Source: Pseudomonadota bacterium
GTDB lineage: Bacteria; Myxococcota_A; UBA9042; GCA-2863065
DNA length: 64,000 bases
Assembly (NCBI GenBank): GCA_005776725.1
Contig: SXOO01000158.1
Span: 2,769-66,768 of the forward strand
Direction of reading: 5' to 3'
How positions within the stretch are numbered: position 1 is the stretch's first letter; each line of letters opens with the position of its first letter. The notes beneath the pieces are model-generated. The model worked only from the letters and a program-made list of their open reading frames with translations, did not search any database and was not told the origin of the DNA. Shown here piece by piece: positions 1 to 64,000 of the stretch. Both the position numbers and the translations under genes were made by a program.

Positions 1-417
1 CACCACGAGGCCGTGGTGTCCCTCGAGGAGCGTGTGTGCCAGGTCATCGATCGACGCGTCTTCCGGGAGGACGTGGCGTACGTGAAAGCGGTTGATCGCG
101 CGCATGAGCACGTTGCGGTCGTGGTGGCCGCCGATCAGGATCGGGCGACCCGGCAGTACCAGCTGCGCCACCAGCTCCAGCGCCGCGGTGCTGTTTTGCA
201 CATCCTCCGCGCTCAGCACCAGCAGGGCGGGGCGTTCGCCTGCGCTGTGTCGGTCGGCGTCGCGGATCTCGGCGTCCTCCGGGAGCGCATACGCCAGCCC
301 CGGCAGCAGCCGACGACCCAGCGACGGCGTGAGCAGTACCCGGAGTGGCGGCAAACCGCTCACGCCCACGGGCAGGACACTGCGACTGCGGCCGAGCGGC
401 GGCGGGTCAATCATCAT
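1..417 (-). CDS. hypothetical protein with degenerate receiver-like region, partial (C-terminus beyond left edge)
   Basis: Not in the ORF track because it runs off the window. The reverse-strand ATG at 417-415 opens a frame that stays open to nt 1 (139 codons): MMIDPPPLGRS...ERPALLVLSAEDVQNSTAALELVAQLVLPGRPILIGGHHDRNVLMRAINRFHVRHVLPEDASIDDL. The layout resembles beta3-beta5 of a CheY-like receiver, but the phospho-Asp and conserved Lys positions look substituted. The start overlaps the stop (407) of the upstream kinase gene by 11 nt. Confidence 0.45.
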   Translation of the reverse strand, partial: MMIDPPPLGRSRSVLPVGVSGLPPLRVLLTPSLGRRLLPGLAYALPEDAEIRDADRHSAGERPALLVLSAEDVQNSTAALELVAQLVLPGRPILIGGHHDRNVLMRAINRFHVRHVLPEDASIDDLAHTLLEGHHGLVV

Positions 418-1738
418 CGGGCACTGCACCCTGGTCGATGTCGGCCGTCGGCGGGAGGAAAAGGGCGGCCCGCGTGCCGCGCCCTGGTGACGACTGCAGC
501 TCGATGCGCCCACCATGGGCTTGCGCCACGAGGCGAGCGAGACCAAGCCCGAGGCCGAGCGCGGGAGGCTCGAAGCCGCTGAAGAACGGGTCGAACGCGC
601 GGTCCAGCGTGGACGGGTGCATGCCGATCCCGGTGTCTACGATCTCCAATGCGAAGCCCGGCTCGTCTCTGCCCACCACCCGCACCTCACCCCGCTGCGT
701 GACGGCGCGCGCCGCGTTCCGGAGGAGCGCCAGCAACGCCTGACGGGTCCGCGCCACGTCTACCGACGCGTACGCATCGGGCGGCAGGTCGACGGTGACC
801 TCGATGCCTGGCGTCTCGAGGGCTAGAAGCACGAGCGTCTCCCGTACAAACTCCAGGATATTGACGTTGCTTCTGCGGGTCTCGATATCGCGCCGCTTGG
901 CGAATGTGTTCACGTCGGACACGATGCGCAGGATGGACTCTAGGACGTCGGTGGCCTCGGCGGCGGCACTCTGGAGGGCGACTGGATAGCCGGGGGCAGA
1001 CATAGTGTCCGTGAGGAAGAGGAGGGCCGACAGCTGATTGTTGATGTCGTGCGTGATGCCGCTAGTGATGCGACCAAGTGTGCCCAGCCGCTCTGCTGCG
1101 ATCAGCTGGTTTTGCGCTCGTTCCAGCTCACTCAGCGTGCCCTCGAGCTCCGCGCGCCGGGCAGAGAGCAAGGTGACGGCGCTGGCCAGAAGCTGCCCTC
1201 GCGCCTTTAGCGCCAGTCCGTCCTGAACGGCGGTGCGCAGCGTGAGCGGCTCCCACGGCTTGAGGAGGAAGCGGTAGACGTTACCGCGGTTCACCGCGGT
1301 GAGGATGGGATCGACATCGGTGTACGCTGTTAGCAGGATACGGACCGTGTCCGGATACTGCACCACCATCTGCGCCAGGAACTCCGTGCCGGTCATGAAC
1401 GGCATTCGCTGGTCCGAGAGCACCAGATCCACCGGTCCCTCGCGCTCGAGGAGGGCCAGCGCGGCGCGCCCATTCGGGGCCCGCAGGACTTCGTAGTCGG
1501 CCTCCAGCAGCGCTTCCAACACCTCGAGGTTGGAGGGCTCGTCGTCGACGATAAGAAGTCGCCGACAGGTCGGGAGCTCGAGCCCCAACGCGCTCAGCGC
1601 CTTCAACACCGCGCCCTCGCTCCGACTACTGATGTGCACGCAGCCCCGACCAGACCGGGGCTCGCATGAAGCGAGCGCCGGGACACGGTTGGCCCAGCGC
1701 AGCAACGCAAAACCCCACCAGGACGCGCGCGGACGCAC
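407..1738 (-). CDS. hybrid response-regulator receiver / histidine kinase
   Basis: ORF 407..1738. Receiver domain: RRLLIVDDEPSNLEVLEALL...DLVLSDQRMPFMTGTEF...YRFLLKPW. Coiled linker, then H-box SGITHDINNQLSAL and HATPase_c boxes DTGIGM and GLGLGLGLARLVAQAHGGRIELQSSPGRGT. The true start could be the in-frame GTG at 1639 rather than ATG 1738. Confidence 0.85.
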   Translation of the reverse strand: MRPRASWWGFALLRWANRVPALASCEPRSGRGCVHISSRSEGAVLKALSALGLELPTCRRLLIVDDEPSNLEVLEALLEADYEVLRAPNGRAALALLEREGPVDLVLSDQRMPFMTGTEFLAQMVVQYPDTVRILLTAYTDVDPILTAVNRGNVYRFLLKPWEPLTLRTAVQDGLALKARGQLLASAVTLLSARRAELEGTLSELERAQNQLIAAERLGTLGRITSGITHDINNQLSALLFLTDTMSAPGYPVALQSAAAEATDVLESILRIVSDVNTFAKRRDIETRRSNVNILEFVRETLVLLALETPGIEVTVDLPPDAYASVDVARTRQALLALLRNAARAVTQRGEVRVVGRDEPGFALEIVDTGIGMHPSTLDRAFDPFFSGFEPPALGLGLGLARLVAQAHGGRIELQSSPGRGTRAALFLPPTADIDQGAVPDDD

Positions 1739-1959
1739 CCGCTAAGCGAATTGGATTCATGTATCCCGCGACCATTCGACCGACTCCGTGTGCCCCGAGG
1801 CGCCTTTGGAGCCTAATACGGACTGAGCGGGGCCGCAAAGGTGCGGTGGGTCTATTTAGACTCATGTCGATGGCCCAGAGGTGGACCCAGCTGCCCGAGA
1901 CGCGCTCGTGCCCGTTGCCGCTCCGCGGCTGCGTCGCGCAGCGGCTCCGGGGGTTGCCA

Positions 1960-1997
1960 ACATACGGCGGGCCGCGTCGCAGGCACCCGCCGTATGT
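1960..1997 (-). terminator. strong hairpin 13 nt downstream of the MC1-like gene stop
   Basis: 12-bp perfect stem acatacggcggg (1960-1971) / cccgccgtatgt (1986-1997) with a 14-nt loop. There is no clear U-tract on the minus strand (ttggcaa follows), so it is not a textbook intrinsic terminator. Confidence 0.45.
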
Positions 1998-2009
1998 GGC
2001 TGAGCCTAC

Positions 2010-2294
2010 CTACTTCTTCAGGTGCTCAACGCCGACCTTGGTCACCTTGGCCTTCCAGACTGCCGCAGGGAGCCACTTCGGGCGGTCCGACGGGGCCACG
2101 GCCTTCTCGCGGGAGCCGGTGAAGACGTGAACGCGGTCAGTGCCTCGCTCGCGCAGGCGGATGTCGGTGTGGCCCCGGCTCGCGGCCTTCAGTGCCGCAC
2201 CGCGGGGCTGGCGGCTCTGGAAGACCACATTCGTGTCCTCCCCCTTCTCCAGCAGTACGAAGTTCTTCTTCTTGACGTCATTCTCTTCAGCCAT
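2010..2294 (-). CDS. MC1-family (archaeal non-histone chromosomal protein MC1-like) small DNA-binding protein
   Basis: 94-aa ORF: MAEENDVKKKNFVLLEKGEDTNVVFQSRQPRGAALKAASRGHTDIRLRERGTDRVHVFTGSREKAVAPSDRPKWLPAAVWKAKVTKVGVEHLKK. It lines up end to end with my recollection of Methanosarcina MC1 (..RNFVLRDE..GVFTGKQPRQAALKAANRG..IRLRERGTKKVHVF..APKNRPAWMPEKI..KK..IEKLE). Codon third positions are G/C-rich like the host. Confidence 0.75.
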   Translation of the reverse strand: MAEENDVKKKNFVLLEKGEDTNVVFQSRQPRGAALKAASRGHTDIRLRERGTDRVHVFTGSREKAVAPSDRPKWLPAAVWKAKVTKVGVEHLKK

Positions 2295-2540
2295 CGTCGA
2301 ACCCCCATGGCATCGGGCGCTGCCCGTGCCGCTACGACCGGAACCCTGCCCAGTCGGATTGAACCAAGAAGCCCCCCCGCGACATCCGGACGGGCAACGA
2401 CCGTCGCGTAGCCGTTAAGCCGGACTACCTGGGTCACAACGTAACGCGGCGAACCACAGCCGCGCCTAAACCTCGAACCGCGCCAGGATAGCGCCACGGC
2501 GTGAAACGCAAGAAGAAATGTGGCGCTGTTGCGTGATTTT

Positions 2541-2562
2541 CTGCGCAAGCGCAGGTTTTTTT
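2541..2562 (+). terminator. orphan intrinsic-terminator-like hairpin plus T7 run, plus-strand sense
   Basis: ctgcgcaagcgcag (5-6 bp GC stem, 2541-2554), then g and ttttttt (2556-2562), inside a locally AT-richer patch. No plus-strand CDS ends upstream of it. Confidence 0.35.
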
Positions 2563-2676
2563 GGGGGACGTATTCCCAAAATGGATTGAACGCGCACCTG
2601 ACTGTTCGCCGGAGTTGACGCAGCGAGCGTCAGCGCCGCAGAGGGCGCCTCAACAGGGCCGCACGGCTCCCCCGCG

Positions 2677-4701
2677 CTACGGACTGCGCGCGTCCTTCGG
2701 GGCCGACGCCGAGCCGTTTGCCGGGGGCGTCTCGCCGCCCCAGAGCAGGAACGCCGCCACCGCCTGCTCCACCAACCCCGAGCGCACGGGGATGTTCGCC
2801 GGCAGGACCAACGGGTGCCCGCCAACCGTGAGTGCGGCCCGGCCCAGGGCGGAGATCGCCCCGGCGTCCCCAGCCAGGAGCGTCGCCGCACGGGGCGCCT
2901 CGGCGCATTGAGCCAGCTCTGGCAGCTGCTCGTCGAGGGAGGCGAGCGGCAGCGGGGCGTCGGCGGTCTTCTCGCCCTCCTTGACGGCTCGCGGCGCTGC
3001 GGCGGCGATGAGCGCCAGGGCGCTGACGCGCGCGTCCAGCCCGCTCGCGCGGGGCGGCGGGGCCTCGGCCGGGGCTGACCCGGGCGGCTCGCTCGGGCCG
3101 GCGAGCGCACACACGAGGCGCCTGGCCAGGGGACCCTCGCCCGACACGCGGAGGTGCAGGGTCACGAGGTCCGGAAGCTGGGCGGTGAGCGCGACGAGCC
3201 CGAGGAGCGGTTCGCTCGACACGTCCGGGGCCACCACCACCTCGACGTCGGTCTTCCCACGCCCGAGCGCGCGCGGGGATGCGAGCGGCTTGGGACCCGG
3301 ACTTGCCACCATCGTCTCGAAGGCCGAGAGCACCGGGGACGGAGGCGGCGGGGGGCTCAGCCGTTGAGGCAAGGACTCGGCGAGCCAGGCCAGGCTGTGC
3401 GTCCCGAAGCCCCCCTCGAAGAAGAGCCCGTTCACCACGGACGCGGGCGTGCCCTCCACCCCGACCATGCGGGCCAGGAGGATGTCGCGCTCGAGTCGTC
3501 GCGTGGTGGAGGGCGCGGCCTGACACGCCGCGAAGTGCTCCGGATCGAACCCCAGCGCCGCGCCGATGGAGGCGATCTGGGCGGCATCGAGCCCCGGCTG
3601 CGCGTTGAAGGCGGCTTCTGCGAACTCGAAGAGCTTCCCCTGGGCCTCGGCGCAAATCGCGGCCCGCGCCCCGCTGCAAGCGGCCTCGTGAAAGCGGCTG
3701 GGGATAAAGCGGTTGCACTCGTTGGAGAGCGGGAAGTGACGGAACGACACCTGGATCGCGGGTTGCGCTGAGACCCTCATGGCCTCGATCGCGAGGAAGT
3801 ACTTGCGGCAATGGGGGCACTCGAGATCCGAGAACTTCGTGATCTTCAAGGCGGCGTGCGCTGGACCCACCGCTCCGGCGTTCAATTCATCGAAGGCCAC
3901 CAGCCCGGACGCCAGGGCCTTGTCTACCTGCTCTCGGTCGAACTTCTGGCGGAGCGGCAGCAACTTGGACAGCCTCCAGGCGGAGAACGCTTCGAGCGCG
4001 CCTCCCACGACCAGGATGCCAGCGACGGTCCAGAGCGCCGTGCGACTGCGTATCACCGCGACCTTCTCCCGAGTGCCGAGGCCGAAGACGAGCCGTCGCG
4101 TCGAGCCCCAGTGGGTGACGAATAGCAGGGTGTTCACCCCGTACAACAGCACGCATGCGGGGCACCACTGCCCCGTCGTGGCGGAGTAGGTGCCCAGGAA
4201 GGCCGACCAGCCTACGGCCCCGAGGACCAGGCCGGCGGAGACGCCCTCCGCCGGAGTGACGGTGGCCCGAGTGTGCGCGTCCGATGAGTCGCTGTCCGAG
4301 GGTCCGGGCGCAGCACGCCAGCCCTGGCGAAGCCGCACCAGCGCCAACGCGACGAGCGCGCTGTAGGCCGCCAAAGCAAACGTGGCGACGGGGATCCCGA
4401 AGACGTCCGCCACCGGGCTGGAGAGCGCCACGTCGCAGCCCGTGGCGCTGAAGCGCCTGCAGAGCGGCGAGTCGGCGACCCCGACCAAGTCCTTGCTCTG
4501 CTTGAGCGCCGTGAGGTACGCGGCGTCGGCGGCCCCGACGAGCGCGAGCAGCAGGGTGATCAGCGCTGCCGCCAGGCCTTGACGGGCTCGGTGGTGGCCC
4601 CCGTTGCCGGCGGGGTCTGCCAGAACTGGCGAAGTGAGCGTGGGGTCTCTGTCCAGCGGGACCGCCCCCGGCCCAGCGCCTGGGCGGGACTCGTCAGGCA
4701 T
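2677..4701 (-). CDS. VKOR (vitamin K epoxide reductase-like) / thioredoxin-DsbA fusion membrane protein
   Basis: Frame of ORF 2677..4890. Start moved to ATG 4701, which overlaps the stop of the upstream gene (4694) by 8 nt. VKOR-like N-terminal membrane domain: AADAAYLTALKQSK...SPLCRRFSATGCDVALSSP...FGIPVATFALAAY, later CPACVLLYGVN. Then a thioredoxin-fold domain with ITKFSDLECPHCRKYF (CPHC). The ~250-aa C-terminal Ala/Pro-rich region lacks redox cysteines. Confidence 0.8.
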   Translation of the reverse strand: MPDESRPGAGPGAVPLDRDPTLTSPVLADPAGNGGHHRARQGLAAALITLLLALVGAADAAYLTALKQSKDLVGVADSPLCRRFSATGCDVALSSPVADVFGIPVATFALAAYSALVALALVRLRQGWRAAPGPSDSDSSDAHTRATVTPAEGVSAGLVLGAVGWSAFLGTYSATTGQWCPACVLLYGVNTLLFVTHWGSTRRLVFGLGTREKVAVIRSRTALWTVAGILVVGGALEAFSAWRLSKLLPLRQKFDREQVDKALASGLVAFDELNAGAVGPAHAALKITKFSDLECPHCRKYFLAIEAMRVSAQPAIQVSFRHFPLSNECNRFIPSRFHEAACSGARAAICAEAQGKLFEFAEAAFNAQPGLDAAQIASIGAALGFDPEHFAACQAAPSTTRRLERDILLARMVGVEGTPASVVNGLFFEGGFGTHSLAWLAESLPQRLSPPPPPSPVLSAFETMVASPGPKPLASPRALGRGKTDVEVVVAPDVSSEPLLGLVALTAQLPDLVTLHLRVSGEGPLARRLVCALAGPSEPPGSAPAEAPPPRASGLDARVSALALIAAAAPRAVKEGEKTADAPLPLASLDEQLPELAQCAEAPRAATLLAGDAGAISALGRAALTVGGHPLVLPANIPVRSGLVEQAVAAFLLWGGETPPANGSASAPKDARSP

Positions 4702-5704
4702 GGACCCGGACACGGACGGCCACCAGGGCTGCCGCGCCAATCCCCAGGCCTGCGATGAGCGGCCAGAACCAGAGGTGGGCCGAGCTCGCAGCGGCAGCGC
4801 GGGCCACCACGGTGCCGACAGCGCCGCTCCGCGCGCCCTCGCCGTGGCAGCCGGCGCACGTCGGCTCCCCCGAGACCGGGGCGCGCGCATAGACCGTGCC
4901 GCCGTCGCGCCACGTCAGCTCGTCATCCGTGGGCAGCTTCACGGACCAGGCGGGGGCGGGCCGTTCCGGTGTGCTGTCGCTATCGCACGGGGCGGCGCCG
5001 AGAACGCCGACAAGCCGCGGCGAGGCCAACCAGTGCGTCGGCACGGGCAGGCGTGAGGCACACGCCGCTTCGACTCGCTTCCACAGCCGCTCCGGGGCCG
5101 GCGCTTCGCCCGCGGGGCTCAAGGCCACCGCGTCGAGGGCGCTCAACGCCTCGAGCCCGGCCTCTGGAGCACCCGCCAGCATGGCCCGCTTCACCAGATC
5201 GGCGCCCGCGTTCGCCCGAGTCAGCGCCTCACGCTCAGGATCCGGACCCGGAGACGCGAGGAGCGCTGCCAGGGTCATAGCCGCACCGACAACCGCGAGC
5301 GCGAGGACACCTAAGGGTGACGGCGACAGCGGCAGCGTATACGACGGGGAGGTGTTGTCCTCTGAAGGCGGGGCGATGGGCTGGGTGGCCGCGCTCGGGA
5401 GGCCATGGTCTCCGAGCAGCACCGTCCGCGCCCGAGAGGGCGCAGGCCGGGGAGGGGCGTCCCCCACGATCACCGTGGGCAAGCGAGCACGTGCCGCTGA
5501 CGGGGGGGAGTGTTCCGCCGCCGCGCGCTGGCTCCTCGTGTCGATCACCGCGGTCTCGGTCTGACTGCGTCGTGCAGACTCCTCCGCATCCGGCAGCGCG
5601 AACGGCGCCTTGCAAGCCGGACAGGCGACCACCCCGTCGTTCACGGTCGACGGATCGATTCGGCTCTTCCGGCCGCAGTGAGGACAGACGTAGGCGCGCG
5701 CCAC
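4694..5704 (-). CDS. zinc-ribbon membrane protein with C-terminal CXXCH (possible c-type haem site)
   Basis: ORF 4694..5704. N-terminus MARAYVCPHCGRKSRIDPSTVNDGVVACPACKAPF is an MJ0042-type CxxC...CxxC ribbon. Central TM: LGVLALAVVGAAMTLAALLA. Periplasm-like domain ending ...TVYARAPVSGEPTCAGCHGE, followed by a second TM LWFWPLIAGLGIGAAALVAV. Confidence 0.65.
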   Translation of the reverse strand: MARAYVCPHCGRKSRIDPSTVNDGVVACPACKAPFALPDAEESARRSQTETAVIDTRSQRAAAEHSPPSAARARLPTVIVGDAPPRPAPSRARTVLLGDHGLPSAATQPIAPPSEDNTSPSYTLPLSPSPLGVLALAVVGAAMTLAALLASPGPDPEREALTRANAGADLVKRAMLAGAPEAGLEALSALDAVALSPAGEAPAPERLWKRVEAACASRLPVPTHWLASPRLVGVLGAAPCDSDSTPERPAPAWSVKLPTDDELTWRDGGTVYARAPVSGEPTCAGCHGEGARSGAVGTVVARAAAASSAHLWFWPLIAGLGIGAAALVAVRVRVHA

Positions 5705-5876
5705 GTTCGCCTTCTACCAGGGAGCCGCGCGGAGCGCCATGCGGCAGGAGCGCTCGTGTGCGGTATCGCGCGTATATGACGTTTTTCGTCAGTGAGCGGC
5801 GGGCGCGGTGTCCCCTGCGCCATTACTTGCGCGGCGGCCGCGCCGTCGAGGTAGTACTATTACGTTCTTAGCGTGA

Positions 5877-5892
5877 TGGCACGGTTCGTGCT
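5877..5892 (+). promoter_or_regulatory. sigma-54 (-24/-12) type promoter candidate
   Basis: TGGCACGGTTCGTGCT versus consensus TGGCACG-N4-TTGCW. GG and GC are at the correct 10-nt spacing, with one mismatch in the -12 box. It lies 33 nt upstream of the pilin-like ATG (5925), with GAGG at 5913-5916 as a likely RBS. Confidence 0.5.
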
Positions 5893-5924
5893 CTGATTCG
5901 GCCCGTCCAGCCGAGGTGTTCAAC

Positions 5925-6497
5925 ATGCGTCCGTCCCGCCGGGGCTTCACCCTCATCGAGCTCATGATCGTCGTTGCGATCCTGGCTATCCTGGCTGTCG
6001 TAGCGGTGCCGGCTTTCGTGAAATTCCTCCGCCGTGCCAAGACTGTGGAGGCCGTGGACCAGCTCGACAAGATCCACAAGGGCGCGGTCAGCTACTACAT
6101 GCGAGGCAAGGTCGCGCATGGCACCGGGGCTCCGGTGAGGTGTCAGTTCCCCGAGGCGCAGGGCATGACCCCCGACATCACCGGGAAGAAGTGCTGCGGA
6201 GGCGCCGCCGATGCGGACGGCGACGATCGCTGCGATGTGGACCCGCCCATCTGGAACGCGAAAGTGTGGTCGGCCCTCTCGTTCGAGCTTCGCGACCAAC
6301 ACTACTTCGGCTACTCGTTCGTAAGCTCCGGCACGGTCGAGACTGCGAAGTTCACCGCCACCGCAAACGCGGACCTGGACTGCGACGGCGAGGTCTCGAC
6401 CTTCGAGCGATACGGATACGGAACCTCAGGCAACGCGAGCGGCGATTGCGAGGCCTCGCAGGCGTCCGCGTACTTCAGGAAGGGCGATACTGAGTAG
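5925..6497 (+). CDS. prepilin-type N-terminal cleavage/methylation domain protein (type IV pilin/pseudopilin-like)
   Basis: Frame of ORF 5916..6497; ATG at 5925 chosen. MRPSRRGFTLIELMIVVAILAILAVVAVPAFVKFL is a class-III signal (G/FTLIE). The C-terminal half contains 4+ Cys. Confidence 0.85.
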   Translation: MRPSRRGFTLIELMIVVAILAILAVVAVPAFVKFLRRAKTVEAVDQLDKIHKGAVSYYMRGKVAHGTGAPVRCQFPEAQGMTPDITGKKCCGGAADADGDDRCDVDPPIWNAKVWSALSFELRDQHYFGYSFVSSGTVETAKFTATANADLDCDGEVSTFERYGYGTSGNASGDCEASQASAYFRKGDTE

Positions 6498-6549
6498 GTC
6501 GAGGACGCGTTCGAGCTCCAGCGGCACCCGCTTCGGAGTGCCGCGGCCG

Positions 6550-7956
6550 CTAGAGGCCTCCCACCACATGGATGCGCTCGATCAAGAACTGCGCGTCCAT
6601 CGCGGGGTTCATGCTGGGCGCGAGAGGCGCGGCGTCGATGGCGAGCACCACCTCGGTTCCTCGCTGGCCCGAGAGCGGAATGATGAGATCCGTCCACGGC
6701 GTGGCGAACCACGTGGCGTCTGGGCCCAGGATCTCTTCGCGTGGCGCCTCGGTGGGCCCGCAGTCGACCGTCCACGGAATTCCCGAGGGCTGCGCGAGCA
6801 CCACGGTCAAGCAGGGAGTTGACTGCTCCCTGAGGCGCGTCAGCTTCCGCACCCGAATCCTCAGCTCGCTGGCGTTGCCGGGCGGCATCAGCCGCGTGAC
6901 GATCGCGCTGGTGGTCCCGCCCACTGCTAGCGGGGGCTTGAGCCTCACGTAACGACCCAGCGCGCGCTCGAGCCCGAACTGCGTGAGGTACTCCACGTCG
7001 CCGATCCGTTGAATGGCGTCGTCGCCGCGTGCGAACCCGAAGTCGGTCTCGTGCCCGACGAGCAGCGGCGGCGCTGTGCTCGTGTTGAAGACCGTGATCG
7101 TCGGCTTGTCGAGCCGCCTGCCGATGAGGTCGGTCAGCTCGCTCCCCACGGCCACCGAGAGCTTGGCGTCGAACGGCAGCAGCGCCCGTGGCTTGAGCGT
7201 GACGTGCGTCGTGGCGTCTGGGAGGTCGGTCTTCTCAACCTCGATGTTCATCTCCAGCGGGTTGCGCGCGGCGTCCCGTATGAAGAGGCGCTCGGGCAGG
7301 CGCTCCGTCTTCACGGGCTCGTCGAAGAACACCTCCACCTTCCCGGTCACGATGCCCGCGGCGGGGGCCACCACCTGGACCTCCGGCGGCGAGCTGTCGC
7401 GCCCCCCCATCCAAGTCCCCGTGATGCTGCCCGAGATCCGGGTATCGCCAAGCGCCAGCGAGAACCCGCCTCGGGCCTCGAGCTGCACGTCCTTGTCGAG
7501 CTCGCCGTCCGGCGGAGAGCCCCCACCGGGCAAGGTGAGCCGCGAGGACGAGATCTCGAGCTCCAGGCGGCGCCCGTCCCGCAGCTGCATCCCCACGGCG
7601 AATGGCTCGAGCCGCACGGCGACCGGGTCGTTTTGGCGCTTCACGCGGGTGTATCGGCTGGTCGCGTAGCTCCCGGGAGCGCCGGTGAGGCCCACGACCA
7701 CCAACGACGCCTCGCGCTCGGGCGTCCAGATCAAGAGCCCGTGGTCGCCGAGGACGTTCTTCAGCGTCTGCGCCGATCCGCCCGAGCCCACGACCTTGTC
7801 GACCTTGAGCGTGTCGAGCTCCAGTCGAAACATGTGGCCGCGGGCGAGCTGGGGTTCGGGGACCGGAGTCCCGCCGCCGCTCCCGAGGGGTGCCTCCTCC
7901 TTACAACCGGCCCCGGCGACGATGGCGACGCAACACCAGACGAGTAGTCGATTCAT
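6550..7956 (-). CDS. lipoprotein, function unknown (possible Ig-like SbsA/Big-type domain)
   Basis: Frame of ORF 6550..8016; start moved to ATG 7956, giving MNRLLVWCCVAIVAGAGC (lipobox). Central segment VQVVAPAAGIVTGKVEVFFDEPV is typical of Ig-like surface domains. Confidence 0.6.
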   Translation of the reverse strand: MNRLLVWCCVAIVAGAGCKEEAPLGSGGGTPVPEPQLARGHMFRLELDTLKVDKVVGSGGSAQTLKNVLGDHGLLIWTPEREASLVVVGLTGAPGSYATSRYTRVKRQNDPVAVRLEPFAVGMQLRDGRRLELEISSSRLTLPGGGSPPDGELDKDVQLEARGGFSLALGDTRISGSITGTWMGGRDSSPPEVQVVAPAAGIVTGKVEVFFDEPVKTERLPERLFIRDAARNPLEMNIEVEKTDLPDATTHVTLKPRALLPFDAKLSVAVGSELTDLIGRRLDKPTITVFNTSTAPPLLVGHETDFGFARGDDAIQRIGDVEYLTQFGLERALGRYVRLKPPLAVGGTTSAIVTRLMPPGNASELRIRVRKLTRLREQSTPCLTVVLAQPSGIPWTVDCGPTEAPREEILGPDATWFATPWTDLIIPLSGQRGTEVVLAIDAAPLAPSMNPAMDAQFLIERIHVVGGL

Positions 7957-8035
7957 TCCGCCGGAGATAACACAGCCCGAAGACCGGCGGGAGACAGTTG
8001 AACGAAGCGGCCCCACGGGCTAGCCTGCGCGGCCC

Positions 8036-8482
8036 ATGCGCCCCGCCGTCCCGGTCCTGTTCCTCGCCCTCGCTTGCCGCGAGGTCCCCACCGAGACCGT
8101 ATCGCGGTGTCACCCTGCGGGCGCCGACTGCGACGCCTTCCTCACCCGGAGCGCCGAGAGCGCCGCCACCGTGGGAACCGGCGAGGCGGTCTACGCCAGC
8201 CAATGCGCCTCCTGCCACGGCAAGGACGGTCGCGGGATGGGCATCCCCTCGCGCGGCGATTTCACGGTGTCCGATTGGCAGGGCCGGTGGACCGACGCCG
8301 ATCTCCAGGGGATCGTCACTGCGGGGCGCGGTGGGAAGATGCCAGCGTTCAGGCTACCGCCGATCGAGCTCCGAAGCGTGGTCCTCTTCATCCGGAGCCT
8401 CGACCCCGCCCGCGGCGCCTCCGACGCGCCGATCAAGGCCCAGGAGGGCCAGTTCCCGTACGCCACGGAGGAGACGCCATGA
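8036..8482 (+). CDS. class I c-type cytochrome lipoprotein
   Basis: ORF 8036..8482. Lipobox LFLALAC. Haem site GEAVYASQCASCHGKDG. Distal Met context GGKMPAF. Confidence 0.85.
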   Translation: MRPAVPVLFLALACREVPTETVSRCHPAGADCDAFLTRSAESAATVGTGEAVYASQCASCHGKDGRGMGIPSRGDFTVSDWQGRWTDADLQGIVTAGRGGKMPAFRLPPIELRSVVLFIRSLDPARGASDAPIKAQEGQFPYATEETP

Positions 8483-8997
8483 GCCAGCGCCGCGTCGTCA
8501 TCATCTCCACCGGCGGGACCATCGAGAAGACCTACGACGAGCTCGCGGGCGTGTTGACCAACCGCGTGGCCAACCTCGACGTCATGTTGGCCAGCCTCCA
8601 GCTCCGCGGGGTCTCCGTGGTGCGCGTGCCGCTCATGAACGTCGACAGCCTCGACATGACGCCAAAGGACCACGAGCTCATCGTGCGCACCGCCGGCGCG
8701 ATGGCCGAGGGGCACGACGGCGTAGTGGTAGTGCACGGCACTGACCGCCTGGCGGTCACGGGCGAGCTGATGGTGGAGCTCCTCGGGGTTCCGCGGGTGC
8801 CCATCGTGCTCACCGGGGCCATGCGACCTTACGAGCTCCGGACGACGGACGCGGTCCAGAACGTGACCGAGGCGCTCCTGGCCGTGCAGCTCATCGCTCC
8901 GGGCGTGTACGTGGCCATGCACAACCGCGTGCTGCGGTTCCCGGGGGTTCGGAAAGACCCGGAGCTCGGTACCTTCGTGGGTGGAGTCTCCGCGTGA
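8479..8997 (+). CDS. asparaginase/glutaminase-family protein, N-terminal domain only (172 aa)
   Basis: Internal ATG at 8479 in the frame of ORF 8074..8997 (ATGA overlap with the cytochrome stop). Motifs: VVIISTGGTIEKTYD, VVVVHGTDRLAVTG, PIVLTGAMRPYELRTTDAVQN. No C-terminal asparaginase domain. Confidence 0.75.
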   Translation: MSQRRVVIISTGGTIEKTYDELAGVLTNRVANLDVMLASLQLRGVSVVRVPLMNVDSLDMTPKDHELIVRTAGAMAEGHDGVVVVHGTDRLAVTGELMVELLGVPRVPIVLTGAMRPYELRTTDAVQNVTEALLAVQLIAPGVYVAMHNRVLRFPGVRKDPELGTFVGGVSA

Positions 8998-11447
8998 GCC
9001 AGGATCTGCATCCCGACGTCGCTCCTGCCGGCGAGCGGCCGATCGCGTTGCTGGAGGACGACGTCGCGCGGCTCCCCGTACTCCCCGCGCGCCGCACCCG
9101 CACCCCCGAGTGGCTGGTCCGGGTGTTCGTGCTCTTGTTCGCATCGGGTCTCTATCTACCCAACATCGGAGGTTTCGGGCTCTGGGATCCCTGGGAGACG
9201 CACTACGGCGAGGTCACTCGCTACATGATCGAGACGGGGGACTGGGTCCACCCGTGGTGGGGCTGGAAAGGCGAGAAGATCGGACCCGAGTCCGGACCGG
9301 GCGAACACTTCCACTCGAAGCCCATCCTCCTCTTCTGGATGGAGGCGGCCACGATCAAGGTGATCGGCCTATCGGAGACCGCGATCCGGTTTCCGGTGGC
9401 GCTGATCGCCATCGTGGGGTTGTTCGCCACGTACTTCGCGTTATCGAAGTTAGTCGGGAGGCGGCGCGCCTTGCTCGCGACGCTCGTCCTGGCCACGTGC
9501 CCGCTGTGGTTCTTCCTCGCGAGACAGTCGCAGACCGACATGCCCTTCGTGGGGATGCTCACGGCCGCGATGGCGTTCTTCGCGCTCGCGGCCTTCGGGC
9601 CACGGGAGCCTACGTCCGACCGACGGTTCGGCTGGCTCCTCGGAGTCACCCTGTTCTTCGTGCTCGCGCTCGTGGTGCCGCAGCTCGGCATCCTCATCGC
9701 CGACATCAACCACAACCCCCTACCGCGCCCCGACCAGCGGCCCCCAGGTCTCTTCGATCACTGGCGCGTGACCGGTTGGATGCAGGCCACCGTCTACATC
9801 GGGATCCTGGCCCTGGTGCTGCTCTCGGTCGCCGCGCCGGTGCTGCGCGAGCTGCGCACCCACGGTGGGCTCACCGACGCCTTCAAGGATCGGTGGCGGC
9901 GACGCTGTTACCTCTGGCTGTTCTACGCGTTCGCCGGGCTCGCGTTGCTCGGCAAGGGCCTCCTCGGCTTCATGCTCCCGGGGGCCGTGATCTTCGTCTA
10001 TCTCCTGCTCACCAACGAGTGGCGGATGCTCGGGCGCGTCGAGCTGCACCGCGGCCTCGCGATCTTCGCGTGTGTGGGCTTCCCCTGGTACGTCGGGTTG
10101 CTCGCCGGCCCCGACGGACAGGCGTTCTGGACCCGGTTCTTCATCCACGACCACTTCAATCGCCTCGGGTCCGGCGTCCACTCGATCGACGACGGCACTT
10201 ACGAGCACTTCATCAAGTGGCTCGGCTACGGTATGTGGCCGTGGTCCGCATTGATCCCGGCGGCCTTCATCGGGCTCTCGCGTCTCAGCCTGCGAGCGCG
10301 CGACGCGATGTCTCGCACTCGGGTCTTCCTCTTCCTCTGGGCCTTCCTGGCCTATGTGCTGTTCTCCATGTCCAGCACGAAGTTCCATCACTACATCTTC
10401 CCGTCGCTGCCACCGCTGGCCATGCTGGTGGGCCTAGGACTCTACGAGCTGCGCGTCGACCGGTCGCTGGCCGCGCGGGCGCTGGTGGTGGCGGGGATCT
10501 TCCTCGCGGGCGTGATGGCCTGGGACATCAACGCGAACCCTCAGCACCTGCGCAACCAGTTCACCTACAAGTACGACCGCGAGTGGCCCTCGGAGGCCCA
10601 GCGCCCGCACGATCCCAACGGCGAGATCTGGTTCGACAAAGATCCCAAGGGAGGCCTCGAGCGCCGCCAGGTCTGGGCCGACAGCACGTTCTACCGGCAC
10701 ACCCCGGTGGTGCAGCAGGAGGTGCTGGCCACGCCGTTCTTCCGACTCGAGCGATGGATCCCGTTCGTCGCGGGCGTGGCGGGGCTCGGGCTCCTCCTCA
10801 TGGTGTTCGCAGGCGCGCTCCGCACCGCCGGCATCGCGGTCATGGGCGTCACCGGCGTAGCGATGTGCCTCTGGACGCTCAACTACTACATGCCGATGCT
10901 CGCCTCGCACTGGAGCCAGAAGTACATCTTCGATCGGTACTACGAGCTGTGTGTGCCCGATCGGGTCCCGAACGAGATCGTCGACGCCTTCACGCCGGCG
11001 ATCGCCCACGTGCCGCGGCTGATGGAGTTCTTCGAACCGCGCCCGAAGAGGCAGTGCAAAGACCAGGTGGTCAGCTGGCTGCTGACGTGGCGTGGCGAGA
11101 CCTTCTATTCGGACAACACGATCGTCCCGCTGCAGAAGGACAATACGCAGTTCGAGCCCTACCTCACGCAGCTGAACAAGGGGGCGCGCTTCTTCGTGTT
11201 CATCGAGCGCACCCGGATGAAGGGCTTCAAGGCCCGCGCCGACGCTGCGATGAAGAAGCTCGCGCCCCGCCCGGAGTTCGCGGGTATCAAGGAGTACGAG
11301 GTCACCCTCGAGTACAACGAGAACTACTGGTTCGTGCTCCTCGAGGCTGACCCCATTTGCAAAGACGGCTATACGAAGGACACGGTCGGCAGGTGCCGGG
11401 CGGCCACGGCTGCGCTGCCCCCTCGCGCGGCGGCGCCTGAGGGGTGA
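8994..11447 (+). CDS. GT39/ArnT-like (GT-C fold) glycosyltransferase, polytopic membrane protein
   Basis: ORF 8994..11447 (GTG start, GTGA overlap with the upstream stop). GFGLWDPWETHYGEVTRYMIETGDWVHPWW...FHSKPILLFWMEAATIKV, then more than 10 hydrophobic spans and a ~330-aa soluble C-terminal domain. Confidence 0.75.
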   Translation: MSQDLHPDVAPAGERPIALLEDDVARLPVLPARRTRTPEWLVRVFVLLFASGLYLPNIGGFGLWDPWETHYGEVTRYMIETGDWVHPWWGWKGEKIGPESGPGEHFHSKPILLFWMEAATIKVIGLSETAIRFPVALIAIVGLFATYFALSKLVGRRRALLATLVLATCPLWFFLARQSQTDMPFVGMLTAAMAFFALAAFGPREPTSDRRFGWLLGVTLFFVLALVVPQLGILIADINHNPLPRPDQRPPGLFDHWRVTGWMQATVYIGILALVLLSVAAPVLRELRTHGGLTDAFKDRWRRRCYLWLFYAFAGLALLGKGLLGFMLPGAVIFVYLLLTNEWRMLGRVELHRGLAIFACVGFPWYVGLLAGPDGQAFWTRFFIHDHFNRLGSGVHSIDDGTYEHFIKWLGYGMWPWSALIPAAFIGLSRLSLRARDAMSRTRVFLFLWAFLAYVLFSMSSTKFHHYIFPSLPPLAMLVGLGLYELRVDRSLAARALVVAGIFLAGVMAWDINANPQHLRNQFTYKYDREWPSEAQRPHDPNGEIWFDKDPKGGLERRQVWADSTFYRHTPVVQQEVLATPFFRLERWIPFVAGVAGLGLLLMVFAGALRTAGIAVMGVTGVAMCLWTLNYYMPMLASHWSQKYIFDRYYELCVPDRVPNEIVDAFTPAIAHVPRLMEFFEPRPKRQCKDQVVSWLLTWRGETFYSDNTIVPLQKDNTQFEPYLTQLNKGARFFVFIERTRMKGFKARADAAMKKLAPRPEFAGIKEYEVTLEYNENYWFVLLEADPICKDGYTKDTVGRCRAATAALPPRAAAPEG

Positions 11448-13888
11448 ACCCACTCGTCGGCCGCGCGGACGTCTTGGACGCGGTTCGGGCGCTCCTGAGC
11501 CCGGGCCGGGTCGTCACGCTGCACGGGCCGGCGGGGGTCGGGAAGTCGGCGATCGCCCGGGTCTTCGAGTCCGAGCCGGGCGTCGACGTCTTTCACGTCA
11601 GCGACGCCTTGTCCGAGGAGAGCGCTGCGCTCACGGAGACCGGCGCGGCGGCCGAGCTGTCCCTCGCCGAGGCCGTGGTGGCCGCGCAGAGAGCGGCGGC
11701 TGCCGGGCGTTGCGCCCTCGTGGCCTCGCGCTGTCGCTTGCACCTCCGGAGCGAGCACGCGGTGGCCGTGGCGCCGCTCGCGCCTGCCCTCGGGGCCCAG
11801 CTCTTCCTGCGAGTGGCGGGCGGCGAGGCGCTCTCGGGCGCGGTGGATGGCCCCACTGCCGACCTGGGCGCGTCCACCGAGGTGGCTCAGGCCATCGCCG
11901 AGGCCCTCGATGGCCTGCCCTTTGCCCTAGAGCTGGCGGGATGGCGCGCTCGGACCTTGTCGCCCGAGCAGCTCTTGGCGCGAGTGCGCGAGGCGCCCCT
12001 TGGGCTCACGCATCCCCTGCGCGATGTCCCACACCGCCACCGGTCGGTGGGCGCGGCCTTCCTGGCGGGTTGGTCGCACCTCGCGGAGCCACAACGCGCG
12101 GTCCTTCGCGCTCTGGGCGCTTTCCCACGCGGCGACGTCGCGCTCGCGGACCTGTCAGAGTCCTTGCCGCTGCCCCTCTACGAGCTGGCCGACCGCGTGG
12201 ACGCGCTCGTCGATGCCTCCTGGGTGTCGCTGGCGCCGTCCTCGGGGTCTCCCCGCCTACGCCGCGGGGCGCTGCTCACCCAGTGGCTCGCCACGCAGGT
12301 GCCCCCCGAGGTCTTCGCTGCGCACGACGTGTGGGTCGCGCGTCGCGCCGACGCCCTGGGGGCGCGCGCCGATGAGGGCGATCTCGTGGCGCTTCGGGCG
12401 CTCGAAGAGCTTCGGCCCGCGCTCCTCGCGGCGCTCGCGCGCAGCCGGTCGGCTGTGCCCTGCCACGAGGCCTCGCTCATTCGGGGGCTCGGCCCGCTGC
12501 TCGTCGCCCACGGCCCCTTCGAGGTCGAGCCGTTCATCGCGGCCGGCGAACCCGGCGCGCTCTATCACGGCTCGATCCTCAGGATCCGGGGCCAGCTGCC
12601 GGAGGCCCGCACCGTCCTGGAAGGCGCGGTCCGTACCGCGGCCGCACATGGGGACGTCCGCGCGGAAGGGCGCGCCACGGCCGAGCTCGGGATCGTCCTG
12701 CACGAGCTCGGGGCGTTGTCCGAGGCTGCCGAGCACCACCAACGCGCGCTGGATCTGGCGCGCGCCGTGCGCGACCGCAGAGGCGTTGGCCGCGCACTCG
12801 GGAGCCTCGCGATCCTGCATCAAGATCAGGGACGACCGGACGACGCGCAGATCCACTACGAAGAGGCGCTGGCGGTGCTCGACGACGTGGGCGACCCGCG
12901 CTCCGTCGCGATCTTCCGCATCAACCTCGCGGAGCTGCACCGCGAGAGCGGGCGCTTCAAGGCGGCGCGTGAGGTGCTCGAGGCCGTGGTCGCGCACGGG
13001 CTCGAGGCGGTGGGCGACGACCGGCTGCGCGCCGTGGCGCTGGGCAACCTAGGGGCCGTCCAACAAGAGCTCGGAGACCTGGAAGGGGCGGTAGCCCAGC
13101 GGCGCGCCGCCGTCGCATTGCTCACGCAGCTGGGCGAGAGCCGCCTGCGCGGCGTGTTCCTCGGGGGCCTCGCCGCGGCGCGGCTGGAGCTGGGCGAGAT
13201 CGGCGGGGCGCTCGGGGCGCTCGACGAGGCGCTCGCGCAGGTCGAGTCGGCCGGGGATCGCCGCTACGCTGGCCTCTTCCGCGCTTATCTCGGCGTCATC
13301 GAGGCGGGGCGAGGGCGCGAGGACGCGGCGCGTGCCGCCTTCGACGCGGCGCAGTCCAGCCTCGAGGCCGTGGGGGATCCGGCCCTGCTCGTGGCGCTTG
13401 GCGTCCACCGGGCCCACCTCGGGCGCACGGGCGAGGGGGATCGGGGCCGCGCGCGTGAGGTGCTCACCGAGGTGGCGGCGTCCGCGTGCCGCTCGGACGA
13501 GGTCCGGCTGGCCGTGCGACTCCTCGAGCGCGCCATCGGCTGGTCGCGCGGCGAGGTCGGGCCCCGTCGCGTGCTCCGAATCGCCCGCCTCGGCGACTCG
13601 TTCGCGCTGGACGACGGCGAGACCGTGGACCTCTCGCGACGCAAGACCCTGAAGCAGATCCTGAGCCGCCTCGCGTCGAGTCGACTCTCGGCCCCCGGCG
13701 TGCCGCTCAGCGTGGAGGCGGTGCTCGAAGCCGGGTGGCCGGGCGAACGAGTGATTCAGGAGGCGGCGCTGAACCGCGTCTACGTCGCCGTGGCCACGCT
13801 GCGCAAGCTGGGGCTTCGCGACGTCCTCGCCAGCAGGGACTCGGGCTACTACCTCGACGACGACGTCCAGCTCGACTACGAGGGCTGA
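11444..13888 (+). CDS. P-loop ATPase - TPR - C-terminal OmpR/PhoB-type winged-helix regulator
   Basis: ORF 11444..13888 (GTGA overlap with the GT39 stop). Walker A: VTLHGPAGVGKSAIA. Long run of TPR-like repeats: GRALGSLAILHQDQGRPDDAQIHYEEALAV... C-terminus GETVDLSRRKTLKQILSRLA...LSVEAVLEAGWPGERV...NRVYVAVATLRKLGLRDVLASRDSGYYLD matches the trans_reg_C pattern. Confidence 0.7.
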   Translation: MNPLVGRADVLDAVRALLSPGRVVTLHGPAGVGKSAIARVFESEPGVDVFHVSDALSEESAALTETGAAAELSLAEAVVAAQRAAAAGRCALVASRCRLHLRSEHAVAVAPLAPALGAQLFLRVAGGEALSGAVDGPTADLGASTEVAQAIAEALDGLPFALELAGWRARTLSPEQLLARVREAPLGLTHPLRDVPHRHRSVGAAFLAGWSHLAEPQRAVLRALGAFPRGDVALADLSESLPLPLYELADRVDALVDASWVSLAPSSGSPRLRRGALLTQWLATQVPPEVFAAHDVWVARRADALGARADEGDLVALRALEELRPALLAALARSRSAVPCHEASLIRGLGPLLVAHGPFEVEPFIAAGEPGALYHGSILRIRGQLPEARTVLEGAVRTAAAHGDVRAEGRATAELGIVLHELGALSEAAEHHQRALDLARAVRDRRGVGRALGSLAILHQDQGRPDDAQIHYEEALAVLDDVGDPRSVAIFRINLAELHRESGRFKAAREVLEAVVAHGLEAVGDDRLRAVALGNLGAVQQELGDLEGAVAQRRAAVALLTQLGESRLRGVFLGGLAAARLELGEIGGALGALDEALAQVESAGDRRYAGLFRAYLGVIEAGRGREDAARAAFDAAQSSLEAVGDPALLVALGVHRAHLGRTGEGDRGRAREVLTEVAASACRSDEVRLAVRLLERAIGWSRGEVGPRRVLRIARLGDSFALDDGETVDLSRRKTLKQILSRLASSRLSAPGVPLSVEAVLEAGWPGERVIQEAALNRVYVAVATLRKLGLRDVLASRDSGYYLDDDVQLDYEG

Positions 13889-13960
13889 GACGACCACCGG
13901 CCGCGAAGGGGCCGCCCCCAACAGTAAATAGTAACAAGCGGTTCGAGCCCTACGGGGGAC

Positions 13961-14353
13961 TCAGAAGCGGAGCTCGAGCGTGCTCCCGGTCAGCTCGAAC
14001 TGGCGATTGGCGGGGACGGTGATCACGGCACCCGAGGGCGCCACCAGCGCGGCCGTGAGCTCCGCGGAATACCGTCCGCGGGGCAGCGTCAGTGGGGCGC
14101 CGGGAACGACCGCCGCGCCGCCCCGGGCTTTCACCGTGGCCACCACCTCGCCCTCGTCGTTCCGAATCACCGCCTGCACCGCGCGCACTGACTCGAATCG
14201 GAGCAGCCTGCCCTCGGCGGGCACCTCGAGGCCGGTCATGATCAGGACGACGGGGCTCTCGACCGGGCCGCTGCGCTCCTGCCAAAAGAACAGGGCGCCT
14301 GCCAGCACCAGCGCGAGGACGACGGCGCCCTTCGTGAGCGGACTACGTTTCAA
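13961..14353 (-). CDS. hypothetical membrane-anchored protein
   Basis: ORF 13961..14353. N-terminal anchor KGAVVLALVLAGALFFW, then a ~100-aa beta-rich domain. No recognisable motif. Confidence 0.5.
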   Translation of the reverse strand: MKRSPLTKGAVVLALVLAGALFFWQERSGPVESPVVLIMTGLEVPAEGRLLRFESVRAVQAVIRNDEGEVVATVKARGGAAVVPGAPLTLPRGRYSAELTAALVAPSGAVITVPANRQFELTGSTLELRF

Positions 14354-14435
14354 TGGGGCGACCTACTCGCTTACGAGACCCGTTGCGGCATGGCTCGCGG
14401 GATGGTAACCCACGGCCCTTCGGGGGTGAACAGAA

Positions 14436-16925
14436 TTGCAGGGGAACGCACTCCGTAGCGCATCCGTGCCGGCGTCCAGGGAGCTCACGCGCGTGCTCGA
14501 TCACGCGCACGACCTCGCCCTCGACGACACGCTCGACAGCGGCCACATGCTGCTCGCGCTCTTCATCGACGACAACCGCGCCAAGGCGATCCTCGAGGAG
14601 CGGGGCGTGGAGTTCCCGCGCCTCGCCGACGTGGTGCGGCAGCTCCAGAAGAGCGACGCGGAGCCGCTCGACACCGTGGCAGTGGTCCACCACAAGACGG
14701 TCCAATTCGCCGAGGCGGTTGGCGCCGAGCTCGCGGGCACCCTGCATCTCCTCGCGGGCATGGCTCGGGTGCAGCGCGCCGTCGCGTTCCAGGCCCTCGA
14801 GGCCTGCGGGATCCGCCCGGTCGAGCTCCGCAGCGCGCTCATGCGGACGCTCTCGGGGACCATGCCGAAGCAGTGGTCCAGTCCGTCGGCCGTACCGCAC
14901 GCCGACCGAGTCCGCCCAGCTCGGCCGGCAGACGCCCGGGTCGCCGTGCTCGAAGCGCAGGCGCCCGAACCGCCGCAACGCCCCCTGCCGAAGGTCGAGG
15001 AGCAGGTCATCGAGGTGCGAAAGCCGCCTCCTCCCGAGCGGCCCGCGCCCGTCGTCGAGGAGCCCCGCCGGGCCGAGCGAGACCTGAACGGCCTCGTTGT
15101 CAGCCCGCCGCCTCCGGCGCGTCGGCCGGAGCGCAAGAGCCGGTTCGCGCTGGATCCGGAGATCTTCCCCAGCCTCACGCGCCTCGGGCGTAACCTCACG
15201 CTGCTCGCCGAGCGCGGCGAGCTGGACCCGCTCGTGGGGCGCGCCAGCGAGGTCGAGCAGCTGGTCGACATCCTGAACAAGCGGCGCTCCAACAACCCGT
15301 GCTTGCTGGGCGAGCCCGGTGTGGGCAAGACCGCGCTCGTCGAAGGCCTTGCCCAGCTCATCGTGCGCAAGGACGCCCGTGTCGGCGCGCTGGGCGAGAA
15401 GGTGCTGGTCGAGCTCGACATGGGCACCCTGGTGGCCGGGACGCAACTTCGAGGGGCGTTCTCCGAGCGGCTACGCGCCGTCAAGGAGGAGGTGGCCAAC
15501 TCCGCCGGGCGCATCATCCTGTTCATCGACGAGCTCCACACCCTCATGGGCGCGGGAGCGGGAGACGGCGCGCTCGACGCCGCGAACGAGCTCAAGACCG
15601 CGCTCGCGCGGGGCGAGCTCCCGTGCATCGGGAGCACCACGGAGCGGGAGTACCGTCGCCACGTCGAGGGCGACGCGGCGCTCGCGCGGCGCTTCCAGGT
15701 GGTGCTGATCGACGAGCCCAGCCCAGAAGAGGCGCTCACGGTGCTGGTGGGGGTGGCGCCGACCTACGCCAAGCACCACCGCGTCGAGTACCCGGCGCCC
15801 GCCCTCGAGGCCGCCGTGCGGCTCTCCGGTCGCTGGATCTTCGATCGGTACCTCCCCTCCAAGGCGATCGACGTGCTCGATCTGGCTGGGGCCCACGCGG
15901 CGCGCAACGGCCGCGCGGCGGTCGAGGTCAACGACGTGGCCCGCGTGGTGGCGCTCAAGGCCGGCGTCCCGGAGGCGCGCCTCCTGGAGACCGAGCCCCG
16001 GCGCCTCCTGAAGCTGGGCGAGCACCTGAAGTCGCGGGTCATCGCGCACGACGAGGCCATGGAGCGCGTCGCGGCGGTGATCCGGCGCAACGCTGCGGGG
16101 TTCGTGTCGCACCGCCCCATGGGCAGCTTCCTGCTCCTCGGGCCCACCGGCGTGGGCAAGACGGAGTGCGCCCGCGTCCTGGCCGAGTTCCTGTTCGGGA
16201 GCCGCGAGGCGCTCACGCGGATCGACATGAGCGAGCACATGGACGCCCACTCCGTGTCGCGCCTCATCGGCGCCCCGCCGGGCTTCGTCGGGCATGAAGA
16301 CGGCGGTCAGCTCACCGAGGCGGTCCGCCGGCGGCCCTACCAGATCGTGGTGTTCGACGAGGTCGAGAAGGCCGCGCCGGAGGTGCTGAACCTCCTCCTG
16401 CAGCTGCTCGAGGAGGGCGTTCTCACCGACGGTCGGGGACGCAAGGTGCGCTTCCGCAACACGGTGGTGCTCCTCACCTCCAACCTCGGGCAGGCAGAGC
16501 TGGACGCGAAGGGCCGCGCCGTCGGCTTCGGGGCGGCGGAGGCGGCGCCGGATCGCGTCGGCCGCGCCATGAAGGCCGCGGAGCGTGGCTTTTCACCCGA
16601 GCTCTGGAACCGGATCGAGGACAAGCTGGTGTTCTCGCCGCTGGGCCAAGAGGCCGTGCGCCGCATTGCCCACCTCCTGGTCGAGGAGAGCGCTGCGCGT
16701 ATCCAGCGCGAGCGCCAGCTCACCTACACGGTCACTCCGGCGGTGATCGACCTCCTGGTCGACCGCGGCTTCGACGCACGCCTCGGCGCCCGGCCGCTGC
16801 GGCGGGTGCTCCAGCACCTCGTGGAGAACGCGCTGGCCGACGCGTTGCTGGAAGACGACCTGCCGCCGGGGGCGGCGCTTCGAGTCGACGTGGTCGACGG
16901 ACAAGTCCAGGTCACTGTCGCCTAG
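14436..16925 (+). CDS. Clp/Hsp100 family double-AAA+ ATPase (ClpA/ClpC-like)
   Basis: ORF 14436..16925 (TTG start; in-frame TGA at 14427 just upstream; alternative GTG at 14466). Clp_N-like repeats. ~100-aa Pro-rich linker. D1 Walker A GEPGVGKTALVEGLA and GSTTEREYRRHVEGDAALARRFQ. D2 LLLGPTGVGKTECARVLA and SRLIGAPPGFVGHEDGG. No long coiled-coil M-domain between D1 and D2. AVGF loop after TSNLG. Confidence 0.9.
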   Translation: MQGNALRSASVPASRELTRVLDHAHDLALDDTLDSGHMLLALFIDDNRAKAILEERGVEFPRLADVVRQLQKSDAEPLDTVAVVHHKTVQFAEAVGAELAGTLHLLAGMARVQRAVAFQALEACGIRPVELRSALMRTLSGTMPKQWSSPSAVPHADRVRPARPADARVAVLEAQAPEPPQRPLPKVEEQVIEVRKPPPPERPAPVVEEPRRAERDLNGLVVSPPPPARRPERKSRFALDPEIFPSLTRLGRNLTLLAERGELDPLVGRASEVEQLVDILNKRRSNNPCLLGEPGVGKTALVEGLAQLIVRKDARVGALGEKVLVELDMGTLVAGTQLRGAFSERLRAVKEEVANSAGRIILFIDELHTLMGAGAGDGALDAANELKTALARGELPCIGSTTEREYRRHVEGDAALARRFQVVLIDEPSPEEALTVLVGVAPTYAKHHRVEYPAPALEAAVRLSGRWIFDRYLPSKAIDVLDLAGAHAARNGRAAVEVNDVARVVALKAGVPEARLLETEPRRLLKLGEHLKSRVIAHDEAMERVAAVIRRNAAGFVSHRPMGSFLLLGPTGVGKTECARVLAEFLFGSREALTRIDMSEHMDAHSVSRLIGAPPGFVGHEDGGQLTEAVRRRPYQIVVFDEVEKAAPEVLNLLLQLLEEGVLTDGRGRKVRFRNTVVLLTSNLGQAELDAKGRAVGFGAAEAAPDRVGRAMKAAERGFSPELWNRIEDKLVFSPLGQEAVRRIAHLLVEESAARIQRERQLTYTVTPAVIDLLVDRGFDARLGARPLRRVLQHLVENALADALLEDDLPPGAALRVDVVDGQVQVTVA

Positions 16926-17033
16926 GCGGCCCGGGTGCGGGGCGCGCACACCTGCAAAATTCCCCTGCTCTCTTGGTCCGGAGTTGTGCGATGATCCCGC
17001 GCCCGCGGGCTTCGCCCGCTTTCGGAGGTCGTG

Positions 17034-20000
17034 ATGCGTCGAGTCGTGTGTCTGGTGGTGTTGTCCGCGCTGAGCTGCTGCCCCGATGACGAGGGGAGCT
17101 CGGCCTTCAGCGTCGCGCAAAGCCCAATCATTGGCGTCGACCCCGACCCCGTAGCGTTCGAGAGCGTGCTCAAGGGCGACTCCGCCACCATCACGGTCAC
17201 GATCGGCAACTCGCTCGAAGCCAGCGGCGTGCTCGCGCTAGAGACCGTACAGCTCGCGGCCACGCGCGACCTCACGATCACGCAGCCCGAAGCGCTCACG
17301 CTCGAGCCCGGTCAGTCCACCACCATGACGGTCACCTACGCCCCCACGGACGACGAGGCCGACGGTGGTCAGCTGCTCTTCCGCTGGCGCAACAGCGTGG
17401 AGACCAAGGCGGTGAACATCATCACGGCCGCGCAGAGCGGCGCGCTCCTGATCGAGCCCTCGCCGATCGCCTTTGGGCTCGTCCCCTCGGGCCAGTCCAA
17501 GGTCCGGAATGTGCGTATCCTCAACAACGGCACCGGCGACATCCCGGTGGGTAAGTTCACCATTACGGCCGGCACCTCGGACTTCACGATCGTGGGCGTC
17601 TATCACCCCGTCGAGAAGGTCTGCCCGGGCCTCCCCGAGGGCGCGGGGCTCGAGGGCAACCAGGTCGTCCCGGCCGGCGGTGGTTTGTGCGTCGACGTGA
17701 GCTACACCCCAAAGGGCTCCAACGCAGATAACGGCGTCTTCGCCGTCAACCCGCCGTTCGACCCGGAGAACATCCAGACGGAGCCCCTGCTCACCGCGGC
17801 GATCACCGGCGACGAGTCGGCGCCGAGGGTCGTGCTCAACCCGGAGAAGCTGGAGTTCGGCGCCCTCGACATCGACGAGGCGAAGGAGCTCGAGTTCACG
17901 ATCAAGAACGCGGGTAACGCGAACCTCGTGCTGTCGTCGGTCGCCAAGAACGGCAGCACCCTCGAGATCTGGAACGACGTCACGGTCGTCACGCAGGTGG
18001 CGGCCGACACCGTCGTCGTCCCGCACGAAGGCAACGACGACAACGCCATCGCCGTGACCGTGCGCTTCAAGCCCACGAAGTCGTATGCGGCCACCAATGG
18101 GACGATCGGGTCCATCGTGGTGGCGTCCAACGACCCGCAGAACCCCGCCGCCGAGGTGAAGATCTTCGGCGATCCGAAGGCGCCGAAGCTGCAAGTGACG
18201 CCGCCGGAGCTCGTGGACTTCGGGGTGGTCGCCCAAGGTCACACCTCCAAGCGGAGCCTGATCTTCACGAACACGGGGACGTCGGCCCTCCAGGTCACTG
18301 GCGTGGCCCTCGCTGACGCGGCCGGCGGCGAGTTCTCGATCCTGGATGCTCCCGAGGACCCCATGGTGATCGGTGCTGGCGACTTCCGCACCGTCGACCT
18401 CCAGTACAAGAACACCGGCGGCGCCGTGAACGAGGTGGTCAATGGCAAGCTCGCCTTCGCCTCCAACGACCCCGGCGGGGCCACCTCGGTGGCGCTTCGC
18501 GCTCAGCGCACCGACAAGGCCACCTGCAAGCTCAAGCTGGACCCGGCCACGGTCAACTTCGGCGTAGTGGGCTACGGCGGCGAGAAGGTGGTCACGGTGA
18601 ACGTGACGAACATCGGGTCGTCGCCGTGCTCGCCGTACAAGGTCGCGCTGGCGGACGGCTCGAGCGGGATCATCCCCGGCTCCCCGGCCACGTGCACCGC
18701 GCCGGTCGCGCTCGTGAACCACTCCGACAACTTCGCCGTGCTCAACGAGCCGCCGGGGATCAAGGACTTCCTCCAGCCGGGGCAGACCATCCCGCTCCAG
18801 GTGAAGTACGTCCCGCAGGTCAACCTGTTCAGCGAAGCCTTCTCATTCGGAGAGCTCGTGACGGTCTCCGGGCTCCTGCAGGTGTTCATGTACGACTACG
18901 CCAACCTCACGGCCGAGGGCGACCCCACCGAGGTGCGCGTGCCCGACGTCGCGGGAGCCCAGCCGGCCGCCTGCAACCTCACCGGCAAGTCCGGTCCCGC
19001 GGCCATCGCGGCGATCCCCGGTAACGTCGAGTTCGATCTCACCACCGTGGGCTGCTTCTCGAAGACCGAAGAGGTCAAGGTCTACAACAACGGCAAGGCG
19101 CCGGTGCACCTCTGCGGCATCGAGCTCGACGGCAGCTGCCCCGAGTTCAAGCTCAAGAACGTTCCGCCCATCCCCAGCTGCGCCAACGGCGGCGCTGGGT
19201 ATGTGCTGAGCCCCGGCAACCCCATCACGTTCGGCGTGGTCTACGGGCCCCAGGATCTCAACCCCGACGGATGTACGATCCTGGTCACCTCGGACCAGCC
19301 GGATCTCACGATCCCGCTCTCCGGCGCCGGCACCTACGACACACACCAGACGGACATCTACACGCAGCTGTCCGGCCAGGTGGTCGACGTGCTCTTCGTG
19401 GTGGACGACTCCGGCTCGATGAGCGAGGAGCAGGACAACCTCGCGTCCAACATCAGCGCTTTCGTCGCCACCGCGGCCCAATGGCAGACCGACTTCCACA
19501 TCGGCGTGGTCTCCACGGACATCGACGACGCCAACGCCACGAAGGGCGAGCTCCTCACCGACGGCGGCACGCAGCCGCGCTTCTTCACCACACAGAGCGG
19601 CATCAACGGCTTCGCCCAGACGGTCAAGGGCATGGGCACCAACGGCTCCGGCACGGAGCAGGGCCTCGAGGCCGGCAAGATGGCGCTGTCCTCGCCGCTC
19701 ACGATCGAGAAGGGGGCCGCGCCGAAGGCGTGCGCCACGGACACGGAGTGTGTGAAGCCGCTGAAGTGCACCCCGAGCGTGCTCGAGACCAACAAGAAGT
19801 ACTGCATGGGGTGGAACGCCGAGTTCATCCGCGACGACGCGGTGCTCGAGGTGGTCTTCGTGAGCGACGAGGAGGACCAGAGCAGCGCGGGCGTCACGTT
19901 CTATCAGGACTTCTTCCGCAGCATCAAAGGCTTCGCCAACACCGGGCTCTTCCATGCCCACGCCATCGTCGGCGACTCCGGCGGCGGCTGCTCCTCGGCC

Positions 20001-20324
20001 GATGGCGCGGCCGACGCCGGCGAGCGGTACATCGACCTGGCCAACCTCGTCGGTGGCAAGGTCAAGTCGATCTGCGACAACGACTGGGCCGCCATCCTCG
20101 AGGACCTGGGCAACATCGCGTTCGGCCTCAAGGTGCAGTTCTTCCTGAGCCGACCGCCGATCGTCGACACGATCACCGTGGAGGTCGACGGCCAGAACTG
20201 TACGACGGGCTGGTCCTACGACGAGGCCGCCAACGCGATCCTGTTCGAGAACCCCGGCCCCTGCATGCCGCAGGAGGGCCAGGAGATCGTGATCGACTAC
20301 GACGTCTTCTGCTTCGGCGGGTAA
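17034..20324 (+). CDS. giant secreted lipoprotein: multiple Ig-like/ASH-type beta-sandwich repeats plus VWA-like domain
   Basis: Frame of ORF 17031..20324; ATG at 17034 preceded by GGAGG. Lipobox VLSALSC. Repeated ~100-aa units: ...PSPIAFGLVPSGQSKVRNVRILNNGTGDIPV..., ...LEFGALDIDEAKELEFTIKNAGNANLVL..., ...VDFGVVAQGHTSKRSLIFTNTGTSALQV... VWA/MIDAS-like: VDVLFVVDDSGSMSEEQDNLA. Confidence 0.75.
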   Translation: MRRVVCLVVLSALSCCPDDEGSSAFSVAQSPIIGVDPDPVAFESVLKGDSATITVTIGNSLEASGVLALETVQLAATRDLTITQPEALTLEPGQSTTMTVTYAPTDDEADGGQLLFRWRNSVETKAVNIITAAQSGALLIEPSPIAFGLVPSGQSKVRNVRILNNGTGDIPVGKFTITAGTSDFTIVGVYHPVEKVCPGLPEGAGLEGNQVVPAGGGLCVDVSYTPKGSNADNGVFAVNPPFDPENIQTEPLLTAAITGDESAPRVVLNPEKLEFGALDIDEAKELEFTIKNAGNANLVLSSVAKNGSTLEIWNDVTVVTQVAADTVVVPHEGNDDNAIAVTVRFKPTKSYAATNGTIGSIVVASNDPQNPAAEVKIFGDPKAPKLQVTPPELVDFGVVAQGHTSKRSLIFTNTGTSALQVTGVALADAAGGEFSILDAPEDPMVIGAGDFRTVDLQYKNTGGAVNEVVNGKLAFASNDPGGATSVALRAQRTDKATCKLKLDPATVNFGVVGYGGEKVVTVNVTNIGSSPCSPYKVALADGSSGIIPGSPATCTAPVALVNHSDNFAVLNEPPGIKDFLQPGQTIPLQVKYVPQVNLFSEAFSFGELVTVSGLLQVFMYDYANLTAEGDPTEVRVPDVAGAQPAACNLTGKSGPAAIAAIPGNVEFDLTTVGCFSKTEEVKVYNNGKAPVHLCGIELDGSCPEFKLKNVPPIPSCANGGAGYVLSPGNPITFGVVYGPQDLNPDGCTILVTSDQPDLTIPLSGAGTYDTHQTDIYTQLSGQVVDVLFVVDDSGSMSEEQDNLASNISAFVATAAQWQTDFHIGVVSTDIDDANATKGELLTDGGTQPRFFTTQSGINGFAQTVKGMGTNGSGTEQGLEAGKMALSSPLTIEKGAAPKACATDTECVKPLKCTPSVLETNKKYCMGWNAEFIRDDAVLEVVFVSDEEDQSSAGVTFYQDFFRSIKGFANTGLFHAHAIVGDSGGGCSSADGAADAGERYIDLANLVGGKVKSICDNDWAAILEDLGNIAFGLKVQFFLSRPPIVDTITVEVDGQNCTTGWSYDEAANAILFENPGPCMPQEGQEIVIDYDVFCFGG

Positions 20325-20382
20325 GTCCTCGCCGGCGGGGCCCTGCCGCGGAGCCTGGTAGGCGAGGGCACCCGCGCCATCG

Positions 20383-20403
20383 GCCGCCTGCTAGGCGGCT
20401 TTT
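20383..20403 (+). terminator. weak intrinsic-terminator candidate after the giant lipoprotein gene
   Basis: gccgcc tgcta ggcggc tttt (6-bp stem, T4), 59 nt past the stop at 20324. It overlaps the last codons of the convergent nadA. Confidence 0.3.
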
Positions 20404-21740
20404 GCGCCCTCGACGATCGCGATCATCTGCTCCAGGGAGCGCCGCGCCTCCTCCACCAGGCGCGCTTGAGCGGCCTCTGAGAGGCGCTCGCGCCAGCCCG
20501 TTCGCTCGTTGACCACGTCGCCGGGTGCCACGCGGTTCAGGTCGGGCGCGCGGCCCTTCGCGAGCAGATCGACCAGGGCCACGAGGTGCGGCGGGTCGTT
20601 CCGGCTCATCGTGGCGCAGCCGCAGCCCTGGCCGCGCAGGTGGGGCACGTCGGCCATATTGACCACCATGACGCCGCGGGCCGCGGCGGCGACGCGTGCG
20701 TTGGTCACGAAGTGCCCCTCTGTGGCCACCGCGACTCGCGACCCCGAGGGCGCGTCCATCACGGCGCTCCACAGATAGCTGGTGGAGCCGTGCCCGTCTG
20801 CCGCGTCCACGACCGGCTTTGGGCACTCGGGGTGAACGACCACGCGATACCCCTGCGCCTGCCAGTAGGCCACCTGCTCCACGGTGAACGCGGTGTGCAC
20901 GCCGCAGTAGCCGCCCCAGAGGATGAGCTCGGCCCCGTCGCAGCGCGCTCGGTCAGCGGCCGTGAGGTCTCCCCAACGGAGCCCGGGGCGCTCCTTGGGA
21001 CCCGGCCAGACAAACTGCTTCTCGGGTGGGATGCCCACGGCGGCGGCTGAGTTCTCTCCCAGGTGGCGATCGGGGACGAAGAAGACGCGCTTGCCCTGCC
21101 GGCGCGCCCACGCGAGTACGTCCTTGGCGTTGGAGCTGGTACAGACAGCGCCGCCGGTGCGACCCGCCAGGGCCTTGATCCGCCCCGAGGTGTTCATGTA
21201 GGCCACCACGACCAGCTCGCCGTCGTAGCGCTCGAGCAGGGCGTCGGCCACCGGCTCGAGCATGTGGTCCTTGGCCATCATCTCCATCGTGCACCCGGAG
21301 CGCGGGTTGGTGATGAAGACCTCCTGGTGGGGGTGCTTCAGGATCGCGATCGACTCCGCCATGAAGTGGACGGCGGACTCCACGAAGTAACGCGTGCCGG
21401 GGTTCTTCCGCGTCTCCAAAGCCAGCTGGTAGCTGTCGGCGATGCGCCCGCCGTACCGCTCCACCAGCTTGACGATCTCGCCGCCCATGTAGAAGTGGGC
21501 CAGCAGCATGAGGTCGGGGCCCAGCTGCCGCAGGGCAGGGCGCATGCGCTCGTCCATCCAGGGGAGCACCGTGGCGGGCAGCCGATCGGGCAGCGCGAGG
21601 TATTCCTCTGCGTACGGCTTGAACTCGGGCTGATACCAATCCAGCGGCAGGTCTGTCTGGCAGATGGGCATGTCGGGCTCGATGATGAGCCCCGAGGGAG
21701 TGAACGACCGATCGGTGACGGCCGTGGTGTACGCCGTCAT
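20391..21740 (-). CDS. nadA: quinolinate synthase
   Basis: Frame of ORF 20391..22034; start moved to ATG 21740 (ATGA overlap with the upstream stop at 21737). Motifs: LLAHFYMGGEIVKL, FVESAVHFMAESIAIL, NPRSGCTMEMM, VAYMNTSGRIKAL, VCTSSNAKDV, FFVPDRHLG, LWGGYCGVHTAF, VHPECPKPVV, VATEGHFV, GCGCATMSRN. Confidence 0.9.
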   Translation of the reverse strand: MTAYTTAVTDRSFTPSGLIIEPDMPICQTDLPLDWYQPEFKPYAEEYLALPDRLPATVLPWMDERMRPALRQLGPDLMLLAHFYMGGEIVKLVERYGGRIADSYQLALETRKNPGTRYFVESAVHFMAESIAILKHPHQEVFITNPRSGCTMEMMAKDHMLEPVADALLERYDGELVVVAYMNTSGRIKALAGRTGGAVCTSSNAKDVLAWARRQGKRVFFVPDRHLGENSAAAVGIPPEKQFVWPGPKERPGLRWGDLTAADRARCDGAELILWGGYCGVHTAFTVEQVAYWQAQGYRVVVHPECPKPVVDAADGHGSTSYLWSAVMDAPSGSRVAVATEGHFVTNARVAAAARGVMVVNMADVPHLRGQGCGCATMSRNDPPHLVALVDLLAKGRAPDLNRVAPGDVVNERTGWRERLSEAAQARLVEEARRSLEQMIAIVEGAKAA

Positions 21741-22351
21741 CCCGTCTTCTCGCGCTGCGCGGAGACCTCCGACAGGTCCTGCACGGCGCCTTCGATCGGG
21801 CGGATCTGGATCTCGTCGTCCGACGACTCGTAGGCGTCGGAGAGGGAGCGCTGGATGTTCACGCAGGCGGCGTGCAGCTTCAGGATGGTCTCGGTAGGCC
21901 GCGAGTACAGGGTGTAGAGCTGCCGGTTGGCCTCGCGGAGTCGGCTCGACAGGTGGATCAAGATCTGGTCGAGCACCTTGAACGCGAACGGGCTCCCCGC
22001 GTTGAAGAGGCGCTCGAAGTCGTCGCGCGAACACTCGAGGGTGGTCACGTCTTCGAGGGCGGTGATCGTGGCCGAGCGGGGCTTGCCGTCGATCAGCGAG
22101 ACCTGGCCGATCATCGCGCCGCGAGTGAGCACGCCCAAGCGCTCTGGGGCGCTAGCGCGTACGGCCTTCGACACCTCGACCGTGCCCCGGCACAAGATGA
22201 AGAACGTGAACGGGCGGTCCCCTTCGCGGCAGAGCTGCTCACCTGCTTCGTATTGCCGGCGCTGGAAGATGGCGAGCAAGGTCTGGCGCTCGCGCTCGGA
22301 GAGCCCGGAGAACGCCGCGATGCCGTCGATTAAGGTGCTTTCTGTGGCCAT
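21737..22351 (-). CDS. cyclic-nucleotide-binding domain protein (stand-alone CNB plus helical tail)
   Basis: ORF 21737..22351: FSGLSERERQTLLAIFQRRQYEAGEQLCREGDRPFTFFILCRGTVEV...GAMIGQVSLIDGKPRSATITALEDVTTLECSRDDF. Confidence 0.8.
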   Translation of the reverse strand: MATESTLIDGIAAFSGLSERERQTLLAIFQRRQYEAGEQLCREGDRPFTFFILCRGTVEVSKAVRASAPERLGVLTRGAMIGQVSLIDGKPRSATITALEDVTTLECSRDDFERLFNAGSPFAFKVLDQILIHLSSRLREANRQLYTLYSRPTETILKLHAACVNIQRSLSDAYESSDDEIQIRPIEGAVQDLSEVSAQREKTG

Positions 22352-22354
22352 GGC

Positions 22355-22900
22355 TCAGGTCCCCCCTGTGGGGGCGTCGTCGTGGGCGCCGCTCTCCGCG
22401 AGCACGCGGATCCGCTTCTCCATGATGCGTAGGTGCCGCTCTGGCTCGCTGAACATGTCTTCCATACGCGCGTTGATGCCGCGGAGGCGGTCGCAGATCA
22501 TCGGGGCGATCGCGCGGAGCACCTTGAACGCGGCGGGGCGAAGCTTGTCGCGCAGCTCGATGAACGCCGTGCGCTCAAGGAAGTAGAGGATGCAGTCGTC
22601 CACCGCGGTGACGGTGGCGCTGGTGGGCTGACCATCGATGAGCGACAGCTCTCCGAGCACATCGCCCTTCTGGAACGTGGCAAGGAAGGTGTCGTCGCCC
22701 TGGAAGAGCCGGAGCCGGGCCTGGGCGCGACCGTGCACGATGACGTACATGCCCCGTCCGGCTTCGCCCTCCTTCACGATGACCTTCCCGGCCTCGGCCT
22801 TTACGAGCCGCGCGATCCGCACGATCTCGTCCATCTCGATGGGGGTGAGCGCCCGGAAGAGGGGCACGGCGTTGGTGAGGGGCTCGTAGTCGCGGCTCAT
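22355..22900 (-). CDS. cyclic-nucleotide-binding domain protein (paralogue of the previous gene)
   Basis: ORF 22355..22900: FRALTPIEMDEIVRIARLVKAEAGKVIVKEGEAGRGMYVIVHGRAQ...GDVLGELSLIDGQPTSATVTAVDDCILYFLERTAF. Confidence 0.8.
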   Translation of the reverse strand: MSRDYEPLTNAVPLFRALTPIEMDEIVRIARLVKAEAGKVIVKEGEAGRGMYVIVHGRAQARLRLFQGDDTFLATFQKGDVLGELSLIDGQPTSATVTAVDDCILYFLERTAFIELRDKLRPAAFKVLRAIAPMICDRLRGINARMEDMFSEPERHLRIMEKRIRVLAESGAHDDAPTGGT

Positions 22901-23017
22901 GGAAGCAGCAGCATACCGCTCGCGAATTCGCTAAGCCAAGCAAGTCAGGGGGTTTCGGCGTCGTCGACTGCCTGATAGCCTCCGCTTCGGCTGGCACACC
23001 CGAGGAGCGAGGTACTC

Positions 23018-24934
23018 ATGCGTCTCACCACGAAGTCCGCGGCGCTCATTGCGCTGCTCTCCACCGGGCCTGCCGCGGCGTGCGGCGGCTTCTTCTGCAG
23101 CCAGGTCCCGGTGGACCAAGCCGGCGAGCAGATCCTCTTCGCCGTCAACGGCAACGAGGTCACGGCGCACATCCAGATCGCCTACACGGGCGAGGCCGAG
23201 AAGTTCTCGTGGGTCCTGCCCCTGCCGTCGGTCCCCACGCTGGGAGTCGGCACGGAGGACGTCTTCACCTTCCTCCGTCAGACCACGGATCCGCGGTTCA
23301 CGCTCCAGTGGAACTGGCTCGACGGCTGCAGCGCGGGCGACGAGTGTTTCCCCTCGGCCGAAGACGGCGGCTTCCAGGACGGCGGCGACGACGGGACCGA
23401 AGGCACAGACGGGGGAGGCGTCTCCGTGGTGGCCGAGGGCAGCGTGGGCCCCTTCGACTACAAGGTGGTCGAGTCCACGTCGGGCGACGCGCTGTTCGAG
23501 TGGCTCAACGACAACGGCTACGACCAGCCCGAGTCATCGAAGCCCATCGTGGGCCACTACGTGAACCAGGAGTTCAAGTTCCTGGCGCTGCGTCTGCAGA
23601 AGGACAAGTCCGCGGGCGATCTGCAGCCGGTGGTCATCTCCTACACGTCTGAGACCTTTGCCTGCGTGCCGCTGAAGCTCACGTCGATCGCGGCGGCCCC
23701 GGACATGCCCGTGCGCACGTGGGTGCTGGCCGGAGCCCGCGCGGTCCCCATGAACTTCTTCCACGTCACGCTCAACCCGAAGGCCTATCCGTGGCTCGAC
23801 TGCGGCAGCTGGTGGGGCGGCAGCGGCGTGGACTGCGCCAAGGCGTACACCGACATGGTCACCGAGGCCGCGAACGCCGCGAACGGCCACGCTTTCGTCA
23901 CCGAGTACGCCGGTCCCTCTTCGATCATGTCGGGCGTGCTGTTCCAACCGGGGCAGTGGAACCTCTCGCCGCTCAAGGGGATCTCGGATCCTTCGGCCTA
24001 CCTCGACGCGCTGATGGAGCAGGGCTTTCCGCGCACCAGCCTCATGCAGGAGGTCATCCGCAAGTGGATCCCGAAGCCGGCCGACGCCTCTGAAGACTGC
24101 GACGAAGACGCCGAGTTCTACACGTGGAACCGCGAGGCGTGCTTCGCGCAGCTGCCGGACGACTTCGTCTTCGACCCGGCCGGCATGACCCTAGACCTCG
24201 AGCAGCGCGTGGTGGAGCCGGCGAAGGCGGCACAGGCGCTGTTCGACGCCCACACCTACCTCACGCGCGTCTTCACCACCGTGTCCCCCGACGAGATGAC
24301 GAAGGACCCGATCTTCTCGTTCAACCCGGACCTGCCGGACGTGACGAATCAGCACACCACGTTCGCCACGCCCGTCTGCGCCGCCGGCGAGTCGTTGGCG
24401 AAGCAGCTGAAGCTCGAGTACCCGGATGGCTCGGAAGAGACCGTCGACATCACGCCGGGACAGGGCTGCAGCGGCCCGATCCTCGGGGGGAGTGACGGCG
24501 GCGACATCGCGGCCGTCTCGGAGATCCAGACCTTCGACGAGTCGGGCACCGCAACGGCGGTCCCGGCGGACGAGGTGGACGCGGCCGAGGCGAAGCTCGA
24601 GCTGCGTACCCCGAAGAGCGGGCAGTCCAAGGTCACGCAGGATCCCGCGAAGGCGGGCGCGAAGGACACCGTGAGCGGTCTGTTCGGAGCTCCCAGCGAC
24701 GCGCCCGCCCCGCCCGACAACACGGACGGGACAGACGCCACCGATGGCGCCGACGGCGCTGACGGCGTGGACGGCGTGGACGGCGTGGACGGCGCGGCCG
24801 GCGCGGAGGGCGGCACGTCGGACGGCGGTTCGTCGGGCGGCGGCTCGTCCGGTTGTTCGTCGTCCGGGGAGAGCACCTTCCCTGGCGTGGGCCTCCTCGC
24901 GTTCGTCCTGGCGTTCGCGCTGCGACGCCGCTAG
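23018..24934 (+). CDS. DUF2330-like secreted protein with MYXO-CTERM-type tail
   Basis: ORF 23018..24934. Signal peptide ending AAACGGFFCSQVPVDQAGEQILFAV...FSWVLPLP (N-terminal pattern as I recall for DUF2330). Gly/Asp/Ser-rich linker and C-terminal sorting tail. Confidence 0.65.
   Translation: MRLTTKSAALIALLSTGPAAACGGFFCSQVPVDQAGEQILFAVNGNEVTAHIQIAYTGEAEKFSWVLPLPSVPTLGVGTEDVFTFLRQTTDPRFTLQWNWLDGCSAGDECFPSAEDGGFQDGGDDGTEGTDGGGVSVVAEGSVGPFDYKVVESTSGDALFEWLNDNGYDQPESSKPIVGHYVNQEFKFLALRLQKDKSAGDLQPVVISYTSETFACVPLKLTSIAAAPDMPVRTWVLAGARAVPMNFFHVTLNPKAYPWLDCGSWWGGSGVDCAKAYTDMVTEAANAANGHAFVTEYAGPSSIMSGVLFQPGQWNLSPLKGISDPSAYLDALMEQGFPRTSLMQEVIRKWIPKPADASEDCDEDAEFYTWNREACFAQLPDDFVFDPAGMTLDLEQRVVEPAKAAQALFDAHTYLTRVFTTVSPDEMTKDPIFSFNPDLPDVTNQHTTFATPVCAAGESLAKQLKLEYPDGSEETVDITPGQGCSGPILGGSDGGDIAAVSEIQTFDESGTATAVPADEVDAAEAKLELRTPKSGQSKVTQDPAKAGAKDTVSGLFGAPSDAPAPPDNTDGTDATDGADGADGVDGVDGVDGAAGAEGGTSDGGSSGGGSSGCSSSGESTFPGVGLLAFVLAFALRRR
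24743..24796 (+). repeat. degenerate 9-nt coding tandem repeat (6 units; gacggcgtg x3 perfect)
   Basis: gatggcgcc gacggcgct gacggcgtg gacggcgtg gacggcgtg gacggcgcg, encoding DGADGADGVDGVDGVDGA. Confidence 0.8.
24851..24931 (+). other. MYXO-CTERM-like C-terminal sorting signal
   Basis: GCSSSGESTFPGVGLLAFVLAFALRRR: Gly-Cys motif, hydrophobic helix, Arg cluster at the extreme C-terminus. Confidence 0.65.
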
Positions 24935-25043
24935 AGACCCGCCCGCGAGGGCGGTCTGGCTGCACCGGTAGCCGCCGGTCGCTGCGGTCGCCGCGGCCTC
25001 TGGCTTGGTATTTCGCCACCGGTGGGCTAGGGTCTGCCCCCGT

Positions 25044-25745
25044 ATGTCGGCCTCCCACCGCCTCCCTGTAGCGCTCCTCGGCCTCTCGGCGGCGCTGTTC
25101 TTCCTCACGCTGTACTGGACGTTCTTCCGGGCGCCCCTCGAGGCCGAGATGGGCATCGTGCAGAAGATCTTCTATCTGCACGTGCCCGCCGCGATCTCGA
25201 TGCAGCTCCTCTTCGTGGCGTGCGGGATCGCCAGCCTGGTGGTTCTGGTCAAGGGCTCCCAGCGTGCGGACGCCTTCGCCGTTGCGGCGGCCGAGGTCGG
25301 CGTGGCGCTCGCGTTGTGCGTCCTCATCTCCGGGCCGCTCTGGGCGCGCAAGGCGTGGGGTCACTACTGGGAGTGGGAGCCCCGCCTCACGCTCACCCTG
25401 GTGCTCACGCTGCTGTTCATGGCCTACACGGCGCTTCGAGGCTTCGGCGGCGCCGATCCGCTCACTACCCGGATCGCCGCCGGCATCGCAATCGCCGGGA
25501 TCCCGGCGATCTACCTTGTCCGCGTCGCAGTCGAGTGGTGGGGCGGCACACACCCGCAGGTGGTCTGGAAGGGCGGCCTCGAGAACCTCGACATGCGCAT
25601 CGCGTTCGGCCTGGGCATCGCCACCTTCGTGACGCTCGCCGGGGGCCTGGTCATTCTCAGGACCCGCATCGAGCGGGCCCGACAGGATCTGGAGTCTCTC
25701 GCGCTCGACGCCGCCGCTCGTTACGACCTGGAGGACTCCGCATGA
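25044..25745 (+). CDS. ccmC: haem exporter / cytochrome c maturation protein CcmC
   Basis: Frame of ORF 25005..25745; ATG at 25044. KIFYLHVPAA (His), WWD-type motif AWGHYWEWEPRLTLTLVL, C-terminal WWGGTHPQ (His). Confidence 0.85.
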   Translation: MSASHRLPVALLGLSAALFFLTLYWTFFRAPLEAEMGIVQKIFYLHVPAAISMQLLFVACGIASLVVLVKGSQRADAFAVAAAEVGVALALCVLISGPLWARKAWGHYWEWEPRLTLTLVLTLLFMAYTALRGFGGADPLTTRIAAGIAIAGIPAIYLVRVAVEWWGGTHPQVVWKGGLENLDMRIAFGLGIATFVTLAGGLVILRTRIERARQDLESLALDAAARYDLEDSA

Positions 25746-26029
25746 TCCGCGCGTTCTGTCTCGCCCTTGTCTTCGCCGCGTCCGTCGCCGCCGCCCAGGC
25801 CCCGGCCCCCACGGCCGACGAAGCACCCAGCACCACGTTCCGTGCGGCCGATCCGTCGAAGTTCAAGGAGGACCTCGACGGCGTGCCGTTCATGGTGGGT
25901 GCGTACGCCGCGATCTGGGCGGTGCTCTTCGGCTACGTCGTGCTGCTGGTGCGGCGCTCCAAGAGCCTCGAGGGCGAAGTCGCGGCGCTGCGCGCCGATC
26001 TCGCCAAGGCGCAGCAGTCCGCCCGATGA
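25742..26029 (+). CDS. CcmD-like small membrane protein (alternative CcmD family)
   Basis: Internal ATG at 25742 in the frame of ORF 25220..26029 (ATGA overlap with the ccmC stop). Signal-like N-terminus MIRAFCLALVFAASVAAAQA. C-terminal TM VGAYAAIWAVLFGYVVLLVRR followed by a coiled tail. Confidence 0.55.
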   Translation: MIRAFCLALVFAASVAAAQAPAPTADEAPSTTFRAADPSKFKEDLDGVPFMVGAYAAIWAVLFGYVVLLVRRSKSLEGEVAALRADLAKAQQSAR

Positions 26030-26199
26030 CCGGTGACCACGTCTTCTTCATCCCCGCGGTGCTCATGGTCGGCTTCGTTCTGGGCGTGATCGTGGGCCGG
26101 CGGTCCGCGCTGGCGCAGGAGGCCGCTCGGCGTGAGGCGATCCGCCGGCGCAAGGCGCGCGCGGCCGACGGGCAGCAGGAGAGCTCGGAGGCGGGTTGA
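26026..26199 (+). CDS. 57-aa single-pass membrane protein (below ORF-track cutoff)
   Basis: ATG 26026 (ATGA overlap with the previous stop): MTGDHVFFIPAVLMVGFVLGVIVGRRSALAQEAARREAIRRRKARAADGQQESSEAG, stop at 26197-26199. Called mainly because of translational coupling and a clean TM helix. Confidence 0.4.
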   Translation: MTGDHVFFIPAVLMVGFVLGVIVGRRSALAQEAARREAIRRRKARAADGQQESSEAG

Positions 26200-26246
26200 A
26201 GCGCCCAGAGCCCGATGACCAGGGCTCAGCGGTCGGGTGACGCCGC

Positions 26247-29200
26247 TCAGTGCCGGTCGTGCACGTGGAAGCCGTGCACGAACGCGTTCCAGATATAGCG
26301 ACCTACGGCGTGCGCTCGGTGCCGGACCGACGCTTCGTCCCAGCTCGCCTGCGCCGAGGGCTCCAGCGGTGGCGTGGACGGCGCCACGGTCATAGCCGCC
26401 GTGAGGCTGCCCTCCGTGGTCTCTGGCGCCACGAACGCCAGCCCGCACTCTCCGGGGATCGGCCGCCCGCAGGTGCCGCCAGTTCCCGGACGCCCAACGG
26501 TGGTGTTTGGCCAGCAGACCTCGCCCTCGGGGCACGTGGACTGGCTGTGGAAGCCGTCTGCACCCTTCTCCCCGGGCTCGCAGTCTACGGGGCAGAAGGG
26601 CGGCGGGCCCTTGGTGGCCAGGTAGCCCCCGCCGTCCACGTCCACGAAGATCGGGTTCGTAATCGCGTACGGGATGACGGGGAAGTAGTCCGGTAGCGGC
26701 TGCTCGGACCCGATGAGCGTGCCGATGAAGCCGAGGTTCTTGAACGCCAGCGACGTGATCTTGTCGAGGCCCAGGTCTCCGAGCGCCACGGTCACATAGA
26801 CCGGATCCATGAAGTCCTCGTCGTCGAGGCCCATGACCGCCACGCTGAACCACGCGTCGCCCTGGCCGGCGTCGACCTCGATCGTGTCGTCGAAGTCCAC
26901 CACCTGCGAGGCGGGCACATCGAGGTCGCGCGTGGCGACCACGCGGCCGTTTCGATAGACCTCGATCCGGCTCACACCGAACCAGGACGGGGTTTGGACG
27001 CGCACCTTGAGGCCCAGCTTCGCGTCGACGCTGGCCGTGACCGTCTCGCCCATGCCCTTGCCCGAGATCGCCACCTCGACGAAGGGCCCCGTGGACGGCA
27101 GCACCTTCATGTCTTTGATGTTCCTCGCCACCTCGGCCCGATCGACCCGCGTGGGATCGTCGTTGGCGGCCGCCACGAAGTTTCGCGGGAGCCCTGGCTC
27201 GAGCGTGGTGCCGTGCGAGTCCGAGTTGCCCATGGCGGTGACCTCGAGGCCGAAGTTCAGCAGCTGGAACCAGTCCTCCAGCACCCCTTGGTGCTGCGCG
27301 CACGGGGCGATCGTCGCGCTCTCCCCGGGCTTGTTGGACTCGACGTACTTGAGCGTCTCGGCGCACTCGGCCTCCACCTCGGCCACGGGCTTCGCAGGGT
27401 CCGCCGCGCGGCCGTCTCTGGCGCACGCCACGAGCGACTCGAGGAACGCCGGCGTGCACTTCGTGTCGTCTTCGTTCTTCTGTGTCGCAGTGGCGTCGTA
27501 CCAGGCGTCTTGCTCCTCCGGGGTGCGGTGGAGGAGGCGGCGGACCATGAGCTTCGTCACGCCGTTGCGCGCCTTGTCCTTGCACAGCGGCACCGAGTCC
27601 TCGTCCGCGCAGCGAGCGAGATCGGCCTCGAGCTCTCGGAACCACTGACACGGCAGGCCGCGGTAGGTGCCGGTGGCCGTGCAGTCGCTGGGGAGCAGCC
27701 AACCGCAGACCGCGCGAACCTCGGACTGAGTCCGGGCGGTGTTCAGCTCTGTGAGGCAGCGCCCCGTGTCGTTGAGCTCGCTGGTGGTGGGCGTGTGCAA
27801 GAGCTCGAAGCGCTTCCCGTTGAACACCTCGATCGAGTCGAAGTCGCACGAGAGCGTGCGGAACAGGGGGTTTTGGGCCTCGAGCCCGCCTTCGCCGCGC
27901 GCCAGAGTCCAGGGATCCAGCTTGAACTGGTCGAAGTACCCGAGGAAGCCGTCGCGAGGGTGGGCCACGGTGAGCACGGTGCTCTCGGGCCCGAACTCCC
28001 CCAGGGCTCGCGCGTCTCGCCACATCGCGTCCCACGCCTTGCACACCCAGTCGACCGCCCCGTGTACCGGGATGGCCGTGTTGTCGTACGCCAGCGGGAA
28101 CGCCAGGGTGTGGCCGAGCTCCAAGGTGGAGACCTCGAGGCCCACCTGCGTGGTCGCGAAGCGCTCGAGCCCGAGCTCCAAGAGCTTCGGGCGGTAGTCG
28201 GTGATCGAGTCGTGGTCTGAGCTCGAGATGAGCTCCACGCCCTCGACCACGTTGGTGAGCACGCGGAGGCCCAGGTCGATGCCCGCGTCCATGCTCGGCT
28301 CGGCGTGGAGGTGGAAGTCGCCCGCGATGAAGCCGGACGTGTCGACCTCGCGCACCACGGACGCCGTAAGCGTTGCGACCTCGCCCGCTCGTACGGTGAC
28401 GCGCCGCCGGGCGATCGAATACTCGACGCCTCGGCTGACGGTGACGGCGTAGTCGCCCGGGGCCAGGGGCTCCCGACCGGCGCCCTTCGCGCTGTAGATG
28501 ATCGTGTAGACGCCGTCGTCGAAGCGCCCATCGCCCATCTCCACCCGCCGGTTGCCGTCGGCGTACAGGGGCTTGCCGTGGGCGCCCAGCGCCTGGAGCG
28601 TGAGCTTGACCGGGACCTGCTGGCCCGACTGATCGGTGACGAGGTATTCGAGGAACGCGGGCGAGCTGACCGTGAGGGGCATGATGTCGTCGCGGCCGGC
28701 CACCACGATCACGCGCTGGGGTGTGCCCACTACGCCGGCCTGCGACCGCGCCACGAGGTACCAGCTGCCCTCGGGCAACGTGAGGCGGTATCTCCCAGAC
28801 TCCGCCGTGTCGGTCCCGAGATCGGCGACGGCGTGGTTCTCCACGCCAAAGGTGCCGAACTTCGCCACGTTGGCCTTGAGCAGCGAGTCGTACGTGGTGT
28901 GTGTCCCGCCCGGATCTCGGAGGACGAACACGTCCGCGCCGGCCTCGGCGCGACCGAGCGAGGTGTCGATCACCACGCCCCGGAACGTGCCCGTGGGGAT
29001 GCCGCGCGCGGCGTAGATAGGCGCCGTGGCGCTAGAGATGTCTCCGTCGCCGACCACGAGATAGCGCTTGAAGCGGAAGATGCGGTGCTCGTCGCAGGTG
29101 TCGTCGTCGCTGGGGTCCGTGAGGCACGAGGTGCCGCTTCCCGCCAGCATCGTGGCGGACGACGTGAAGAGCGGGACGAGCACCTTGGGATCGCGGCAGT

Positions 29201-30443
29201 CGCCATCGAACTCAGTGCCCGCGGTGACGCCGTCCGGCAAGGTGGCGCGCACCTCGGCCAGCCGCGCGGACAGATCGTCGGCCGACACTCCGAACGCAAC
29301 GGCGAATGGGATGCGCTGCTCGATGAGCGCCGGCAGCCCGATCGCGCTGCGACCCGGGTCGATGCTGAGCGCGGTGGACAGTGTGGCGGTGAGCGCCTTC
29401 GTGTCGACGTCAGGCCCCACGTGGGTGAGGACGACGCGGTGCAGGCACACGTCGGGCTTCGACTCGCGCAGTGTGTACATGGCGTACGAGATGTCCTTGC
29501 CCCGGGCCGCGACCCAGTCGAACGTGAGCGGGCTCGTGATCGTGTCGACTCCCCGATAGAAGTTGTCGAAGATCGGGCCCTTGACGTCGAAGCCGAAGCC
29601 CGGCGCGAACACGTCCGTGGAGCCCCCGAAGAACAAGAAGTCGCCGCCGATGAAGCCGGCCTGGAGGCTCTGGGGAGAGCCCGTGGGGGCCAGCGCGTCC
29701 CCAAGGATCCGGGCGAGGAGCGGCACGGACTCGGTGAAGAGAGGGAGCTCGACCCCACGGGGGTCTTCACACTCACACATGAGACACCCCGTCACGGCGT
29801 CGCGGCGATAGGCCTCACACGCGGCCGGGCAGGTGGCGAGGTCGATGCACACGTTGCCGGGCAGCGGGCTGTCGGGGCGCCGAACGATGGTCTCGATCTC
29901 GAGCGCGCGCGTGCCGGGGCGCAGGGTGTAGGTGGTCTCGAAGTCGTAGCGCGTCTTCAGGTCCAGCAGCTGGAGGAGGTCCTTGAACTCCGACCGCTGC
30001 GGGTCGAGGAGGGCGAGCCCGTCGAGGAAGAAGAAGCCGGTGCCCGAGGCGCTGATCTGCGCCTCCTTGCCGTCAGCCCCTGACTTCGTGACCTTCACCT
30101 GGGTCTCGCTCGGGTCCGAGACGAGCAGGTTCACGGTGGGGAACAGCTCGGCGAAGTGATCGTTCCCCGTCATGGGACCCCGATTCTCGGGGTTGCCGCG
30201 CTGCAGGTCTGCGTCCACCACCGTGCCGCCGAAGAGGCCGGGGCCCCAGGAGTGGTGGGCCCCCGAGATGATGAAGCGCACCTGATCGTTCTCGAGGCGG
30301 AAGTCGCCGACCTGACCGTGAGCCAGCACGCCGCCGATGAGATCGTTCTCGTTGGCGACCACACGCGCCGAGAGGGTCTCCTTGCGTTCGTCTTCGCGGC
30401 TGCAGCCCAGCGCGACCGCGAGCAGGAGGAGCGAACGTCGCAT
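26247..30443 (-). CDS. giant lipoprotein with PHP/CehA-like metallohydrolase motifs
   Basis: Frame of ORF 26247..31085; start moved to ATG 30443 (MRRSLLLLAVALGCSRED, lipobox; 1-nt overlap with the upstream stop). His-rich PHP-like motifs: GDFHLHAEPSMDAG, ISSSDHDSITDY, VAHPRDG, GNSDSHGTTLEPG. Carboxypeptidase-regulatory-like beta domains: GTFRGVVIDTSLGRAEAGADVFV. Confidence 0.65.
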   Translation of the reverse strand: MRRSLLLLAVALGCSREDERKETLSARVVANENDLIGGVLAHGQVGDFRLENDQVRFIISGAHHSWGPGLFGGTVVDADLQRGNPENRGPMTGNDHFAELFPTVNLLVSDPSETQVKVTKSGADGKEAQISASGTGFFFLDGLALLDPQRSEFKDLLQLLDLKTRYDFETTYTLRPGTRALEIETIVRRPDSPLPGNVCIDLATCPAACEAYRRDAVTGCLMCECEDPRGVELPLFTESVPLLARILGDALAPTGSPQSLQAGFIGGDFLFFGGSTDVFAPGFGFDVKGPIFDNFYRGVDTITSPLTFDWVAARGKDISYAMYTLRESKPDVCLHRVVLTHVGPDVDTKALTATLSTALSIDPGRSAIGLPALIEQRIPFAVAFGVSADDLSARLAEVRATLPDGVTAGTEFDGDCRDPKVLVPLFTSSATMLAGSGTSCLTDPSDDDTCDEHRIFRFKRYLVVGDGDISSATAPIYAARGIPTGTFRGVVIDTSLGRAEAGADVFVLRDPGGTHTTYDSLLKANVAKFGTFGVENHAVADLGTDTAESGRYRLTLPEGSWYLVARSQAGVVGTPQRVIVVAGRDDIMPLTVSSPAFLEYLVTDQSGQQVPVKLTLQALGAHGKPLYADGNRRVEMGDGRFDDGVYTIIYSAKGAGREPLAPGDYAVTVSRGVEYSIARRRVTVRAGEVATLTASVVREVDTSGFIAGDFHLHAEPSMDAGIDLGLRVLTNVVEGVELISSSDHDSITDYRPKLLELGLERFATTQVGLEVSTLELGHTLAFPLAYDNTAIPVHGAVDWVCKAWDAMWRDARALGEFGPESTVLTVAHPRDGFLGYFDQFKLDPWTLARGEGGLEAQNPLFRTLSCDFDSIEVFNGKRFELLHTPTTSELNDTGRCLTELNTARTQSEVRAVCGWLLPSDCTATGTYRGLPCQWFRELEADLARCADEDSVPLCKDKARNGVTKLMVRRLLHRTPEEQDAWYDATATQKNEDDTKCTPAFLESLVACARDGRAADPAKPVAEVEAECAETLKYVESNKPGESATIAPCAQHQGVLEDWFQLLNFGLEVTAMGNSDSHGTTLEPGLPRNFVAAANDDPTRVDRAEVARNIKDMKVLPSTGPFVEVAISGKGMGETVTASVDAKLGLKVRVQTPSWFGVSRIEVYRNGRVVATRDLDVPASQVVDFDDTIEVDAGQGDAWFSVAVMGLDDEDFMDPVYVTVALGDLGLDKITSLAFKNLGFIGTLIGSEQPLPDYFPVIPYAITNPIFVDVDGGGYLATKGPPPFCPVDCEPGEKGADGFHSQSTCPEGEVCWPNTTVGRPGTGGTCGRPIPGECGLAFVAPETTEGSLTAAMTVAPSTPPLEPSAQASWDEASVRHRAHAVGRYIWNAFVHGFHVHDRH

Positions 30444-31597
30444 CAGAACCGACCCTCTGCCTGGAGAAGGAGCACGTCGTTGTCGAGGTTGGACCCGTGC
30501 AGCTCCAGGTGGTGCTCGTAATAGAGCTGGACCTTCAGGCGGTTCTCGAAGTGGAAGGTGGAGAGGGTCCCGGCGATGCCGAGGAGATCTCCCTCGTCCT
30601 CGACCTCGGTGTTGTCGTCGAGGTAGTCCACCCGCGCCGCGAGCTCGAGGCAGCCCTTCAGGATCGTGTAGCCGAGCTGAACCGTGAGGCCGCGCGACGT
30701 GGTCTCGAGCGGGACGGCCGTGGCCTGCGTGGGCTTCTCCTCGGGCTCGGTGCTCAGCTCCAGCCACTCGGCGAGGAAGCCCACGCCCCACCCCTTGAAG
30801 GCGAGGTCCGCCGACCACGCCATGGAGGTGGTGGAGGGGCCGTCGTTGTAGAGGAAGCCGCCGCCGAGCCCGAAGGCCGCCGTGGTGCGCTTGTCGAGGT
30901 CGGCGGTGCCGTCGCCCAGCAGCGAGGTGCCCGGGATCGGCTCGAGGTCCAGGCGCGAGGCCACCGCGAAGCCGCCGAAGCGGTTGCCGTCGCCCGGATC
31001 CAGCCGTGCCCACCCGCCGGAGAACGTGACGTCGCGCTCCAGGCCGTTGAACGCGCCCACCTGGACGCGCACCCGGTCGTCCCACACCTCACCCGCCGCC
31101 TTGAACCCCAGCTGATACTCGGGGGCGAGCCCCCGCACCACGACCGAGCGATCGCCGTCCTGAAGCGCCTCGGACGACATCAGGGCGCTGCGCGACATGG
31201 GGACCTTGATGACGCCGGCGCTGGCGAGAAAGTCGCCGTCTGCCCAGTCGCCCTTGAAGCCCACGTAGGCCTCGTGCAACACGGAGGAGTCGGCCTCGAG
31301 CAGGTCGGCCTCGACCGCCACGACCAGCCCACGAAACTCGGTCGCGAGGCCCAGGCGGGCGCGGCGCAGCCGGAAGCCCTCGTCCTCGGCGACCTCGCCG
31401 TTCGACAGCCGCGCGTCGTCGCCGACCCACAGGGCGGCCTGCACTTGCGCGCGGCCCATGAGCGTGAGCGTGACCTCGCCCAGCTTGAACTCGAGCGGGG
31501 GAGGGCGACCGCTGCCGTCGATCCCGCCATTGGGCACTTCGGCGGTGGCGTAAGTGGCAGAGAGCAGCGTGGTGAAGAGGAGTGTGCGGCGAATCAT
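30443..31597 (-). CDS. outer-membrane beta-barrel, phosphate-selective porin O/P-like
   Basis: Frame of ORF 30443..31819; start moved to ATG 31597 (MIRRTLLFTTLLSATYATAEV signal peptide). GFRLRRARLGLATEF motif, alternating beta pattern, C-terminal LLLQAEGRF. Confidence 0.6.
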   Translation of the reverse strand: MIRRTLLFTTLLSATYATAEVPNGGIDGSGRPPPLEFKLGEVTLTLMGRAQVQAALWVGDDARLSNGEVAEDEGFRLRRARLGLATEFRGLVVAVEADLLEADSSVLHEAYVGFKGDWADGDFLASAGVIKVPMSRSALMSSEALQDGDRSVVVRGLAPEYQLGFKAAGEVWDDRVRVQVGAFNGLERDVTFSGGWARLDPGDGNRFGGFAVASRLDLEPIPGTSLLGDGTADLDKRTTAAFGLGGGFLYNDGPSTTSMAWSADLAFKGWGVGFLAEWLELSTEPEEKPTQATAVPLETTSRGLTVQLGYTILKGCLELAARVDYLDDNTEVEDEGDLLGIAGTLSTFHFENRLKVQLYYEHHLELHGSNLDNDVLLLQAEGRF

Positions 31598-31911
31598 GGG
31601 CGCGACCTTAGCGCCACCCGGCCGGCCTGTCATTCTCGTGGAAGGGCGCTGCGAGTGGCGCTTCTCGCGCGTCACCCAGTGGGCTTCCGGGCGCTGAGGA
31701 GCGGTCCGCGAGAGCGAGGACCGTCCAGCAGGGCATGTGCTCGACCGACCGCGTTTGTGTCGTGCGGATCGGGACTGATTCGCCCCCTTGCGGGGGTCTC
31801 CCCGGGTCCCTCGCACCATTGCGAGGGCGCCCGGGCGGGCCAGTCGAGCTCAGACGCCGGCAAGCGGGCTCGGATTCCCGAGGATCGCCCGTCAGCGCCC
31901 GGAAGGGGGGC

Positions 31912-32295
31912 TCAGAGGTAGTGGATGGCGATGCCGCGGGCGCGAACCCGCTCGCGGACCGTGGTGTAGCCGTAGGCGTCCGTGGTGACCTCCTCCTCGC
32001 CCCAGTGGTCCGTGATGATCACGGCGTCGGCGCCCAGCTCGCGGGTCTGGTCCTCCAGCACCAGTATGACGTCGTGGAGGCTGGCGAAGCTGTCGGTCCC
32101 TTCGGCCTCGACGCGGCCGATCTCCTCCCACGGGCCTCGCGGGTTGGAGTCGAGGTAGACGTCCACCGGGGCGTGAGGTGGCTTCGGGGGCAGGTACCGA
32201 CCGGTGCGCACTGCGGAGCCTTCGAGGCATCCTGCGAGGAAGAGGAGGGCGCCGAGGAAGAGACCGAGGGCGAGGCGTCGTGTGTGCGTGTTCAT
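31912..32295 (-). CDS. small lipoprotein, function unknown
   Basis: Frame of ORF 31912..32436; start moved to ATG 32295 (MNTHTRRLALGLFLGALLFLAGC). Confidence 0.55.
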   Translation of the reverse strand: MNTHTRRLALGLFLGALLFLAGCLEGSAVRTGRYLPPKPPHAPVDVYLDSNPRGPWEEIGRVEAEGTDSFASLHDVILVLEDQTRELGADAVIITDHWGEEEVTTDAYGYTTVRERVRARGIAIHYL

Positions 32296-32474
32296 CGTGT
32301 TGGCTCCCGTGGTTCCGTTTCGCTCGGGGGAGACGCACTTCAACCACCGTGCCAGAGGTCGATGTTGGTGCAACACGATGTAATCACAGGGGCTATTTCG
32401 GATGCTGTGCGATGTGCCCGTGTGGCGCATTCGCATCGGGGCGTGGCGTCAGAGCCACTTCGCGCGGGGCGGCT

Positions 32475-32987
32475 CTAGTCGGGGGTGAACCGACGGCGGC
32501 GGCGTACGGCGTCGGTGACGTCGCGCTGCACGTAGCCGCCGCTGGTGGGCGGCGCCTCGGAGAACGTGGCAACGAGCCGCGCGAGCTGCGCGGTGTCGAG
32601 CTGCGTCAAGTGGTCAGCGGGGCGGCGGTAGCCGATCGCCGGCAGCCGGCTGATGAGATCGGCCACCGGCACGGACAGCGCCTGCGCCACTTCGAAGAGC
32701 CGCGCCACACGGCCTCGGAGCGCCTCGGGCACCTCCATGGGCCGATGGACGACCGGCGGCAACCCGAAGTCTTCGACCTCGAGACGCGGGGGCACCGGCT
32801 CCGAGACCGGCGCCTGCCGCTGCGGCTTGAGCAGGTGGGCGGCCGCTGCCGCCTGGTCGAGCGTGAGCCGCGCGTCGGGGCTCATGACCGCCACGCCCAG
32901 CGACCACAAGACATCCATCACTTTCTCGGGCGTGACGCCCAGCGCCAACGCCACCTCGGAGACCCGCTGCCCTGTGGTGGTGCTCAT
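32475..32987 (-). CDS. hypothetical protein with two IF2_N-like helical modules
   Basis: Tail of ORF 32475..33806 from ATG 32987 (ATGA overlap with the trpS stop). RVSEVALALGVTPEKVMDVLWSLGVAVMSPDARLTLDQ and RVARLFEVAQALSVPVADLISRLPAIGYRRPADHLTQLDTAQ look like duplicated IF2 N-terminal-type modules. Confidence 0.5.
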   Translation of the reverse strand: MSTTTGQRVSEVALALGVTPEKVMDVLWSLGVAVMSPDARLTLDQAAAAAHLLKPQRQAPVSEPVPPRLEVEDFGLPPVVHRPMEVPEALRGRVARLFEVAQALSVPVADLISRLPAIGYRRPADHLTQLDTAQLARLVATFSEAPPTSGGYVQRDVTDAVRRRRRFTPD

Positions 32988-34030
32988 CGAGCGGACCGCC
33001 GGCGTGGGAGCCCAGTGGCCTCGCGGACCCGATCGATCACCGGCAACGCGACCTCGCGCGCCCGGCGGGCCCCGTCGACGAGGACGTCTTCGAGCGTGTC
33101 GGGCTCCGCGATCAAGCGATCGTAGCGCTCCTGCATCGGCTCGAAGTGGGACCGGGCCTTCTCCAGCAGCGCCAGCTTCGCGTGCCCGTAGCCGTAGCCG
33201 CCAGCGCGATACCGATCGCTCAGCTCCTCGACCTCGGCGGTGGTGGCGAAGAGCTTGTAGAGCGCCACCACGTTGCAGGTGGTCGGGTCCTTCGGGGCCT
33301 CGAGCGGCTTGGAGTCGGTGACCACGGCCATGACGCGCTTCTTGAGGGCACCGGCGCTGCCGAAGATAGGGACGACGTTGTCGCGGCTCTTGCTCATCTT
33401 CTCTCCGTCGATCCCCGGAACAACCGCGGTGGCTTCGCGCACCATCGCCTCCGGGCGCTTGAGGCCGCGACCGGTCCACCGGCCGGCCTCGTCGGTGCAG
33501 GGCTCGCCCAGGAACTGCATGTTGAAATAACCCGCCATGTCGCGGGCCATCTCGAGGTGCTGCACCTGGTCCTTGCCCACCGGGACGACGTCGGTGTCGT
33601 AGAGCAGGATGTCTGCCGCCATGAGCACCGGGTAGGTGACCGTGCCGAAGTTGAGCTCGACGTTCTTCGCCTGCGCGTCCTTGTAGGCGTGCGCGCGCTG
33701 CACGAGGCCGAGGCCGGTGACGCACGACAGCATCCACGACAGCTCGGTGACCTCCGGCACGTCCGACTGCCGGAACAGCACCGAGCGCCTCGGGTCGAGC
33801 CCGCACGCGAGGAAGATCGCGGTGATCTCCCGCGAGTCCCGCTGCAGAGCTGCGGCCTCGCGCACGGTGGTGAGCGCGTGGTAGTCGGCGATGAAGTAGA
33901 AGGCGTCGGTGGACTCGGCCAGCTCGATGGCGGGCCGGATCATGCCGAAGTAATTGCCCCAGTGCGGGGTGCCCGTGGGCTTGATCCCGGTGAGGGCGCG
34001 GCGGCGTTGCGGTTGGGCGGGTTGGCTCAC
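32984..34030 (-). CDS. trpS: tryptophan--tRNA ligase
   Basis: ORF 32984..34030. TGIKPTGTPHWGNYFG (HIGH-type), VPVGKDQVQHLEMARD, GEKMSKSRDN (KMSKS). Confidence 0.93.
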   Translation of the reverse strand: MSQPAQPQRRRALTGIKPTGTPHWGNYFGMIRPAIELAESTDAFYFIADYHALTTVREAAALQRDSREITAIFLACGLDPRRSVLFRQSDVPEVTELSWMLSCVTGLGLVQRAHAYKDAQAKNVELNFGTVTYPVLMAADILLYDTDVVPVGKDQVQHLEMARDMAGYFNMQFLGEPCTDEAGRWTGRGLKRPEAMVREATAVVPGIDGEKMSKSRDNVVPIFGSAGALKKRVMAVVTDSKPLEAPKDPTTCNVVALYKLFATTAEVEELSDRYRAGGYGYGHAKLALLEKARSHFEPMQERYDRLIAEPDTLEDVLVDGARRAREVALPVIDRVREATGLPRRRSAR

Positions 34031-34139
34031 GACGCCCTAGTGCAGGCCCTGCCGGCGCTTGTCAAGCCGGCCCGCCTCCCGCGGAACGCGGCGTGGCCGC
34101 TCGGGAAGTCCCTGCGGGCTCACGCCGACGACGGGCGCG

Positions 34140-37100
34140 TCACTCCTGGGCGCGAGCCGACACCTGAAGCGTCCCGACGTCGCTGCTGGCGCGCTGCTCG
34201 GGCAGGTACATGAGCCACGCGACGGCGGGCGAGGCCCGGACGGCACCGGCTACCTCGGCGCGCAGGCGGTAGCTCACCACGGAGTCTCCCTTGGGCAGCG
34301 CCGTGGCGAAGAAGGCCACTCGATCGTCGCGATCGGTGCGGTTGACCATGTACCCCGGGAGGTCGCCCGGGACCACCTCGAAGCCGGAGGGCAGGAGGTC
34401 TTCGATGGCCACGAACTGCTGCGTGCCCGGCGTAGACAGAGTGAGTCGGACCTCGACCTGGTCGCCCACGTCGAGGCCCGCCGCGTCGAGCGGGGTCACC
34501 TTCTCCACCAGGGAGCCATCGGCCGCCGTCACCCGCGCGACGCGCAGGTATTGCCGAGCGACCGTAAGGCTACCCGTGGCGCTCTTCACCGGCGCGTCAC
34601 CGTAGGTGAGGGCGCCGGTCCAGAACGCGCGGCCCGTGCCCGAGCCGCTGAGGCTGAGCGTGTGCTCGCCCGCAGCCAGCGCGACGCCCGCGTCGAAGCC
34701 CGCGGTGGCGGCCGTGGCCGGGGTGACCGTGAGCTTGCCCAGCGCCTTGCCGTCCACCTCGAGCGACGCCCAGTAGTCACCCGTGAGCTGCCCCTCGGCC
34801 ACGATGACGTCCACGATCGCCTCGAGGGCGGCTGCGGTGTCCTTGGTGGTGTCCCACATGCCGCCGCGACGATTCGCCATCAACCACGCGAGCGTGGCCT
34901 GCTGCAGCTCCGGCGCCGTCTCCGTGGCCACGAGGGCGCGGAGGGCGTAGGCCGTGGCCTCCTTCGGGTTGTCGGACCAGCCGTAGTGGTCCGCGTGCGG
35001 CGGGAACATCGCGAAGGGTGCGGCCGGCGTCCAGACCTCCCGGTTGGTCACCGGACCCACGGATGGGCCAGCGCTCGCCGAGACGGCCCGCGCGGCCAGG
35101 CGCTTCGCCAAGGCGGCGGCCCCCTCGGTCTTACCCGCCGCCTGGTGCGCCAGCGTGAGCACGGCCAGGCCCCAAGCGTCCAGCGCGTCGGGCACCATCT
35201 TGGCGAGGCCGGCGGTCAGCGCCGCCTCTACGGTCTCCCCCGAAGGCAGCGTGACGCCGGCCTCGTGGGCTGTGGCCAGGGCGTAGAGCGCGAAGGCCTC
35301 GGCCTCCTGGCTCTCCGCGGAGCCGAGGATCTTCACCAGCGCCTCCATGGCGCGTCCGAGGCGCTCCTCGTCGAGCTCCCACTCCAGCGCAGCCGCCTTG
35401 GACCAGCCGTAAACCACGTAGGCGGTGAGCCACGGGCTGGCGCCCTCGGTGAACCAGCCGAAGCCGCCGTCCTCGAGCTGCATCTCGCCCAGCCGCCTCA
35501 GCCCCGTTCGGACCATCTCCGGGAGCGCCGCCAGCCCCGCGGGCCGCGGAACGCCCAGGGACTTCAGCACCTTGTCGGCCACGAGATCGGGGAGGAAGCT
35601 GTTCATCGTCTGCTCGACGCAGCCGTACGGGAACTCGGCCAGGGCCTCGACGCCCGCCATCACGGTGCCAGCCAGGCTGCCCACCGCCTTCACGTCGAGG
35701 CGCGCCGTGCCCTCCACCGCGGTGGCCGGGACCACGAAGCTGCGCGACAAGTTGCCGGTCTCCAGCGCGTGGCTGCCGCTCACCGCCAAGAGCCGCTCCA
35801 CCGACACCGCGTGGACTGGCACCGTGCGCTCCTCGGCGTCGCGCAGCTTCCCGGCACTGGCCGACAGGGTGAACGTGGCCGCGGGTCCCGATCCGAACGA
35901 CACCGGGAAGCGGACGCTCGCCGAGCCGCCGGCCGGGACGTCCAGCGAAGCGACCGCGCTGCCCTCGACGCTGGCGGCGCCGGCGGCGGTGAGCGCCACC
36001 TTCACGCCCGAGAGCGCCTCGCCCCGCGCGTGGATCATCGCCACCAGCTCGAGGCGGTCGCCTCGACGCGCGAAGCGGGGGAGGGCCAGGGACGCCATGA
36101 GGGGCTTCGAGGTCTTGATGGCGTGCGTGGCGCCGCCCACGAGCGTGTCGGCCGTGGCCGCGCGGAGGGTGAGCCGCCACTCCGTGAGGTTGTCGGGCAG
36201 GGGAACCTCGAAGCTGGCGGTGCCGTCGGCGCCGGTCACGACCTGCGCGTTCCAGTACGCGGTGTCTTTGAATGTGCGCCGCACACTCCCGCTTTCCTGC
36301 CCATCCTTGTCAGCCCCTCCGAGGTAGCGGGTGGGGTAAGAGAACGCGGTCTGCACCGGGTTGGGCCGGTGCCCGTAGAAGAAGGCGTCGATGGATGGCG
36401 CCAGCTCGGGAGAGATCGAATACACGGACTCGTCCACCAGCGCGGCCGACAGCTCGGCCTTGACCGGCTGGCCGCGCCGGTCCTTCACCGTCACCGTGTA
36501 CTTGGCGGTCTCGCCCGGCTCGTACCCGGGCTTGTCGGAGGCCACCGACACCGTGAGGAGGCGGGCCGCCGGCGAGACCGCGATCGACCGCTGGAGTGAG
36601 CTGAACTGCTTGCCGCGGGTGAACACTACGCTCGCGTACACATTGGGGGCATGCCGGTCCGCCAGCGTCACCTCGAACAACCGGCTGTTGCCGTCGATCC
36701 GGGCCACCGTGGGCTCGAAGAGGCCGTCGCCCTCTATGGAGAAGAGCACCCACGGGCTGTCCGTGGCGGCGTTCACGAGGATGCGCGCCGTGTCGCCGGG
36801 CTCGTAGCTCTTGCGGTCCGTGAGAATCTCCAGCGACTTCTTCTTGTAGCCGCCCGAGATCCCCGCGCTCTTCGTGGCCCACACGAACGCGGACTCCACG
36901 ATGGGCTGGCCCCACTTGTCCTTGCCGGCGGCCTCGATGCGCAGGAAGCCGTCGCGCTTCACGCTCAGCACATACCGCGTGCGGCCCTCGCCGTCGGTGG
37001 TGAGGGTCTTCGTATCGACGGTCTCGTAGGTCCACATCTTGTGCTCTTTGGACCAGGCCTCGAGCGACGCGGTCAGCGTCAAGGAGCGCACCGACGTGGC

Positions 37101-38843
37101 CCCGTCGAAGCCGGACGCGGTCACGTCGAAGACGGCGTCTTCGCCCACCTGGAAGATCTTGCCCTGCGGGCGCAGCTCCAGGCGGAAGTCGCCTCGGGTG
37201 ACCATCACCTTCTTACGCGCGCTCACCTCGCGATTCGACGCGTCCGTGACCGTGGCTTCGATCGTGACCCAGCGGTCGTGGCTGGCCCGCTCGACCTCGA
37301 TCTTGGCGGTGGCTCGCCCCTTCGCGTCGAGCTTCTGCGTCCCGGAAGACGCCATCACGCCGTAACCCTGGGAGGGATCGAGGTCGTCAGAGCCCTCGTA
37401 GAAGTCGTACCACCAGGGGACGAAGGGCGTCTCGTACACCGTCCAGCTCACCTGGGCGCCAGCCAGTGGCGAGCCGAAGAAGTAGCGGGCGTCGAAGGTC
37501 ACCTCGATCGGGTCGTCACCCTGGACGAAGCGGTCATGCGCCGTGCCGATCTCAAGCCGGTACTCGGGCTTCTTGTACTCCAGCACCTTGAACACGCCGG
37601 CCTGCGTGCGCTCGCCGGAGGTGGCCGTGACCGTGTACTCGCCCAGCGCAGGCGTGCGGGGCAGGGTGAGCGCGCCGGCGAAGGTGCCGAACAGGTTCGT
37701 GCTGTGCGTCTCGCGGTGGACCACGGCGCCCTCGGGATCGCGGACCACCACGTCCCAGGCTTCATCGGGGGCCACCCGATAGACGCCGCCGTCGCTCGAT
37801 CGCGCGATGACCTTGTACGACACGCGATCCGCGGGTCGGTAGGCCGGCCGGTCTGTGTAGACGTAGGCGCGGAAGCTCAGGGCCTGCGCGGCGCTGGCGG
37901 GAGTGGCGTCCACGTAGGCCAGCTCGTCCTTCGCGCGGAACCCCCAATACCGGACGTTGGTGGTGCCGCTGTGTGCGAACCGCACGAGGCCGCGCTTGTC
38001 GGACTTTCGAGCGGGGCTCGCGTCTCCCTCCGCGGAGATCGCCACACCCTCCACCGGGGCGCCGGTGGAGAGGTCGGTGGCCCACACCCACACGGCGTCG
38101 GGCGTGCGCTTGGTGATCAGCGCGAGCCGCGTGACCACCACCGGGATGAGCTTCGGGGCCACGCCCTCGGCGCTGACGCGGATGACGTACACGCCGGGCT
38201 CATTGAACGCCGGCTCGATGCGGCTGGTCCGCCAGTCCAGCTGGTGCCCGCCGTTGACCGGCTGACGGAACGACAGGATCGGCTGCTGATCCTGGCCGAT
38301 CACCAGCGTCTTCCGGTCGATCGCGTGCGTCTTCCCGCTGGCGACGGCTGCGGGATCGAGGCGGAAGATGTCGGCCTTCACGGCGGTGACCCGGATCGAC
38401 CGGACCATCACGGCGACGTTCTCGCCCGGGAGGTACGTGTCCGAGTAGGTGTAGGGCGCGACCTGCGCGTCAACCGGGACCGCTTGGAAGTCGACCTCGC
38501 TCGTCTTCCCGGCGTCGACCGTGATCGGCCCGTGGGCCCGCTTGGCGTAGCCGTCGTGGTAGAAGCTGAGCTGGTAGCCGGTCCCGGGCGGCAGCGTGTC
38601 CAGCCGGAACCGACCGAACGAGTCCGTGGCCGTGGAGCGCTGCACGTCCCCGCGCTGGAGGGTGAGCCACGTGCGCCCGATCGGCTCGCCGGTGTCCGAG
38701 CGCGTGAGCTTGCCGGTAATGGCCCCCCGCGGGATGTCGAAGCCGGGCGGGTCGTCGGCGTTCGCGCGCAGGGCGCCCAGGGTGACGGAAACGACCACGA
38801 GGGCCGCGACTATCCAGCGTTCAAAGAGAGGGAGCGGGATCAT
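34140..38843 (-). CDS. bacterial alpha-2-macroglobulin family protein with intact thioester motif
   Basis: ORF 34140..38843 (1567 aa). Signal peptide VVSVTLGALRANA/DD. N-terminal carboxypeptidase-regulatory-like domain, multiple MG domains, thioester FPYGCVEQTMNSFLP, alpha-helical TED and C-terminal receptor-like domain. Confidence 0.88.
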   Translation of the reverse strand: MIPLPLFERWIVAALVVVSVTLGALRANADDPPGFDIPRGAITGKLTRSDTGEPIGRTWLTLQRGDVQRSTATDSFGRFRLDTLPPGTGYQLSFYHDGYAKRAHGPITVDAGKTSEVDFQAVPVDAQVAPYTYSDTYLPGENVAVMVRSIRVTAVKADIFRLDPAAVASGKTHAIDRKTLVIGQDQQPILSFRQPVNGGHQLDWRTSRIEPAFNEPGVYVIRVSAEGVAPKLIPVVVTRLALITKRTPDAVWVWATDLSTGAPVEGVAISAEGDASPARKSDKRGLVRFAHSGTTNVRYWGFRAKDELAYVDATPASAAQALSFRAYVYTDRPAYRPADRVSYKVIARSSDGGVYRVAPDEAWDVVVRDPEGAVVHRETHSTNLFGTFAGALTLPRTPALGEYTVTATSGERTQAGVFKVLEYKKPEYRLEIGTAHDRFVQGDDPIEVTFDARYFFGSPLAGAQVSWTVYETPFVPWWYDFYEGSDDLDPSQGYGVMASSGTQKLDAKGRATAKIEVERASHDRWVTIEATVTDASNREVSARKKVMVTRGDFRLELRPQGKIFQVGEDAVFDVTASGFDGATSVRSLTLTASLEAWSKEHKMWTYETVDTKTLTTDGEGRTRYVLSVKRDGFLRIEAAGKDKWGQPIVESAFVWATKSAGISGGYKKKSLEILTDRKSYEPGDTARILVNAATDSPWVLFSIEGDGLFEPTVARIDGNSRLFEVTLADRHAPNVYASVVFTRGKQFSSLQRSIAVSPAARLLTVSVASDKPGYEPGETAKYTVTVKDRRGQPVKAELSAALVDESVYSISPELAPSIDAFFYGHRPNPVQTAFSYPTRYLGGADKDGQESGSVRRTFKDTAYWNAQVVTGADGTASFEVPLPDNLTEWRLTLRAATADTLVGGATHAIKTSKPLMASLALPRFARRGDRLELVAMIHARGEALSGVKVALTAAGAASVEGSAVASLDVPAGGSASVRFPVSFGSGPAATFTLSASAGKLRDAEERTVPVHAVSVERLLAVSGSHALETGNLSRSFVVPATAVEGTARLDVKAVGSLAGTVMAGVEALAEFPYGCVEQTMNSFLPDLVADKVLKSLGVPRPAGLAALPEMVRTGLRRLGEMQLEDGGFGWFTEGASPWLTAYVVYGWSKAAALEWELDEERLGRAMEALVKILGSAESQEAEAFALYALATAHEAGVTLPSGETVEAALTAGLAKMVPDALDAWGLAVLTLAHQAAGKTEGAAALAKRLAARAVSASAGPSVGPVTNREVWTPAAPFAMFPPHADHYGWSDNPKEATAYALRALVATETAPELQQATLAWLMANRRGGMWDTTKDTAAALEAIVDVIVAEGQLTGDYWASLEVDGKALGKLTVTPATAATAGFDAGVALAAGEHTLSLSGSGTGRAFWTGALTYGDAPVKSATGSLTVARQYLRVARVTAADGSLVEKVTPLDAAGLDVGDQVEVRLTLSTPGTQQFVAIEDLLPSGFEVVPGDLPGYMVNRTDRDDRVAFFATALPKGDSVVSYRLRAEVAGAVRASPAVAWLMYLPEQRASSDVGTLQVSARAQE
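35610..35621 (-). other. thioester site codons (CVEQ)
   Basis: Plus strand ctgctcgacgca is the reverse complement of tgc gtc gag cag (C V E Q), within GCVEQ. Confidence 0.8.
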
Positions 38844-39486
38844 CGGATCTCCTGTGGGTCTGCGACGGGGTCTCGTACAAGGTCACGGTTTGAAAACGGA
38901 ACAGTTCGTAGGGCTCGCCGCGCCGGATCCCGGCCTGCCGGAGGCTCCGGCGGAGCTGCCAGGTGGCGGTCTTGGCTTCGCCGGGGAGGAGCACGGAGCG
39001 CCGGTCGCCCGCGCGGACCAGGAGGCCCTGGCGCTTCGGGTCCACCTCCGAGACCGTGAGGATGGGCACCGTGGGACCCACCAGCGACACGATCACCTGG
39101 AGCCCGGGGAGCTCCCGCGCGGCGATCGGGCGAACGCGGGGGTCGAAGCGCGCGGCGCCCAGCGCGGCCTCCTCCACGAGCTCGTCGAGCGTCCTCCCTC
39201 GGCTCTCCATGTTGCCGAAGCAGCCGCGGGTCTCGCCGGGCCGCCCATCGGGGCCGGGCGCCACCACGGTGACGAAGACGCCGAACGGGGCCAGATCCCC
39301 CACGCGGTGGGCGACTCGCGGCTCAGTGTCGCCCGTGAGGACAGCGCGCTCCAGCGTGACGCGGGCCAGCTGAACGAGCGCGGGCCCCCGCTCGGCCACG
39401 ACCACGCGCGCTGCGCCCTCGAACGGTGTCTCGACCGGCGCGGACGCGACCGCGAGCGCGGCGAGTGTGGCGAGGGCGGAGATCAC
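38821..39486 (-). CDS. AMMECR1-domain protein with N-terminal signal peptide
   Basis: ORF 38821..39486 (GTG start, GTGA overlap with the VanW stop; its own stop lies 23 nt inside the A2M start). MISALATLAALAVASAPVE..., FGVFVTVV...ETRGCFGN...EEAALGAARFDPRVRPIAARELPGLQVIVSLV. Confidence 0.7.
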   Translation of the reverse strand: MISALATLAALAVASAPVETPFEGAARVVVAERGPALVQLARVTLERAVLTGDTEPRVAHRVGDLAPFGVFVTVVAPGPDGRPGETRGCFGNMESRGRTLDELVEEAALGAARFDPRVRPIAARELPGLQVIVSLVGPTVPILTVSEVDPKRQGLLVRAGDRRSVLLPGEAKTATWQLRRSLRQAGIRRGEPYELFRFQTVTLYETPSQTHRRSDDPAPSL

Positions 39487-40235
39487 GGCGCGGTCTCCGG
39501 GCGCGCGAACGGGTAGAACGCCGCGTCTCCGATCCGCTCGACCTCGTACACGCTGCCGTCGCGGACGCGCTTCCGGTAGAGCTTCACCCAGAAGCCATCC
39601 ACGGCGAGCTCATCGGGGCGCTCGAGCACCTGGAACTCGCGCCGCGGGCTCGCGCGCTCGATGTCTCCCACCTCCACGCGCACCTCATGGTCGAAGCGCG
39701 CGGGCGCGCGGACCTGCACGACCAGGCGTCCCTGCTCCGCGCGCGCCGCGAGGCGCACCGGGAAGGGATGCGGGTTCAGCATCTCGAGGTCTTTCCCCGG
39801 CCAAGCCACGGCGGCGTCGCGCCCCATCGGAAGGTAGCTGACCGCGCGGCTATGGGGGTGGTGCTCGGCCACCGTCAGGTCGGCCAGCAGGAGCGCGTTG
39901 AACACCGTGGAGCTGACCTGACAGACGCCGCCGCCGAGTGCGGGCTCCTTGCCCTCGAGGGTCAAGGTGGGTGCGTTCCGGTAGCCGCTCTCGAGCGAGC
40001 GCTTGCCCACCCTGGCGTTGAACGAGAACGCGCCGCCCGGCTCGATGACGGCCCCGTCGAGGGCGCCGGCCGCCGTGGCGATGTTGTGGCTGCGGTCGGC
40101 CTCGTGAGCGCGGTACTGCGTGGTGAAGGACGCGATCACCGTCCACTCGGGTTCCTCGGGGGCGGCCGTGGGCCGCACGCCTCCCGAGGCACAAGCGGAG
40201 AGCAGCAGGATGAAGACCGGGAACGGCAATCGCAC
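39483..40235 (-). CDS. VanW-domain lipoprotein
   Basis: Frame of ORF 39483..40427; start placed at GTG 40235, giving (M)RLPFPVFILLLSAC (lipobox). GGAFSFNARVG...GGGVCQVSSTVFNALLLADLTVAEHHPHSRAVSYLPMGRDAAVAW. Confidence 0.75.
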   Translation of the reverse strand: MRLPFPVFILLLSACASGGVRPTAAPEEPEWTVIASFTTQYRAHEADRSHNIATAAGALDGAVIEPGGAFSFNARVGKRSLESGYRNAPTLTLEGKEPALGGGVCQVSSTVFNALLLADLTVAEHHPHSRAVSYLPMGRDAAVAWPGKDLEMLNPHPFPVRLAARAEQGRLVVQVRAPARFDHEVRVEVGDIERASPRREFQVLERPDELAVDGFWVKLYRKRVRDGSVYEVERIGDAAFYPFARPETAP

Positions 40236-40592
40236 GACGGCGCACCTTAGCAAGGCAGGTGCCAGGGCGTATCGCCCGGTCTCAGCGCGGTGACACCGGC
40301 CCTCACGAGCTCCGGATCCAGAGGTGGGTTTGCGCGTCCCGGCCGGCCAGAGCGGCTCGAGTCGCCGGTTGAGCGGGTGGCCTGGGCTGCGCAACGTTCG
40401 GCCGGCTGCCTCGGCGCGCCCGTGCATTCCGGTGAGGGGCGCGTGTCAGCGTGTACACGGCGTTGTGTCTCAGCGGGAACGCGCGCGGCGTGCGCCCCGA
40501 CACGCGGTGCGACCATGCATGCCACGCGGCGTCACTCTTCGCTTGCGCAAGTCGAGTCTTGGGTGGAGCTTGCGGCGGCCTTGGAGGAGCCT

Positions 40593-42482
40593 ATGCGCCG
40601 CGTTCTACTCGCTCTGACTCTTGCCTGCGCCGAGAGCGCCGACCCGCCGGCGTCCCAGGCCGACGTTGCCGGAGACACCGCATCAGCCGTGGACACGGGG
40701 GCCCCGGACGTTGCCGGCCCGGCTGAGGACATGGCCTCGCCGGCCGAGGACATGGCCTCGCCGCTCGAGGACACGGACCTGGCGGACCCGTCAGACATGA
40801 CCGAGCCGCTCGCGGACGTCGCGGCGGACGACGCTGCCGCTGACGCCTCGGCCCCGTGGACGCCCGCGGTCTACAGCTATCCGTCGTGCTCGAGCGCGCC
40901 CGCGACGGCCGTCGCGGGCTGCGTGGACAGCGCGCGCCTCGAGGAGCACCTGATCGCGATCGTGGGCTCTCGTTTCCCGGGCGAGCCGAACCACGCCGAG
41001 GCGCGCGCTCGTTGCCGCTCGGTCTTCGAGGAGAACGGCTTTGCCGTCGTCGAGAGCCCGTCCCTGCTCGGCGGCAACGTGGTGGGGACGCGCGCCGGCA
41101 CGGGCGCCCCCGACGAGCTGGTGGTCGTGGGCGCTCACATCGACGGCCGCCGCGGCTGCGACTCGGCCAACGGCAACGGGACCGGCGTGGCGGCGCTGCT
41201 CGAGCTCGCGTCCGCGCTGCCGACCACTCATCGCCGCACCCTGGTGCTCGCGTGTTGGGACGAAGGTGAGCTGGGACGCGCAGGCGCCACCGAGCACGCC
41301 GACGACCTCTTCGTGTCGGGCGCGAAGGTGGCGGTGGCCTTTGGACTGGATGCGCTGGGCTTCACCGACGAAACGCCCCTGAGTCAACAGACGCCGATCA
41401 CGTCGGCGAACTTCCCGGCCGCCAAGGCGACTCTGACCGCCCTCGAGTATCGAGGGGTCACGCTCGCGTTCATCGGGGGCAAGGACGCCTCGGGCGCGAT
41501 GACCGCGCTGAGCGCTGGCGCGGATGCGGTGGGCCTCCCCTCGGTGACCTACGACCTCGCGCTGGCGTGGTTGAACGATCCCACGTTCAGCGACTACCAG
41601 CGCTCGAACCACGTCGTATTCTGGGCGCGCGGGATCCCCGCGGTCACGGCCACCGATACCGGCAGCCAGCGGAACCCTCAGCACCGCTGCCGACAGGGCG
41701 GCCTCGACAGCCTCGAGCGCATCGATCTCCAGTTCTTCCACGCGGCCACCGCCGCCGTCGCCGCTGGCGTGAGCGCCGCGCTGGCGGACACCGCGGTGGT
41801 GCCGGCGAACCCCTTGCGCCCGGCGTGCGATGTGGTGGCGCAGGACTGCGCCGCTGGGGCGCGGTGCGTTCACCAGCGCAGCGCCGACGGGCAGAGCGAG
41901 TCGCGCGTCTGCATCGCCGAGGACGCCGCGCCCGTGAGCGCGGGGGCCCTCTGCGTGCGCCCCAACGACGTAGTGGGTGAGGATACGTGCGCCAAGGGGC
42001 ACTTCTGTTCGTTCTACGGCGGCGCGGTCACCGCGGGGAGCGAGCCGGTTGGGTACGATCGGGTGTGCTCGGCGTATTGTCGCCACCCCAAGGACTGCGG
42101 CGCGGGCGAGCTCTGCGTGGGCATCGGGAGCGGCCTCCTCCGCAGCGGCTTGTGCCGTCCGCGCTGCACCCTGCTGGCAACCGAGGCGTGCCCGCCTGGC
42201 CAGAAGTGCTCTCTGGTGGGCCTGACCACCGGCATCACGGACGGCGCGGTGTGTATGCCCGCTGGGACTCTGGCGTTGGGCGCGGCGTGCCCCGATACGG
42301 TCTCTTGCGGCCCTGACGCGACCTGCCTGCCCACGGCGGACGGCGCCAGCACGGCCTGCCGTCCCGCGTGCTCCGAAGCGCTCCCGTGCCCAGACGCGCT
42401 CCAGTGCTACGGGCTCAGTGGCGGTTTCGGGTTCAAGCTCCTCGACGATCCGAGCTACGGGGTCTGCGCCGAGGGCCAGTAG
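40593..42482 (+). CDS. M28-family metallopeptidase lipoprotein with Cys-rich C-terminal region
   Basis: Frame of ORF 40290..42482; ATG at 40593 (MRRVLLALTLAC). VVVGAHIDGRRGCDSANGNGTGVAALLELASAL...LACWDEGELG. The last ~230 aa hold about 30 Cys in irregular spacing. Confidence 0.7.
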   Translation: MRRVLLALTLACAESADPPASQADVAGDTASAVDTGAPDVAGPAEDMASPAEDMASPLEDTDLADPSDMTEPLADVAADDAAADASAPWTPAVYSYPSCSSAPATAVAGCVDSARLEEHLIAIVGSRFPGEPNHAEARARCRSVFEENGFAVVESPSLLGGNVVGTRAGTGAPDELVVVGAHIDGRRGCDSANGNGTGVAALLELASALPTTHRRTLVLACWDEGELGRAGATEHADDLFVSGAKVAVAFGLDALGFTDETPLSQQTPITSANFPAAKATLTALEYRGVTLAFIGGKDASGAMTALSAGADAVGLPSVTYDLALAWLNDPTFSDYQRSNHVVFWARGIPAVTATDTGSQRNPQHRCRQGGLDSLERIDLQFFHAATAAVAAGVSAALADTAVVPANPLRPACDVVAQDCAAGARCVHQRSADGQSESRVCIAEDAAPVSAGALCVRPNDVVGEDTCAKGHFCSFYGGAVTAGSEPVGYDRVCSAYCRHPKDCGAGELCVGIGSGLLRSGLCRPRCTLLATEACPPGQKCSLVGLTTGITDGAVCMPAGTLALGAACPDTVSCGPDATCLPTADGASTACRPACSEALPCPDALQCYGLSGGFGFKLLDDPSYGVCAEGQ

Positions 42483-42614
42483 GAGCCTCGCGCCCGGCGC
42501 GTCAGATGGCACGGGCCCCGGCCGGTTCTCCACTCGCTGCTGGCGCCGGCCTGCGAGCCGTGCGATAGGCGGTCGCGCTTCTCGGCGTCAGCCCCCGAGT
42601 CGTCGGGAGCTCCC

Positions 42615-43295
42615 TTGAAGGCCAGCGGCTACGCCGTCCGGGTCGACCGCGTTCGGGTCGGCGCGCAGCAGTTCTCCATCCGCGCGCTGGCGGATCTCAA
42701 CCAGTTCCACGACCCGGAAGGGATCGCAGAGGCCCTGGGGATCTCGTCGGCCCAGTGGCCTCTCTTCGGCAGGCTGTGGCCCTCCGGTCGGGTGCTCGCC
42801 GAGGCGATGGCCGATCTTCCGCTGGAGCGGGCGGACGGGCATGGCGCCAAGCGGTTCCTGGAGCTCGGTTGCGGGCTCGGGCTCGCCAGCATCGTGGCGC
42901 ACGAGCGCGGCGGCTTCGTCACCGCCAGCGACCTGCACCCCCTCGCGGGGGCGTTCCTGCTCGCCAACACGGCGCTGAACCACCTCGCGCCCATCGCGTT
43001 CCAACACAACGACTGGTCCGGCACCACCGCCATGCCCGGGGTGTTCGACGTGATCATGGGCAGCGACCTCCTGTACGAGGAGCGCCACCCGGATGCGCTC
43101 GCCGCCTGTGTGGCGCGGCACGGACACATTGGCACGGAGGTGCTCATCGTCGATCCGGGCCGCGGGCACGGCCCCAGGTTCCGCCGTGCGCTCGAGGCCT
43201 ACGGCTACGAGGGCGACTCCACCCCTGTGTCACCGCGGTCTTATGCCGGGATCGCCTATCGCGGCGCGATGTTCCGCTACCGCCGACTCACCTGA
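42615..43295 (+). CDS. class I SAM-dependent methyltransferase (Methyltransf_16/protein-lysine MT-like)
   Basis: ORF 42615..43295 (TTG start). GRLWPSGRVLAEAM...KRFLELGCGLGLASIVAHERGGFVTASDLHP...FDVIMGSDLLYE. Confidence 0.7.
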   Translation: MKASGYAVRVDRVRVGAQQFSIRALADLNQFHDPEGIAEALGISSAQWPLFGRLWPSGRVLAEAMADLPLERADGHGAKRFLELGCGLGLASIVAHERGGFVTASDLHPLAGAFLLANTALNHLAPIAFQHNDWSGTTAMPGVFDVIMGSDLLYEERHPDALAACVARHGHIGTEVLIVDPGRGHGPRFRRALEAYGYEGDSTPVSPRSYAGIAYRGAMFRYRRLT

Positions 43296-43355
43296 CCTCA
43301 ACAGTTGGTCTCAGAGGCCCGCTCCGGAGCACGGACATCGCATGAGCCCGCGCGC

Positions 43356-43745
43356 TCACGCGGGCAACATCAACCCGCCGTAACGCAGTACGTTCGGGTC
43401 AGCGGTCACGAGGGTCATTCCCTCGGCGCGGGCTTGCGAGACGAGGATGCGGTCGAACGGGTCGGAGTGGAGGGGGGGCAGGTCGGCGACACCCAGGGCA
43501 TGGTGCAGCTCCACTGGGAGCGTTCGCAACCCGTGGCGCGCCAGACGCGTGCTGACGTAGGGCATCGGAGGGCAGGGGAGCGCCAACTTCCCAAGGGCAT
43601 GCTTTATCGCGATCTCCCAAGCGCTCGCCACCGACAACACAAGCGCAACGCCAGGGTCCTCGAGCTTGGCCAACGTGCTGGGGGCGAGCTTCTCCGGCGT
43701 TGCCTGCAGCCAAAGCCACACGTGAGTGTCGAGGAGAAGGGTCAA
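43356..43745 (-). CDS. vapC: PIN-domain type II toxin (VapC family)
   Basis: ORF 43356..43745. LLLDTHVWLWL...SVASAWEIAIK...DPFDRILVSQA...LVTAD. Confidence 0.85.
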   Translation of the reverse strand: MTLLLDTHVWLWLQATPEKLAPSTLAKLEDPGVALVLSVASAWEIAIKHALGKLALPCPPMPYVSTRLARHGLRTLPVELHHALGVADLPPLHSDPFDRILVSQARAEGMTLVTADPNVLRYGGLMLPA

Positions 43746-43990
43746 TCGGGCGTGTCCGAGTCAGATCCGAGGACCCAAGCGGGGGGAAGCGGTTCGTTGA
43801 AGTCAAGAGCCAGCTCCACGAGGCCAGCGTCCTGGCCGAAGCGGCGCCGAGGCGGCTCTTCGGTGTACGCGGAGAGGCGCGCTATGGGTCGGCCCGCGCG
43901 GGCGATGATCACCTCGCCTCCCGCCGCCACGGACTCCAGCAGCCTCGAGAGGTGCGTCTTCGCTTCGTGGATGTTCACCGTTGTGGGCAT
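43742..43990 (-). CDS. Phd/YefM-type antitoxin
   Basis: ORF 43742..43990; 4-nt overlap with the toxin start. VNIHEAKTHLSRLLESVAAGGEVIIARAGRPIARL. Confidence 0.8.
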   Translation of the reverse strand: MPTTVNIHEAKTHLSRLLESVAAGGEVIIARAGRPIARLSAYTEEPPRRRFGQDAGLVELALDFNEPLPPAWVLGSDSDTPD

Positions 43991-44183
43991 AGGACTAGAC
44001 TAACCTCGCGCATGACTTAGTCAACGTGGCCGACGCCGGGCTCTTGGTGAGCCTGAGAACGGCAACGCGGTCCCCGGCCGCCACCCCGTTCGCCGCTCGT
44101 GCGAAACGGGGCGCAGCCGCGGCTTTCGCCCTGGGTGAGCGGGGCGGTTGCGCGGCGGCCGCGAGTCGGCGCACCATCGCGGC

Positions 44184-47100
44184 ATGAACGACCTCGTCTC
44201 CCGCGCCCGCCGGCTCGGCTTCGTCCTGCCCGGTTCTGTGGCGCGCCCGATCCGCCGGGCGCTTGCTGCTCGAGAGCTCGGTGGCCCGTCGAATCCGGAG
44301 TCCACGCTGCCGGCGGCGTCGCTGGCTGAGGCTCGGGACGCGGCGAGAACGCTGCTGACCGAGGCCGGAGCGCGTGGGGGCCTTCGCGGTCGCAATGATC
44401 CCCTGCGCCTCGGCGAGGTCGCTGAGGCGCTGGAGGGGGCGTCCGATCCCGCGGAGATCCTCGGAGCGCTGGAGCTTCTTCCAGCGGACCTCTGGGTCGG
44501 CGAGGGGCGAGAGATCGCCGCTCAGGGCATCGGGCGCCTCGACATGGACCGCGGCCTCCCGCGCCTCGCGCCGGTCTGGCTGCCCGCCCACCTGGCCTCC
44601 GTGATCGGCCTCGAGGAGGCCGAGACCTCCTGGCTGGCGACCCGTCCCGGGCTGGGCGCGGTGGTGCGCGAGGCCGGCGTCCCCGTGCGGTGGGTCGACG
44701 TCCGGCTCGACAGCCCGGTCGCCGACCGGATCGCGGGCCCTCAGGGCGCCACCCTCATCCTCGTGGGCTCGTACGGCGCCGGCGAACAGCTCTACTGGAG
44801 CGCCGACGACGACGCGCTGTGGGTTGCGCTCTCACCGGAGTCCTCGGCCGAGGCCTGGGTGGAGGCCGTGCTTGGCTCTACGCGGTGGGTGCGCCTGGGA
44901 TCGCGTCTCCACAGCGTCCTCGACGCGGTGTCGGCCTCCGCGGCGGCGGCCTCGCGCGTGGCCTCGAGGCTGGCGCGTATGGCCACGCTCCCGGCGGACC
45001 CGTCCCGGCTGTTCCTGGGTGCCTCCTCCGTGGTCACGGCTCCCGGCGGCCAGCCTGCGGCCACCTCGACCGGATCCGTGGTGGGTGGCTGGCTCGTCGA
45101 GTGGTTTCGCGCGCTCAGCGGGCCCGTCGACCCTGACCTCCGGCAGGTCGCCGAGGCGGCGGCCTCTGGCGCCTTCAGCGCGGCGGAGCTCGAGGCCGGC
45201 CTCTCGTCGCTCTTGGACAGCGAGCGGACGCTGCAAGAGGTCGTGGCGCCGAAGAGGCAGCCGTGGGGCGACGCGCGCCGAAGCGGCCTCGTCACCGGCC
45301 CCGTCGATCCCGCCGCCATCGCTCGCGCGCGGGCCGCTCTCCTTGCCAAAGACAGAGGCGGCGTGGACGCAGGTTCAGTGGCCCAGAGCTCGCCCGAGCG
45401 TTCGACTGCAGACGTGACCCGGAGTGACGGCGCTGCCTCCTCCGCGAGCCCTGGGCGCGGGGCCCAGGCCGAAGGGGCTACGGGGCGCGTCACGCCTGCG
45501 CCGGCCTCCCTTCGTCCGGACGAAGTCGCCGCCCGAGCGGAAGCGGCGGGGAACGTGGACGAGGCCCTGGCGGCGTGGCTTCGCGCCGCAGAGACCGCTA
45601 CCGACCGCCTCGAGACCTTCGGCGCCTGGGTGCACCTTGCGGACCGGCGCGCCGCGCTGCAGCCCGGCCCCGGCGTGGCCGAGGCGCTCGGTCGGGCGCA
45701 CGTCCTGGCGCCGGAGAACAAGGCCGTCGTGGTGAAGCTGGTCGAGGCCTCGCGCAGCTACGGGACCCCGTCGGAGACGGCGCGGTGGCTCGAGGCGCTC
45801 GTGGCGCTCGAGACCCAGCCCGATCGCCGCGCGAGGGCGCTGTTCACGCTGGCTACGCTCTACAGCGACACTCTGATGCGACCCGTCGACGCGCGGGTGT
45901 GCGCTCTCCGGGCGTTCGAGGGCCACCCCGACGACGACTCGTTCGCGCTCCTCGAGCGGCTCAGCGAGCCGGCTGACCTCGATCGACGCGTCGAGGCCGC
46001 CCTGGCAGGGACGCTCCCCGAGGCGCTGCGCACTCGCCTCTTGCGACGCCGCTTCGAGCGCTCGTCGGGCACCCCGGACGCGCTCTTGGCCCTCCGCGCC
46101 GCGCTCGAGGCCTCGCCGCGCGATCCGGAGCTGCTGGAGGCCGCCGCAAGGCACGAAGAGTCTGCGGGCCACGACGAGGCGGCGTGGGCGCTCTACCATC
46201 GCGTGCTCTCGGACGCGCCGCGTCGGGTCTCTGCGTATCGGGGCCTGGGGCGGATCGTGGCGCGCCGGCGAGACCGGGACGCCGCCTGGTGTGTAGCCAC
46301 GGCCCTGGTGGAGCTGGACGCCGCGGACGTGGCCGAGCGCGACTTCGTCGAGAAGCACCGCAAGGGGCTGCTCGCCGTGCGTCGGACCTTCGCCGGCGAC
46401 GCTGACTGGGAGCGCGTGCTCGAGCCGCAGTCGCTGGACCGGGCCACCAGCGCGCTCCTGGAGCTGGCGGGATCCGTCCTCGGGGCTGTTGGCTTCCCCG
46501 CGCCGCTCGTCGGGGTGGGCGAGCGACTCCCGGTGGACGCGCGGCTACACGAGCTGGCCGCCACGATCTCTCGCATCTGGGGCGTGGCTGCGCCGGTGAT
46601 CTACCGAACGGCTCAGGTGGGGACGCACCCGGTCCCGCTGGTCGCGAAGCTGGCGTCGAGCCCGCCGATCCTGCTCGTGAACCCGCAGCTCGATGTGCTG
46701 AAGGGCAAGGAGCAACGCTTCCTCCTCGGGAAGGCGCTCACCTTCTTCCGGCGGCGGTTCGCGCTGGCGGGGCTCGCCTCGGGCGGCATCGCGGGTACCA
46801 CGGCGCACGTCCGGCGCGTCCTCTTCGGTGCGCTCTCCGCGGGGACGGAGGAGCCGGCCACGATCGCCGAGATGGGCGTGCTCGAGGTGCGCGACGCGCT
46901 CCTGGCTCGGCTCTCCGGTGATGGCGAGGACGCGCTGCGACGATGTGTCGCCGACGTCGAGGCCTCGGGGGGGGACCTCAGCGCGGGCCAGTGGCTTCAG
47001 GAGGCCGAGCGGACGGCCAACCGCGCCGGATTGTTGCTCTCGAACGACCTCGGTGTGGCGGTCCGTATGGTCGCCCGCGAGCACGAGCTGGGCGTCCGCT

Positions 47101-47207
47101 GGTCCAAGCTGAGCTGCGACGAAGCCGTGGCCGATCTAATCCGATACGCAGCGTCCGAGCCGTACTTCGACGCTCGGCGCTCCCTCGGCGCCTCGGTGGA
47201 TGGCTGA
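44184..47207 (+). CDS. large hypothetical protein (1007 aa), Ala/Leu/Arg-rich with TPR-like helical region
   Basis: Frame of ORF 44148..47207; ATG at 44184 (MNDLVSRARRLGF). No catalytic motif recognised. The helical-repeat region is around ALRAALEASPRDPELLEAAARHEESAGHDEAAWALYHRVL. Confidence 0.55.
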   Translation: MNDLVSRARRLGFVLPGSVARPIRRALAARELGGPSNPESTLPAASLAEARDAARTLLTEAGARGGLRGRNDPLRLGEVAEALEGASDPAEILGALELLPADLWVGEGREIAAQGIGRLDMDRGLPRLAPVWLPAHLASVIGLEEAETSWLATRPGLGAVVREAGVPVRWVDVRLDSPVADRIAGPQGATLILVGSYGAGEQLYWSADDDALWVALSPESSAEAWVEAVLGSTRWVRLGSRLHSVLDAVSASAAAASRVASRLARMATLPADPSRLFLGASSVVTAPGGQPAATSTGSVVGGWLVEWFRALSGPVDPDLRQVAEAAASGAFSAAELEAGLSSLLDSERTLQEVVAPKRQPWGDARRSGLVTGPVDPAAIARARAALLAKDRGGVDAGSVAQSSPERSTADVTRSDGAASSASPGRGAQAEGATGRVTPAPASLRPDEVAARAEAAGNVDEALAAWLRAAETATDRLETFGAWVHLADRRAALQPGPGVAEALGRAHVLAPENKAVVVKLVEASRSYGTPSETARWLEALVALETQPDRRARALFTLATLYSDTLMRPVDARVCALRAFEGHPDDDSFALLERLSEPADLDRRVEAALAGTLPEALRTRLLRRRFERSSGTPDALLALRAALEASPRDPELLEAAARHEESAGHDEAAWALYHRVLSDAPRRVSAYRGLGRIVARRRDRDAAWCVATALVELDAADVAERDFVEKHRKGLLAVRRTFAGDADWERVLEPQSLDRATSALLELAGSVLGAVGFPAPLVGVGERLPVDARLHELAATISRIWGVAAPVIYRTAQVGTHPVPLVAKLASSPPILLVNPQLDVLKGKEQRFLLGKALTFFRRRFALAGLASGGIAGTTAHVRRVLFGALSAGTEEPATIAEMGVLEVRDALLARLSGDGEDALRRCVADVEASGGDLSAGQWLQEAERTANRAGLLLSNDLGVAVRMVAREHELGVRWSKLSCDEAVADLIRYAASEPYFDARRSLGASVDG

Positions 47208-47284
47208 GCCGCGTCAATCTGGCCCCCAGTGCCCGGAATGAAGGCCGTGGGGCTCGTGTTGATGGGCTCGACACGGAGAGGCAT

Positions 47285-47932
47285 GTGATTTTCGGAAAGA
47301 GCACCCCCCGCAGGCAAGACAGCTTCCACACCGAGGCGCTCCCGCACCTCGACGCGCTGTTCAACGCCGCCACCTACCTCACCCGGGACACCCGAGAGGC
47401 CGAGGATCTCGTCCAGGAGACCTTCCTCAAGGCCTACCGATTCTGGAGCCGCTACAAGGCAGGGACCAACTGCAAGGCGTGGCTGTTCCGGATCCTGACC
47501 AACACCCACATCAACCGGAACCGGAACCGCCGGCGCGACCTCGTCTACCTCGACTCGGTAGACGGCGAAGGCGCCGCCGACGACGTGGGACTCGCAGATA
47601 CCTCGGGCTTCTATCGGGACCCCGAGGCCGACTACCTCTACGGTCTGGTCCACGACGACGTCCGTAACGCCGTCGAGGCGCTCCCCGAGGACTTCAGGGT
47701 CCCCGTGGTGCTCGTGGACCTCCAGGACTTCTCCTACAAGGAGGTGGCCGAGATCATGGAGTGTCCGATCGGCACTGTGATGAGTCGCCTCCACCGCGGG
47801 AGGAAGCTGCTTCAGAAGAAGCTGAGGGGCCGCGCGGTCGAGGCCGGGATCGTGGCCGATTCGCCCGAGACCGAACCCGTGGAGCCGGCGTCGCTCGACG
47901 CCTACAGACAGCGACGCTCGCGAAGGGACTGA
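47285..47932 (+). CDS. ECF-type RNA polymerase sigma-70 family factor
   Basis: Tail of ORF 46943..47932; GTG at 47285 proposed. Region 2: EDLVQETFLKAYRFWSRY...WLFRILTNTHINRNR. Region 4: LPEDFRVPVVLVDLQDFSYKEVAEIMECPIGTVMSRLHRGRKLL. Confidence 0.85.
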   Translation: MIFGKSTPRRQDSFHTEALPHLDALFNAATYLTRDTREAEDLVQETFLKAYRFWSRYKAGTNCKAWLFRILTNTHINRNRNRRRDLVYLDSVDGEGAADDVGLADTSGFYRDPEADYLYGLVHDDVRNAVEALPEDFRVPVVLVDLQDFSYKEVAEIMECPIGTVMSRLHRGRKLLQKKLRGRAVEAGIVADSPETEPVEPASLDAYRQRRSRRD

Positions 47933-47935
47933 GTC

Positions 47936-48736
47936 ATGGATTGTCAGAACCTACGCCGTTACCTCGATCTCTACATCGACGACGAGCTCGACCTTCGCGA
48001 CCGGGTCGACGCGGACGCGCACATCGAGGGGTGTCCCTCCTGCAAGGGCGTCGTCGGCCGCGAGCGGTCGTTCCGTCTCGCGCTTCGTGGTCAGCTCCGC
48101 CCGGTCAGCGCGCCCGACACGCTCCGGCGGGCGATCCTGGAGTCGGTCTCCGCGCCTGAGGTCGCGGCGCCGGATTGGCGTGCGGCCCTGCGGCGTGGGG
48201 GTGCCTGGTTCGCCCCGGCCGCGCTCGCCGCGGCGATCGCGCTCGTGGTCGTTTGGCCCTTCGAGCGCACGGCCGACGGCCAGGTGCAGGCCTCAGTGAT
48301 GCCCTCGAGCCCGCCGCCGCAACCGGTCGCGGCGCGCCTGCGACCCGGCATGGCCCTGGCCTCGCTCTCCAGCATGCCCGCCGACGTTGCGGGCGCCGCG
48401 TCGGACATCTCGCGCTACATGGCCGGCCGTGTGCCGTTCTTCGTGATGCCCTCCCTGGCCGAGCGCGACGGGCTGCGGCTGGTTGGCGCCCGCGAGGTCG
48501 TGGTCAACGACGCCCACGGCGCCATGCTGATCTACCGGCTGGGCGCGCAGCGGCTGTCGGTGGTGCAGACCGCGGCCACCGCGGACGACGAGAGCGCTCC
48601 CGAGCTGGTGGTCACGCGCGACGGTCGCGTCTCCACGGCCCGCTTCGTTCGCGATGGGGTGGTGCACACGGTGGTGAGCGAGCTCGACCCCGCCGCGCTC
48701 GCCCGCCTGGTCGAGTCCGCCACCCGCGTCGATTGA
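47936..48736 (+). CDS. zf-HC2 anti-sigma factor, single-pass membrane
   Basis: ORF 47936..48736, 3 nt after the sigma stop. MDCQNLRRYLDLYIDDEL...HIEGCPSCKG. TM: WFAPAALAAAIALVVVW. Confidence 0.8.
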   Translation: MDCQNLRRYLDLYIDDELDLRDRVDADAHIEGCPSCKGVVGRERSFRLALRGQLRPVSAPDTLRRAILESVSAPEVAAPDWRAALRRGGAWFAPAALAAAIALVVVWPFERTADGQVQASVMPSSPPPQPVAARLRPGMALASLSSMPADVAGAASDISRYMAGRVPFFVMPSLAERDGLRLVGAREVVVNDAHGAMLIYRLGAQRLSVVQTAATADDESAPELVVTRDGRVSTARFVRDGVVHTVVSELDPAALARLVESATRVD

Positions 48737-48766
48737 TGCCCCGGGCGTGATAGGGTCGGGGCGGTC

Positions 48767-51700
48767 ATGGTCGCCCTCGCCCTCACTGTCGCCTTGGTGC
48801 TGCCCGCGCAGGCCGAGCCGTGTGAAGGGCTCCCGGTGGGCCTGGTCGAGGTGGGCGCCTGCGAGTCACCCAGCAGGCCGTGTGAGCCAGACACCCGCGC
48901 CAGCCTCGTCTCTCTCACAGACCTCGCGATCGGCCAGACCTGGCTGCCCGCGAACGTGGCACGCGCGTCGCGGCGCCTGCTGGAGACCGGCTATTTCGCC
49001 CAGGTCACGCCGCGTTGTGCGCCCGACGCCACCGGTATCTGGGCTGAGGTGCGCTTCGACACCGTCCTCAACCACCGCATTCGCCGGGTCCGCTTCGTCG
49101 GCAACGCCAACCTCTACGACTCCGATCTGCTTCGGCGTCTGTTCCTGCGACCGGGGACCGTGTTCAACCCGGGGGACCCGCGCACCGAGGTCGAGCGGAC
49201 GCGTCAGGAGGCGCTGCTCGCCAGGCGGTACGCGAAGGAGGGCTTCGGCGCCGCGAAGGTGATGTTGTCTGCCGAGGTTCTGAGCCCCGAGGCCGTCGAC
49301 CTGGAGGTGATCATCGACGAGGGGCGGCGCCGAAAGGTTGGCGGCGTAGACGTCGTGGTCGACCGCGCCGTGGGCAGCCAGGCGCCGTTCGGGCCCGACA
49401 TTCGCTGCCCCGACTTCAGCGCCCGCATGATCCGCTCCGCCTCGAAGCTCGAGGCGAGCGAGCCGTACACGGAGCGCCGGCGCCGTGAGGCCGAGCGGAC
49501 GCTGGGCGTCTACCTCCGCAGCCGCGGCGTGCTGGACCCCAGCGTGACAATCACGGCGTCGGATGAGGCCGAGCGGACCAAGGTCTCCATCCGCTTCGAG
49601 CGTTGTGCGGTGCTCCGGGTGCTCGAGCGTGACGAGCCGCAGCCGGGTCGCTCGGGCACGGTCGAACGGACCGAGGCGGAGGTGCTCGACGCGCTCACCT
49701 TCGGAGAGTCCGGCAGCTTCGACCTCGAGGAGGCTGACCTCTCCCGCGCGGCGCTCGAGCTCTACTACCAGCGGCTCGGCTACCTGTTTGCGGACGTCGA
49801 GCTCGACTACCGCGTGGCGCCCGAGGGATCGCGAGCCCCAGGCGTCGTCGCCGTGATCACCTACGTCGTGAGCACGCGGTGGCCCAAGGAGATCCGGCGG
49901 ATCGACCTCGTGGGCGACCTGGGGCTGCCGCGGGAGACCCTCGAGGGCCTCATGAAGACCAAGGTCTACGACTTCTTCGGGACCGGCGGGTACCTGCTGG
50001 TCGAGCAGCTGTTCGCCGATCTGGCGGCGATCCAACGCCACCTCGTCGAGGCCGGGTACCACGAGGCGCGGTTCCCCGGGGCGCCGCCGGGCGCGCGCGA
50101 GCTGCTCGAGGTGCGCCAGTCGCTGCGCGGGACGGACGATGTCTACGACTACGTCTACGGAGACCTCCACTTTCGCGTGGTCTCCCCACCCGGGGAGAAC
50201 GTGCTGTACCTCGAGGTCCCCATCGCCGCCGGGCCGGCGTCGCGCGTTGGAACCGTGGACGTCACGCTCACGCCGGGGCTCGCGGGCCCCACCGTGGCCG
50301 AGCTGCGGACGGCGCTCCGCACGCTCCCCGGCGACCCGTTCTCCGCCGCGGGTGTGGCCGACGACGCCGCGGCGCTCGAGCTCATGTGGCAGGCCCTGGG
50401 ACACCACGAGACGCGAGTGGAGGTGCACTGCGTCGCGCGCGACGTGGCGCCCGCAGACGGTGCGGGGGCCGAGCGTCGTGGCGATGGCCCGCTGGCGGCG
50501 CGCTGTGGGCCTGACCGCCGTGAGCCCTGCGACCGCGCCCGCTGCGACTTCCGGACGGTGCGCGCCGGCGAGGTGGACCTGGCCTTCGACGTGGTGCCTG
50601 GGCCCCTGTTCTCGGTGGGTGAGGTGTTCGTCCTCGGCCTGGAGACTACGTCGGAGGCGCTCGTTCGCGAGGCGCTCCCGCGGCCGGGCGAGCCGCTGTC
50701 GCAGCCGGGGATCGACGCGGCCAACCGCGAGCTGCGGCTGCTCGGGGTGTTCGCCGACGTGCGGCTCGACCTCATCGGGCTCGACGAAGAGCCGCCCCGG
50801 GAGCGTCCGGCGGTGGCGGTGCACCTCCAGGAGGCGCCGTATCAGTTCTTCGAGCTACGCACCGGCATCCAGACGCTGGTCGCGCGGTCGGGTGACGAAG
50901 GGGTCCCGGAGCTGGGCGGCGCGGTCTCGTCCAGCCTGGGCGCCTCCGACGCGCTGGTGATGGGCGGTTCGGCCGCCGTGCCGCTGGAGATCCCGAACTT
51001 CCTGAACTTCTGGGGCGCGGCCTACCGCAACTCGAACCTGTTCGGTCGTGCGATCGAGCTGGAGGTCCCCATCCGGTACGGCCTCTCGATCCCCGAGTCG
51101 GCCACCGACCCGGACGCCTGGAGCGACGCGTTCTCCCGGCTCGTGGAGCTGCGGCCCACGCTCTCCGTGGCGCGGCTTCGCGGGACCGAGCTCGGGCTGC
51201 GCGTGAGCCCCTTCGTGCGCTACGACCGCTCCACCCGCGAGTTCGACGAGTTCGAGTCCGGAGTGGCCACGGCGCTCGACGCGGCGCTCACCGCTCGCCT
51301 GCGTAGCTCGACCACGCTCACCGTCAGCGGCATCGCCTCGGGCGACGCCTGTGACGTGGAGCCGTGCACCCTGCCGGAGATGCTCGGGCGGGAAGCGCCG
51401 CTGAGCCCCAAGGTGGACCTGGACGTGGGGCTCGCCTACGACCGGCTCGACAGCCCCATCCACCCGACGCAGGGCTGGGCCGTGGGCGGGCGGCTCCGCT
51501 ACGTGTTGTCCGAGGGCACCGACGAGCGCGGAGACACGGGCGACATCGGGAACTTCCTGCTCTACGAGCTGAACGCGCGCGGCGTGGTCAACGTGAGGAA
51601 GCGGCTGATCGTGGCCGCGTTCGCGCGCTTCGCCAGCGCCCTGTCGTTCGGCGGCGAAGAGAACCTCCCGAACCGCTACCGCTATCGGTTGGGCGGCATC

Positions 51701-52096
51701 AGCGGGCTGCGCGGCTTGGCCGACAACTCCGTGCGAACGTTCTCGGTCGACGGCACGCCGAACCTCGTTCAGGAGGGCGGCGACACGTTGCTCATGGGCA
51801 CCCTGGAGCTGCGGGTGCCCCTGCTCGAGCGGGGCCTCGGCGGCCTGTGGCTCGGGATGTTCGTGGACTTCGGCGGGCTCGCGGAGGACGTGATCGACTT
51901 CAACGAGGAGTCCTTCCGCCTCACCGCGGGTGTGGGGCTTCGTTACCTGATCTCCGGGATCGCGGTGCGCCTCGATGTGGGCTTCAACCCGCTGCGACGG
52001 TGCGAGATCGCCACGGGCGTCTCAGAGCCCACCTGCGACGCCAACGTCCTGGAGCCAGTGAGCCAGACCCACTTCGGGCTGCTCTACACGTTCTGA
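48767..52096 (+). CDS. BamA/Omp85-family outer-membrane protein, oversized paralogue (1109 aa)
   Basis: ORF 48767..52096. Signal peptide MVALALTVALVLPAQA. POTRA-like repeats: IRRVRFVGNANLYDSDLLRRLFLRPGTVFN, IRRIDLVGDLGLPRETLEGLM. Barrel motifs YRYRLGGISGLRGL and RLTAGVGLRY. C-terminal HFGLLYTF. Confidence 0.8.
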   Translation: MVALALTVALVLPAQAEPCEGLPVGLVEVGACESPSRPCEPDTRASLVSLTDLAIGQTWLPANVARASRRLLETGYFAQVTPRCAPDATGIWAEVRFDTVLNHRIRRVRFVGNANLYDSDLLRRLFLRPGTVFNPGDPRTEVERTRQEALLARRYAKEGFGAAKVMLSAEVLSPEAVDLEVIIDEGRRRKVGGVDVVVDRAVGSQAPFGPDIRCPDFSARMIRSASKLEASEPYTERRRREAERTLGVYLRSRGVLDPSVTITASDEAERTKVSIRFERCAVLRVLERDEPQPGRSGTVERTEAEVLDALTFGESGSFDLEEADLSRAALELYYQRLGYLFADVELDYRVAPEGSRAPGVVAVITYVVSTRWPKEIRRIDLVGDLGLPRETLEGLMKTKVYDFFGTGGYLLVEQLFADLAAIQRHLVEAGYHEARFPGAPPGARELLEVRQSLRGTDDVYDYVYGDLHFRVVSPPGENVLYLEVPIAAGPASRVGTVDVTLTPGLAGPTVAELRTALRTLPGDPFSAAGVADDAAALELMWQALGHHETRVEVHCVARDVAPADGAGAERRGDGPLAARCGPDRREPCDRARCDFRTVRAGEVDLAFDVVPGPLFSVGEVFVLGLETTSEALVREALPRPGEPLSQPGIDAANRELRLLGVFADVRLDLIGLDEEPPRERPAVAVHLQEAPYQFFELRTGIQTLVARSGDEGVPELGGAVSSSLGASDALVMGGSAAVPLEIPNFLNFWGAAYRNSNLFGRAIELEVPIRYGLSIPESATDPDAWSDAFSRLVELRPTLSVARLRGTELGLRVSPFVRYDRSTREFDEFESGVATALDAALTARLRSSTTLTVSGIASGDACDVEPCTLPEMLGREAPLSPKVDLDVGLAYDRLDSPIHPTQGWAVGGRLRYVLSEGTDERGDTGDIGNFLLYELNARGVVNVRKRLIVAAFARFASALSFGGEENLPNRYRYRLGGISGLRGLADNSVRTFSVDGTPNLVQEGGDTLLMGTLELRVPLLERGLGGLWLGMFVDFGGLAEDVIDFNEESFRLTAGVGLRYLISGIAVRLDVGFNPLRRCEIATGVSEPTCDANVLEPVSQTHFGLLYTF

Positions 52097-52211
52097 AGCC
52101 TCGGGCGGGCCGCGGACCGCGCGCCGGCTCGGTGTGCGGCCGAGCGGGTTACTCGCCCGGTGGGCACACCGACGCGCCCTCATCGGGGCTGACCACGGCG
52201 GTCGCCTCGCC
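52082..52211. repeat. direct repeat copy A (left boundary of insertion)
   Basis: ctctacacgttctga (52082-52096) is identical to 54179-54193. The middle ~50 nt is about 70% similar with indels. Core 52153-52211 versus 54242-54300 is 57/59 identical (tcgcccggYgggcacaccgacgcgccctcatcggggctgaccacggcggtcgcYtcgcc). Confidence 0.9.
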
Positions 52212-53189
52212 GGAGTCGATCCTCGACAGGATCTTGGTCGCCAGCGCGTCGAAGTCGTCACGGCAACGCCGGACCGCGTCCAGGTGGGCACCGATCGCCC
52301 CATCCGCGGGTCGAAGGTGGAACATCGGCTTTTGAACATCCTGTGCCAGCGGCATGAGGCTCTGGTAGTGGCGCATCAGGCCCAGGCACCAGGGGTCGGT
52401 CTCGATCTCTGCGGGCGGCTGGCCCGACCGCACGACCGACTGGTTGTACTCGGTCGGCATCCTGCTCACCCAGCTCTGGTACGCCTTCACGGGCCGGGAC
52501 AGCCGAATTCCGGCCTGCATGACGACGTAGCCGAGCGGCCCCATCGACCCCCTGGGCAGATCCAGGTCCTCCGCCGGGTTTCGGTCCAGCCGGTCCCTCC
52601 ACCCCCGACGCCAGTCGATGAGGGTGGGCCCGAGGTTTCGGAGGCCCTGCGCAGAAAACAGGTCCGGAGCGAGAGGCGTGACCACGTAGTCGCACGCCAG
52701 CAGCGCGGCCCGGTTGATCGCCCCGAGATTGGGGCCGACGTCCATCAGCACAATTTGAGCCCGCTGGGCGGTGCCCGCTCGATTGGCGAGCCGGTGAAAC
52801 GCCGACAGCGTGCGGAAGGCAGCTTCGTCGCGGTCCAGGGCCCTCGGCCAGCTGTCGGAGAGTTTGTCCTCGAAGGTGGAGAGCCCAAGGTCTCCCGGCA
52901 CCAACGCGAGGCCGTCACGGATGGTCTCGGCATGCGGCTCGCGGATGTCACCGATACCGCGCAGGATCGGGCGTACGCAGCCGAGTACGGTTTCCGGGTG
53001 GTCGGAGCTGTCGGGCCACAGCGACTCCAGGCGCTCTTCAGAGAGGCACATCGCCGTCAGGTTGGACTGCGGGTCGAGGTCGACCATGAGCACGCGGCGG
53101 CCCTTGTCGGCCATCATGAAGGCGAGGTGGTAGACCAGCGTGGTCTTCCCGACGCCTCCCTTGTTGTTGAAGAAGGCGATCTTGATCAT
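52149..53189 (-). CDS. ParA/MinD-superfamily P-loop ATPase (346 aa) with repeat-derived C-terminal tail
   Basis: ORF 52149..53189. MIKIAFFNNKGGVGKTTLVYHLAFMMADKGRRVLMVDLDPQSNLT (deviant Walker A). The last 21 residues SGEATAVVSPDEGASVCPPGE are encoded by repeat copy A and nearly equal the C-terminus of the esterase gene (SGEATAVVSPDEGASVCPPGD). Confidence 0.85.
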   Translation of the reverse strand: MIKIAFFNNKGGVGKTTLVYHLAFMMADKGRRVLMVDLDPQSNLTAMCLSEERLESLWPDSSDHPETVLGCVRPILRGIGDIREPHAETIRDGLALVPGDLGLSTFEDKLSDSWPRALDRDEAAFRTLSAFHRLANRAGTAQRAQIVLMDVGPNLGAINRAALLACDYVVTPLAPDLFSAQGLRNLGPTLIDWRRGWRDRLDRNPAEDLDLPRGSMGPLGYVVMQAGIRLSRPVKAYQSWVSRMPTEYNQSVVRSGQPPAEIETDPWCLGLMRHYQSLMPLAQDVQKPMFHLRPADGAIGAHLDAVRRCRDDFDALATKILSRIDSGEATAVVSPDEGASVCPPGE

Positions 53190-54178
53190 TTGCGCGCCCT
53201 CACGACGACGGCGAACGAGGCAGGCTCGAACAGGAACTCAGGCGCCGGGTTTCCATTGTCGGCGCACGCCTTCCGCGCGAGGGGCACGCCGAGCCCGAAC
53301 CGTTGGACGAACCCGAGCTGGTACAGCGCCGCCGCCAGCGCAGGGTTCCGGTAATCATTCCCTCCCGGTCGCCCGAAGGTCGCTGGCGTCGCGCGGCCGA
53401 ACAGCCCCCCCGGGTTGTGGATCTCCATCCGGTCAGAGAACCAGTACCACTGCACCGGGGCGTTGCTCGTCTCGTAGTTGCGATGGATGACCGCGTTCCG
53501 GAGCAACTGCTGCATCGCGGCGATGGGGTAGTCCGGAGTCCTGGTCTCGACCGTGCCCCCGGCCACGCTGGTCGCCACACGGATGTGGGCGCTCGTGACT
53601 CGTCCATCTGGCGGAGCACCTGGGGGAGCGGTCCTGCAAGCTCCTTCCGATCGACTATCGGGCCGGTCAATTCCGTGCCGTCGACCCGGAGGAACTGCAC
53701 ATACGCGCCCTTGAGCCAGGTGGTCGGGTTGAAGCCAAGCAGGAGCAGACCGGCGACGGTAACGACGGCGTCGGGGCTGGCGAGGTGGAGGGCGGCAAGT
53801 TGCTCCGGAACACTCCTCCCGTTGCCCGGCAGGTCGTTGGCGAACGCACAGATCGCCGCTTCGACGTCGCTCTTGTTCGAGAGCGACGCCTTTCGCTCCA
53901 CGTGGTGGCTCTCCAGATCGGCGGTGAGCGCAGCGAGTTCGGGTTCGGTCAGCATGGGGCTCCGGCCATTTGATCTCCATGGTGCTTCCGGTAGCGCCTC
54001 ATCGATGCATCAAGCCATCGACTCACCGCGCCGCCACGCGGTCCACAAGAGGATGGGGATAGCGTCTCCGAACCACTGACGGAGGGTAACGGCCTGCGCC
54101 GGGGCTGTCGAGGCGGCCCTGGCAGCCTCTGGCAGCCTCTCGCGACGTCTTCTGCGTGCGACTTCTGGGCGGAAACGT
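52212..54178. mobile_element. ~2-kb inserted two-gene segment between direct repeats (remnant island; no integrase/transposase seen)
   Basis: Bounded by repeat copies A and B, which duplicate the bamA-like 3' end, the intergenic spacer and the esterase 3' end. Contents are the ParA-like gene plus a frameshifted AlbA_2/HATPase_c_4 gene. Confidence 0.4.
53186..53955 (-). pseudogene. frameshifted and internally shortened AlbA_2 / HATPase_c_4 (RecG-C-terminal-like) putative DNA-binding ATP-binding protein
   Basis: The N-terminal part is in the frame of ORF 53200..53955: MLTEPELAALTADLESHHVERKASLS...AICAFANDLPGNGRSVPEQLAAL...AYVQFLRVDGTELTGPIVDRKELAGPLPQVLRQMDE. The C-terminal part is in the frame of ORF 53186..53980: VTSAHIRVATSVAGGTVETRTPDYPIAAMQQLLRNAVIHRNYETSNAPVQWYWFSDRMEIHNPGGLFG...DYRNPALAAALYQLGFVQRFGLGVPLARKACADNGNPAPEF. 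The frames switch at about 53597-53601 (gag|gtc reads gagtc, an apparent 1-nt loss). The stop (53186) overlaps the ParA start as ATGA. Confidence 0.7.
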
Positions 54179-54300
54179 CTCTACACGTTCTGAGGTGAGC
54201 GCGGGCCGCGCGCCGGCGCGTGCACGGCCCAGCGCGGTCAGTCGCCCGGCGGGCACACCGACGCGCCCTCATCGGGGCTGACCACGGCGGTCGCTTCGCC
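54179..54300. repeat. direct repeat copy B (right boundary of insertion)
   Basis: See copy A. It covers the last ~21 codons of the esterase gene plus the downstream spacer, and a 15-nt copy of the bamA-like gene end (ctctacacgttctga). Confidence 0.9.
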
Positions 54301-55791
54301 CGACGTCCACCGGGCCAGGGCCTCGAACATCGTGGTGGGTGCTCCGCTGGCGCTGGCCGGGTCTTCGATTGTCACCTCGTAGACGTCCTCGTCGCTTCGG
54401 AGCGTCTCGTGCTTCGGGCACCACGGACCGAAGGCCCCCGGGGGCTCTGCGATCGTCTCCTCGGCGGTGCCGCCGGGCCCGCCGATTGCGGGCAGCGCCC
54501 TGAGCCCGGCCGCGACCATCTCGGCAAACAGGGCGAGATCGTAGGTGGCGCCGCCCGGCCCGGTGAGCACACCGGCCGCGAACGGATCCGAGACGAGTGA
54601 GTCGATGAGCCCCATGCGGACGAAGAACGGGGCTGTGATGTGGTTCTCCATCACGTGGGTCTCGTTCGAGCAGCGCCACGCGTCGCCGGCGTGCGCCTCG
54701 AGGCAGCTCTCGTCGCGCACGGCCCCCCAGTTCGAGGCTTCCTCGGCCGCGCCGGCTTCGAGGAAGGCGGCGCCGGTGCAGAGTCCGGCCTCATCGCAGA
54801 AGGGTGAGTTCTCGAAGCCAACCTCCTCGAGGTCGGGCCGATACGCAGAGTCGATGATGACTCGGTAGTCCGCGAGGTCGGCGTTGGAGGCTCGTAGGAG
54901 CCCCTCGACGTAGTCGGCGTTCTGGACCGTGCCAGCCCCGCCTGCCGACGCGCCAGCGAGGACCACCGCCGTGGCGTCGTCGAGGTCGGGCAGGGTGTTT
55001 GCGCCGGAACCGACGGTGCCCGCCTCGCGGCGGAGCGTGGCGAGGGTGGCCTCGAGGATTCGGCGCCCCAGGAAGTGCACCTTGTAGGTGACCGCGGCGT
55101 CCGTGTGCGGGTGGTGGCCTTCGAGCACGGCGTTGCGGTGGGTCCCGATCCAGTTGTCTGACGAGCAGTACTTCACGAAGACTTGGTTGTACTGACGGAA
55201 GGGGCTGGCGACGGACTTCGCGAAGCTCGCGGGGCGCGCGAGGATGCCCTTCCCATCGATCCCCACCTTCGGCGCCGGGGTGATCGACATCCCGAGCAGC
55301 GAGAACGCCGTCCCCACGTTGCACCAGCGGCCGGCGCAGCTGTCGCCGTTGTTACAGTTGCCCCCTCCCTGGAGCTGGATGATCCAGCGCGTGTCGTCGG
55401 CGCCCGCTGGTGCCGGGCGATAGTAGAAGACGGCCCCGGTGCCGTCGTTGCACAGCGCGTCCGGATAGACGGTGAGATCGAGGTCGTGCCTCGACAACAC
55501 CGAGTCGTCCTTCCCTTCGGCGAGCCCGCCCGCGCTGCCCTTCTTGCCGCAGTCGAGGACGTCTTGGATGAAGGGCACGGCGGCGTGCACGTCCGCGCCT
55601 GCGTCGCTGCCGGACGCATCTTCGGTGGGTGCGTCGGCGCCGTCTTCCTGGGCCTCCGCGCCGGCGTCGCCCTCGGGGACCTGGGCGTCTCTTGGCGCCG
55701 TCGACGCGTCGGGCACCGAAGTTGCCGCGGAACCCGCGCAGCTGGACGCGACGCCGAGGAGGAGCGGAACGAACAACAGCGATGGCCTCAT
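54238..55791 (-). CDS. pectin-acetylesterase/Notum-like alpha/beta hydrolase lipoprotein
   Basis: ORF 54238..55791. Lipobox LLGVASSC. LCNDGTGAVFYYRPA...WIIQLQGGGNCNNGDSCAGRW (GGGxC motif) and nucleophile context VVLAGASAGGAG. Confidence 0.65.
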   Translation of the reverse strand: MRPSLLFVPLLLGVASSCAGSAATSVPDASTAPRDAQVPEGDAGAEAQEDGADAPTEDASGSDAGADVHAAVPFIQDVLDCGKKGSAGGLAEGKDDSVLSRHDLDLTVYPDALCNDGTGAVFYYRPAPAGADDTRWIIQLQGGGNCNNGDSCAGRWCNVGTAFSLLGMSITPAPKVGIDGKGILARPASFAKSVASPFRQYNQVFVKYCSSDNWIGTHRNAVLEGHHPHTDAAVTYKVHFLGRRILEATLATLRREAGTVGSGANTLPDLDDATAVVLAGASAGGAGTVQNADYVEGLLRASNADLADYRVIIDSAYRPDLEEVGFENSPFCDEAGLCTGAAFLEAGAAEEASNWGAVRDESCLEAHAGDAWRCSNETHVMENHITAPFFVRMGLIDSLVSDPFAAGVLTGPGGATYDLALFAEMVAAGLRALPAIGGPGGTAEETIAEPPGAFGPWCPKHETLRSDEDVYEVTIEDPASASGAPTTMFEALARWTSGEATAVVSPDEGASVCPPGD

Positions 55792-56039
55792 GAGACGGGC
55801 TCCTGGCTTGTGGAAGCCTTTGTTTAGCCACGTGACACGGCGAACGCAACGTCACGCGTCTTGATGACTTGGCGGGCCGGGCGCCCGTAACCTGCGCAGC
55901 ACTGGCACGTAGAGCGCGCTGCGACCCGTGAGAACACGGTGAGCCCGCAGTCCATCGCCTGGATTATCGCTTGGACGTTCAACTTCCAAATAAGGTGGCA
56001 TCCCCGTATTGACGATAGGGCTGCGCCGCCGGAGGTCCC

Positions 56040-59000
56040 ATGCCGTCTCGTTACGCCGTCCTGTTCGCCCTCGTGATGCCGCTCCGCGCCCTGGCCGACT
56101 GCTGCGCGCCCAACGCCAACCCAGGCTGCCCGGACAGCGGCGCCGTGCAGTCCTGCGTCTGCGCGAAGGACGCCTTCTGCTGCAGTACGGCGTGGGACGA
56201 GACGTGCATCGCCCTCGCCAAGAGCCAATGCAGCCTGACGTGCACGCTGCCCAAGGCCGAGACCTGCTGCCAGACGAACACCAATGCAGCGGGCTGCGCC
56301 GATCCGGTGGTGGAGAGCTGCGTCTGCGCGAGTCACCCTCCCTGCTGCACCAGCGCCTGGACGCCGGTCTGCATGCAGCTCGCGCGCAATACCTGCGGCG
56401 CCGACTGCCCCAAGGGCCAGTGTTGTCTGGGCAACATGGGCCTCGGCTGCGACGACCCGGCCGTCGAGAGCTGCGTGTGCGCTACGGACCCCTACTGCTG
56501 CACCACGAACTGGGACATCGCCTGCGCCAACGTGGCTCACGGGTGTGGCTGTGGCGGCTCGCAGGGCTGTTGTGAAGCCTCCTCCGCGTCCGGCTGCAGC
56601 GATGAAGACGTCCAGCTGTGTGTCTGTGAAGAGGATCCCGCTTGCTGCTCGGGCCAGTGGCACGCCGGCTGCGTCGCGCTCGCCGACCAGGCGTGTAACG
56701 CCCAGTGCCCGGCCGCGCTCGAGCCCTGCTGCAGCGCTCACGACTCCAAGTCGTGCGACGAGCCAGGCGTGGCCGCCGCGGTCTGTGCCAAGCGCCCCGA
56801 GTGCTGCTCGGGCCCGTGGACCCAGGAGTGCGCGGACCTCGCCGTGATCTCCGGCGACTGCCCGGCGCCGAAGGCCGACCCATGCACGCCGTCGCAGGTG
56901 GCTCGCGGCACCGTCGACCCCGAAGTCGAGGCGTGCGTGTGCGGGAAACGCGCCAGCTGCTGCACGCAGCGCTGGGACGCCGCCTGCGCCGTGCTCGCCA
57001 CGGCCTGCGGCGCTGTATGCACCACCGCCGGCTCGAACGACTGCTGCGTCGGCGACGTAGGAGCCACCGGCTGCGGGAGCTTCCCGGTCCAGGCCTGTGT
57101 CTGCGACGCGATTCCGAGCTGTTGCACCCTCGGCTGGGGTCTCACCTGCGCGTTCTACGCCGAGACGCACTGCGGCGTCCCGTGCCCGGCCACGAAGTGC
57201 TGCGAGGTGGATGGACGCCCCGGCGGCTGCGACGACGCCGAGATCACCCAGTGTGTCTGCGCCGCGGACCCCCACTGTTGCGAGGAGTGGGGGGGCGCCT
57301 GCGTGGCGCTCGCCGACGGCTGCGGCGCCGGGTGTTCGGGCCCGCCGCCGAAAGGGGCCTGCCTCGAGGCCCACTCGAGCAGCGGGTGCGCCACGGGCAC
57401 GATTGAAGGCTGTGTTTGTGCCGCGCTGCCCGAATGCTGTAGCGGCCCATGGGGCGCCGCCTGCGTGGATCGGGCGCAGGCCTGTACGCCGGACGTGTGC
57501 GGCGATGACCTCTGCACGCCTGGGGAGGGCTGCAGCGACTGCGCCGCCGACTGCGCCTGCGGGACCGGCGCGCAGTGTCTTTCAGGAGCGTGCGTGCCTC
57601 GCGACCTCTACTTCTTCGGCGGCATCCCCCTCCCTCAGGGCTGGGGTCAGCTCGGAGAGGTGGTGTTCGGCTGCGGCGCGCCCACCCTCCAGCGCTGCAC
57701 GGACCCTGCCTACCTGGATCGGCCGTGCGGGCGCGCGCTCCTCGTGGCGGCGCGCCAGGATCCGGACCATCCCTGCCACGCGTTCGCGCAGACGAACGGC
57801 AACGATGCCGCGGAGGCGATCACGGAGGCTCCGGAGCGCACGCTCCTGCCTAACCTTGCGTCCCGGCTGGTATCCCTCACTGCCCCGCCCCGGCCGCTGA
57901 CCGAGACGGCGGCGATCCCGGTTGCGCCAACGGAGCCTGCCCGGATACGGCGCGACACGCCCTGGGCGCAGGTCCCACCGAACTCGGAGGCCTTCGTCAA
58001 GGGGCTCTTCGAGGTCAACGGGGCAAGGGTCGCGTCGTGTGTCGAGGCGCTGTACGAGCGGCACTTCGACTATCACCGCTTCGAGGACGCCGCCGCCTCC
58101 GTCGAAGACGCCCGAGCGGTCTACCAGCTGGCCTACGGGCCCGTGGGCACGGCGTCCAGCATCGCTACGCGCACGATCAACGGCAGTGGGCTCCGGGCGC
58201 GCGATGGCTCCGTGTCCCGTCAGCTGGTGCTCGATCGCCGAGGGGCACGGAGCCCGTTCTTCGACATCCCGCCCACACTGTACGTGGCGCTTAGCCAGCG
58301 GCCCGATCTCAACCCGGCGGCGCCCTTCGCCAGCCTGGGCATCGGGACGACGCTGCCCCCCGGTTGGGCCGCGTGGCCGAAGCTGAGAGCCGGAATGCAG
58401 ACGGTCACCACGCGCTCATTCGTCTGGCACAGGGCGCGGAACGACGCGGCGATCGCAGCGGGTTACGACGACGTGCAGCTCCTGTCGTATGAACCCTTCA
58501 AGGAGCGGTTCCGCCAGCTCGTAGCGGCGGCTGAGGGCGCGCTTCAGCGCGCTGCGTTCCTTAACCGGCAGATCCCCAGCTTCCAGCCGCCCGTCGGGGT
58601 CGGGCCCGAGGAGCCCGAGCTCGAGGACCTGCCGGGTGCGCCCACAGCCCAGGATCTGGCCCGCGCCGACGCGCTGGCGGAGCGCCTGGTGGGGCGCGTC
58701 GTGGAGGCCCTCGTGGACGCGCGCGCACTCGGCTGCCTCGAGCCCGGGGTCACGCCATGCGACTGGTCGCCCGAGGACTTCGTGCGAGACGTTGCGTCCG
58801 CGGCGCTGCCGGGGCGCGAGCGCGATCTGCTGCGGTGCTACGAGGCCACGTCCACGTTCACGTTCTCGCAGCTGGCCAACTTCGCGCTCCCCACGCTGGG
58901 CACCAAGACCTACCCCGCGCGGGACTACCTCGCGAGCGCCTCGGCGTTGGACGATCTGACGGTCGAGAAGGAGGCCTGGGTGCGCGACGTCGTGGCGCAC

Positions 59001-59921
59001 GTGACGGGGCTTGGCCTCGCGGTGGTGGACGGCGTCCCGACCTTGGGCCAGGTCATGGATATGTTCCGGGACGCCCTGCCGGACCGGTGGTTCGGCTTCG
59101 ACACGGCGTTCCACTACGACTGGTCGCTGGTCGACGTGGCGGGCTCCGATCCGAACGAGCCGAGTGTGGACGTGCAGGCCTTCGCAGCCTTCGACGCCAC
59201 CGTTGTGGTGCTGGGCCGAACCGTGCCCCTGGCCGGGTTCCGGGCGGACTTCGGCGGGACCGTGGAACCGGCGGAGTCGTCCGTCCACGTCGAGCTTCTG
59301 GGAGCTACGCTCTACGCTGAGACCTTCAGTACGCGGGTGCCCCAGAGGTGGGACCTCGTGCGCACCCGGTACGAGGACAACGCCGAAATCCGCGCCGACG
59401 GCCCGATCTTCGTCATCGCCGGTGTCCCGATCCGTATCAGCGGAGGGATTGGGGGCTCGATCGCTTTCGACTTCGACATGACGGCGGCGGCACCGACCGC
59501 GGAGGTCCGCGCCGACCTTCGCACCACCTTCCGCCCATCCGCCGAGGTGTACGGTTTCCTTGAGGCGGCCGTGGACTACGCGATCGTCCGCGCGGGCATT
59601 CGCGGCGAGCTGGTGCTCATCGGCGCCGACATCCCGACCAACTTCTGGGCGCGCGTGAGCCTCGAGGACAACGCGTTCGTGGCGCGCGCCGCGGCCAGCT
59701 CAATCGCAACGCTGCGCAGCCTCAACGGCCGCTTCAAGTTGTTCGCCGAGATCAACCTCGGGATCACGAAGGAGCGCTACGAGAAGCGGATCGCGAGCTG
59801 GCGTGGCGTCGAGACCCGCGGGACGCTCTTCGCTACGGACTTCGAGGTGCCGCTCTTCGGGCTGATCGAGGCGTGTGCCATCCCCGGCGCGCTCGTCTGC
59901 GAGTCCAGCGATGCGCCGTAG
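56040..59921 (+). CDS. secreted 1293-aa protein: 9 x ten-Cys repeat module plus ~800-aa unassigned C-terminal region
   Basis: ORF 56040..59921. Signal peptide MPSRYAVLFALVMPLRALA/D. Repeat array at residues 20-487. CGDDLCTPGEGCSDCAADCACG motif. The remainder has no motif I recognise. Confidence 0.8.
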   Translation: MPSRYAVLFALVMPLRALADCCAPNANPGCPDSGAVQSCVCAKDAFCCSTAWDETCIALAKSQCSLTCTLPKAETCCQTNTNAAGCADPVVESCVCASHPPCCTSAWTPVCMQLARNTCGADCPKGQCCLGNMGLGCDDPAVESCVCATDPYCCTTNWDIACANVAHGCGCGGSQGCCEASSASGCSDEDVQLCVCEEDPACCSGQWHAGCVALADQACNAQCPAALEPCCSAHDSKSCDEPGVAAAVCAKRPECCSGPWTQECADLAVISGDCPAPKADPCTPSQVARGTVDPEVEACVCGKRASCCTQRWDAACAVLATACGAVCTTAGSNDCCVGDVGATGCGSFPVQACVCDAIPSCCTLGWGLTCAFYAETHCGVPCPATKCCEVDGRPGGCDDAEITQCVCAADPHCCEEWGGACVALADGCGAGCSGPPPKGACLEAHSSSGCATGTIEGCVCAALPECCSGPWGAACVDRAQACTPDVCGDDLCTPGEGCSDCAADCACGTGAQCLSGACVPRDLYFFGGIPLPQGWGQLGEVVFGCGAPTLQRCTDPAYLDRPCGRALLVAARQDPDHPCHAFAQTNGNDAAEAITEAPERTLLPNLASRLVSLTAPPRPLTETAAIPVAPTEPARIRRDTPWAQVPPNSEAFVKGLFEVNGARVASCVEALYERHFDYHRFEDAAASVEDARAVYQLAYGPVGTASSIATRTINGSGLRARDGSVSRQLVLDRRGARSPFFDIPPTLYVALSQRPDLNPAAPFASLGIGTTLPPGWAAWPKLRAGMQTVTTRSFVWHRARNDAAIAAGYDDVQLLSYEPFKERFRQLVAAAEGALQRAAFLNRQIPSFQPPVGVGPEEPELEDLPGAPTAQDLARADALAERLVGRVVEALVDARALGCLEPGVTPCDWSPEDFVRDVASAALPGRERDLLRCYEATSTFTFSQLANFALPTLGTKTYPARDYLASASALDDLTVEKEAWVRDVVAHVTGLGLAVVDGVPTLGQVMDMFRDALPDRWFGFDTAFHYDWSLVDVAGSDPNEPSVDVQAFAAFDATVVVLGRTVPLAGFRADFGGTVEPAESSVHVELLGATLYAETFSTRVPQRWDLVRTRYEDNAEIRADGPIFVIAGVPIRISGGIGGSIAFDFDMTAAAPTAEVRADLRTTFRPSAEVYGFLEAAVDYAIVRAGIRGELVLIGADIPTNFWARVSLEDNAFVARAAASSIATLRSLNGRFKLFAEINLGITKERYEKRIASWRGVETRGTLFATDFEVPLFGLIEACAIPGALVCESSDAP
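56097..57500 (+). repeat. coding tandem array, 9 copies of ~50-aa Cys-rich module (period ~150-160 nt)
   Basis: Each unit follows CC-x5-8-C-x7-8-CVC-x5-CC-x2-3-W-x3-C-x6-8-C-x1-4-C. DNA landmark tgYgtNtgYg recurs at about 56156, 56326, 56471, 56624, 56933, 57097, 57252 and 57411. Confidence 0.85.
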
Positions 59922-61629
59922 GCTCGGGCTGGCCGTCATCGTCGGCCTGGCGGTGGTGGGTGCGGCGTGGCGCGCCTGGGAGCTGCCGGTGGACGCACCC
60001 TCCGTCGCTGGCGATGCCTCCGCGGCGCGAGTCGGCGCAACGGCTCCACCGTCGCCTGGCCCGTTGGCCGCCAGCGTTCCGGCGTCGACCGACTGGCGGG
60101 TGCGCCTCGCCGTGGAGTCGTCGCTCCGCGTCGGCGAACAAGCGCTGGACGGTCGTGTCGTGTTGGACGCCGACCTGAGGCTCACGCAGGAAGGCCCGGG
60201 AGTTTTCCGCGCGGGGTTCTCCGCCGTGCGTGCCGCCAGTGCCGCCGTCATGGGCGTGCCCTTCAGCGGCCAACTCACCCACGCCGTGGCGCGCCTCACG
60301 CTGGGCTCGGACGGCGCCCTGGTCGGCCTCTCCGTCTCCAAGGGCGCCTCGCCGCTCTTCACGCACCTCATGGGCATGCTGGCGCGCGAGACCTTCCCGC
60401 CCACCGGCGGCGGCCGCACTCGTCAGGAGGTCAGCGCTGTGGGGGAGGCGCAAGCGGTCTATAGGTTCGGCCCCGCAGGTTTCACGCGCGCCCGACGGTA
60501 CAAGGCGCCGGGGACCGCCGCCGCAACGCTCACGCTGGCGTGCCCCCCGGGCGTCGACCCGGGAGCGCTCATCTGTGTGGAGCGCTTCCACGCCACCGAG
60601 CGCCTCGACGACGGGCGGGGCTTCTCGGCGAGCCTCGACGCCGAGCGCGTGCGCATCGGGACCACGGAGGTGGCGGTGATGTCGCTCGCCACTCCCACCG
60701 CCGTGGCACCGCCCGCTGCGCCCGCCACGCCGATGCCGGCGCTCACCCAGACTGCGCTGCTGGGGACGCTCGCCGCGCCCCCCGCCCCGGGGGCGGAGCG
60801 CGCCCGCTTTGCCTGGGACGCCACACGCACGCTCGCGCTGGATCCTGCGGCCGTGCGCGCGACTGAGGCGCAGCTACGCCGATCGCGAGGCCCCGATCGC
60901 GACCTGGGCCTCGACCTCCTCGCTCAAGCGGGCACGCCGGCAGCGCAGGCGGCGTTCGTTCGCCTCGTGGAGGACGCGGTCCACGAGGAACGCCCTGAGG
61001 CCGCGGCCGAGCTCCAGCGTTCGGTGCTGATCCCGGCGCCCACAGCGGAGACACGCGCGGCGCTCGATCGATGGTGGACGAACGGGCCCTCGCGCGACGT
61101 GCGCCTCGCCGCGGCGCACGCGCTAGGCGCGGCGTCGGCGGGCGACGAGGCGGTGGCGAAGCGGCTCGCTGACGCGGCGCGCGGGAGCGACCGCCCGGCC
61201 CTCTTGGGGGCGCTCGGCAACACCGACACGACCACCGCCGCCGCTGTCCTGCAAGCCGCACTGGCGGAGGGAGGGGAGGCCGCGGTCTCGGCTGCCCGGG
61301 GCCTCCGACACCACCCGGTGGCGCTGCCGGCTCTCGTGGCGCGACTGGCGGGCGAGCTTGCACTGGCGCGCGCCGCGCTCGATGCGCTCACCACGCTCGC
61401 CCGCTCGTCGCCCGAGGTGGTGCCGTCCGTGGCGGCGGCAGGGGTGGCTGGGGCGATCAACCCCAAGCTGGCGGGCCAGCTCCTAACGTTCTTTCAGCGA
61501 CATCTCGCCGGGCCAAACCGCCCGGCGCTCGTCGCGGCTGCAGCCGTGATCGCGGAGCTCCCCGGGGTGGACCCGGTGACGCGCGGCCGGATGCGTGACT
61601 TCGTCATCCTCGCCGGAGCCCCCTCATGA
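59911..61629 (+). CDS. membrane-anchored hypothetical protein with Ala-rich HEAT/ARM-like C-terminal repeats
   Basis: Frame of ORF 59875..61629; ATG at 59911 (11-nt overlap with the upstream stop). MRRRLGLAVIVGLAVVGAAW anchor, a beta-rich ~250-aa region, then helical repeats (DVRLAAAHALGAASAGDEAVAKRLADAARGSDRPALLGALGNT...). Confidence 0.65.
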   Translation: MRRRLGLAVIVGLAVVGAAWRAWELPVDAPSVAGDASAARVGATAPPSPGPLAASVPASTDWRVRLAVESSLRVGEQALDGRVVLDADLRLTQEGPGVFRAGFSAVRAASAAVMGVPFSGQLTHAVARLTLGSDGALVGLSVSKGASPLFTHLMGMLARETFPPTGGGRTRQEVSAVGEAQAVYRFGPAGFTRARRYKAPGTAAATLTLACPPGVDPGALICVERFHATERLDDGRGFSASLDAERVRIGTTEVAVMSLATPTAVAPPAAPATPMPALTQTALLGTLAAPPAPGAERARFAWDATRTLALDPAAVRATEAQLRRSRGPDRDLGLDLLAQAGTPAAQAAFVRLVEDAVHEERPEAAAELQRSVLIPAPTAETRAALDRWWTNGPSRDVRLAAAHALGAASAGDEAVAKRLADAARGSDRPALLGALGNTDTTTAAAVLQAALAEGGEAAVSAARGLRHHPVALPALVARLAGELALARAALDALTTLARSSPEVVPSVAAAGVAGAINPKLAGQLLTFFQRHLAGPNRPALVAAAAVIAELPGVDPVTRGRMRDFVILAGAPS

Positions 61630-63218
61630 TCAGACGACTGTTCTCCCTGTGCCTTGCCAGCGTGCTCGTGGCTTGCGGTGCTGCTTCGCCGGACGCGACG
61701 CCTGCAGACACCCTCACGTCCTCCGAAGAGGTGGGCCCCGCCGACTCCTCCTCCCCGGACGACGTGCTCGGGACCGAGGACGTGCTCGAGGCGGACGCGC
61801 CTCCTTCCGAGGACGCTGGGTCGGAAGACATCACGGCGTCGGACGACGTCCCGGCGCCGGAGGACGCGCCAGCCCCCGACGACGCGCCAGCCCCCGAGGA
61901 CGCGCCCGCTCCCGAGGACCTCGGGACGCTGGACGACGTCGCGGTGCCCGAGGATGGCGGAGCACTGGACGACGCCCCGTCGCCGGACGACGTCCCTGCG
62001 CCAGACGATGGGGGGGCGCTGGACGACGCCGCGTCGCCGGACGACGTCACGGCACCGGACGACGCGCCCCTACCTGAGGACGTGGGTACGCCGGACGACC
62101 TGACCGCACCGGACGACGTAGGCACTCCGGTGGGCGAGGCGGCCTGTAACGACGGCCTCGACGACGACGGGGACGACGCCATCGACTGCGCCGATTCGGA
62201 TTGTGCGGAGGTCAGCCCGTGCGACGCGCCCAGCACGTGCTGCACCGAGGGTGGGGCATGCGCCGAGCTCGCCGTGGCGGCGTGTGTTTGCGCGGAAGAC
62301 CCCGCGTGCTGCGCGGGCCCCTGGGACGCCTTCTGCGCCGCGCGGGCCGCCACCTGCGGCGGGCGCTGCGGCGCCACCGCGAGCTGCTGCGCGCCCGCGC
62401 CCACTTCGGGCTGCGCTGATGCGGACGTCACGAGCTGCGTGTGCGCGCTGCGGCCCCAGTGCTGCGAAGGCGCTTGGGACCTCGGTTGCACCGCAGCAGC
62501 GGCCGGGTGTGGCGCGTCGTGCCCCGGGGTTGTCCCCCCAGAGAACTGCACGAACGACGCCGACGACGACGGCGACGGGGCGATCGACTGCGAGGACGCC
62601 GGGTGCATCGCTCAGGCCGCCTGCGCGGCGCCCGCGCCGAACTGCTGCACCCCGCACCCGGGCGGAGGATGCTCCACGTCGGCAGCGCAGGAAGCCTGCG
62701 TCTGCGCGCTGGAACCTGCGTGTTGCCAGGAGTCGTGGGACCTGATCTGCGTGGCGAGAGCCCTCGACACGTGCGGCGCCACCTGCGCTCCTCCGGACGA
62801 GGACTGCACCGGAGGCGTGGACGAGGACCTCGACGGGCTCGCGGACTGCCTGGATCCCAGCTGCGCCGACGTGTTCCCGTGCTCGCTGCTGGCGCCGCCT
62901 TGCTGCGAGCCCAGCGTATTCCCGGGTTGCGCGCTCCCGGCCGTAGAAGCGTGCGTCTGCGCCGAGGCGCCAGAGTGCTGCACGGGCCCGTGGGGGCCGG
63001 ACTGCGCCGCCGCGGCAGGAACGTGCGGGATGCCCTGCCCAGTGGGGCCCGCCGACGGGCCGTGCTGCGCGGCAACGCTCGGGCTGCCCGGTTGCGGGGC
63101 CGCGCCAGCGGTGGAGGCGTGCGTCTGCGCGCTCGACAGCACGTGCTGCTCCATCGGCTGGGATGCCGCGTGCGTCGCCTTGAGCGTGGCGGCCAGCTGT
63201 CAGACGTGCGCTGACTGA
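61626..63218 (+). CDS. lipoprotein: acidic Pro/Asp spacer plus 5 x ten-Cys repeat module interleaved with Asp-rich Cys motifs
   Basis: ORF 61626..63218 (ATGA overlap with the upstream stop). Lipobox ASVLVAC. Residues ~36-170 are DDVPAPEDAPAPDDAPAPEDAPAPED... Repeats run from residue 205 to the C-terminus. Confidence 0.8.
   Translation: MIRRLFSLCLASVLVACGAASPDATPADTLTSSEEVGPADSSSPDDVLGTEDVLEADAPPSEDAGSEDITASDDVPAPEDAPAPDDAPAPEDAPAPEDLGTLDDVAVPEDGGALDDAPSPDDVPAPDDGGALDDAASPDDVTAPDDAPLPEDVGTPDDLTAPDDVGTPVGEAACNDGLDDDGDDAIDCADSDCAEVSPCDAPSTCCTEGGACAELAVAACVCAEDPACCAGPWDAFCAARAATCGGRCGATASCCAPAPTSGCADADVTSCVCALRPQCCEGAWDLGCTAAAAGCGASCPGVVPPENCTNDADDDGDGAIDCEDAGCIAQAACAAPAPNCCTPHPGGGCSTSAAQEACVCALEPACCQESWDLICVARALDTCGATCAPPDEDCTGGVDEDLDGLADCLDPSCADVFPCSLLAPPCCEPSVFPGCALPAVEACVCAEAPECCTGPWGPDCAAAAGTCGMPCPVGPADGPCCAATLGLPGCGAAPAVEACVCALDSTCCSIGWDAACVALSVAASCQTCAD
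61731..62135 (+). repeat. low-complexity coding repeat (Asp/Glu/Pro/Ala; 15-18-nt units such as gacgcgccagcccccgaS)
   Basis: gaggacgcgccagcccccgacgacgcgccagcccccgaggacgcgcccgctcccgaggac..., plus longer ~54-nt units (ggRgcRctggacgacgccScgtcgccggacgacgtc). Confidence 0.8.
62238..63215 (+). repeat. coding array, 5 copies of the same ten-Cys module as 56097-57500
   Basis: CCTEGGACAELAVAACVCAEDPACCAGPWDAFCAARAATCGGRC; CCAPAPTSGCADADVTSCVCALRPQCCEGAWDLGCTAAAAGCGASC; CCTPHPGGGCSTSAAQEACVCALEPACCQESWDLICVARALDTCGATC; CCEPSVFPGCALPAVEACVCAEAPECCTGPWGPDCAAAAGTCGMPC; CCAATLGLPGCGAAPAVEACVCALDSTCCSIGWDAACVALSVAASCQTC. Confidence 0.85.
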
Positions 63219-63297
63219 CCCTCGATAGAGCGCCAGCGCTTCTGTCTGCTGCTGGGGCGCCTCGCGGGCGCCGACTGGCCCGTGCGACACCCGGACG

Positions 63298-64000
63298 TCA
63301 CCTCCGGTAATAGGGCAGGCCGGTCCCGCGCTCGACGACCGCCCCGGAGGTCCTCCGGCATCGCGAGTCAACGAAGCTCCGGGGGCGGAGCTCGGATGGC
63401 CAGAGGGTCGTGGCGTCGCGATGACCGGCCCCCACGGTGGGGAACAAGTCGAGGCCAGAGACGCGCTCCACAGCCGCCAACGTCACCACCCCCCGCTGCA
63501 GCGCCCCGCGGAGCTCGTGTGCGCGCACCTCGCTCTGATTGTGTGGCAGCAGAATGGAGACCGTCTCCACGGTCCCCTCCGCCGTCTTGCGCGCAAGGAC
63601 CTTGAAGAACGCAGAGGGCACGGCGACGCGCCGCTCGCGGTCCCCGCGGGCCATACGCACGACCGTATCGGGTGCGTCTGGAGCGGCGTCGCGGTCGTAG
63701 TCGAAGACCGCGCCGGTGACCACGAAGACCGGAGAGGACTGGGCGTAGTCTCGGACCAGGGCCTCGAGCATCATCCAGACGCCGCGATTGAACTGGCAGA
63801 ACTGCGGCGCCATGTTCGACATGACGAAGGTGTTCAGCATCCCCACGGAGTCGATCGCGTCGGCGCTGGGCACCATGTGGCCCTGGTCGAACAGCGGCTC
63901 CCGATAGTCCGAGGGCCGTGACGCCTCCACGCCTCTGAGGCGTGGATCCGCCCGAAAGCAGTCGCGGCGCCGCACGCCGTCCCCCGCCGTCACCTGATTC
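63298..64000 (-). CDS. DNA/RNA non-specific endonuclease family protein, partial (N-terminus beyond right edge)
   Basis: Frame of ORF 63298..63993 stays open to the window edge. FDQGHMVPSAD (DRGH-type catalytic His) and SNMAPQFCQFNRGVWMMLE (Asn/Glu metal site pattern). Confidence 0.7.
   Translation of the reverse strand, partial: NQVTAGDGVRRRDCFRADPRLRGVEASRPSDYREPLFDQGHMVPSADAIDSVGMLNTFVMSNMAPQFCQFNRGVWMMLEALVRDYAQSSPVFVVTGAVFDYDRDAAPDAPDTVVRMARGDRERRVAVPSAFFKVLARKTAEGTVETVSILLPHNQSEVRAHELRGALQRGVVTLAAVERVSGLDLFPTVGAGHRDATTLWPSELRPRSFVDSRCRRTSGAVVERGTGLPYYRR

What the first reader, a model, noticed from the sequence alone, without database searches (positions are those of the whole stretch)
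62139..63215. Second array of the same module, interleaved with three Asp-rich Cys motifs, on a lipoprotein
Seen: five more ten-Cys units fill the C-terminal 325 aa of the 530-aa lipoprotein. Before unit 1, and between units 2/3 and 3/4, sit three copies of a ~27-aa motif:
- ACNDGLDDDGDDAIDCADSDCAEVSPC
- NCTNDADDDGDGAIDCEDAGCIAQAAC
- DCTGGVDEDLDGLADCLDPSCADVFPC
Established knowledge: such D-x-D-x-D-G/CxD motifs resemble the Ca2+/metal-binding Asp-rich Cys motifs (MopE-like or thrombospondin type-3-like) common in myxobacterial secreted proteins.
Inference: the same module is displayed both on a membrane-tethered lipoprotein and on a secreted giant. That could allow module-module pairing, or a shared ligand at the cell surface.
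Basis: partly seen in the sequence, partly recalled or inferred. Interest (0 to 1): 0.6.

Follow-up and report, generated by a model that had tools for sequence, protein, structure and literature searches.

The report
Lipoprotein mixing calcium-binding and ten-cysteine modules
This gene encodes an extremely acidic, lipid-anchored envelope protein built from two already catalogued cysteine-rich repeats (a teneurin-like calcium-binding loop and the uncharacterised DUF8252 module); the mixture is rare, but it is ordinary domain shuffling and not a new kind of system.

Summary
Window 61626-63218 (+) encodes a 530-aa lipoprotein. It has lipobox LVAC, a ~150-aa Asp/Pro stalk, then five ten-Cys units interleaved with three 27-aa Asp-rich four-Cys motifs, in the order a-U-U-a-U-a-U-U.

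Neither module is new:
- The Asp-rich motif passes NCBIfam NF033662 (acid_disulf_rpt). Its closest solved relative is the three-Ca2+ "C-rich" domain of animal teneurins (PDB 7PLP, profile E = 2e-6). It gives no MopE or TSP_3 Pfam hit.
- The ten-Cys unit is Pfam PF26780 (DUF8252), function unknown, with no PDB relative.

The scan had already met both modules on other DNA.

Specific to this gene:
- Only 13 of 256 family proteins examined mix the two modules.
- The mature protein has net charge -98 and no lysine.
- It is the third gene of a coupled operon that is complete in one other MAG. A third assembly holds the P2-P3 junction.

Units match the same-position units of orthologues. They are no closer to the neighbouring giant's units than to foreign family members, so there is no gene conversion.

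Most likely this is a Ca2+-stiffened, disulfide-locked display array that accompanies the secreted giant. Direct module pairing is untested and looks electrostatically unfavourable.

The parts
61626..63218 (+). P3 gene: 530-aa lipoprotein, last gene of the operon
   Evidence: ORF and translation. Orthologues are P0004 (59-64% identity) and P0007 (48%). ATGA overlap with the upstream stop.
61626..61676 (+). Signal peptide with lipobox L-V-A-C (Cys17)
   Evidence: Read from the sequence. Equivalent lipoboxes are seen in P0004-P0007.
61686..62141 (+). Acidic Asp/Pro/Ala stalk, residues 21-172, no basic residue, encoded by 18-nt tandem units
   Evidence: Composition: 36 D, 26 P, 25 A, 12 E, and no K or R. 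Repeat family D1 has 17 copies at 18-nt spacing.
62142..62222 (+). Acid motif a1 (residues 173-199): NF033662 / teneurin C-rich-like, with all eight Ca-ligand positions kept
62238..62369 (+). DUF8252 unit U1 (residues 205-248)
   Evidence: 28.0 bits with the foreign-only HMM.
62385..62522 (+). DUF8252 unit U2 (residues 254-299)
   Evidence: 35.1 bits.
62544..62624 (+). Acid motif a2 (residues 307-333): two peripheral ligand positions changed (D840N, D856G in teneurin-4 numbering)
62643..62786 (+). DUF8252 unit U3 (residues 340-387)
   Evidence: 37.9 bits. The AF2 model of a2+U3 has pLDDT 90.5.
62802..62882 (+). Acid motif a3 (residues 393-419): D840G and D856S, with the core five Asp kept
62901..63038 (+). 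DUF8252 unit U4 (residues 426-471)
   Evidence: 40.0 bits.
63063..63209 (+). DUF8252 unit U5 (residues 480-528)
   Evidence: 32.8 bits.
59911..61629 (+). P2: membrane-anchored protein with a beta-rich N-terminal part and PBS/HEAT-type repeats; translationally coupled to P1 and P3
   Evidence: The profile hits alphaRep/HEAT structures at E = 2.5e-26. Orthologues are in L001/L082 and L055.
56040..59921 (+). P1: secreted 1293-aa protein with nine DUF8252 units (56100-57500) and a 773-aa C-terminal domain (57600-59918)
   Evidence: The orthologue P0124 is 44% identical.

Best explanation
P3 is an exported, lipid-anchored envelope protein. From the acylated Cys17 it runs through a roughly 150-residue disordered polyanionic Asp/Pro tether. 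It then forms a compact 359-residue array of eight small modules joined by linkers of only 5-8 residues.

Five modules are DUF8252 (PF26780) units. Each is predicted as three short helices locked by five disulfides. Three modules are NF033662 acidic double-disulfide loops, homologous to the Ca2+-binding C-rich domain of teneurins.

Proposed mechanism:
- The array is oxidised in the periplasm, to about 31 disulfides.
- The acidic loops load Ca2+. The five core Asp ligands are kept in all three loops, and all eight ligand positions are kept in a1.
- The loops then act as calcium-stiffened joints between DUF8252 units. The result is a rigid, Lys-free array held away from the membrane; protease resistance is my own guess from the near absence of Lys and Arg.
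- P3 is an accessory third component of a conserved P1-P2 pair. It appears only where P1 also carries a DUF8252 array.
- So it most likely presents the same binding module at the cell envelope that P1 carries in soluble form. The two would address a common, probably cationic or Ca2+-bridged, target rather than each other.

Shown: anatomy, family memberships, orthology, operon coupling. Inferred: Ca2+ binding, rigidity, outer-membrane location, shared target.

My odds by step: module identities about 0.9; Ca2+ binding about 0.75; stiff display array about 0.5; functional partner of P1 through a shared target about 0.35.
For: **Anatomy.**

**Acid motif.**
- NF033662 scores 55.4 bits against a cut-off of 41.
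- The acid-motif profile hits teneurin-4 C-rich 7PLP at E = 2e-6, 7BAM at 4.4e-4, and also teneurin-3, teneurin-2 and Ten-m.
- The crystal structure shows three Ca2+ bound by E835, D840, D843, N844, D845, D847, D851, D854 and D856 (PMC9058538).
- D843, D845, D847, D851 and D854 are invariant in all nine motifs of P3, P0004 and P0007.
- Foldseek of the a2+U3 model picks out only teneurin-4 (39 columns, 36% identity, E = 1.3).

**DUF8252 unit.**
- Homologues carry PF26780 / DUF8252.
- An HMM built only from foreign units recognises all five P3 units.
- The AF2 composite model has pLDDT 90.5, with three helices in the unit.

**Conservation.**
- Units are positionally orthologous with P0004 (u1 100/84, u5 99/88). 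Each position has therefore been kept since the species diverged.
- The operon P1-P2-P3 is conserved in L001/L082. The P2-P3 junction is conserved in L055.
- Of 21 loci holding P1 C-domain homologues, only the orthologue has a P3-like neighbour, and it is also the one whose P1 has a long DUF8252 array.

**Charge.** The mature protein has net charge -98, with 0 Lys and 4 Arg.
Against: - No experiment exists on DUF8252 or on any bacterial NF033662 repeat. Literature searches for both names returned no papers.
- Motifs a2 and a3 lack two of the eight teneurin ligand positions. The bacterial motif has four Cys, not six, so Ca2+ stoichiometry may be lower.
- Rigidity of the a-U junction is not shown: pTM is 0.64 and no PAE was available.
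- Lipoproteins with the same mixed architecture (P0005, P0006, P0025) lie in unrelated gene contexts. The array therefore does not need P1.
- The link between a DUF8252-bearing P1 and the presence of P3 rests on a single evolutionary event.
- The operon was not found in two same-genus genomes that are 91-94% complete.
Confidence: 0.5

Rival explanations
1. Direct module-module pairing. The DUF8252 array of secreted P1 docks, perhaps through Ca2+ bridges, onto the DUF8252 array of lipoprotein P3. P3 would then be the cell-surface receptor or tether for P1.
For: - The same module is present on both proteins of one translationally coupled operon.
- The arrangement is conserved in a second genome.
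- P1 C-domain homologues without a DUF8252 array have no P3-like neighbour.
- Ca2+-binding motifs are available as possible bridges.
Against: - Every unit in both arrays is net negative: -18 summed over P3 units and -36 over P1 units.
- P3 units are no more similar to P1 units (30%) than to units of unrelated organisms (32%). There is no co-clustering or conversion tract.
- Mixed a/U lipoproteins occur without any P1 homologue nearby.
- A P1 paralogue with two units has no P3.
- No multimer prediction was possible.
Confidence: 0.15
2. Autonomous polyanionic cation sink or matrix protein. P3 works alone as a Ca2+/divalent-cation-binding surface or periplasmic protein, for example cation buffering, mineral or exopolymer attachment, or envelope spacing. 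Its place in the operon would be incidental.
For: - Net charge is -98, with 102 Asp+Glu and three Ca2+-type motifs.
- Similar lipoproteins (P0005, P0006, P0024, P0025, and the C25 protein of the same genome) stand in unrelated contexts.
- Pure arrays of either module on lipoproteins are common.
Against: - The ATGA coupling to P2 is conserved in three assemblies.
- P3 is absent beside P1 homologues that lack DUF8252.
- Unit-by-unit positional conservation suggests specific surfaces rather than bulk charge.
Confidence: 0.2
3. Carbohydrate-binding array. DUF8252 units would be small disulfide-rich CBM-like modules (by analogy with hevein/CBM18 or CBM14). The invariant Trp would stack on a sugar ring, and the protein would tether the cell to a polysaccharide.
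For: - One Trp is invariant in all 14 window units.
- The unit is small, disulfide-rich, extracellular and tandemly repeated.
- The resemblance to small CBMs comes from my own knowledge, not from a test.
Against: - There is no sequence or fold match to any CBM or other PDB entry.
- A single aromatic residue in a 46-residue five-disulfide domain is as likely to be core as ligand-binding.
- There are no glycoside hydrolases in the operon.
Confidence: 0.1
4. Copper or other metal-thiolate binding (MopE-like or metallothionein-like) by the Cys- and Asp-rich motifs.
For: One distant homologue (P0077) carries PF11617 elsewhere in its sequence.
Against: - No PF11617 hit at E <= 10, either on the motifs or on the whole array.
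- Cys positions are lost in pairs across 799 units, (C1,C3) 39 times and (C4,C9) 39 times. This is the signature of disulfides, not of metal clusters.
- The protein is exported to an oxidising compartment.
- The solved homologue uses Asp carboxylates for Ca2+ and its Cys residues for disulfides.
Confidence: 0.03

Closest known systems
NCBIfam NF033662, acid_disulf_rpt (acidic double-disulfide repeat)
   Same: The three Asp-rich motifs match this curated 32-position model above its cut-off (55.4 against 41 bits). They share its four Cys, the DDDGDG core, and its occurrence in exported proteins of Myxococcota and other environmental bacteria.
   Different: Here the repeat is not in the usual long tandem array (7-16 copies in most hits). 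It occurs as single copies, each placed directly in front of a DUF8252 unit.
Teneurin C-rich domain (human teneurin-4 residues 834-871, PDB 7PLP; PMC9058538)
   Same: There is profile-level sequence homology (E = 2e-6). The spacing C-x13-C-x4-C-x5-C is the same, and the acidic Ca2+ ligands are kept: all eight in a1 and the five core Asp in all motifs. Foldseek of the model also picks teneurin-4.
   Different: The teneurin domain has six Cys and three disulfides (1-3, 2-5, 4-6). The bacterial motif has four Cys, which predicts only 1-3 and 2-4. In teneurins the domain is single and leads into a TTR domain; here there are three copies leading into DUF8252 units. Ca2+ binding is not shown for the bacterial motif.
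Pfam PF26780, DUF8252
   Same: The ten-Cys unit (CC-x6-8-C-x6-8-CVC-x5-CC-x3-W-x3-C-x6-8-C-x3-C) is the repeat that makes up proteins pre-annotated with PF26780 (P0008, P0011 and about 35 more). An HMM built from those proteins recognises all five P3 units.
   Different: Most family members are pure tandem arrays: 80 of the 136 new top hits have only U. Here the units are interrupted by Ca2+-type motifs. The function of the family is unknown, so nothing can be compared at that level.
Thrombospondin type-3 repeats and LDL-receptor class A modules
   Same: They share DxDxDG-type acidic loops closed by disulfides that bind Ca2+. The teneurin paper states that Ca sites I and II resemble T3 repeats and site III resembles LA modules.
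   Different: There is no Pfam TSP_3 or Ldl_recept_a hit at E <= 10. The likeness is in coordination chemistry, not family membership.
Other mixed a/U lipoproteins (P0005, P0006, P0024/P0025/P0204)
   Same: Same design: lipobox, then acid repeats, then strictly alternating acid motif and DUF8252 unit, ending in U or UU.
   Different: They start with 3-8 tandem acid repeats instead of an Asp/Pro stalk. They lie in unrelated gene neighbourhoods without P1 or P2 homologues.

Membership tests
NCBIfam NF033662 acid_disulf_rpt | Score of the whole protein above the curated cut-off (41 bits) | tested here: met
   55.4 bits, E = 3.6e-15, three stretches. In the genome search the single motifs score 30.6-36.6 bits.
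NCBIfam NF033662 acid_disulf_rpt | Four Cys in a roughly 27-32-residue, strongly acidic repeat | tested here: met
   C-x13-C-x4-C-x5-C in all three motifs. C4, D9, D11, D13, D17, C18, D20, C23 and C29 are invariant in the 22-row alignment A3.
Teneurin C-rich Ca2+-binding domain | Detectable sequence homology to the solved domain | tested here: met
   Profile A3 against PDB: 7PLP E = 2e-6 (30.5 bits); teneurin-4, -3, -2 and Ten-m all hit at the same region.
Teneurin C-rich Ca2+-binding domain | Eight acidic Ca2+-coordinating side chains (E835, D840, D843, D845, D847, D851, D854, D856) plus N844 | tested here: inconclusive
   Motif a1 keeps all of them, with E at -3. Motif a2 has D840N and D856G. 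Motif a3 has D840G and D856S. The five central Asp are invariant in P3 and both orthologues (ligand list from PMC9058538).
Teneurin C-rich Ca2+-binding domain | Six Cys forming disulfides 1-3, 2-5 and 4-6 | tested here: not met
   Only four Cys are present. The equivalents of C858 and C869 are absent. I therefore treat the motif as a homologous, simpler bacterial repeat and not as a member of the animal domain family.
Teneurin C-rich Ca2+-binding domain | Binds three Ca2+ | not testable with these tools
   Needs ITC, crystallography or thermal-shift measurements on recombinant protein.
Pfam PF26780 DUF8252 | Match to the Pfam model above its gathering score | not testable with these tools
   The local Pfam copy lacks PF26780: P0006, P0008 and P0011 give no hit there although their precomputed annotation lists it. 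As a proxy, an HMM built from the units of P0005, P0006, P0008 and P0011 (three of the four PF26780-annotated) scores P3's units at 28-40 bits, against at most 6.3 in shuffles.
Pfam PF26780 DUF8252 | Ten-Cys pattern with CVC, CC and an invariant Trp | tested here: met
   All five P3 units have ten Cys. C1, V17, C18, C24, C25, W29, C33 and C44 are invariant in the 14 window units.
Pfam PF11617 Cu-binding_MopE | Match to the Pfam model | tested here: not met
   No hit at E <= 1 on the protein, and none at E <= 10 on the three motifs or the whole array.
Pfam PF02412 TSP_3 (thrombospondin type-3 repeat) | Match to the Pfam model | tested here: not met
   No hit at E <= 10. Only an EF-hand_5 match at E = 1.7 on motif a2.
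Bacterial lipoprotein | Signal peptide ending in a lipobox [LVI][ASTVI][GAS]C | tested here: met
   MIRRLFSLCLASVLVAC|GAAS. Conserved as VAAC, LAAC, LGAC and LAAC in P0004, P0007, P0005 and P0006. Acylation itself is not testable here.

The most novel reading that the evidence does not exclude
The operon may encode a three-part envelope system. In it, an LLTP-like (microsomal-triglyceride-transfer-protein / vitellogenin-like) secreted lipid carrier (the P1 C-domain, perhaps completed by P2) would be docked to the cell by Ca2+-dependent homotypic pairing. The pairing would be between its DUF8252 array and the DUF8252 array of the lipoprotein P3. This would give DUF8252 its first function, as a bacterial calcium-dependent homophilic adhesion module, with the teneurin-like loops acting as the calcium switch.
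Probability: 0.08. Interest if true: 0.65.

Novelty: new member of a known kind. Interest (0 to 1): 0.3.

Why it matters
This report closes a question rather than opening one. The "unknown" Asp-rich motif has a curated name and a solved, calcium-binding animal homologue. The ten-Cys module is a catalogued DUF.

Three things remain of value:
- The gene is a clean natural example in which single teneurin-type Ca2+ loops serve as connectors between DUF8252 units. That makes it a convenient construct for the first biochemical and structural study of both modules: Ca2+ stoichiometry of the four-Cys bacterial form, and the disulfide map of DUF8252.
- The appearance of P3 together with a DUF8252-bearing P1 is the only hint so far that DUF8252 arrays act in pairs or on a shared target.
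- The neighbouring P1 C-domain gave an unexpected Foldseek match to large lipid transfer proteins. That lead deserves its own follow-up.

Tried and rejected
- **MopE, TSP_3 and LDL-A membership:** no Pfam hit even at E <= 10.
- **LED_rpt (PF20854):** 16.7 bits against a cut-off of 59 on the Asp/Pro stalk. I take this as a composition artefact.
- **PDB relatives of the ten-Cys unit:** by sequence only chance matches at E >= 0.5. By fold, nothing for the unit part.
- **Literature on PF26780, DUF8252 or 'acidic double-disulfide repeat':** 0 papers.
- **Gene conversion or concerted evolution between the P1 and P3 arrays:** rejected.
  - The tree pairs P3 units with the same-position units of the orthologue, not with each other or with P1.
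  - Identities show no excess between the two arrays.
  - DNA repeats between the arrays are only 60-77% identical over 30-101 nt.
- **Conserved context of the mixed lipoprotein P0005:** its neighbours are unrelated to P1 and P2.
- **Operon in close relatives:** not found in two same-genus genomes (91% and 94% complete) or in four of five other genomes of the family.
- **P3-like gene beside distant P1 C-domain homologues:** none in 20 loci. Two loci keep a P2 homologue.
- **Electrostatic complementarity between P1 and P3 units:** rejected, since all units are acidic.
- **AlphaFold-Multimer of P1 with P3:** not possible with the tools, which fold a single chain only.
Full report
**1. The observation**

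Window 61626-63218 (+) is an open frame of 530 codons. Its ATG overlaps the stop of the upstream gene as ATGA, and a GGAG lies about 8 nt upstream. The product begins MIRRLFSLCLASVLVAC|G, a signal peptide ending in a lipobox.

Residues 21-172 are an Asp/Pro/Ala/Glu stretch with no basic residue. It is encoded by 18-nt tandem units (family D1). The remaining 359 residues hold 62 Cys.

A pattern search finds five ten-Cys units at 205-248, 254-299, 340-387, 426-471 and 480-528. The three quoted 27-aa motifs lie at 173-199, 307-333 and 393-419. The order is a-U-U-a-U-a-U-U, and the modules are separated by only 5-8 residues.

The pattern is far beyond chance. An HMM built only from units of four foreign proteins scores the five units at 28-40 bits. 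The best score in 200 shuffles of the same residues is 6.3 bits.

**2. The Asp-rich motif**

The curated NCBIfam model NF033662 (acid_disulf_rpt, "acidic double-disulfide repeat") hits the protein in three stretches. The score is 55.4 bits, above the cut-off of 41. The same model finds the repeat in at least 15 other ORFs of this 7.4-Mb MAG.

Pfam gives no MopE (PF11617) or TSP_3 (PF02412) match, even at E <= 10 on the isolated motifs.

A profile of 22 such motifs (A3) searched against all PDB sequences finds one thing only: the cysteine-rich "C-rich" domain of teneurins.

| PDB entry | Protein | E-value |
|---|---|---|
| 7PLP | teneurin-4, isolated C-rich domain | 2e-6 |
| 7BAM | teneurin-4 | 4.4e-4 |
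| 8R54 | teneurin-3 | 1.4e-3 |
| 8FIA | Ten-m | 2.3e-3 |
| several | teneurin-2 | about 0.015 |

All hits fall at the same place in the protein. Foldseek of my AF2 model also returns only teneurin-4 (39 columns, 36% identity, E = 1.3).

The 1.5-Å structure of that domain shows three fully coordinated Ca2+. The ligands are E835, D840, D843, N844, D845, D847, D851, D854 and D856. Two sites resemble thrombospondin T3 repeats and one resembles LDL-receptor A modules. The disulfides are 1-3, 2-5 and 4-6 (PMC9058538).

Mapped onto P3:
- a1 keeps every ligand, including a Glu three residues before the first Cys.
- a2 has D840N and D856G.
- a3 has D840G and D856S.
- The five central Asp are invariant in all nine motifs of P3 and its orthologues P0004 and P0007.

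The bacterial motif has four Cys, equivalent to C838, C852, C857 and C863. This predicts disulfides 1-3 and 2-4.

"MopE-like" is not supported. The precise identity is NF033662, the bacterial counterpart of the teneurin C-rich domain.

I reached this before consulting the scan's earlier notes. Those notes show that the same link was made on several other genomes.

**3. The ten-Cys unit**

Many homologues returned for the array carry a precomputed PF26780 hit. A context table names that family DUF8252. The local Pfam copy is older and lacks it. This is why neither P3 nor the annotated homologues give a hit there.

An AF2 model of a2+U3, made with a 68-row alignment of composites and single modules (A2), is confident: pLDDT 90.5 and pTM 0.64. 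It shows three short helices in the unit. There is no PDB relative by sequence or by fold, and no paper mentions the family.

- (C1,C3) 39 times
- (C4,C9) 39 times
- (C5,C7) 3 times
- C2 together with C10 in several patterns

This is the signature of disulfides. It suggests the map C1-C3, C4-C9, C5-C7 and C2-C10, with C6-C8 by elimination. The map is an inference.

**4. How unusual the mixture is**

| Set examined | Only U | Only a | Both |
|---|---|---|---|
| 120 listed homologues | nearly all fall in one of these two classes | – | 6 besides P3 |

The composite-profile search covered 1.84 billion representatives and found 6390 clusters at E <= 1e-3.

In the 13 mixed proteins the commonest junction after "aa" is "aU" (33 cases). 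Every acid motif that is followed within 15 residues by a unit forms the same tight a-U composite. The architecture is rare but recurrent, and it is ordinary shuffling of two mobile extracellular repeats.

The same genome also has DUF8252 units in four other mosaic Cys-rich proteins. One of them is a second lipoprotein with an Asp/Pro stalk, on contig C25.

**5. Relation to the neighbouring array**

P1 (56040-59921) has nine units.

- **Tree.** In a maximum-likelihood tree of 68 units, P3 units pair with the same-position units of the orthologue P0004: u1 100/84, u5 99/88, u3 99/13, u4 91/48. They do not cluster by gene.
- **Identity.** Mean identity outside Cys-Cys columns is 30% for P3 against P1. 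It is 36% within P3 and 32% for P3 against units of unrelated organisms.
- **DNA.** Repeats between the two arrays are 60-77% identical over 30-101 nt.

The arrays are therefore old and positionally conserved. They are not homogenised, and they are not specially related to one another.

All units of both proteins are net negative. The mature P3 has 102 Asp+Glu, 4 Arg and no Lys, for a net charge of -98. Direct array-array pairing would have to be cation-bridged.

**6. Operon and distribution**

P1, P2 and P3 are translationally coupled. P1 and P2 overlap by 11 nt, and P2 and P3 share the ATGA.

- The three-gene arrangement recurs in a Myxococcota MAG (L001/L082). Its P1 is 44% identical with 11 units, its P2 is a homologue, and its P3 is 48% identical with architecture a-U-a-U-a-U-U.
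- A third assembly (L055) holds the P2-P3 junction. Its P2 tail is 69% identical and its P3 is 59-64% identical.
- The operon was not found in two same-genus genomes that are 91% and 94% complete.
- The P1 C-domain occurs in 17 of 401 sampled genomes of the phylum.
- In 21 loci with P1 C-domain homologues, only the orthologue has a P3-like neighbour. Two loci (L088, L096) keep an adjacent P2 homologue without P3 or DUF8252.

So P1C-P2 is the older core. P3 appears together with the long DUF8252 array on P1. This fits a functional link, but it rests on a single evolutionary event.

Mixed lipoproteins elsewhere (P0005, P0006, P0025) have unrelated neighbours.

P2's C-terminal half is made of PBS/HEAT-type repeats (alphaRep structures, E = 2.5e-26).

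**7. Most likely mechanism**

P3 is exported by the Sec-lipoprotein route and oxidised to about 31 disulfides. It is held on a long polyanionic tether.

The teneurin-type loops most likely bind Ca2+ and stiffen the junctions between DUF8252 units. The result would be a rigid, nearly Lys/Arg-free and therefore probably protease-resistant array.

From my own recollection of Myxococcus lipoprotein sorting rules, the +2 residue Gly, rather than Lys, suggests that P3 is not retained in the inner membrane. I did not test this.

Because P3 accompanies a P1 that carries the same module, I favour a common target for the two arrays over direct pairing. The ligand of DUF8252 is unknown.

**8. Verdict**

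Both modules are catalogued, and the scan has met both on other DNA. The new element is a rare mixed architecture in a small accessory operon. I class it as a new member of a known kind, of modest interest.

Noticed in passing
window 57600-59918 (P1 C-terminal 773 aa): An AF2 model (21-row alignment; pLDDT 72.9, pTM 0.50) shows a confident helical domain followed by a domain of long beta-hairpins. Foldseek's best PDB matches are large lipid transfer proteins: microsomal triglyceride transfer protein 6I7S (E = 7e-9, prob 1.0, 497 columns), lipovitellin 1LSH (8.6e-7) and honey-bee vitellogenin 9ENS (1.3e-3). TM-scores are low (about 0.19). Pore-formers and OMPs only appear at E >= 4e-3. This may be a bacterial LLTP-like lipid-binding module.
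   Followed up: partly
window 59911-61629 (P2); L088 12583-14427; L096 12151-14001: P2 has a beta-rich N-terminal part plus PBS/HEAT repeats (alphaRep E = 2.5e-26). It sits directly after P1 C-domain homologues also in a Bdellovibrionales MAG and a 'Deltaproteobacteria' MAG that lack P3 and DUF8252. P1C-P2 is therefore the conserved core pair. P2's layout recalls the N-terminal half of LLTPs, which I could not test.
   Followed up: partly
window 61677-63215 (mature P3): The mature protein has no lysine and only 4 arginines in 514 residues, against 102 Asp+Glu (net -98). Many NF033662 proteins are trypsin-like proteases, so depletion of Lys and Arg may protect against the organism's own secreted proteases. 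This is speculation.
   Followed up: no
window 61740-62118: The acidic stalk is encoded by 17 in-register copies of an 18-nt unit (65-86% identical). The orthologues P0004 and P0007 have similar PEDV/PDDV-type stalks of different length.
   Followed up: partly
G000 contig C25:37423-39537 (-): This is a second lipoprotein of the same genome with the same plan: lipobox, then an Asp/Pro stalk. It carries three eight-Cys variants of DUF8252 that lack C1 and C3, interleaved with a different Cys-rich module. The three units form one clade (95/85). Contigs C14, C224 and C124 carry single units inside proteins full of CGxDGCGGxCGxC repeats that end in a hydrophobic, Arg-rich C-terminal tail.
   Followed up: partly
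L056 543-1907 and 2013-4235: The mixed a/U lipoprotein P0006 lies immediately downstream of a DsbD-type thiol:disulfide interchange gene (Thioredox_DsbH + DsbD_TM). That is a plausible dedicated oxidoreductase for a protein with about 50 disulfides.
   Followed up: no
P0070 (Desulfuromonas versatilis protein): Bacterial proteins with nine NF033662 repeats also carry PF25020 (TTR_TEN1-4) / CarboxypepD_reg-type domains. This is the same C-rich-then-TTR order as in animal teneurins, and it fits a bacterial origin of that part of teneurins.
   Followed up: no
alignment of 799 DUF8252 units: About a third of units carry the fourth Cys three positions earlier (variant ..CEAxVC.. instead of ..VEACVC..). 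This subfamily has a shifted disulfide partner, seen for example in P0130.
   Followed up: no
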